Assembly: GCF_000973505.1 (NCBI RefSeq)
Contig: NZ_CP010048.1
Span: forward strand, 30,001 to 62,000
Direction of reading: 5' to 3'
Source of the DNA: Candidatus Saccharimonadota bacterium
GTDB taxonomy: Bacteria > Pseudomonadota > Gammaproteobacteria > Enterobacterales > Enterobacteriaceae
DNA length: 32,000 bases
Both the position numbers and the translations under genes were made by a program. The notes beneath the pieces were generated by a model. That model saw nothing but the letters and a program-made list of their open reading frames with translations, was not told the DNA's origin and did not search any database. Shown here piece after piece: positions 1 through 32,000 of this stretch; the first letter of the stretch is position 1; every line of letters starts with the position of its first letter.

Positions 1-883
1 GACCTTGCTTTTGGTAAATTTTGTTGAGTTGATGTATATTTTGTTGAGAATATGTGTTTATGTAGTATTGATGCAAGTAGTTGATTGCTGCACGAGTGTG
101 TTCGATTTCGTATTGAGTGGTATTCATGTTAATTATAAAACTAGTTGGGATTACACCGATTAGGAGCAGCATGATTAAACCAATACCTTTTTGTCCGTCA
201 TTAGCTCCATGTGAAAAGCTAACGCCAGCAGAAGAAACAATTAATATACTTCTGAGTAGAACAGGTGGTTGTCGTTTTCCATTTTTTTGTTCTTTTTCAG
301 ATGGTGTCATGTGTATATAACAAGTTTGTTTATCATTTTTCCAGTATTGACATAATATTAACATTATTATTTTAGCAAAGAATAAACCTATTAGTGGAGA
401 AATGATTAATGATAAAAGTATTTCTATTAATTTTTGAATATTTAATCCCTGTGCAAATTGACAGTGTGTTGTGATTGTGTTGATTATTCCAATACCAATT
501 AGTGCACCAATTAAAGTATGGGAACTGGATGTTGGTAATCGTAAATACCATGTGGAGAGATTCCATAAAATAGCCGCGAATAGTATTGAGAATACCATAG
601 CTAAAATATGATGGGGATTGTTATTGATTATTAATTGCATTGGAAGCAGATGAATGATTGTATAAGCAACACTTAATCCACTAAAAGTAACTCCTAAAAA
701 ATTAAATATTCCTGAAATAGCGACTGCTGGTCTAGATTGTAAAGCACAGGTGTAAATTACAGTAACTACTGAATTTGATGTGTCGTGAAATCCGTTGATG
801 GCTTCGTAAATAAATATGAGAACTAATGTACAGATTAACATAATTCTAATATGAAGTTCTAAATCGGCAAATAAATGTATCAT
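1..883 (-). CDS. pitA: Low-affinity inorganic phosphate transporter PitA. The N-terminal ~294 codons are present; the C-terminus runs off the left edge of the window.
   Basis: Absent from the ORF track because no stop codon lies inside the window. The reverse frame from the ATG at 883-881 is open down to position 1. It reads MIHLFADLELH...FIYEAINGFHDTSNSVVTVIY...LPTSSSHTLIGALIGIG...VSFSHGANDGQKGIGLIMLLLIG, which is colinear with E. coli PitA as I recall it (YEAINGFHDT, SSSHTLIGA and HGANDGQKGIG motifs). Confidence 0.85.
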   Translation of the reverse strand, partial: MIHLFADLELHIRIMLICTLVLIFIYEAINGFHDTSNSVVTVIYTCALQSRPAVAISGIFNFLGVTFSGLSVAYTIIHLLPMQLIINNNPHHILAMVFSILFAAILWNLSTWYLRLPTSSSHTLIGALIGIGIINTITTHCQFAQGLNIQKLIEILLSLIISPLIGLFFAKIIMLILCQYWKNDKQTCYIHMTPSEKEQKNGKRQPPVLLRSILIVSSAGVSFSHGANDGQKGIGLIMLLLIGVIPTSFIINMNTTQYEIEHTRAAINYLHQYYINTYSQQNIHQLNKIYQKQG

Positions 884-1249
884 GGAAACATACGCTATTT
901 TTTAATATATAACTATTCTCTTGACTCGTAATTAGTGATGATTTTCGGCTTGAGGAGAGAAATGTATATTTTGAAATTTTATTTAATGGTACATTATTAT
1001 TTCATATGGTAGTTTATTTTTATAAAGATTTTTTTAATTTTGTATATAAATTGGTTATTATAATTTGGATATTGAATGATTTTATAGATTTTAGAGGGTA
1101 TTTTTTTTGATGATGATTGTTTATTTATTAAACTTTTTGGGATGTGTATTTTTTAGTGAAATACTATGTGAATAGTAATCATCTTATATTTTATTTTTTA
1201 ATTATTATTAAATTTGTTTAATAGTGATGGTATTTACTGATATTAATAA

Positions 1250-1270
1250 TTAATAGTTAATAGTTAATAG
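1250..1270. repeat. Tandem heptamer (TTAATAG) x3 in the pitA-ubiA spacer
   Basis: Direct reading: ttaatag ttaatag ttaatag. Confidence 0.6.
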
Positions 1271-1523
1271 TCTGTGTTGTTTGAAATTTTGTTTAATATG
1301 CTGTGGTTTATGTATTAATAGCATTTTAATTATGAGTAATGATTATTAGGTGTATGTGAAATATTTTTTTAGTAAATTAAAAATGATTAAGTATAGTTAA
1401 TATGATTGTTGAATTTTTACAATGTAAATATAATTAATAATCTTTGATTGTTTCTTGAAATATGGTGATATTTTAGTGAAATTTGTTTTAAATACATTAA
1501 AAAATAAATTTTTAGTTAAATTT

Positions 1524-2411
1524 ATGACAGTTTTTTGTACAATATATTTATTTCCGTGGCGTGGTATATTTAAGTTGATGCGGGTAGATAAGCCAATAGG
1601 TTTTTTTTTGTTACTTTGGCCAACGTTGTGGGCCTTGTGGCTATCTGAGGAAAAAATACCTAATTATTATGTGTTGGCAATGTTTATTATAGGTGTTTTT
1701 TTGGTGCGTTCATTTGGTTGTGTAATTAATGATTGTGTTGATAAAGATATTGATTGTTATGTTCGTCGTACTAGTAGTCGGCCTTTGTTGTCTGGAATGG
1801 TTAGTATACAAAAGGCATTAATATTATTTGTGGTGTTATTAGTTATTTCGTTTGTTTTACTTTGTTTGCTTGATACTAGTAGACAGACTATTTTGTTATC
1901 ATGTATAACGTTATTGTTAGTTTGTATGTATCCGTATACTAAAAGGTGTATACCTTGTCCTCAGTTATTTTTGGGAATAACGTTTGGATGTTCTATTTTG
2001 ATTGTGTTTTCTGTTATTGGTGTTTCTTTATGTAGTTTTTTGCCTTGGTTGTTGTTTTTGGTTAATATTCTTTGGACTATAATTTATGACACTGAGTATG
2101 CCATGGTAGATCGTGATGATGATATTTTTTTTAGCGTACAATCGTCTGCTTTATTATTAGGGAAGTATGAAAGATTTTTTATTGGTGGATTACAAGTAGT
2201 AGTATTGTGTTTATTGATTATTGTTGGTTTAAAGACCAGGATTGGTTTAGTATTTTATTTTTCATTAATTGGTGTGGCTATTTTATTTATATGGCAGCAA
2301 ATATTGATGATTGGTCGTAATAGGGATAAATGTTTTCAAGCGTTTTTAAGTAATCATTATGTTGGTATGTTGATTTTTTTAGGAATTTTTTTAGATTTAT
2401 TATTTGTGTAA
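1524..2411 (+). CDS. ubiA: 4-hydroxybenzoate octaprenyltransferase (ubiquinone biosynthesis)
   Basis: The track ORF 1455..2411 starts at a TTG. The internal ATG at 1524 gives 295 aa, close to the ~290 aa of E. coli UbiA. Matching motifs are MRVDKPIGFFLLLWPTLWALW, NDxxDxxxD (VINDCVDKDID) and YDTEYAMVDRDDD. Confidence 0.9.
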   Translation: MTVFCTIYLFPWRGIFKLMRVDKPIGFFLLLWPTLWALWLSEEKIPNYYVLAMFIIGVFLVRSFGCVINDCVDKDIDCYVRRTSSRPLLSGMVSIQKALILFVVLLVISFVLLCLLDTSRQTILLSCITLLLVCMYPYTKRCIPCPQLFLGITFGCSILIVFSVIGVSLCSFLPWLLFLVNILWTIIYDTEYAMVDRDDDIFFSVQSSALLLGKYERFFIGGLQVVVLCLLIIVGLKTRIGLVFYFSLIGVAILFIWQQILMIGRNRDKCFQAFLSNHYVGMLIFLGIFLDLLFV

Positions 2412-2443
2412 ATATGCATGACGTTAATGTTTTTATCGTTTGA

Positions 2444-2899
2444 TTATTTTAATGTTTGTTTTTTGCAATTTAGGCATATACCATGTATTTCTATGATGTT
2501 GTATGTTATTTGAAAGTGGTTTTTTGTGGCGAGATTTTTTAATGTTTTTTCAATTTTGTCGGTTGTTTTTTCTGTGACTTTTTGACATAGTTTGCAGATA
2601 AAAAATACATATGTGTGTGAGTGTTTGAAAAAATGGTGACAAAGTATAAAACTATTAATTGATTCTATTTTATGTATAAATCCTTGCGATAGTAGAAATT
2701 TCAATGCCCGATAAATTGTAGATGGTTTAGCTTGAGGTGATGATTTATGGAGTAAATGTAGTAAATGGTATGCTCGGATTGCAGCGTTGTTTTGTTGAGA
2801 TATTAAATGTAATATTTTTAATCGCTGTGGGGTTAGACGTGCGTGTCGTTGTTTGCATATTTGTTGAATTTTCAGAAAGAATTTTTCTTGATTACACAT
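2444..2899 (-). CDS. zur: Zinc uptake regulator, Fur family
   Basis: 151-aa ORF. ICKQRHARLTPQRLKILHLIS...PQAKPSTIYRALKFLLSQGFIHKIES is colinear with E. coli Zur. Both CxxC pairs (CKLC and CLNC) are retained. A position near ubiA and dnaB matches my memory of the E. coli map. Confidence 0.85.
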   Translation of the reverse strand: MCNQEKFFLKIQQICKQRHARLTPQRLKILHLISQQNNAAIRAYHLLHLLHKSSPQAKPSTIYRALKFLLSQGFIHKIESINSFILCHHFFKHSHTYVFFICKLCQKVTEKTTDKIEKTLKNLATKNHFQITYNIIEIHGICLNCKKQTLK

Positions 2900-3516
2900 G
2901 TTTATGGTATGCTTTGATCATTGATAATGTTTAATGTTGTATGTATTGCCATTTTTTATTTCAATTATATTTGTGTGTGTAATTATGTCAAATTTTTTGA
3001 TAATGTACTGATATTGTAATTATATTTCGTTATGGTAGTAATAAAATAATTGGTAGTAATCATACAGTGTTTTATAATATCTGTTGATGTGTTTTTTGTA
3101 ATTTTAAACAGTTTATTTGGTATTATATTGCAAATTGTATGTTTATTATTATCGTGTTTTGAGTAAAATATATTTGATTTATATAGATTTTTTTATATAT
3201 TTTTATGTATTGTGATTATTTAATTTTTTTATGTGTGTTTAGTATTGAATGATATATTCTAAATATTATATTAAATATGCCATATTTTATATGACAATGG
3301 TATGTTTTGTTGTCATATTCATTAATATGTTTATTGTGTTTTATAGATTAACTAGAGTTTTAAGTGAAAACGTATTTTCATGAGTTGTATTAAATTTTAG
3401 GGAGTGTTTTTTATGTATTGCAATCGGGAGATATATGATTTCTATGATGCATAGAAATTGTATTGTTTTTTGTTTTGTGTGTAATATCTGTATTAATTAA
3501 TTAATAACTACTATTT

Positions 3517-4923
3517 ATGGTGAAGAATAGAATGCATGGTCATGAAGTAATTTCTCAAACTAAAAAAAGGAAAAATTTAGATAATGTTAGAATGCTTCCT
3601 TATTCTTTAGAAGCGGAGCAATCAATATTAGGTGGCTTGATGTTAGATAATGAATCTTGGGATCATATATTAGATATAGTTACAGTAGATGATTTTTTTA
3701 ATTATGCACATCGTGTGATTTTTTGTGAAATGCAATGTTTATTAGAATTAAAGAAACCTATTGATTTAATTACTCTGTCTGAATCTTTAGAGCGAGCTGG
3801 TAAGTTAGATGTAGTTGGTGGTTTTGCTTATTTGGCCGAATTGTCAAAAAGTGTGCCCAGTGTTGCTAATATTGTTTTTTATGCAGAAATTGTACATGAA
3901 CGATCAGTTATGCGTTCAATGATTTCTGTAGCACATGAAATTGCAGATGCAGGGTATGATCCTCAAGGAAGGAGCAGTGATGAATTGTTAGATTTAGCTG
4001 AATCTCTCGTATTTAAAATTTCTGGGCATCGGGATAATAAACATGAAATTAATCCTAAAAATATAGAACGTATTCTGTTGGATACAGTAAACCATATTGA
4101 GAAAATTGGTAAAAAAACTGATGGAACAACCGGTATTTCTAGTGGTTATAAAGACCTTGATAAAAAAATTGATGGATTACAAAAATCTGATTTAATTATT
4201 ATTGCAGCTCGGCCTTCTATGGGAAAGAGTACTTTTGCTATGAATTTATGTGAATATGCAGCTATGACTCAAAAAAAGCCGGTATTGATTTTTAGTTTAG
4301 AAATGTCTGGTGAACAAATTATGATACGTATGTTAGCTTCTTTATCACGTGTGGATCAAATTCGTATTCGTACTGGTAAGTTAGATGATGATGATTGGGC
4401 AAGGATTTCTAGTACTGTTGGATTGCTTTTAGAGAAGAAAAATGTGTATATTGATGACTCTTCGTCTTTAACACCTTCTGAAGTTCGGACACGTTCTCGT
4501 AGATTATTTCGTGAGAATGATGGGTTAAGTTTAATTATGGTTGATTATTTGCAATTAATGCATGTACCTTCTTTATTAAATAATCGTACATTAGAAATTT
4601 CAGAAATTTCTCGTTCTTTGAAATCGCTTGCTAAAGAATTACAAGTTCCAGTGATTGCTATTTCGCAATTAAACAGAAGTTTAGAGCAACGTGCTGATAA
4701 GCATCCTATTAATTCCGATTTGCGTGATTCTGGTGCTATTGAGCAGGATGCTGATTTAATTATGTTTATTTATCGTGATGAAATATATAATAAAAATAGT
4801 AGCATGAAAGGTGTTGCTGAAGTAATTCTTGGTAAGCAACGTCATGGTCCCATTGGGACTGTAAGATTAACTTTTAATGCTCAATGGTCTCGTTTTGATA
4901 ATTATTCTGGTATTCAGTATTAA
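3517..4923 (+). CDS. dnaB: Replicative DNA helicase DnaB
   Basis: 468-aa ORF with PYSLEAEQSILGGLMLDN, the Walker A motif ARPSMGKSTFAMN, IDYLQLM-type MVDYLQLM, SQLNRSLEQRADK and a C-terminal WSRFDNY. An alternative start at the ATG at 3532 is possible. Confidence 0.97.
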   Translation: MVKNRMHGHEVISQTKKRKNLDNVRMLPYSLEAEQSILGGLMLDNESWDHILDIVTVDDFFNYAHRVIFCEMQCLLELKKPIDLITLSESLERAGKLDVVGGFAYLAELSKSVPSVANIVFYAEIVHERSVMRSMISVAHEIADAGYDPQGRSSDELLDLAESLVFKISGHRDNKHEINPKNIERILLDTVNHIEKIGKKTDGTTGISSGYKDLDKKIDGLQKSDLIIIAARPSMGKSTFAMNLCEYAAMTQKKPVLIFSLEMSGEQIMIRMLASLSRVDQIRIRTGKLDDDDWARISSTVGLLLEKKNVYIDDSSSLTPSEVRTRSRRLFRENDGLSLIMVDYLQLMHVPSLLNNRTLEISEISRSLKSLAKELQVPVIAISQLNRSLEQRADKHPINSDLRDSGAIEQDADLIMFIYRDEIYNKNSSMKGVAEVILGKQRHGPIGTVRLTFNAQWSRFDNYSGIQY

Positions 4924-5362
4924 TTGCAGGGTGATATTTTAATATTTTATGGTAGTATTTTGATATTTTTAATTTTGTTCTTGAAATGTGTGTAATTAAA
5001 TTCAAGGAAATTTAGTTAGTATGTTAAATTTTTTGATATTTTCTTATAATATGTATGTTTTTTATTTTAATATATTTGTAGTTTAAAATTATTTTTTGAT
5101 TGATATTTATATAAAACTTCAGATTTTTATTTTTATTATTAACATAGTGGTTGTAATTATATATTGGTGTAGTTGATTTTTGATATTATATATAATATAT
5201 TACATATCACATGCTATATGGCATATATATTTGTTTTATGTTGTTGTAGGCAACAGTGGTGTTCGTTTTTTTAATAGTGTAATACTACATTATTAATAAT
5301 TAATATGAATTAATGATTTTTTATTATTTATTATTTGGTTATTTATTATAGGAATGATATTT

Positions 5363-5854
5363 ATGGTTACTAGAGGTATTAATAAAGTAATTTTGATTGG
5401 TAATCTTGGTCAAGAGCCAGATGTGAGGTATGTTCCTAATGGTGGTGTAATAACTAATATTACTTTGGCAACTACAGAAAATTGGCGTGATAAGCAAACT
5501 GGTGATTTTAGAGAAAAGACAGAGTGGCATCGTGTTGTTTTGTTTGGAAAATTAGCTGAGATTGCATCTGAATATTTACACAAAGGTGTACAGGTATATG
5601 TTGAAGGGTCTTTACAGACTCGGAGATGGCAAGATCAAAATGGGCAGGATCGTTATACAACTGAGGTTGTTGTTGGTCGTTTTGGTGGTGTAATGCAGAT
5701 GTTAGGTACTCGTAAGCGAGTAGAGGATATGAAGATAGAAAGTGTTTCTGAAGATAAATTGTCAAGTAATTTATTGGAAAAAAATATTTCGGATAATAAT
5801 AATATTAGTGATGGTGAATTAGATGTAAATTTTAATGAGGATATTCCGTTTTAA
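5363..5854 (+). CDS. ssb: Single-stranded DNA-binding protein
   Basis: The track ORF starts at 5354. The ATG at 5363 lies 9 nt after TAGGA and gives [23 protein letters not shown], compared with E. coli [23 protein letters not shown]. The OB-fold core [14 protein letters not shown] and the acidic tail ending DIPF are both present. Confidence 0.95.
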
Positions 5855-6323
5855 TTTTAAATGTGTTTTTTGTTTAAAAGTGTTTGAGATTTTTATATGT
5901 TGATGATTATTGACAGGTTGTTTGATGTAATGGATTTTGGTAGTTATTATTTGGTATTTATAATACTTAAGAATATAAATATTGAAAGTTTTTGTGTTTA
6001 TTCGTAATTTATATTGTGAACATTAGAGTATCTTTTTTAAGTTTTTTTAGTGGAATTTTTTATTGATTTTGTGTTCATGAATGTTGTTTTTTATTAGATT
6101 CTCAAATATTATTTAAGTCATTATTTATAATTTTAATGTTATTGAAATAGATGGATTATATGATTCCATATAAATAGGTGTCGTTGTGTTAGAAAATTAA
6201 TGAATAAATTAAATTATATAAAAAATCATATTTTCATATTTATTTAAGGTATAAGAGATTATTTGATTTTGATATTTGTTTTTTTAGGAATATATTTATG
6301 AAATATAATATAAGGATTAAAAT

Positions 6324-7970
6324 ATGGAAATTTTTTTTACTATTTTAATTCTTATATTACTGGTTTCTATTTCTGGATTGTTATCTCGTATTTTTTCATT
6401 TCAAATTCCATTGCCTTTAGTACAAATTTTACTCGGTGCTTTATTAGCATGGCCTCAATTTGGATTACATGTAGATTTTAATCCGGAGCTTTTTTTAGTT
6501 TTGTTTATTCCGCCTTTGTTATTTTCTGATGGATGGAAAACTCCTATTCGAGAATTTTTGCGTCATGGTAGTGAAATTGTAATTTTAGCATTAGTATTAG
6601 TAATTATTACTGTAGTTGGCATTGGATATTTAATTTATTGGATGATTCCAGGTATGCCACTTGTAGCAGCATTAGCATTAGCGGCTGTTCTTTCTCCCAC
6701 TGATGCTGTAGCGTTGTCAGGTATTGTAGGTGATGGTCGTATTCCTAAAAAGTTAATGGATATTTTACAAGGTGAGGCACTTATGAATGATGCTTCTGGA
6801 TTGGTATCATTGAAATTTTCTATTGCAGTAGCAATGGGGACTATGGTATTCACAATCGGAGCCGCTTCATTAGATTTTTTAAAAGTTGCAGCAGGGGGTT
6901 TGTTAGCTGGAATTATTGTTACTTGGATATACAGTAAATCTTTGCGATTTATATTTCAACTTAGTCATGGTGATTTTGCTACTCAAACTATTTTATTATT
7001 ATTGTTGCCATTTGCAGCATATTTAATTGCTGAGCATATTAATGTTTCTGGAATTTTAGCAGCTGTTACGTCTGGTATGACTATTGGCCAATCTAGCATT
7101 ATTCGTCATGCACCATTATCGATGCGTTTACGTGGGAATAGTGTTTGGGCTATGTTAGAATTTGTTTTTAATGGTATGGTTTTTATTTTACTTGGTTTGC
7201 AATTACCGGATATTTTATTGTCGTCTATTTTACAAGCAGAGTTTGATCCAAATATTAATATTTGGATGTTGGTCACATATGTTATTCTTATTTACAGTGC
7301 ATTAATTATATTACGTTTTTGTTGGTTAATTTTCATGAAACGTATTACATTGCAGTTCATGTCAAAATGTCCAATGGTATTTAGTGAATATAGTATTCGT
7401 GAAATTTTGATTGTTTCTTTTGCTGGTGTACGTGGGGCAATTACATTAGCTGGTGTTTTGTCGATACCTTTGTTTCTTAGTGACGGGTCTGTTTTTCCTG
7501 CTCGGTATCAGCTTGTTTTTATTGCCACTGGGGTCATATTATTGTCTTTATTGTGTGGAGTTGTTATTTTGCCTATCTTGTTAGAAGGTATTGTTGTATC
7601 TGATAAATCTTTACAACTCAAAGAAGAGCGCATGGCTCGTACTATAGCTGCCGAGGTTGCTATCGAAAGTTTACATAAAATGGAAGAACGTTTAATTAAC
7701 AGTCATGAAGAAAATATTGATATTCAGATTTTTAATGAAGTGAGTGCACGAATTATCGGTAATTTGCGTCGTCGTATTAATAATACAGATAATATTGAAC
7801 ATATTATGCTCATTGAAGATTTAGAAAGACGTATGAGATTAAATGCTTTGCATGCTGAACGTGGTGAATATTATCATTTACGTGCACAACAGAAGATTAG
7901 CAATGAGACATTAACGAAATTATTGCGTGATTTAGATTTTTTAGAAGCGTTGTTAGTTGGTGATGAATAA
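6324..7970 (+). CDS. yjcE: CPA1-family Na+/H+ (cation/proton) antiporter, YjcE-like
   Basis: 548-aa polytopic ORF. MEIFFTILI...FQIPLPLVQI...PELFLVLFIPPLLFSDGWKTP...LSPTDAVALSGIVG...GEALMNDASGLVSLKF is nearly colinear with E. coli YjcE (549 aa) as I recall it. Confidence 0.85.
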   Translation: MEIFFTILILILLVSISGLLSRIFSFQIPLPLVQILLGALLAWPQFGLHVDFNPELFLVLFIPPLLFSDGWKTPIREFLRHGSEIVILALVLVIITVVGIGYLIYWMIPGMPLVAALALAAVLSPTDAVALSGIVGDGRIPKKLMDILQGEALMNDASGLVSLKFSIAVAMGTMVFTIGAASLDFLKVAAGGLLAGIIVTWIYSKSLRFIFQLSHGDFATQTILLLLLPFAAYLIAEHINVSGILAAVTSGMTIGQSSIIRHAPLSMRLRGNSVWAMLEFVFNGMVFILLGLQLPDILLSSILQAEFDPNINIWMLVTYVILIYSALIILRFCWLIFMKRITLQFMSKCPMVFSEYSIREILIVSFAGVRGAITLAGVLSIPLFLSDGSVFPARYQLVFIATGVILLSLLCGVVILPILLEGIVVSDKSLQLKEERMARTIAAEVAIESLHKMEERLINSHEENIDIQIFNEVSARIIGNLRRRINNTDNIEHIMLIEDLERRMRLNALHAERGEYYHLRAQQKISNETLTKLLRDLDFLEALLVGDE

Positions 7971-8250
7971 TAATTATCATTATTTTTTTATGTTATATTT
8001 TTGGTAAATTTTTATAGTTTGTGTTTGTATAATATTTTTTAACTTTCAAGAGAAATTATGTTAATACATTAAAATATGTCATATGTTTCGGATCCGGAAT
8101 TGTATTTTTAATATCTTATTATGTTATGATTATAAAATTTTACAAAATCAGAATATTTAGTTTTTTTTGATATATATAATGGTAGTTGTATATATTATTT
8201 ATGTGTTTTGTATTTTATTTTTTGAATTTTTATTGTTTTAATATGTATAT

Positions 8251-8282
8251 TTGTAGTTAAATAAATATTGTAGTTAAATAAA
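8251..8282. repeat. 15-nt direct repeat TTGTAGTTAAATAAA x2 separated by 2 nt
   Basis: Direct reading: copies at 8251-8265 and 8268-8282, in the yjcE-gltP spacer. Confidence 0.6.
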
Positions 8283-8766
8283 ATAGTTTCGAGTGGTCTT
8301 TTTTTATTTAGTAGTTGTTTGATTATATATTAAAATAATATATAAATAGTTCTAGAAAATTTATGATATTTAATATGTTATTATGTATTCAGTAATACTG
8401 AATAATGTTATTTTAATGGTAGAATGTGTTTTATTGATGATATGATAGTGTTTTAGTAATGATTACTTAAATGATATTTCAATCAGTTGGATTTAAATAT
8501 ATTATTTTTTTAGAAATGTGTTATTTGTTAATATAGTGCTATATATTATTTCAAAGTGTATTAATTAAATTAGTTGTTATTTTAGTGTTTTTAAAGTATT
8601 TATATTATAGTTATATTTTAATTAAGATAAAATTTATTATAGTAAGATGATTGTTTAATAATTTAATAATATTTTAAGTCAATAATTGGTATATTTTGAA
8701 ATTTGTATAATATTTATGTGCGGAAGTTGTTACGTTTAAAATAATTAAACTATGGAAGGTATTCTT

Positions 8767-10101
8767 ATGAAAATATTGCAAAAAATTACATTAGCTTGGA
8801 AGATATGTTTTGCTTTAGTTCTAGGTATTATTGTAGGTGCTGTATTACATGATCAAGGCGCGCTTAGAGATTGGATTATTGCTGTTATTTTATCGCCAGC
8901 AGGAGAGATTTTTATTAGGATGATAAAAATGATAGTTGTACCTATTGTAATGGCGACTTTAATAATTGGAATTGCAGGTATTGGTGATGTCAAAAAATTG
9001 GGTAGTATTGGATTAAAAACTATAATTTATTTTGAGGTAATTACCACGTTAGCAATTGTTCTTGGTGTAACATTAGCAAATGTATTTCATCCAGGGACAG
9101 GGATTGATATGTCTAAATTATCAAGTGTAGATATTTCAATGTACGAACAAACAGCATCTGAAATGGAGTCTCATGGTTATAATTTAGTGAATACTGTGTT
9201 ATCTTTAATTCCTTCAAATATTATTTTTTCGATGTCTAAAGGTGATATGTTGCCTGTTATTTTTTTCTCAGTAATTTTTGGTTTAGGTTTAGTTGTTCTT
9301 CCTGAAAAGAACAAAGTACCTCTTCTCGAGGTGTTTGATGCAATAGCGAAAACAATGTTTAAAGTTACTCATATTGTTATGCGTTATGCCCCTGTTGGGG
9401 TTTTTGCGTTAATTTCAATGACAGTAGCAACTTTTGGTTTTAGTTCATTAATTCCATTAGCTAAATTAGTTGTTTTAGTGTACGCAGCAATTATTTTTTT
9501 TGCTTTGTTAGTTTTAGGTATAGTAGCAAGAATATGTAATCTTAGAATTTGGCGAATAATTTGTATATTAAAAGAAGAGCTTATTTTGTCTTTTTCAACT
9601 GCTAGTTCTGAGACTGTTTTACCTCGTATTATTGAAAAGATGGAAGCATATGGAGCTCCATCGGTAATTACTGGTTTTGTAGTTCCTACTGGTTATTCTT
9701 TTAATTTAGATGGTTCGACTTTGTATCAAAGTATTGCTGCAATTTTTATTGCGCAGTTATATGGAATTGAGTTATCTGTTAGTCAAGAGATTATATTAGT
9801 ATTAACTTTAATGGTGACTTCAAAAGGTATTGCTGGTGTGCCTGGTGTGTCTTTTGTAGTTTTATTGGCAACATTAGGTAGTGTTGGCATTCCTTTAGAG
9901 GGATTGGCATTTATTGCAGGTGTTGATCGTGTTCTTGATATGGCGCGTACTGCACTTAATGTTGTAGGCAATGCATTAGCTGTATTAGTGATTTCTAAGT
10001 GGGAAAATCAGTATAATAATATACAAGCATTGCAGTATGAAGCTGAGATGTTAGGTATTCATGTTCTTAAGGAATCGAGTAAGAAAAAATGTAAAATATA
10101 G
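8767..10101 (+). CDS. gltP: Glutamate/aspartate:proton symporter (DAACS family)
   Basis: The track ORF starts at 8752. The ATG at 8767 is preceded by GGAAGG about 8 nt upstream. MIKMIVVPIV, YFEVITT, MRYAPVGVFAL, STASSETVLPRIIEKME, VVPTGYSFNLDGSTLYQ and VTSKGIAGVPGVSFVVLLATL all match E. coli GltP. Confidence 0.9.
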   Translation: MKILQKITLAWKICFALVLGIIVGAVLHDQGALRDWIIAVILSPAGEIFIRMIKMIVVPIVMATLIIGIAGIGDVKKLGSIGLKTIIYFEVITTLAIVLGVTLANVFHPGTGIDMSKLSSVDISMYEQTASEMESHGYNLVNTVLSLIPSNIIFSMSKGDMLPVIFFSVIFGLGLVVLPEKNKVPLLEVFDAIAKTMFKVTHIVMRYAPVGVFALISMTVATFGFSSLIPLAKLVVLVYAAIIFFALLVLGIVARICNLRIWRIICILKEELILSFSTASSETVLPRIIEKMEAYGAPSVITGFVVPTGYSFNLDGSTLYQSIAAIFIAQLYGIELSVSQEIILVLTLMVTSKGIAGVPGVSFVVLLATLGSVGIPLEGLAFIAGVDRVLDMARTALNVVGNALAVLVISKWENQYNNIQALQYEAEMLGIHVLKESSKKKCKI

Positions 10102-10250
10102 TTGATTTATTATGTATTGTATATATTATTCTGGGTTAGAGTGAGAGACACATGTGATGATTTTAAAAAAATATAGAATATAAAGATGTATAACGAGTTG
10201 GATTAGGTTGATTGGTAGTAATCAAGTTTTGAGAGCATGATTTTATTTAA

Positions 10251-10649
10251 TTAAAATAATGTACGTATTGCTATTGCATCTATTTCAATGTTTGCATTAT
10301 TTGGCAAATTACTAACTTCTACACATGATCGGGTGGGAAACGTTGATTGATTTTTTTCAAAAAAGTTTTTATAAGCAAGATTAATTTTGTTTAAATTATT
10401 TATATTAGTAATAAATATGGTTGTTCTAACGATATTATTTGCGTGAAGTTTTGCTTCTTGTACAATTGATTTAATGTTTTCCAATACTTGATATGTTTCT
10501 TGGTAAATATCATTAGGTATATTTTTAGTCTCAGGACATATTCCAATTTGTCCTGAGATAAAAATAATTTTCCCTGTATCTAAAGCTTGCACGTATGGGC
10601 CTATACAGGTAGGAGCATTTTTAGTGTTAATGATGGTTTTGTGCATCAT
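10251..10649 (-). CDS. ridA: Reactive enamine/imine deaminase RidA (YjgF/TdcF family)
   Basis: 132-aa ORF. NAPTCIGPYVQA...ISGQIG...FPTRSCVEVSNLPNNANIEIDAIA is colinear with E. coli RidA (NAPAAIGPYVQG...FPARSCVEVARLPKDVKIEIEAIA). Confidence 0.9.
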   Translation of the reverse strand: MMHKTIINTKNAPTCIGPYVQALDTGKIIFISGQIGICPETKNIPNDIYQETYQVLENIKSIVQEAKLHANNIVRTTIFITNINNLNKINLAYKNFFEKNQSTFPTRSCVEVSNLPNNANIEIDAIAIRTLF

Positions 10650-10763
10650 GTTATTAACGAATATAAAAATAAGTTTGATATAATAATATTATTTAATTTT
10701 ATAAATTAATTTTTGTGCAATTTATGTTATTCTATCATTTTTACATAATAAAAAAAGTATCAT

Positions 10764-11801
10764 TTAGGTATTATTTATGTTGGCATTTATGATACCATCC
10801 GGTAGTAATGTCGCTAACATAACTGATTTAATAGTATGTAATCTATTTTCGGCTTGCTCGAATACTACACTATAGTCTGATTCAAATATTTCGTTTGTCA
10901 CTTCAATCCCATTTTCTAGATTATATTTTTTAGCAATTTTTTTTCCAATTATTGTTTTTTCGTCGTGGAGTGCTGGCAAACAATGCAAAAATTTTACATT
11001 TTTATTGTTAGTTTGTTCTATCATAGATATGTTTACTTGATATTTTTTTAGTAATGTAATACGTTCTTCCCAAATTTTTTCATGTTCACCCATAGAGACC
11101 CATACATCCGTATAGAGGAAGTCTACATTTTTTACGCCTTCGTTAATATTTTCAGTAAGTATGATATCGGCATTTTTATTTTTTGCAAGTTGTTGACATT
11201 GAGAGAAAAAGTTTTTTTTTGGCCAAAAAATTCGTGGAGAGATGAGTCGTAAATTCATGCCTATTACTGCTGATGCTTCTAATAAAGAGTTTCCTATGTT
11301 ATTGCGTGTATCTCCAACGTAAGCTAGCGTTATTTGATTAAATGGTTTGTGAGCAAGTTGTTCTTGTATAGTCATGAGATCTGCAAGTAGTTGTGTAGGA
11401 TGAAATTTAGCAGTGAGTCCATTCCATACTGGAATATTTGAATATTGAGCAAATGTTTGAATTATATTTTGGCTATATCCTCGATATTGAATACCATCAT
11501 ATAATCTTCCTAATATTTTAGCAGTGTCTTTAATAGATTCTTTATGCCCCATCTGGCTAATATTAGGGTGCAAACAAGTTGTTCGTGCTCCTTGATCAAA
11601 TGCGGCAACTTCAAAACAACAGCGCGTCCGCGTAGAGTTGTTTTCGAAAATAAGCACAATATTTTTTCCGATAAGTTGAGGTGTTTCTTTTTTTTCATGT
11701 TTATTTTTTTTTAGTTTATATGCCAGTTCTAGCAGACTGTGAATTTCATCAAGTGTGAAATCCATTAATCGTAAAAATGATCGTTGATATAATGTATTCA
11801 T
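10764..11801 (-). CDS. argI: Ornithine carbamoyltransferase
   Basis: 345-aa ORF with the carbamoyl-phosphate motif STRTRCCFE, the ornithine-site motifs [16 protein letters not shown] and HCLPA, and [10 protein letters not shown]. It is colinear with E. coli ArgI. Confidence 0.93.
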
Positions 11802-11932
11802 AATACAATTTCTTTATGTTATTGTTAAAGTGCTATATAAGGTGTTTTAAAAATTTTATTAAGAATACTTTAAATTTTATTTTTAATAAAGAAGTATTTT
11901 GTAGAATGGTAATTTTAACAGTTTTGTTTTTT

Positions 11933-14785
11933 TTATTTAAAGAGTATGTTTTGTTGTTGTAGTATTTGTTGTTTAGTTTTTTGTAAATCTTTAAGTTTAT
12001 TTTTTTGTTTAGTGATTAGAGATTTTGGTGCATTATTTATAAAGTGCACGTTGTTTATTTTATTTGTTATATATTGAATTTCTTTGTCAATATTTTTAAT
12101 TTTTCTTTCTATGTGGTTTAATTGAATTGTATTATAGTGATTTTCATCAGTTATTGGAATAAACATTGTTGTATCTTCGATGGGTATCGTGATTAACTTT
12201 TTATGTATTTTATTTTTATTTGAAAAATGTATATGATTTATATTAGCCATTTTAGTGAGAATATTAAAATTATTTTTTATCCGTTTTTGTATGTGGTTTT
12301 CGGGATTTTGAAATATTATTGTTAGTGGTATTGATTTTGCAATTTTCATATCATTACGTATGTTACGTATATTTATAATTATTGTTTTGATCCATTCTAT
12401 GTCAATTGTAGCATTAATATTGATTAATGATTTTTCGATACTTGGGAATGGTTGAATCATGATGCTTTTTTTGTATTCGAATATATGTTTTATTTTTTGC
12501 CATATGGTTTCTGTAATAAATGGTATAATTGGATGAGCTAATCTTAGTAGTATTTCTAATACTTTTAGGAGGGTATAGTGTGTCCCAGCGGTTGTTAATT
12601 CATTTTTTTCATAGATTATCGTTTTAGTGAATTCTATATACCAGTTGCAGAATTGGTGCCAAATGAACGTATACAGAATATTTGCAGCTTGATCAAATCG
12701 GTAGTTATTTAATGCTTGAGAAAATGTCTTAATTGTCTCTTGTAGTGTTGTTAAAATCCATTGATCTGATGTAGAGAGAGTTTTTTTTTTATTTAATAGT
12801 TCATGGAATTTTTTTTCTGTTGTGTGTATTAGAACAAACTGTCCTGCATGCCATAATTTATTACAGAAATTATAATATCCTGATAATCGTTGCATATCCC
12901 AATGGATACTTCGCCCTGTAGATGCTAATGCAGTTAAAGTGAATCGTAAACTATCTGCCCCATATGCTTGTATACCATTTGGGAATTGTTTTTTGGTATT
13001 TTTGATTATATTTTCAGATAATTTCGGTTGCATCATATGAGTTGTTCGTTTTTTCAATAAATTGGTAATGGAAATTCCATCTATAATGTCTAATGGATCA
13101 ATAATGTTGCCTTGTGATTTAGACATTTTTTTTCCTGTTTCATCAAGAATAAGACCAGTTATATAAATTGTTTTAAAAGGTATTTCCGGTTGATTGTGTT
13201 TATTTTTAATAAAATGCATGGTTAACATGATCATTCGTGCTATCCAAAAAAATATAATATCAAATCCACTAACTATCACGTTGCTTGGATGAAATTTTTT
13301 TAATACTGTCAGGTTTGTGGGCCATCCCAGACTTGCGAATGTCCATAGACTTGAAGAGAACCAAGTATCTAGTACATCTGTTTCTTTATATAAAAGAATG
13401 TTGTCATCTAGTTGATGATATTTTCTGATATCTTTTTCATTGTGTCCTACATATATTTTATTGTTTTTGTCGTACCAGACTGGAATTTGATGCCCCCACC
13501 ATAATTGACGTGAAATACACCAGTCTTGTAAATTATACATCCAATGAAAATATATTTTTTTGTATTCTTTAGGAATAAATTTTATTTTTTTGTGTTTTAC
13601 AGCTTCGATTGCTGCTTTCGATAAAGGTTGTACTCGAATAAACCATTGATTGGTTATCATTGGTTCAGTTGGTGTGTTTGTTCTGTTACTATATGGAGTA
13701 GTGATTTCATAATTTTCTGTTTTTTCTAATAATTGTAATTTATGGCATATTTCTATTATTTGTGTTCGTACTATAAAGCGATTTACATTATGAAATTGTT
13801 TTGGAATATAAATTTCGCTATTATTGAACATATGTTGGCTAGTAGTGTTGAATATTTCTGGTTTGTCTCGAATGTTGCCGTTCAGAGTGAATATATTAAT
13901 CATTGGTAAGTTATGTTTTTTAGCTATTTCATAGTCATGAAAATCATGAGCGGGAGTAATTTTCATACAGCCCGTTCCTTTTTTCATATTTACATATGTG
14001 TCAAATATAATTGGTATTTTTCTGTATGTTATTGGGATATGTACATAGTGTCCGGATAATTGTGTATATCGAGGATCGTTTGGGTTGACTGCGATTCCTA
14101 CATCTCCAAATATTGTTTCTGGTCGAGTAGTTGCTACGGTGAGATAATTTGTATTTTTTGTTTGTTTGTTAGATAATGGATATTTTATATACCACATGTT
14201 ACTTTGTATTTTTTTATTTTCTATTTCTAGATCGGAAATAGCTGTTTGTATTTCAGTGTCCCAATTAATTAAACGATGTCCACGGTATATTAGGTTTTCT
14301 TTATAAAGTTGAATGAATGCTTCCTTTACAGCGAAGGATATTTCTGGATCCATTGTGAATTTTTCTCGCTTCCAGTGTGCTGAAAGTCCTAAGCGTTTCA
14401 TTTGATATCTCATGATATCGGTATATTTTGATTGCCATGTCCATATTTTTTGTGTGAAATTATTTTTTCCATATTCATGTCGTGTTTTATTTTCGGTTTC
14501 TGTTATGTATCGTTCTACTAAGATTTGAGTGGCAATTCCAGCATGATCGGTTCCTGGTTGCCAAAGAGTGTTTTTTCCTTGCATTCTATGGTAACGGATT
14601 AATATATCCATAATAGTATGTTGAAATGCGTGTCCCAAATGTAGTGTGCCTGTTATATTAGGAGGGGGCATTATGATACAGTAATTTTTTTGGTTAATAT
14701 TATTACTTGGTTGAAAATAATCTGATTGTTCCCATTCTGTATAACAGGTTTGTTCTATGTTTTTTGGATTATATTTTTCATGCAT
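11933..14785 (-). CDS. valS: Valine--tRNA ligase
   Basis: 950-aa ORF with the class I HIGH motif (PNITGTLHLGHA) and the KMSKS motif (GKKMSKSQGN). It has a C-terminal coiled-coil tail, and its size matches E. coli ValS (951 aa). Confidence 0.97.
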   Translation of the reverse strand: MHEKYNPKNIEQTCYTEWEQSDYFQPSNNINQKNYCIIMPPPNITGTLHLGHAFQHTIMDILIRYHRMQGKNTLWQPGTDHAGIATQILVERYITETENKTRHEYGKNNFTQKIWTWQSKYTDIMRYQMKRLGLSAHWKREKFTMDPEISFAVKEAFIQLYKENLIYRGHRLINWDTEIQTAISDLEIENKKIQSNMWYIKYPLSNKQTKNTNYLTVATTRPETIFGDVGIAVNPNDPRYTQLSGHYVHIPITYRKIPIIFDTYVNMKKGTGCMKITPAHDFHDYEIAKKHNLPMINIFTLNGNIRDKPEIFNTTSQHMFNNSEIYIPKQFHNVNRFIVRTQIIEICHKLQLLEKTENYEITTPYSNRTNTPTEPMITNQWFIRVQPLSKAAIEAVKHKKIKFIPKEYKKIYFHWMYNLQDWCISRQLWWGHQIPVWYDKNNKIYVGHNEKDIRKYHQLDDNILLYKETDVLDTWFSSSLWTFASLGWPTNLTVLKKFHPSNVIVSGFDIIFFWIARMIMLTMHFIKNKHNQPEIPFKTIYITGLILDETGKKMSKSQGNIIDPLDIIDGISITNLLKKRTTHMMQPKLSENIIKNTKKQFPNGIQAYGADSLRFTLTALASTGRSIHWDMQRLSGYYNFCNKLWHAGQFVLIHTTEKKFHELLNKKKTLSTSDQWILTTLQETIKTFSQALNNYRFDQAANILYTFIWHQFCNWYIEFTKTIIYEKNELTTAGTHYTLLKVLEILLRLAHPIIPFITETIWQKIKHIFEYKKSIMIQPFPSIEKSLININATIDIEWIKTIIINIRNIRNDMKIAKSIPLTIIFQNPENHIQKRIKNNFNILTKMANINHIHFSNKNKIHKKLITIPIEDTTMFIPITDENHYNTIQLNHIERKIKNIDKEIQYITNKINNVHFINNAPKSLITKQKNKLKDLQKTKQQILQQQNILFK

Positions 14786-14902
14786 AAGAATTTTAATGTG
14801 TATTATTAAATTTATGTGTTGTGTTGGTTATAATGGTGTTCAAAATATTTTGTATGCAAAAGTATCAAATTTATATTTTTATTGTTAGATTTTAGATAAT
14901 TT

Positions 14903-16453
14903 TTATTGTGTGAAATAGCATTTTTTGTTTTTTTGTTTGTTTATATAGTTCATAAGAAATTGAATAATCATGGTAATTGGTCTACCTGTGGCGCTGTGAT
15001 TTTGTGTATAATTCGATTTCCAAGCTGTACCAGCGATATCTAAATGGGCCCAGTAGTGTTTACCAACAAATCGCTGTAGAAAACAACCAGCAGTGATTGT
15101 GTTTCCTCCTTTTCCTCCTGTGTTTGTCATGTCAGCTATATTGGAATTAATTTGTTTTTGGAATTGGTTGTCAAGCGGTAATCGCCATATTTTGTCATCT
15201 GTTTCTTTTCCTGCTATTATTAGTTCATTAGCCAATTCATCATTATTAGACATCAAACCTGTAAAATGTTCTCCTAATGCAATTAGGCATGCTCCAGTCA
15301 AAGTAGCAATATCGATAATTATTTTTGGATTGAATCGAGTAGCATATGTTATAGCTTCGCATAATATTAATCGTCCTTCGGCATCGGTATTTTTTATTTC
15401 TATTGTTTGTCCAGACAAAGTTTTTATTATGTCACCCGGTCGAAGAGCAGTATTTGTGATCATATTTTCGCAAGTAGCTAATATTCCAATAATGTTTATT
15501 GGTAAGTTAAGTTGTATGGATGTACGTAAAATAGCGTACACAGCAGCTGCTCCACACATATCATATTTCATTTCATCCATTTTTTCTGACGGTTTAATTG
15601 ATAAACCTCCTGAGTCGAATGTTACCCCTTTTCCTACAAGGACCAGTGGTTTTTTTTTGTAATCGTTGTCTCCAATATATTTTATAATTGCCATTAACGA
15701 TTGGTTTTTTGATGCTTGTCCTACAGCTAAGTAGGCATTCATACCAATTTGTTGCATTTGATTTTCATCAATGATTTGAATTGTGGTATGGTCGTGCATT
15801 TTTTCTAATTTTTTACATTCTTGTACAAGGTATTCAGAATTGCACATGTTGGGCGGCATATTTCCTAGGTCTTTAGCAAGATTTATATTTCTTGAAATTA
15901 TTGTTCCATCGATAATAGCTTGTTGACTGTCTTTAAGTGTATCAGTTTCATGAATATAAAAAATAACATTTTGTAGTGTTTGCGGTATGTTTTTTGTAGA
16001 ATATTTAAATTGTTCAAATGTGTATGAAAGTTCTTGAATAATGTTTATTGCGTCTCGTATTTTCCAGTAATTATTGTATTTTTCATTAACATTTAGTTCT
16101 GTTAAAAATGATATTATTTGTGTAATTTTAGTTTTTTTTAGTGTATCAACGGCGTGATAAGTAATTTTTTTGTAGTGATCTCTATCAAATTTATTTTTTT
16201 TTCCGCATCCCACAAGTAAAATCTTTTTCGATGGTTCATCAGGAATATGATATAGCAGTAATGTTTCTCCTATTTTTCCTGTATATCCATTTTTGTTTAA
16301 TATTGAAGTGATATATTTGTTATTTTTATTATTAATTTGATGAATGGCAGGAGATAACTCTCCTTCTTCAAAAAATCCACCAATAATGCAGAAGTCGTGG
16401 TATATTTTTGATTGGTAATTATTTGTTATATCAAATGCAATATTATATTTCAT
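14903..16453 (-). CDS. pepA: Cytosol (leucyl) aminopeptidase PepA, M17 family
   Basis: 516-aa ORF with VGKGVTFDSGGLSIKP, MDEMKYDMCGAAAV, NTDAEGRL and DIATLTGAC, which are the M17 metal and active-site motifs. It is divergent from lptF, as in E. coli. Confidence 0.95.
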   Translation of the reverse strand: MKYNIAFDITNNYQSKIYHDFCIIGGFFEEGELSPAIHQINNKNNKYITSILNKNGYTGKIGETLLLYHIPDEPSKKILLVGCGKKNKFDRDHYKKITYHAVDTLKKTKITQIISFLTELNVNEKYNNYWKIRDAINIIQELSYTFEQFKYSTKNIPQTLQNVIFYIHETDTLKDSQQAIIDGTIISRNINLAKDLGNMPPNMCNSEYLVQECKKLEKMHDHTTIQIIDENQMQQIGMNAYLAVGQASKNQSLMAIIKYIGDNDYKKKPLVLVGKGVTFDSGGLSIKPSEKMDEMKYDMCGAAAVYAILRTSIQLNLPINIIGILATCENMITNTALRPGDIIKTLSGQTIEIKNTDAEGRLILCEAITYATRFNPKIIIDIATLTGACLIALGEHFTGLMSNNDELANELIIAGKETDDKIWRLPLDNQFQKQINSNIADMTNTGGKGGNTITAGCFLQRFVGKHYWAHLDIAGTAWKSNYTQNHSATGRPITMIIQFLMNYINKQKNKKCYFTQ

Positions 16454-16841
16454 AACTTATTATTCCTAAATAACGCAGTATTTATCGAAATTTTAGATTT
16501 TGTTTGTGATATGTTTTTGATTAATTATGGTGAATGTATTTTTCAAGTTTCTGTGCTTTAATATTATTTGTTAATTAATGAAATTTTGTAAAATTTTTTA
16601 GATTGTTGATTTAAAGTAAGATATAACATATAAATAAAATACATATAAATATTGTTTGCTTAATATTTAAAATTTTGTTTGTTATTTTTTTCGAAGTTTT
16701 TTAATAATTGCGTTTATGATTTTTTTTCATGTGATGATCATCGATGCTGCTAATAATTATAGCATTCTATATGTAAAATTAAAATAAAATTAAACGTTAC
16801 GAAGAAAATATTTTCTATATGATATTGTTATAGGAATAGAT

Positions 16842-17957
16842 GTGATATTAACTAGGTATTTGGTGTATACAATATTAAGATATCAATTGATTATTTTTAT
16901 AGTATTATTTTTAGTATTTTTTTCTCAAAAATCTATTCGGATATTTGGTGCAGTGGCTGATGGTACTATTCCGAAATTTTTGATATGTGTTTTTTTTGGG
17001 TTGAGTTTACCTGAAGTTATTAAGTTAATTTTACCTGTAAGTTTGTTTTTTGGTATTTTGATAACATTTAATTATTTGCATACTAATCATGAAATTATTG
17101 CGATGTATTCTTGTGGTTTGGGGTATACTTTTATTGTAAGGGGGGTATTATTTTTAAGTGTTATAACTACAATTTTTTCTATGATTAATGTTTTGTTTTT
17201 GTCTCCATTATGTTTGTATTATCAAAATAAAATAGTGTTTAAATATCAATTTGATTTTACTTCTATACGGTTATTTGAACGTAAGTTTCATTTTGTGAAA
17301 AATATGAATATGATGTTTTTTATTAATGGTGTTTATGAAAAAAATTTTAAAGATATTTTTTTAATTAGAGTTTTGTCGAATGGACATTCTTCAGTAATGG
17401 TATCTGATTTTGGTTGTATTAAAAAGTTTTTTGATGGTAGTCAATGGTTTGTTTTAGAATTTGGTAATTATTATTGTTGGGATAGAGATATTATTCATTC
17501 GAATTTTTATATGAGTCATTTTGATAAATATAATTTTTTAATTGGCAACCAAGCACATTATTATAGGTGTAGTAATAATTCAGTTGCAGAGTTGTCAATG
17601 TTGCAGTTATGGCGTTCTTCTTCGATAGAAGCTCAAGTAGAATTACATTGGCGTTTAACGTTGGTTATTATTGGTTTTATTATGGTAATGATTATTTTTC
17701 CATTATCATTGATGAAATTGAATCATAGTTATCTATTAATCACATTTCCATCGGTAGTTTTGTATTTAATATTTTTTTTGTTGCAAATATTTTTACGTGC
17801 TAATATTTCTAAAGGTAGTGTTAGTTTGATTTGGATTTGGATTATTAATGTGTTGTATGTGTTTATTGCTGTAATATTAAATTTTTGGGATAGTGCACTT
17901 GTCCGTAATATTCGTTGGAAAGTGAGATTATTTTTTTGTAATTATGACTCGGATTAA
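16842..17957 (+). CDS. lptF: LPS export ABC transporter permease LptF
   Basis: 371-aa ORF with a GTG start. MILTRYLV...GTIP...LPEVIKLILPVSLFFGIL...HEIIAMYSCGL...ELHWRLTLV is colinear with E. coli LptF. Its stop codon overlaps the lptG ATG (TAATG at 17955-17959). Confidence 0.87.
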   Translation: MILTRYLVYTILRYQLIIFIVLFLVFFSQKSIRIFGAVADGTIPKFLICVFFGLSLPEVIKLILPVSLFFGILITFNYLHTNHEIIAMYSCGLGYTFIVRGVLFLSVITTIFSMINVLFLSPLCLYYQNKIVFKYQFDFTSIRLFERKFHFVKNMNMMFFINGVYEKNFKDIFLIRVLSNGHSSVMVSDFGCIKKFFDGSQWFVLEFGNYYCWDRDIIHSNFYMSHFDKYNFLIGNQAHYYRCSNNSVAELSMLQLWRSSSIEAQVELHWRLTLVIIGFIMVMIIFPLSLMKLNHSYLLITFPSVVLYLIFFLLQIFLRANISKGSVSLIWIWIINVLYVFIAVILNFWDSALVRNIRWKVRLFFCNYDSD

Positions 17958-19044
17958 TGTTAATGTATTGTCTTTTAGATCGTTATATTGGTAAGACTGT
18001 TTTTTATAATATGATTATTATATTATTTATACTAATATCATTATCGAGTGTAATAAAATTTGTTGATGAATTGCGTAAAATTGGTCAAGGACATTATGGT
18101 GCTTGGGAAGCATGGTGTTATGTTTGTTTAGATATTTTAAAGGATGTTGAGCGGTTTTTACCAATGGCAGTATTATTAGGTACGTTGTTGGGGTTGGGTA
18201 TATTTTCGACGCGTAATGAATTAATAGTGATGGAAATATTTGGATTTAGTCGTTTACAGATGGTTTCATCATTGATGAAAATTGCATGTCCTGTGATAAT
18301 ATTTGGTTTCATTATTAATGAGTATGGTTCGCCTGTTAGTGAACGTGTAGCACAGGGTTATCGTTATAAAATGATTCATAATGTATCCATACGCTCTGAA
18401 TATAATAATGTATGGATTAAGGATGGATATAATTTTATTCGAATTGAGAAAATTTTTGGAGATCATGTATTATCGGGAATACATATTTATCATTTCGATA
18501 ATAAAAAGTCTTTAAAATCATATCGTTATGTAACATATGCAAAATTTGTTAATAATTCTTGGGATTTGTTAGATGTTTATGAGATCATTTTTAATGATTT
18601 TAGAAAAGTCTTTGAAAAAAGTTATACTAATGGTATATGGGTGACTGTTTTAACTCCTCATTATTTGTCAATAATAATTAAATCTATATATCATTCTACT
18701 GCTTTATCGATATTTGATGTGTATGGTTGTATTCAATATTTCAGAAAAAGTGGTCAAAATATTTCTCAGTATCAGTTATTTTTTTGGAAGAAAGTATTGT
18801 TTCCAATATCTATGATAGTAATGATGTTAGTAGCTTTGTCATGTGTTTTAAGATCATTATTGCATAAATTGCATATTGGTGTTCATATTTTAATTGGCGT
18901 TATTTATAGTTTTTTTTTTATATTTTAAACGAGGTTATTTCTGCGTTGAGTTTGGTATATAGTATAATGCCAATTATTGGTGCTGTATTACCTACTATGG
19001 TGTTTTTAATTTTTAGTATGGTACAACTATATAGATTACGTTAA
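17957..19044 (+). CDS. lptG: LPS export ABC transporter permease LptG, interrupted by a frameshift in a T10 tract. As written, the ORF stops at 18928.
   Basis: LLDRYIGKTVF...FVDELRKIGQG...NELIVMEIFGFSR matches E. coli LptG. The frame from 17957 ends at the TAA at 18926-18928. After the T run at 18910-18919, the frame starting at 18919 reads YILNEVISALSLVYSIMPIIGAVLPTMVFLIFSMVQLYRLR*, with its stop at 19042-19044. That sequence matches the LptG C-terminus (YVLDQIFGPLTLVYGIPPIIGALLP...). Confidence 0.85.
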
Positions 19045-19406
19045 TAATAAAAATATTTTGAATTATATTGTTTAGTTTGTTTGTTATAAATTAAAGTTGT
19101 TTATATTTTTTAGTTTATTTTTTGTTGAATGTAACAATTTTGTTAGTATTTTAAGAATTTGTATTATTAAAAGGTATTACATTGTGTATAGTGTATATAA
19201 TGTATGTTAGTGGTGTTGGTGGTTTTTGTGTTAGATTTTTAGAATTGTTTTTTTTAGTGATATTAAATTATTGTGAAATTTTTATTGTTATGTATTATAT
19301 ATATGTTGTATGTATGTTGCATAGAAGTGTTAAATTTGTTGGAAGCATGTTTTGTTAGTAATTTGGATGTTTATTGTTAATTTAGTATACTTTTGTTTGT
19401 ATTTAA

Positions 19407-19491
19407 GCCGAAGTGGTGAAATTGGTAAACACAATTGACTCAAAATCAATCGTCTCGTGTGGATTTGCCGGTTCGAGTCCGGCCTTCGGCA
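19407..19491 (+). tRNA. leuX: tRNA-Leu, anticodon CAA
   Basis: GCCGAAGTGGTGAAATTGGTAAACAC...ATTGA-CTCAAAA-TCAAT...long variable arm...GGTTCGAGTCCGGCCTTCGGCA. The acceptor stem GCCGAAG/CTTCGGC pairs correctly and the anticodon loop is CU-CAA-AA. It is near-identical to E. coli leuX as I recall it. No 3' CCA is encoded; GAT follows the discriminator A. Confidence 0.95.
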
Positions 19492-19588
19492 GATTTTTTG
19501 TTAATGAATCATAAATGTTGTTGATGATAGTGGGTAAATTTTGGTATAGATTGTTTATTGTTGAGATTGTTATTTTTTTTGAATATGT

Positions 19589-19611
19589 TATGTTATGTTA
19601 TAACATAACAT
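19589..19611. promoter_or_regulatory. Candidate Zur (Fur-family) operator: a 22-bp perfect palindrome upstream of the metal ABC operon
   Basis: ATGTTATGTTATAACATAACAT at 19590-19611 is a perfect inverted repeat. The 19-mer TATGTTATGTTATAACATA at 19589-19607 matches 15 of 19 positions of the core of the gammaproteobacterial Zur-box consensus (AATGTTATAATATAACATT). It lies about 50 nt upstream of the first ORF of a Zn/Mn-type ABC importer, and zur is present at 2444-2899. Confidence 0.5.
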
Positions 19612-19656
19612 GGATAATATGTTAAAACTAATTTGAAATTATAGGTGGTCGTTTTT

Positions 19657-19782
19657 ATGAAAAGGAATTTGTTTTCAAGCACAAAGTTATTTATGGCTTC
19701 GGCCTGGACTAGATTTTTATTAGCTGTAGTGATATTGGTAATGCTGTGGTTAGCAGTTTTTTGGTCAACAATATTGGTGTGA
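19657..19782 (+). CDS. Hypothetical 41-aa membrane micro-protein, translationally coupled to the ABC ATPase
   Basis: It falls below the 60-aa cutoff of the track. The sequence is MKRNLFSSTKLFMASAWTRFLLAVVILVMLWLAVFWSTILV*: a basic N-terminus followed by one hydrophobic helix. AGGTGG at 19643-19648 lies 8 nt before the ATG. The TGA stop at 19780-19782 lies 4 nt before the ATPase ATG at 19787. I recognise no homolog. Confidence 0.35.
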   Translation: MKRNLFSSTKLFMASAWTRFLLAVVILVMLWLAVFWSTILV

Positions 19783-19786
19783 TAAT

Positions 19787-20431
19787 ATGATAAAATTGAA
19801 CAATTTATCTATTGGATATTCTGGTCGGAGTATTAAGTTGCCTAGTATTACTGGACAATTTAAACGGGGTAGTATGACTGCTATTCTTGGTACCAATGGT
19901 ATTGGAAAATCGACTTTTTTAAAAACATTAGCTGGTTTTTTGCCTCCAGCTGGTGGAGAATTAAAATTCAATACGTGCAAGATGCCAAGAATTAGTTATT
20001 TACCTCAAAGAATTCGGGTAAATTATCGATTTCCATTGAGTGTTTTTGATGTTGTGGCTATGGGTTGTTGGCCAGTTACTGGATTATTAAAGAAAATTGA
20101 TGAACAGCAAAATAGTGTGATTTTAGAATCTTTACGATGTGTAAAATTAGATCGAATATTACAAAAAGATATATCTGTTTTGTCAGCAGGGCAATTTCAA
20201 TGTATGTTGTTTGCTCGTTTGTTAGTTCAACAATCTTCTTTGATTTTGTTAGATGAGCCGTTTAATAGTATTGATTGTCAGACATGTGATCTGATGTTAT
20301 CTGTTATTGATCAATTACATTATAGAGGATCTACTATTATTATTGTATTACATAATAGTAATATTGTTACTGAGTATTTTTCTGATACTTTGTTATTAAG
20401 TAACAGTGTGCATGTTTGGGAACATATTTAA
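19787..20431 (+). CDS. Metal (Zn/Mn-type) ABC importer ATP-binding protein, ZnuC/MntB-like
   Basis: 214-aa ORF with Walker A GTNGIGKST, Q-loop YLPQ, an altered signature LSAGQFQ, Walker B LILLDEP, D-loop SID and H-loop VLHN. It is paired with an ABC-3 permease downstream. Confidence 0.8.
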   Translation: MIKLNNLSIGYSGRSIKLPSITGQFKRGSMTAILGTNGIGKSTFLKTLAGFLPPAGGELKFNTCKMPRISYLPQRIRVNYRFPLSVFDVVAMGCWPVTGLLKKIDEQQNSVILESLRCVKLDRILQKDISVLSAGQFQCMLFARLLVQQSSLILLDEPFNSIDCQTCDLMLSVIDQLHYRGSTIIIVLHNSNIVTEYFSDTLLLSNSVHVWEHI

Positions 20432-20565
20432 TTTTTTGATTTTTTTATGTATGCCAGCAAGGTGTTGTTATGTGTATTTATTTTTTATAGTTTTTATGTA
20501 GTAGTGTAGTTATATTTATTTTTAGATTACTGGTTATAGCATTGTTTATTGTTTATTGTTAAATT

Positions 20566-21417
20566 ATGTTTGATATATTTGTTTTATTATTTGATCCTTT
20601 TATTTGTCATGGTTTTATGCGTAGAGCACTTGTTGCTTGTTGTGCATTATCTTTAAGTAGTACTCCTATAGGTGTATTTTTGTTATTGCGACACATGACT
20701 TTAATAGGTGATGCATTGTCTCATTCCATTTTACCAGGAGTAGCAATTGGATATTTTTTTTTCGGTGAATCTGTAATTGCTATGGGTTTTGGTGGATTAA
20801 TTTCTGGAGTATTAGTGAGTATATTTTCAGGGTGGATAAGTTTAAAAAATGTTTTGAGAGAAGAAGCTAGTTTTGCTGCTGTATATCTTATGTTTTTATC
20901 TTTTGGTGTTATTTTAGTATCAGTACATGGCTCTAATCTAGATTTATTAGATTTATTATTTGGTTCTGTGTTTTCTATTAATGTTGCCCAGATTCGATTT
21001 ATTGGGATTGTTAGCACTATAACTTTTTTTAGTTTGTCTATTTTTTATCGAGCATTAGTTATTGAAACATTCAATTCAACATTTCTGCAGTGTTGTTCAG
21101 TACAGTATTTTCAATATATTCATATGTTGTTTTTGTTACTGGTTGTATTAAATTTAGTAGCTAGTTTTCAGGTAATTGGTACTTTAATGTCTGTTGGATT
21201 AATGATTTTTCCTTCATTGTCTGTTTGTTATTGGACTTGTAATTTGTTAACAATGTTATGTATGTCGGTATGTATTGCAATATTATCTTCGTTAATAGGT
21301 TTATTAAGCGCGTTTTATATGTTATTACCTCCTGGTCCGGTTATTGTACTATGTAATAGTATCTTTTTTTTGTTATCAATGTTGTTTGGCAGATATAGAC
21401 ATGTAGTTGTATTTTAG
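20566..21417 (+). CDS. ABC-3 family metal importer permease (ZnuB/MntC/TroC-like)
   Basis: 283-aa polytopic ORF. ...LLLRHMTLIGDALSHSILPGVAIGY...PPGPVIVLCNSIFFLLSMLF parallels E. coli ZnuB (...[21 protein letters not shown]...PAGPSVVLCAALLFILSMM). Confidence 0.8.
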   Translation: MFDIFVLLFDPFICHGFMRRALVACCALSLSSTPIGVFLLLRHMTLIGDALSHSILPGVAIGYFFFGESVIAMGFGGLISGVLVSIFSGWISLKNVLREEASFAAVYLMFLSFGVILVSVHGSNLDLLDLLFGSVFSINVAQIRFIGIVSTITFFSLSIFYRALVIETFNSTFLQCCSVQYFQYIHMLFLLLVVLNLVASFQVIGTLMSVGLMIFPSLSVCYWTCNLLTMLCMSVCIAILSSLIGLLSAFYMLLPPGPVIVLCNSIFFLLSMLFGRYRHVVVF

Positions 21418-21612
21418 TGTAATTGGTATTTTTGTAGATGACAAATATTATGGATATATACGACGAAGTTGTATCAGGTATTGGATGATTTGTATTTTAA
21501 TGATGTTGTTTTGTGTATTAATTGGTTTATGGTAATTGCTGTTGATAATGATTTTGTATAAAAAAGCATATAATATTGTATTTTTTAACAAAAAAATATT
21601 GTTGATTGTATA

Positions 21613-22338
21613 TTAAGTGTTATTTTGATTACCGAGATATATTTGTTGTAAGTATTTATTGTTCAAGATTGCTTTAGGTTTACCTGTAGCGATTATTGTT
21701 CCTTTGTCGAGTATGTAAGCTTTATTGCAAATATTTAGTGTTTCTTGAACGTTATGATCGGTAATTAGTATACCAATACCGTTTTTTTTTAATTGCTTAA
21801 TAATTTTTTTGATGTTATTGATTGCAATTGGATCTATTCCCGAGAATGGTTCGTCAAGTAATATGAATTTTGGATTAACGGTAATTGCTCGTGCAATTTC
21901 CACTCGTCTTCGTTCACCTCCTGATAGCATGTCACCTTTAATATTACTTAAATGCGAAATTTGAAACTCATTCATTATTTTTTTGATGTGTTGATATTTT
22001 TGTGTTTTGTTCATTTTTTTTTGAATTTCTAATACGGCCATTAAATTATTGAAGACTGTTAATTGACGAAATATTGAATTTTCTTGAGGTAAGTAACTCA
22101 TTCCATGTCTTGCTCGTAAATATAGTGGTAATGTGCTAATATTTATTGTATTCAGTAAGATATATCCTGAATCATGTTGAATGATGCCTAATAGTATATA
22201 AAATATGGTACTTTTACCAGCCCCATTAGGCCCTAATAATCCTACTATTTCTCCAGAATTAATTTCTAAAGTGACATTGTGGATTATTTTTTGTTTTTTT
22301 TTTGTTTTTTTTAAATTATATGCAGCTAAAATAGACAT
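21613..22338 (-). CDS. lptB: LPS export ABC transporter ATPase LptB
   Basis: 241-aa ORF with SGEIVGLLGPNGAGKST, SYLPQE, LSGGERRRVEIARA, ILLDEPFSGIDP and ITDHNVQETL. It is colinear with E. coli LptB and lies immediately downstream of lptA. Confidence 0.95.
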   Translation of the reverse strand: MSILAAYNLKKTKKKQKIIHNVTLEINSGEIVGLLGPNGAGKSTIFYILLGIIQHDSGYILLNTINISTLPLYLRARHGMSYLPQENSIFRQLTVFNNLMAVLEIQKKMNKTQKYQHIKKIMNEFQISHLSNIKGDMLSGGERRRVEIARAITVNPKFILLDEPFSGIDPIAINNIKKIIKQLKKNGIGILITDHNVQETLNICNKAYILDKGTIIATGKPKAILNNKYLQQIYLGNQNNT

Positions 22339-22348
22339 TGTTATGTAT

Positions 22349-22921
22349 TTATTTTGTGGTATTGTGTGAAATGTTATTATGTACGTTTTTTTTGCTATGT
22401 ATATTATCGATTGTGATTATTGTTTTAGTACAATCATTGCGTTGATTGCATGTTTCTACATATCTTTTTTTAATAATGTAAATTAAGCAATTGCTTTGTA
22501 ATATGTTGTTATTTGTTTTTAAATAAGCTTGTCCTTGTAATATAACAGTATTTTTTTTTTCATTGTATAATATATATGAAGATGTGATTAATATTTGGTT
22601 TTTGTTATTTTTTGAATAATAAAGAATGCTTGGGTTTCCGTAAGTTGTTATTGTATGTTTTGTTTTTTTTTTATTAATGATAGCTTTATCTGCATAAATA
22701 ATAATATTGTTTTGTTGAATAACTACATTGCCTGTAATAGTTAATATATTTCTTGTTATGTCAATGCTTTGGTGATTAGCATAAATGTGTATTGGTGTTT
22801 CTATATTGTGAGTTTGAATGAGTGCTTGTGTATTTTGTGTGCTGATAAATAATAATACTAGAGTTTGTTTTTTAAATAATGATTTATAATGGTATTTGTT
22901 TTTGTGAATGTTGTGTTTCAT
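22349..22921 (-). CDS. lptA: Periplasmic LPS transport protein LptA (OstA-like fold)
   Basis: 190-aa ORF with an N-terminal hydrophobic signal. PIHIYANHQSIDITRNILTITGNVVIQQNNIIIYADKAII matches E. coli PIHIESDQQSLDMQGNVVTFTGNVIVTQGTIKINADKVVV. The sequence is divergent, but its position upstream of lptB is diagnostic. Confidence 0.8.
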   Translation of the reverse strand: MKHNIHKNKYHYKSLFKKQTLVLLFISTQNTQALIQTHNIETPIHIYANHQSIDITRNILTITGNVVIQQNNIIIYADKAIINKKKTKHTITTYGNPSILYYSKNNKNQILITSSYILYNEKKNTVILQGQAYLKTNNNILQSNCLIYIIKKRYVETCNQRNDCTKTIITIDNIHSKKNVHNNISHNTTK

Positions 22922-23207
22922 GTACTGTTTGTTTGTATTATATCAAACGTTTCTGTAATTGTTCTATGAAAATTACTTTGAGTTTTTTTTATAGCAGTAG
23001 TTTTGAAACATTGTGTATATGCTGATTATTTTATTTTAAATGTGATTTTGTGTGTTGTTAATTGTAATTAATTTATTAAGATTTTTTTGTTGTTGTATTT
23101 TAAATAATTTTGCAGTTTTTGTATGTTTTTTGCGTTGTTATTTTAGTATTATCGTGTTTATGAATGTCACGTTTGATTTTATTTTCTGTTATATTTTTGT
23201 CCATTAT
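22918..23207 (-). pseudogene. lptC: Possible eroded remnant of lptC (fragments in three frames, about half the normal length)
   Basis: The reverse strand directly upstream of lptA has no long ORF. Three successive frames read IQQQKNLNKLITINNTQNHI*, NKIISIYTMFQNYCYKKNSK* and ...TAIKKTQSNFHRTITETFDIIQTNST*. The last stop (TGA at 22920-22918) overlaps the lptA ATG. These loosely parallel E. coli LptC ...RITTDNAQINL..VTLYGTTFNSSGLKM..AELIEKVRTSYEIQNKQ. The similarity was judged by eye and is weak. Confidence 0.35.
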
Positions 23208-23362
23208 AATATAATCAAGTTTTGAATATAATAAATATTAGTGTTTTTTTGTGTTATATAGAATTAACTCATATCAGTATATCATTTATAAAATATATAT
23301 TATAATATATTGTGTGTGTTTTGATTATATGTTTAATATTTTGGAAAATGTAGTTTTTGATT

Positions 23363-23620
23363 ATGGATATTAGTGAAATTAAGAATTTATTGATTCGCCG
23401 TCTTGAGTTAAATAATGTATATATTAATGAAGATGATGGTAAACATTATTGGATTATTGTTATAGGTGATTGTTTTTTGAATATAAATATGTTGCAAAGG
23501 CAAAAAATGGTTTATTCGGTATTGATGCAGTATATTTTAGATGGTTATATTCATTCAGTTTTCATTCAGTCTTTTACTGTCATTGAATGGGAGGAAGCGT
23601 GCAAATTGAATTTGCAATAA
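23363..23620 (+). CDS. ibaG: BolA-family acid-stress protein IbaG (YrbA)
   Basis: The track ORF starts at a TTG at 23357, and an ATG lies at 23363. [32 protein letters not shown] parallels E. coli [32 protein letters not shown]. It sits immediately upstream of murA, as in E. coli. Confidence 0.8.
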
Positions 23621-23663
23621 TAATAATTTTTATATGTATATTTATTTAAGTACATTGTCATTT

Positions 23664-24926
23664 ATGCATAAATTTTATATTCAAGGTCCTACAGAATTAA
23701 AAGGTGAGGTTTTAATTTCAGGTTCAAAAAATTCTGCTTTACCGATTTTATTTGCTAGCTTATTAACTGATAAGCCAGTGGAAATTAGAAATATACCTAA
23801 TTTGAAAGATGTTGATATTACTATTCAATTGTTACATCAATTGGGTGCTAAAGTAGAGAGTGATGGTGCTATATTTATAGATGCTAGTACTGTGAATACT
23901 TGTTGTGTGTCACATAATTTAGTAAAAAGTATACGAGCTTCTATTTGGATTTTAGCTCCGTTATTAGCTCGATTTGGTTATGGTGAAATATTTTTACCTG
24001 GTGGTTGTTCTATCGGAAAGAGACCTGTAGATTTACATATTCACGGATTACAGAAATTAGGTGCTCATATTCAACAATTAGAATCTGGATATATAAAAGC
24101 ATCAGTAAATGGACGCTTGCGTGGTGCTCATATTGTTATGGAGAAAATTAGTGTAGGTGCCACGGTGAGTATAATGAGTGCGGCTACTTTAGCTGAGGGT
24201 ATAACTGTAATTGAAAATGCTGCTCGTGAACCTGAAGTGATTGATACTGCGAATTTTTTAATTACATTGGGGACACATATTGTTGGGGCAGGTAGTGATA
24301 AAATTATTATTAAAGGAGTGAGGAAATTAGGGGGGGGGAGTTATTATATTATTCCCGATCGTATTGAAACTGGAACATTTCTAGTAGCAGCAGCAATTTC
24401 TCGCGGTGATGTGATATGTCGCTATTCTGATCCATTGGTTTTAGAAAATGTGTTGATAAAATTATATGAAGCTGGGGCTAAGATTACGATAGGTAATGAT
24501 TGGATACGTTTGAATATGTTTGGACGGCGTCCTAAGGCAGTATCGATAAGAACTAGTCCGTATCCAGGATTTCCAACTGATATGCAAGCTCAATTTAGTT
24601 TATTGAATGTTATTGCTGAAGGGAACGGGGTAATTGTAGAAAGTGTTTTTGAAAATCGTTTCATGCATATCCAAGAATTAGTGCGTATGGGTGCCAAAGT
24701 ATATATACAGGGCAATATGTTGGTGTGTTATGGGGTTAATACTTTAGTTGGGACTCATGTTATGGCAAGTGATTTGAGAGGTTCTGCCAGTTTAGTGTTA
24801 GCTGGTTGTATTGCAGAAGGGTTAACCACAGTACATTCTGTTCATCATATTGATCGAGGATATGATTGTATAGATCAGAAATTATGTAATCTTGGTGCAT
24901 ATATCGATCGTGTTTTTGATGAATAA
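23664..24926 (+). CDS. murA: UDP-N-acetylglucosamine 1-carboxyvinyltransferase
   Basis: The track ORF starts at 23634. The ATG at 23664 gives [31 protein letters not shown], compared with E. coli [31 protein letters not shown], and a length of 420 aa against 419. The active-site region [15 protein letters not shown] is present (equivalent to Cys115). Confidence 0.96.
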
Positions 24927-25015
24927 TAAAATATAAAACGAATTATGTGTATGTTCGATGATATTATTTTGAATTATTAATTAATATGTTTGTATCATGA
25001 ATATGAATTAGTATA

Positions 25016-26392
25016 TTAACGTAATAGTAAGAAAATATTAGCATCTCCTCTTATAATATTGAGGGCCATGACTGCTGGTTTTCCGTTTAACGCTTTTTTT
25101 AATTGTGAAAGATTACGTATTCGTTCTCGGTTTAGTCCTATGATAATATCTCCTTTTTGTAATCCAATAGCTGCAGCTGGAGAATCTTTTATCACATCTT
25201 CAACTTGCACCCCTTTTGTTCCATCTTTTAGGTTTCCATTACTTAAAGAAGCTCCTTGTAGGGCTGGAGTTAATACCTCCTCGGTAGTGCTGACAGAACT
25301 GCTGTCATCTAATACAACAGAAACAGTTTGATATTTGCTGTTTCGTAATAGGCCTAGTTGAATGGTATTTCCAGGAGCTGTAGTTCCAACTTTCACGCGT
25401 AATTCTGCAAAGCTTTGTATAGGTTTTCCTTGAATAGATATAATAATGTCTCCAGCTTTGATATTGGCTTTAGCAGCTGCTGATCCTGGTAGTACTTCAC
25501 TAACAAAAGCACCTCGTTGTGCATGAATGTTAAATGCTTTAGCAATATCTGAGGTTAATTCAGTGCCTTTTATTCCTAATTGTCCTCGTTTAACTTCACC
25601 AAATTCAATTAATTGTTGACTTAAATTTTTTACGATGTTACTTGGAATAGCGAATCCTATGCCAATATTACCTCCTCCTGGTGCTAAAATAGCAGTATTA
25701 ATTCCAATTAATTCACCTTTAAGATTGACTAATGCACCTCCAGAGTTTCCCCGGTTAATAGAAGCATCTGTTTGAATGAAGTTTTCGAGTCCTTCAAGAT
25801 TTAATCCACTTCTTCCTAATGCTGATACGATTCCAGAAGTTGCTGTTTGTCCTAAACCAAATGGATTACCTACTGCTACGGCGAAATCTCCCACTTTGAG
25901 AACATCAGAGTCAGCCATTGTAACTTCAATAAGATTTTTGGGTTTTGGTAGTTGTAAGAGAGCCAGGTCCGTTTGTTCATCATGTCCGACTAATTTGGCA
26001 TTGAATTCTCTTCCATCATTAAGTTGTATTTTTATTTTGTTTGCACCGTTAACTACGTGGTTATTGGTAATTATGTATCCCTTTTTAGAGTTAATAATTA
26101 CTCCGGATCCTAATCCTTCAAATGGCCGTGATCCTATGCTACCTCCTGGAATTTCGGGACCGAAGAAGTATTTAAACTCTTTTGGTAAAGTTAGTCGTCG
26201 TACCGGTTGAGTACCTTCTACATGTACGCTAACTACAGCTGGTAGTACTTTGTCTAACATTGGAGCTAAACTTGGTATTTCTTTTTCTTGTTTTTGTATT
26301 TCATTAGGTAATGCAGCTTGATTAGTGATATTTAGATTCATTCCTGTAGATATAGTTAGTATCAACAATGTATTTAAAAATATTTTTTTCAT
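25016..26392 (-). CDS. degQ: Periplasmic serine endoprotease of the HtrA family, DegQ-like (protease domain plus two PDZ domains)
   Basis: 458-aa ORF with a signal peptide. A long stretch, VGDFAVAVGNPFGLGQTATSGIVSALGRSGLNLEGLENFIQTDASINRGNSGGAL, is identical to E. coli DegQ as I recall it. The C-terminus ANIFLLLR compares with ESIYLLMR. Its divergent position next to rplM also matches degQ. Confidence 0.9.
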   Translation of the reverse strand: MKKIFLNTLLILTISTGMNLNITNQAALPNEIQKQEKEIPSLAPMLDKVLPAVVSVHVEGTQPVRRLTLPKEFKYFFGPEIPGGSIGSRPFEGLGSGVIINSKKGYIITNNHVVNGANKIKIQLNDGREFNAKLVGHDEQTDLALLQLPKPKNLIEVTMADSDVLKVGDFAVAVGNPFGLGQTATSGIVSALGRSGLNLEGLENFIQTDASINRGNSGGALVNLKGELIGINTAILAPGGGNIGIGFAIPSNIVKNLSQQLIEFGEVKRGQLGIKGTELTSDIAKAFNIHAQRGAFVSEVLPGSAAAKANIKAGDIIISIQGKPIQSFAELRVKVGTTAPGNTIQLGLLRNSKYQTVSVVLDDSSSVSTTEEVLTPALQGASLSNGNLKDGTKGVQVEDVIKDSPAAAIGLQKGDIIIGLNRERIRNLSQLKKALNGKPAVMALNIIRGDANIFLLLR

Positions 26393-26975
26393 GTATATTT
26401 TGTTTATGATTTGTGAGTTTGGATTTAGTGTAGTTTAGGTATTTTTTTTACTTAGTATTTGGATCGTAGTGTTTGATCGCATGTATCTTTAATATTCAGG
26501 ATAATCTTTTGGTACTTTTGTTATTGTTAAAAATTTATTAGTATTAGTATCAGTTATGATTAGTAGTTAGTTACGATATCATATCATGTTTATATCATAT
26601 TTGATTTAAATCAAACTGCTGATTATTTTGTTTGTTTGTATTATTTTGGTTAGTGATGAAAATATTTGAATTTTTGAGTATTATGTGTATAGTGTTTGGT
26701 AGTTATTAGCAATAACATCTTAATTTTTAAATTAATTTATTAATAATAGTTGTGTATTTTGGTTAAAGTTATTTAATTCTTTCTGAATATTTGTCCAATT
26801 GTTTTGTGTCATTTTGTTGGTATGTGTTTTTCTGTGGATTTTTTGATTTTTCTGGTATAGATTACTATTTTTTAGCTTTATTGTAAATATTCTTAATATA
26901 TTAATATAAATCCAGCGATTAGTTTAATTAATCCGTATTCATCAGCATATAGTATTTTATTCCGATTTTCCTTTG

Positions 26976-27001
26976 CAAGGTGTATTTACAAGGTGTATTT
27001 A
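26976..27001. repeat. Perfect tandem duplication of the 13-mer CAAGGTGTATTTA
   Basis: Direct reading: copies at 26976-26988 and 26989-27001, in the 1.1-kb degQ-rplM spacer. Confidence 0.6.
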
Positions 27002-27493
27002 CTTTTTAAATAATTTTAGTAAAATTTATATAATTAAGTTTGTGTAATTAAGTATTTTGTGTTTGAAAAATAAATATTTTATTTCTAAAATTAAAAAGAT
27101 TATATACTCGTTATATATCAATAAATTCGTTACAATAAAATAATATCAGTAAACAAATTGATAGATTATATTTTGTGAATTTTTAATTTGTTAATTAAAA
27201 AAATTCGTTGTTTAGTGTTGAAATTTTTTATTGTATTATGTTAACATTACCAATGTGTTAGTTTGTTAAAATTTAGTTTATTAAAATAATGTTATAGATT
27301 TAGTAAAATTAAAATTTTAGATTTAGTTGTTTGCTTGTTGAATGGTTAATGGAGTTTTTGTTGTGGGTGTCTGCTCGTTTTAAAATTCTGTACATGGTTT
27401 ATTAGATTAGATTTTGACAATATTTGAATTAAATTGTGTTTTCTGTGTGTAGTTTTAGTTTAGTGATTTTTAGGGCAGGGGTATTTTTTGTTA

Positions 27494-27940
27494 ATGAATA
27501 AAGAGTTACAGGTTACAAAAAAAAAATCGAAATGGTATGTTATAGATGCGTCGGATAAAATTTTAGGACGTTTGGCCAGTGAGCTAGCTTGTTTGTTGCG
27601 CGGGAAACATAAAGTAGAGTATGTTCCATATTTGAGTTATGGGGATTATTGTATCGTATTAAATGCTGGCAGAATTGTTGTTACTGGTCGTAAAAAAATA
27701 AATAAAAGATATTTTCATCATACTGGCTATCCTGGTGGTATTAAGGAGTGTACGTTTTCTGAGATGTTAGCACGTGCGCCTGAGAGAGTTATTGAAATTG
27801 CTGTAAAAGGAATGTTGCCAAAGGGACCATTAGGTCGGATAATGTATCGAAAATTAAGGGTTTATTCTGGTTCTAAACATCCTCATGTAGCACAAAAGCC
27901 TAGTGTGTTAGAGTTATCAAATAGCAAAAAAAGATACTAA
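27494..27940 (+). CDS. rplM: 50S ribosomal protein L13
   Basis: The track ORF starts at a TTG at 27488, and an ATG lies at 27494. [19 protein letters not shown]...GDYCIVLNA...[12 protein letters not shown]...[19 protein letters not shown] is colinear with E. coli L13. Confidence 0.96.
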
Positions 27941-27993
27941 ACTAAAAGAATCAAGCCGTATATTGATTTGTAGTAAATTAGGTGTTATTCATC

Positions 27994-28395
27994 ATGAAGT
28001 TAAATTCTCATAAATATTATTATGCTACCGGTCGTCGTAAACATTCAACGGCTCGTGTTTTTCTTAAAGATGGCACGGGTGAAATTGTTATTAATAATCG
28101 TGCTTTGGATCAGTATTTTGGTAGGCGTACTACCCAGTTTCTTGTGAAACAGCCATTAACGTTAGTAAATATGTTAGATGAGTTTGATTTGTATATTACA
28201 GTAAAAGGTGGTGGTAATTCTGGGCAAGCTGGTGCCATACGTCATGGCATATCACGTGCTTTGTTGAAATATGATGAAACATTAAAAGTATTGTTGCGTC
28301 AAGTCGGTTTTGTTACCCGTGATGCTCGACGGGTAGAACGAAAGAAATGTGGTTTTCGTAAATCTCGCCGTCGACCTCAGTTTTCCAAACGGTAG
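27994..28395 (+). CDS. rpsI: 30S ribosomal protein S9
   Basis: The track ORF starts at a GTG at 27982. The ATG at 27994 is preceded by [21 protein letters not shown]...[25 protein letters not shown]...[29 protein letters not shown] matches E. coli S9, including the C-terminus. Confidence 0.96.
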
Positions 28396-28512
28396 TGTAA
28401 TTATTATTATTTGTTTATTTTAATAATTTGTTATTTTATTTGATTGATTGAGTTTTTTTAGTTTTTTTATAAATTATTAACTAATCGGGATTGTTTAATT
28501 TTAATTTAAATA

Positions 28513-29103
28513 CTAAATATATTGTATCCCAAGTATTATATGTGTGATACCTTGTATTTTACTCACAGTGCGTATTATTGTTTTTTTTTCTTGGTGTGAT
28601 GTTTGTCCTAAAAGAAATACCTCTTTGTTTTCAGTTACAATTTTTATATTCGATAATGTTATATTTTTGTTCATTAGGCAGTATAGGTGAATTTTGCTAC
28701 TAATCCACCAATCCATGAGTATTTTATTTAATGTTAGTGGTTTAATATTTCGAATTTCGTTATACACTTTTTTAGTGCCTGGAATGTTCATTATGATTTT
28801 TTCAGCTTGATGAATGATAGTAATTGAAGGTGATTGTCCTGTTAGTAGGACATTTCCTTGATAGACCGAACTGATAATTCTTGTCTTTTGTTTTATTTGT
28901 TTGTTGTTGGATAAAGCGTTAGCAATGTGTATTTCTAATGTTTTATCATTTATTTGTGTTCCAAGTGTTCGTGGGTCTTTAAGTATTTTAGTAGCAAGAG
29001 TAGCTGTTCCAAGTATGAGTGTTCCTGAACATTGTTGTAGTATTGTGCACATTAGAAGTAATACTAATCCTAGTGTGATATACCGAGTATTCAATATTTT
29101 CAT
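28513..29103 (-). CDS. dolP: Outer-membrane lipoprotein DolP (YraP), dual BON domain
   Basis: 196-aa ORF with a signal peptide and a lipobox-like LQQC. DPRTLGTQINDKTLEIHIANALS...YQGNVLLTGQSP...VYNEIR...IKIVTENKEVFLLGQ parallels E. coli DPRSVGTQVDDGTLEVRVNSALS...YQGKVLLVGQSP...VYNEIR...VKVTTENGEVFLMGL. Confidence 0.82.
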   Translation of the reverse strand: MKILNTRYITLGLVLLLMCTILQQCSGTLILGTATLATKILKDPRTLGTQINDKTLEIHIANALSNNKQIKQKTRIISSVYQGNVLLTGQSPSITIIHQAEKIIMNIPGTKKVYNEIRNIKPLTLNKILMDWWISSKIHLYCLMNKNITLSNIKIVTENKEVFLLGQTSHQEKKTIIRTVSKIQGITHIILGIQYI

Positions 29104-29343
29104 TTTAGACCTTAGTTAATAATATTAATGACTGGATCTTATTTTCATTGTTGGATGTTTAATTAATGTTGTGTATGATTTCTTTAACATGGTTGTTATT
29201 AGATATATTATATTGTAATAAATAAAAAATTTTTATAATGTTTGTGATTTATAATTTTTATGTTTTTGTTTATAAAATGTTTTTATAGGTATCTTTTTAT
29301 ATGTGTTGTATTTTCAAGTAAATTATTGTATTTTATTTATATA

Positions 29344-29369
29344 TATTAATATTAAATATTAATATTAAA
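29344..29369. repeat. Perfect tandem duplication of the 13-mer TATTAATATTAAA
   Basis: Direct reading: copies at 29344-29356 and 29357-29369, in the dolP-rsmI spacer. Confidence 0.6.
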
Positions 29370-29463
29370 TTATAGTTGTTGTAGAATGTGTTTTTTAGTT
29401 ATTTATTGATATTCAGGTTAATTGTTATGTTGTATTTATAAAATATAAAGATGGATTTTTCTT

Positions 29464-30325
29464 ATGGAGAAAAACTATTTCTTCGACATTATATATAGTT
29501 CCTACTCCTATTGGAAATTTAGAGGATATTACATATAGGGCTTTGTCGGTTTTACGTAAAGTCAATCTTATTGCAGCAGAAGATACACGGCACACTAGTT
29601 TATTGTTAAATCATTTTTCTATTAATACTCCATTATTTGTTTTTCATGCGTATAATGAAAAAAAGAGAGTGCCGGTGTTGTTATCTAAATTGCGATTAGG
29701 CCATGCTGTTGCTTTAGTTTCTGATGCAGGAACACCATTAATTAATGATCCCGGATACTGTTTAGTGCGTTCTTGTTGTTTACTTGGTGTCCGTGTAGTG
29801 CCGTTGCCTGGTGCATGTGCTGCAATTACTGCATTATCAGCTTCTGGATTACCTACGAATCGTTTTTGCTTTGAAGGTTTTTTACCGTCCAGACAGCGAG
29901 TGCGTATAAATTATTTAAGAAAAATTTTTAATGAAACACGAACGTTGATTTTTTATGTTTCAAAGTATGATATGTTAAATGTTTTACGAGATATGGTGGT
30001 TGTTTTTGGTTCAGAACGTTATGTTGTTTTAGTTCGTGAATTAACAAAAATGTGGGAATCTATCTATAGGGGGGTGTTAAAAGAGGTATTAGATAGGGTA
30101 GAACATGGTCAGATTTCTATTCGTGGTGAAATAGTTTTAGTTGTTGCAGGGTATTGCATTAATAAGCAGAAAAAAAGAGAAGAAATGTTATCCATGGAGG
30201 TTAGATATATAATAGATTTATTAGCAAAAGAGTTGCCATATAGAAGAGTAATAGATTTAGTGGTGAAGATATGTGGAGTCAATAAAAACATGGTGTATAA
30301 ATATCTATTAAAGGAAGAAATTTAG
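29464..30325 (+). CDS. rsmI: 16S rRNA (cytidine1402-2'-O)-methyltransferase RsmI. The 5' end is anomalous: the ATG is out of frame with the body. The track ORF is 29543..30325.
   Basis: IAAEDTRHTSLLL...ALVSDAGTPLINDPGY...RVVPLPGACAAITALSASGLPTNRFCFEGFLP...RTLIFY...RELTKMWE matches E. coli RsmI. The same frame is open upstream to 29399 and encodes the conserved N-terminal LYIVPTPIGNLEDIT (29489-29533), but it has no ATG, GTG or TTG before 29543. An ATG at 29464 lies in the adjacent frame. Confidence 0.85.
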
Positions 30326-30389
30326 AATAAAATGTTGAATGTTAAGTTATATCAAATATAATATGTAGAAAACGTAGTTTGTTTATTGT

Positions 30390-30817
30390 AAGATGGTGGT
30401 GTTGATTAGACAATCGCTGTTTTTATTTCGTTATTTTTAATTATAGAAGCAGAGGAAAGTCCGGGCTCCACAGGGTAGAGTGCCAGGTAATTCCTGGGGG
30501 ATGTGAAGTCCACGACGAGTGCAACAGAAAATACACCGCCTTATAATATTATATAATTATTAATCATTATAGTTATAAGGTAAGGGTGAAAAGGTGCGGT
30601 AAGAGCGCACCGCATATTTGGTAACAATATATGGCAGTGTAAACTCCACTTGGAGCAAGGCTAAATTGGAAAGATATTATAATAACAACAATAAATAATA
30701 GGTATGGCCCGTGCCTTAATCTTTTGGGTGAGCCGCTTTTGAGCTAGTATGTGAATGCTGGTCTAGATAGATGATTGTCCATGACAGAACCCGGCTTATC
30801 GGTCAACTCCCCATCTT
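30390..30817 (+). ncRNA. rnpB: RNase P RNA (bacterial type A, M1 RNA)
   Basis: GAGGAAAGTCCGGGCTCCACAGGGTAGAGTGCCAGGTAAT.CCTGGGGG...CACGACGAGTGCAACAGAAA...GGTAAGGGTGAAAAGGTGCGGTAAGAGCGCACCGC...GTAAACTCCACTTGGAGCAAGGC...ACAGAACCCGGCTTATCGGTC matches the universally conserved P4 and J-regions of E. coli M1 RNA. The terminal P1 pairing is GGTGTTGATT/GGTCAACTCC, extended by AAGATGG (30390-30396) pairing with CCATCTT (30811-30817). The ends are uncertain by about 10 nt. Confidence 0.92.
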
Positions 30818-31090
30818 GTGTGTGTTTTTATAGTAATCTTGAATGATTGTATTGTGTTTTTTTATGATTGTTGTTTTATAGTATGTGTATCATAATATTT
30901 ATATATTGAATATACGTCATATTATATATTTATATATGTATAAGTTTATATATAAATTTAAGATTTATAAACAGATGTTGAAATTCTTGTTAAGATTCCA
31001 TATTTAATGTTATTTATTAATTTTTATTTTTTAAATAAAATATATTGTATTATTGTTCAGTAAAAATATTTTTATAGAGTATCATATATA

Positions 31091-31753
31091 ATGCGTGTGT
31101 TTGAGGAAGTGCTATATGCATTTTGGAATTATGATTGTAAATCATTTTCTGATGTTAGTAATTTAGTAACAGTAGTGTATTTATTGGCTTTTATAGTATT
31201 GTTTTTAGAAAATGGAATACTTGTTACTTCTTTTTTGCCTGGTGATACTTTGTTAATTTTTTTTGGTATGTTGATAGCAAAAGGTATTTTAAGTTTTCCG
31301 CTTACAGTATGTATATTAACTGTTGCAGCTAGCTTAGGTAGCTGGGTAGGTTATATACAGGGAAGGTGGTTGGAAAGCGCGGTTTTAAAAAATTCTTGGT
31401 TTGCGTATTTACCCCAACGTTATCGTTGTTTGGCTTTTCGAATTTTTGATTCTTATGGATTGTTTGCATTATTTATTGGTCGTTTTGTTGTTTTTGTTCG
31501 AACTTTGTTGCCTATGTTAGCTGCTTTATCTGGTTTTCATGGCATCCGTTTTCATTTTTTTAATTGGGTTAGTGCTTTTTGTTGGATATTAATATTGACT
31601 GTATTAGGATTCTTTTTAGGAAAAACGGATTTAATTCAATCGTACGATCATCAACAAGTAGTGTATTTTTTGTTAATTGTTATTTTTTTTGTGGTAGTAT
31701 TAATTGGTATTATAAGAGTCATTTTCTTTAAGATATCACATGTAAAAAAATAA
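31091..31753 (+). CDS. yqjA: DedA-family inner membrane protein, YqjA-like
   Basis: 220-aa ORF. LFLENGILVTSFLPGDTLLIFFGMLIAKG...LTVAASLGSWVGYIQGRWL...LFIGRFVVFVRTLLPMLAALSG...RFHFFNWVSA...LGFFLGKT is colinear with E. coli YqjA. Confidence 0.85.
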   Translation: MRVFEEVLYAFWNYDCKSFSDVSNLVTVVYLLAFIVLFLENGILVTSFLPGDTLLIFFGMLIAKGILSFPLTVCILTVAASLGSWVGYIQGRWLESAVLKNSWFAYLPQRYRCLAFRIFDSYGLFALFIGRFVVFVRTLLPMLAALSGFHGIRFHFFNWVSAFCWILILTVLGFFLGKTDLIQSYDHQQVVYFLLIVIFFVVVLIGIIRVIFFKISHVKK

Positions 31754-31825
31754 TATTCAGATAGTGAAAAACAAAATTATTATTGTTTTAGCACAAACAA
31801 CATATATTACTTATTTATTATTTAT

Positions 31826-31900
31826 TGGCCCCTGCTGGATTTGAACCAGCGGCCAAGCGATTATGAGTCGCCTGCTCTGACCAATCTGAGCTAAGGGGCC
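31826..31900 (-). tRNA. ileX: tRNA with anticodon CAU, best read as tRNA-Ile2 (lysidine-modified, decodes AUA) rather than tRNA-Met
   Basis: The reverse complement is GGCCCCTTAGCTCAGATTGGTCAGAGCAGGCGACTCATAATCGCTTGGCCGCTGGTTCAAATCCAGCAGGGGCCA. It is almost base-for-base the E. coli ileX/ileY sequence as I recall it, with a G1-C72 acceptor stem, so it is not an initiator tRNA. It lies next to rpoD, as ileX does in E. coli. No CCA is encoded. Confidence 0.85.
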
Positions 31901-31952
31901 GAGAATTTAAGATATAAGTTGAATTTTTATTATTGCTCTTTTTTTATTTATT

Positions 31953-32000
31953 TTAATCTTCTAGAAAGCTTCGTAATACTTCTGATCGACTTGGATGCCG
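31953..32000 (-). CDS. rpoD: RNA polymerase sigma-70 factor RpoD, last 15 codons plus stop (the rest lies outside the window)
   Basis: The reverse frame reads RHPSRSEVLRSFLED*, with the TAA at 31955-31953. E. coli RpoD ends ...RHPSRSEVLRSFLDD. Only 48 nt are visible. Confidence 0.7.
   Translation of the reverse strand, partial: RHPSRSEVLRSFLED

Follow-up and report, generated by a model that had tools for sequence, protein, structure and literature searches.

Frameshifted but otherwise intact genes are known from the bacterial endosymbionts of insects. The cases described for Blochmannia and Buchnera (Tamas et al. 2008; Wernegreen, Kauppinen & Degnan 2010; Williams & Wernegreen 2010, 2015) share a single 1-nt indel in a poly(A) or poly(T) tract of a gene that is otherwise undamaged, and the bacteria concerned are obligate insect endosymbionts with AT-rich genomes. 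Experiments have demonstrated slippage, together with conservation across species, in a few B. pennsylvanicus and Buchnera genes. Tamas et al. (2008), as cited by Williams & Wernegreen (2010, PMC3017870), found approximately 30% full-length transcripts from frameshifted Blochmannia and Buchnera genes. Bacterial RNA polymerase slips on runs of nine A or nine T (Atkins et al. 2016, PMC5009743). One study by Traverse & Ochman (2017, PMC5574713) placed 151 of 157 transcription insertions in Buchnera within homopolymeric runs, mostly as single-base additions to A or T runs and at a rate that rises exponentially with run length; in the Buchnera transcriptome, zero instances of a transcription error restoring a frame were recorded.

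The genome of the Blochmannia endosymbiont of the ant Polyrhachis turneri (B. turneri; CP010048) comprises 749,321 bp with 29.1% GC (Williams & Wernegreen 2015, PeerJ, PMC4389277). Seven of its genes have frameshifts in homopolymer tracts and were annotated as intact since polymerase slippage may correct them, with the status of pseudogene being kept for genes with multiple nonsense mutations, frameshifts or gaps. Flagged frameshifts were checked by hand by the depositors, and the one in lptG was kept. In the paper itself, lptG appears within the gene-order table and not in the text; we take it to be one of the seven frameshifted genes because the depositors filed a corrected 360-aa protein (AKC59633.1). 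The lptG frameshift, its corrected reading and the slippage mechanism have, therefore, been on record since the 2015 genome, and the frameshift is both real and ordinary for this group. Our analysis adds that the tract is lineage-specific with T11 as the probable ancestral state, that the downstream coding sequence exhibits no excess decay, that no recoding signal accompanies the tract and that lptC is absent.

Compared with the frameshifted genes described previously, the lptG tract differs in being a sense-strand poly(T), which corresponds to U10 in the mRNA, and in being lineage-specific rather than ancient; in addition, slippage has been shown experimentally for some of those genes while B. 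turneri lptG is known from sequence. Programmed transcriptional realignment and −1 frameshifting, as found in dnaX and in IS elements, are similar in that a slippery run of at least 9 A or T, or an X_XXZ_ZZN motif, opens a second frame. In contrast to those systems, lptG has no conserved signal, stimulatory structure or second functional product, and a shift would mend a mutation rather than expand the coding capacity. The protein itself has counterparts in the LptG subunits of the LptB2FG extractor of E. coli, Shigella, Klebsiella and Enterobacter (PDB 6mhu, 6s8g, 5l75, 6mit), with which it shares aligned residues 5-357 of 360 and an adjacent lptF gene. It differs from other LptG proteins in being only 38-47% identical, in being interrupted by a frameshift and in being encoded in a genome without lptC.

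RESULTS

The stretch of B. turneri DNA analyzed here (the window) extends over 32,000 nucleotides. An intact lptF gene (16842-17957, + strand) matches the LptF profile TIGR04407 over positions 1-347 of 347 with 233.7 bits (cut-off 230), and its stop codon shares one base with the first possible lptG start, ATG 17957, in the sequence TAATG; the depositors use ATG 17963. The two genes are co-oriented and adjoin one another in the identical order in four other Blochmannia. From ATG 17957, the original lptG frame runs for 323 codons on the + strand (17957-18928), encodes transmembrane (TM) segments 1-5 and the periplasmic domain, and ends with ...IGVIYSFFFIF* at a premature TAA (18926-18928, + strand). 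This stop lies two codons past a T10 homopolymer on the sense strand of lptG (18910-18919, + strand), which is the site of the frameshift. The remainder of the gene is found in the −1 frame (18919-19044, + strand), where 41 codons with the translation YILNEVISALSLVYSIMPIIGAVLPTMVFLIFSMVQLYRLR precede a stop at 19042-19044; this part carries the last TM segment (TM6), and its C-terminal peptide region includes SLVYSIMPIIGAVLPTMVF. Hence, lptG is not a single uninterrupted reading frame in the genome. A T11 tract yields one ORF of 362 codons and a T8 tract one of 361 codons, and the predicted junction peptide of the frame-corrected protein is ...VIYSFFFYILNEVISALSLVYSIMPIIGAVLPTMVFLIFSMVQLYR. 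The lesion is located at 88% of the length of the gene and is the only disabling one, so that the multiple lesions or lost homology of an eroded pseudogene are not seen. The first-pass annotation had placed the tract, the premature end, the continuation in the frame from 18919 and the two restoring tract lengths in the same way, and reading of the sequence and the ORF list agrees with it on each of these points.

Matches to the LptG profile (NCBIfam TIGR04408; the family is PF03739 in Pfam) confirm the identity of both pieces. The 323-aa piece matches positions 1-312 of the 351 positions of TIGR04408 (297.9 bits), and the 41-aa piece alone matches positions 312-350 (39 positions; 28.2 bits, E = 7e-7). 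Because these two matches abut, the pieces are exactly colinear. Once joined, they match this NCBIfam equivalog in one stretch over positions 1-350 of 351 with 337.8 bits, as compared to a cut-off of 240. The joined protein also aligns with a solved chain, 6s8g_G (360 residues), over residues 5-357 (E = 2e-89), and the 41-aa piece falls on residues 320-357 of this chain; the earlier proposal that the second frame is colinear with the conserved C terminus of LptG is, thus, confirmed by profile and structure alike. Hydropathy peaks of the joined protein at about 9-39, 64-85, 100-121, 274-305, 305-325 and 326-359 reproduce the LptG layout of three N-terminal and three C-terminal TM segments around a periplasmic domain, of which the genomic ORF has the first five only. 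As judged by hydropathy, the T10 tract falls where the fifth hydrophobic segment ends and the sixth is entirely in the downstream frame, as the first-pass annotation had envisaged for the last TM segment.

There is no excess decay in the downstream coding sequence. All of the positions that are invariant among nine homologues (Y320, P337, P344, F348 and S352) are kept within the 41 downstream residues, and identity to the homologues is 34-54% in this part as compared to 38-46% in the 315 residues upstream. With both pieces open and colinear, the gene is free of stops, frameshifts and excess divergence apart from the one lesion. When segments of this 32-kb sequence are taken off-frame or from intergenic DNA, only ~2% of them provide 41 codons without a stop. 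The B. turneri protein is 38-40% identical to other Blochmannia LptG proteins and at most 47% identical to anything else, and by this measure LptG is fast-evolving in B. turneri.

The origin of the tract was assessed by comparing the site in lptG DNA from four Blochmannia (those from Camponotus sp. and C. nipponensis, B. vicinus and B. ocreatus) and in four outgroup sequences, including Budvicia, Erwinia haradaeae and Providencia, from a genome scan. In these relatives, the site encodes G-F-L/F/T-F-Y-I/V-L-N by codons that follow GGN TTT TTA/TTG TTY TAY or resemble it, for example GGA TTT TTA TTC TAT. Other bases thus break up the T's, and the longest uninterrupted stretch is T8, in B. vicinus. 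The B. turneri site reads AGT TTT TTT TTT (T)AT. As no gap is needed to align the T11 version with the homologues, we infer that T11 was the ancestral in-frame state and that the present tract is due to a one-base deletion; the T8 alternative would cost one residue. This comparison shows the tract to be specific to the B. turneri lineage, with T11 as its probable ancestral in-frame length, and dates the frameshift, on the taxa aligned, to a time after B. turneri had diverged from the Camponotus-associated clade. A conserved two-frame signal is not present, as the gene occupies one ORF in the outgroups and in each of the four other Blochmannia. On the branch to B. turneri, a Gly-to-Ser change (GGN to AGT) and a Leu-to-Phe change (TTA to TTT) joined short stretches of T to form an 11-base poly(T) within TM segment 5, from which replication slippage probably then dropped one T. 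In the resulting T10 genome, the original frame stops two codons on and the last TM segment is left in the −1 frame.

An alignment of orthologs from sister strains had been suggested as a check on the tract. The four other Blochmannia compared are more distant and lack the tract altogether, and a sister strain was not found. In the protein collection, the genome scan and the metagenome scan, protein identity did not exceed 47% for any relative detected. A tract-spanning pattern with a variable gap of 6-14 bases had no match in metagenome contigs, and hence neither length variants nor sister strains were detected there. A profile scan of genome contigs with five aligned Blochmannia LptG sequences recovered Budvicia, Providencia, Erwinia haradaeae and uncultured Gammaproteobacteria only, and no Blochmannia. 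The 338-aa LptG of B. vicinus (CP097753.1; L019:546-1617) was considered as a further truncation and rejected, as its length reflects an annotated start codon that lies further downstream, and the complete ORF (MYNILNHYIRK...) can be read in that frame without interruption. Separately, lptG of the Blochmannia from Camponotus sp. (CP097755.1; L017:601-1674) contains an in-frame A11 at gene position 542; long slippery lptG tracts arise independently in other lineages.

The first-pass annotation had described the neighboring LPS export genes as intact. This is correct for lptF, for lptB (21613-22338, − strand; TIGR04406, 337 bits) and for lptA (22349-22921, − strand), which is divergent and scores 74.9 bits against TIGR03002 (cut-off 71.7). 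The absence of lptC, however, had been missed. In other Blochmannia and in E. coli, this gene lies upstream of lptA; in B. turneri, the 435 AT-rich bases between lptA and yrbA (22922-23356) have no ORF of more than 34 codons on the lptA strand, and lptC is blank for B. turneri in Table S3 of PMC4389277. The Lpt machine of B. turneri has, therefore, already been altered. The B. turneri gene table contains lptD, lptE, msbA, lpxA/B/C/D/H/K, kdsB, waaA, rfaC/F and hldD (PMC4389277), and some twenty further genes for making and exporting LPS have been kept in total.

Long homopolymers are not unusual in this DNA. The window contains 6 runs of T10 or A10 as compared to 8.3 expected from shuffled sequences, and hence there is no over-representation of such tracts. 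All 15 runs of at least 9 bases lie inside genes (including lptB, lptA, valS and rplM), and the lptG run alone is not in frame. On the sense strand, lptB has one in-frame A10 and two A9 runs, and lptA has two in-frame A10 runs. If slippage is appreciable at 10-base runs, then a share of the lptB and lptA transcripts must be out of frame. Of 38 homopolymers of at least 8 bases, 37 are T on the + strand, such that − strand genes carry poly(A) and + strand genes poly(T). Strand asymmetry is very pronounced, the GC skew being between +0.13 and +0.45 in every 2-kb segment across positions 1-32000.

Two public records of the same DNA treat lptG differently. The 323-aa ORF represents a 90%-identity protein cluster with two named members, WP_158332950.1 and AKC59633.1, and a gene called from the Logan assembly is identical to the truncated product as well. 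The GenBank record, AKC59633.1, is a corrected LptG of 360 aa that reads ...YSFFFYILNEV... across the tract (VIYSFFFYILNEVISALSLVY) and is identical to the T11 reconstruction, while the RefSeq record, WP_158332950.1, is a truncated product of 321 aa that starts two codons downstream of ATG 17957 and is called LptG without a pseudogene flag.

The gene order in the window agrees with that in Table S3 of PMC4389277, in which valS, pepA, lptF and lptG are followed by tRNA-Leu, BTURN675_039, BTURN675_040, lptB, lptA, yrbA, murA and degQ. BTURN675_039 and BTURN675_040, which have no gene names in that paper, follow tRNA-Leu at 19787-21417 and match the zinc ABC transporter proteins AztA (167.7 bits) and AztB (207.7 bits), respectively; as these scores are below the curated cut-offs, the two genes are best described as divergent metal ABC transporter subunits. 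Two intervals have no ORF of at least 100 codons. One is a 1.1-kb stretch between degQ and rplM (26393-27487), which is the place of yhcB/yhcM in other Blochmannia according to Table S3 (PMC4389277) and may hold gene remnants; the other is a 0.8-kb stretch between a yjcE-like and a gltP-like gene (7971-8751).

DISCUSSION

The interpretation of lptG in the first-pass annotation, namely, a frameshift within a homopolymer of an otherwise conserved gene, is supported by our analysis. One of the explanations offered there, an error of assembly or sequencing, is now unlikely. The genome was sequenced on an Illumina GAIIx with 150-bp paired ends and assembled with Velvet; finishing to the majority genotype with Mosaik/Consed was followed by BWA, GATK IndelRealigner and VarScan at a mean coverage of 1223x, with ten positions being corrected (PMC4389277). 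The Logan assembly of SRR1660458 (a 22-kb contig), which was produced by a different assembler but probably from the depositors' own reads and hence does not constitute independent data, is identical to the window across the 6,972 bases compared, T10 included. Because the finishing combined this depth with indel realignment and a second assembler also gives T10, we consider the T10 consensus to be well supported and an assembly error to be unlikely. It is also improbable that T10 represents a consensus artefact or a mixture of genotypes within the host. Homopolymers in AT-rich symbiont genomes raise the frequency of short-read indel errors, the sample was pooled (PMC4389277), and two genotypes were once seen within one colony for B. 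vafer. However, the majority of reads determined the finished base, the depositors retained this frameshift on manual inspection, and the protein cluster of lptG contains no full-length T11-derived ORF from Logan. A systematic undercall by one base is also hard to reconcile with the five remaining 10-base tracts of the window, which all keep their frame.

Our preferred reading, to which we assign a probability of roughly 0.55, is that B. turneri continues to produce full-length LptG by way of slippage and that this slippage is mainly transcriptional. We consider this the most likely outcome because lptG is otherwise undamaged and B. turneri has kept the rest of its LPS pathway. RNA polymerase would stutter on the A10 template and add an extra U to a fraction of the lptG transcripts; these corrected transcripts would encode the full LptG of 362 aa (360 aa from the depositors' start) while most transcripts would yield the truncated product with five TM segments. 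The lesion resembles those of slippage-rescued genes in that it is a single indel within a poly(T) of at least ~9 bases and one added T restores the frame. Rescue by slippage had been offered as one explanation in the first-pass annotation with reference to Blochmannia and Buchnera genes, and the authors of the genome had proposed the same rescue (PMC4389277). A ribosomal −1 slip on U_UUU_UUU would give an identical LptG and may contribute. In the original frame, the mRNA reads AGU UUU UUU UUU AUA, and U_UUU_UUU fits the X_XXZ_ZZN motif (PMC4066793); both tRNA-Phe would re-pair perfectly one base back and continue with UAU AUU UUA, such that the product, SFFFYILNEV..., is the same as that of T11. 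There is only a slim chance, however, that full-length LptG comes chiefly from ribosomal frameshifting instead of from slippage by RNA polymerase. The 91 nt downstream of the tract fold no better than shuffled sequences (z = −0.67) and hence provide no stimulatory RNA structure, none of GGAG, AGGA or GAGG, as Shine-Dalgarno-like elements, occurs in the 20 nt 5' of the tract, the motif is missing from all of the relatives compared and is thus not a conserved recoding signal, and transcriptional slippage is well established for tracts of 9-10 A or T. A split gene, in which re-initiation at an in-frame TTG (18946) or at ATG 18967 produces a separate last helix of 32 aa or 25 aa that assembles with the five-TM fragment, would be extremely improbable. 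The TTG lies 18 nt after the stop and has a GAGG (18931-18934) 11 nt upstream, but this GAGG is part of the conserved N-E-V codons, is one of 35 on the same strand of the window and belongs to a class of Shine-Dalgarno 4-mers found in only about 5 of 24 genes here, and so is not a meaningful signal. The resulting peptide would be without the conserved YILN motif, and there is no precedent for such an arrangement in this group.

Plain recent inactivation, with no meaningful amount of full-length protein and the lesion as the first step of erosion, or a tolerated truncated LptG with five TM segments, is possible although rather unlikely. Judged from sequence alone, slippage rescue and recent inactivation both fit, as intact downstream coding is equally expected of a very recent lesion. 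The lesion is a single one in a known indel hotspot, and in these symbionts gene degradation has been described as starting with homopolymer indels. Frameshifts near 3' ends, such as this one, are those most often tolerated and can persist in Blochmannia (PMC3622351). The prior loss of lptC from the genome and the fast evolution of LptG would also be compatible with a gene on its way out. Against inactivation, the 41 downstream codons have remained free of stops, for which the chance expectation is 2%, the invariant residues are all kept, and identity in this part equals that of the upstream part. The segment that would be lost is an entire TM helix of a six-TM permease. Furthermore, the Lpt pathway genes would be purposeless if the LptB2FG extractor were without LptG, and about twenty other LPS genes are nevertheless retained.

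There is, in addition, a small probability, which we mention as speculation, that T10 is held by selection as a cheap attenuator that sets LptG, and hence LPS export, at a low level, or that the last helix is supplied by re-initiation at TTG 18946. Either of these, if true, would represent functional recoding or gene fission in an essential envelope machine that is also without LptC.

Returning to slippage rescue as the favored reading, the lptG case illustrates that annotation pipelines diverge in their treatment of frameshifted genes; otherwise, the frameshift by itself matters little. If slippage rescue were demonstrated in lptG, then an essential envelope gene and a case of sense-strand poly(U) would join the short list of genes that have been tested. 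Together, the frameshift in lptG and the absence of lptC are a hint that B. turneri may export its LPS in a degraded mode, which could be of some interest to those who study the Lpt machine or the reduction of the envelope in endosymbionts.
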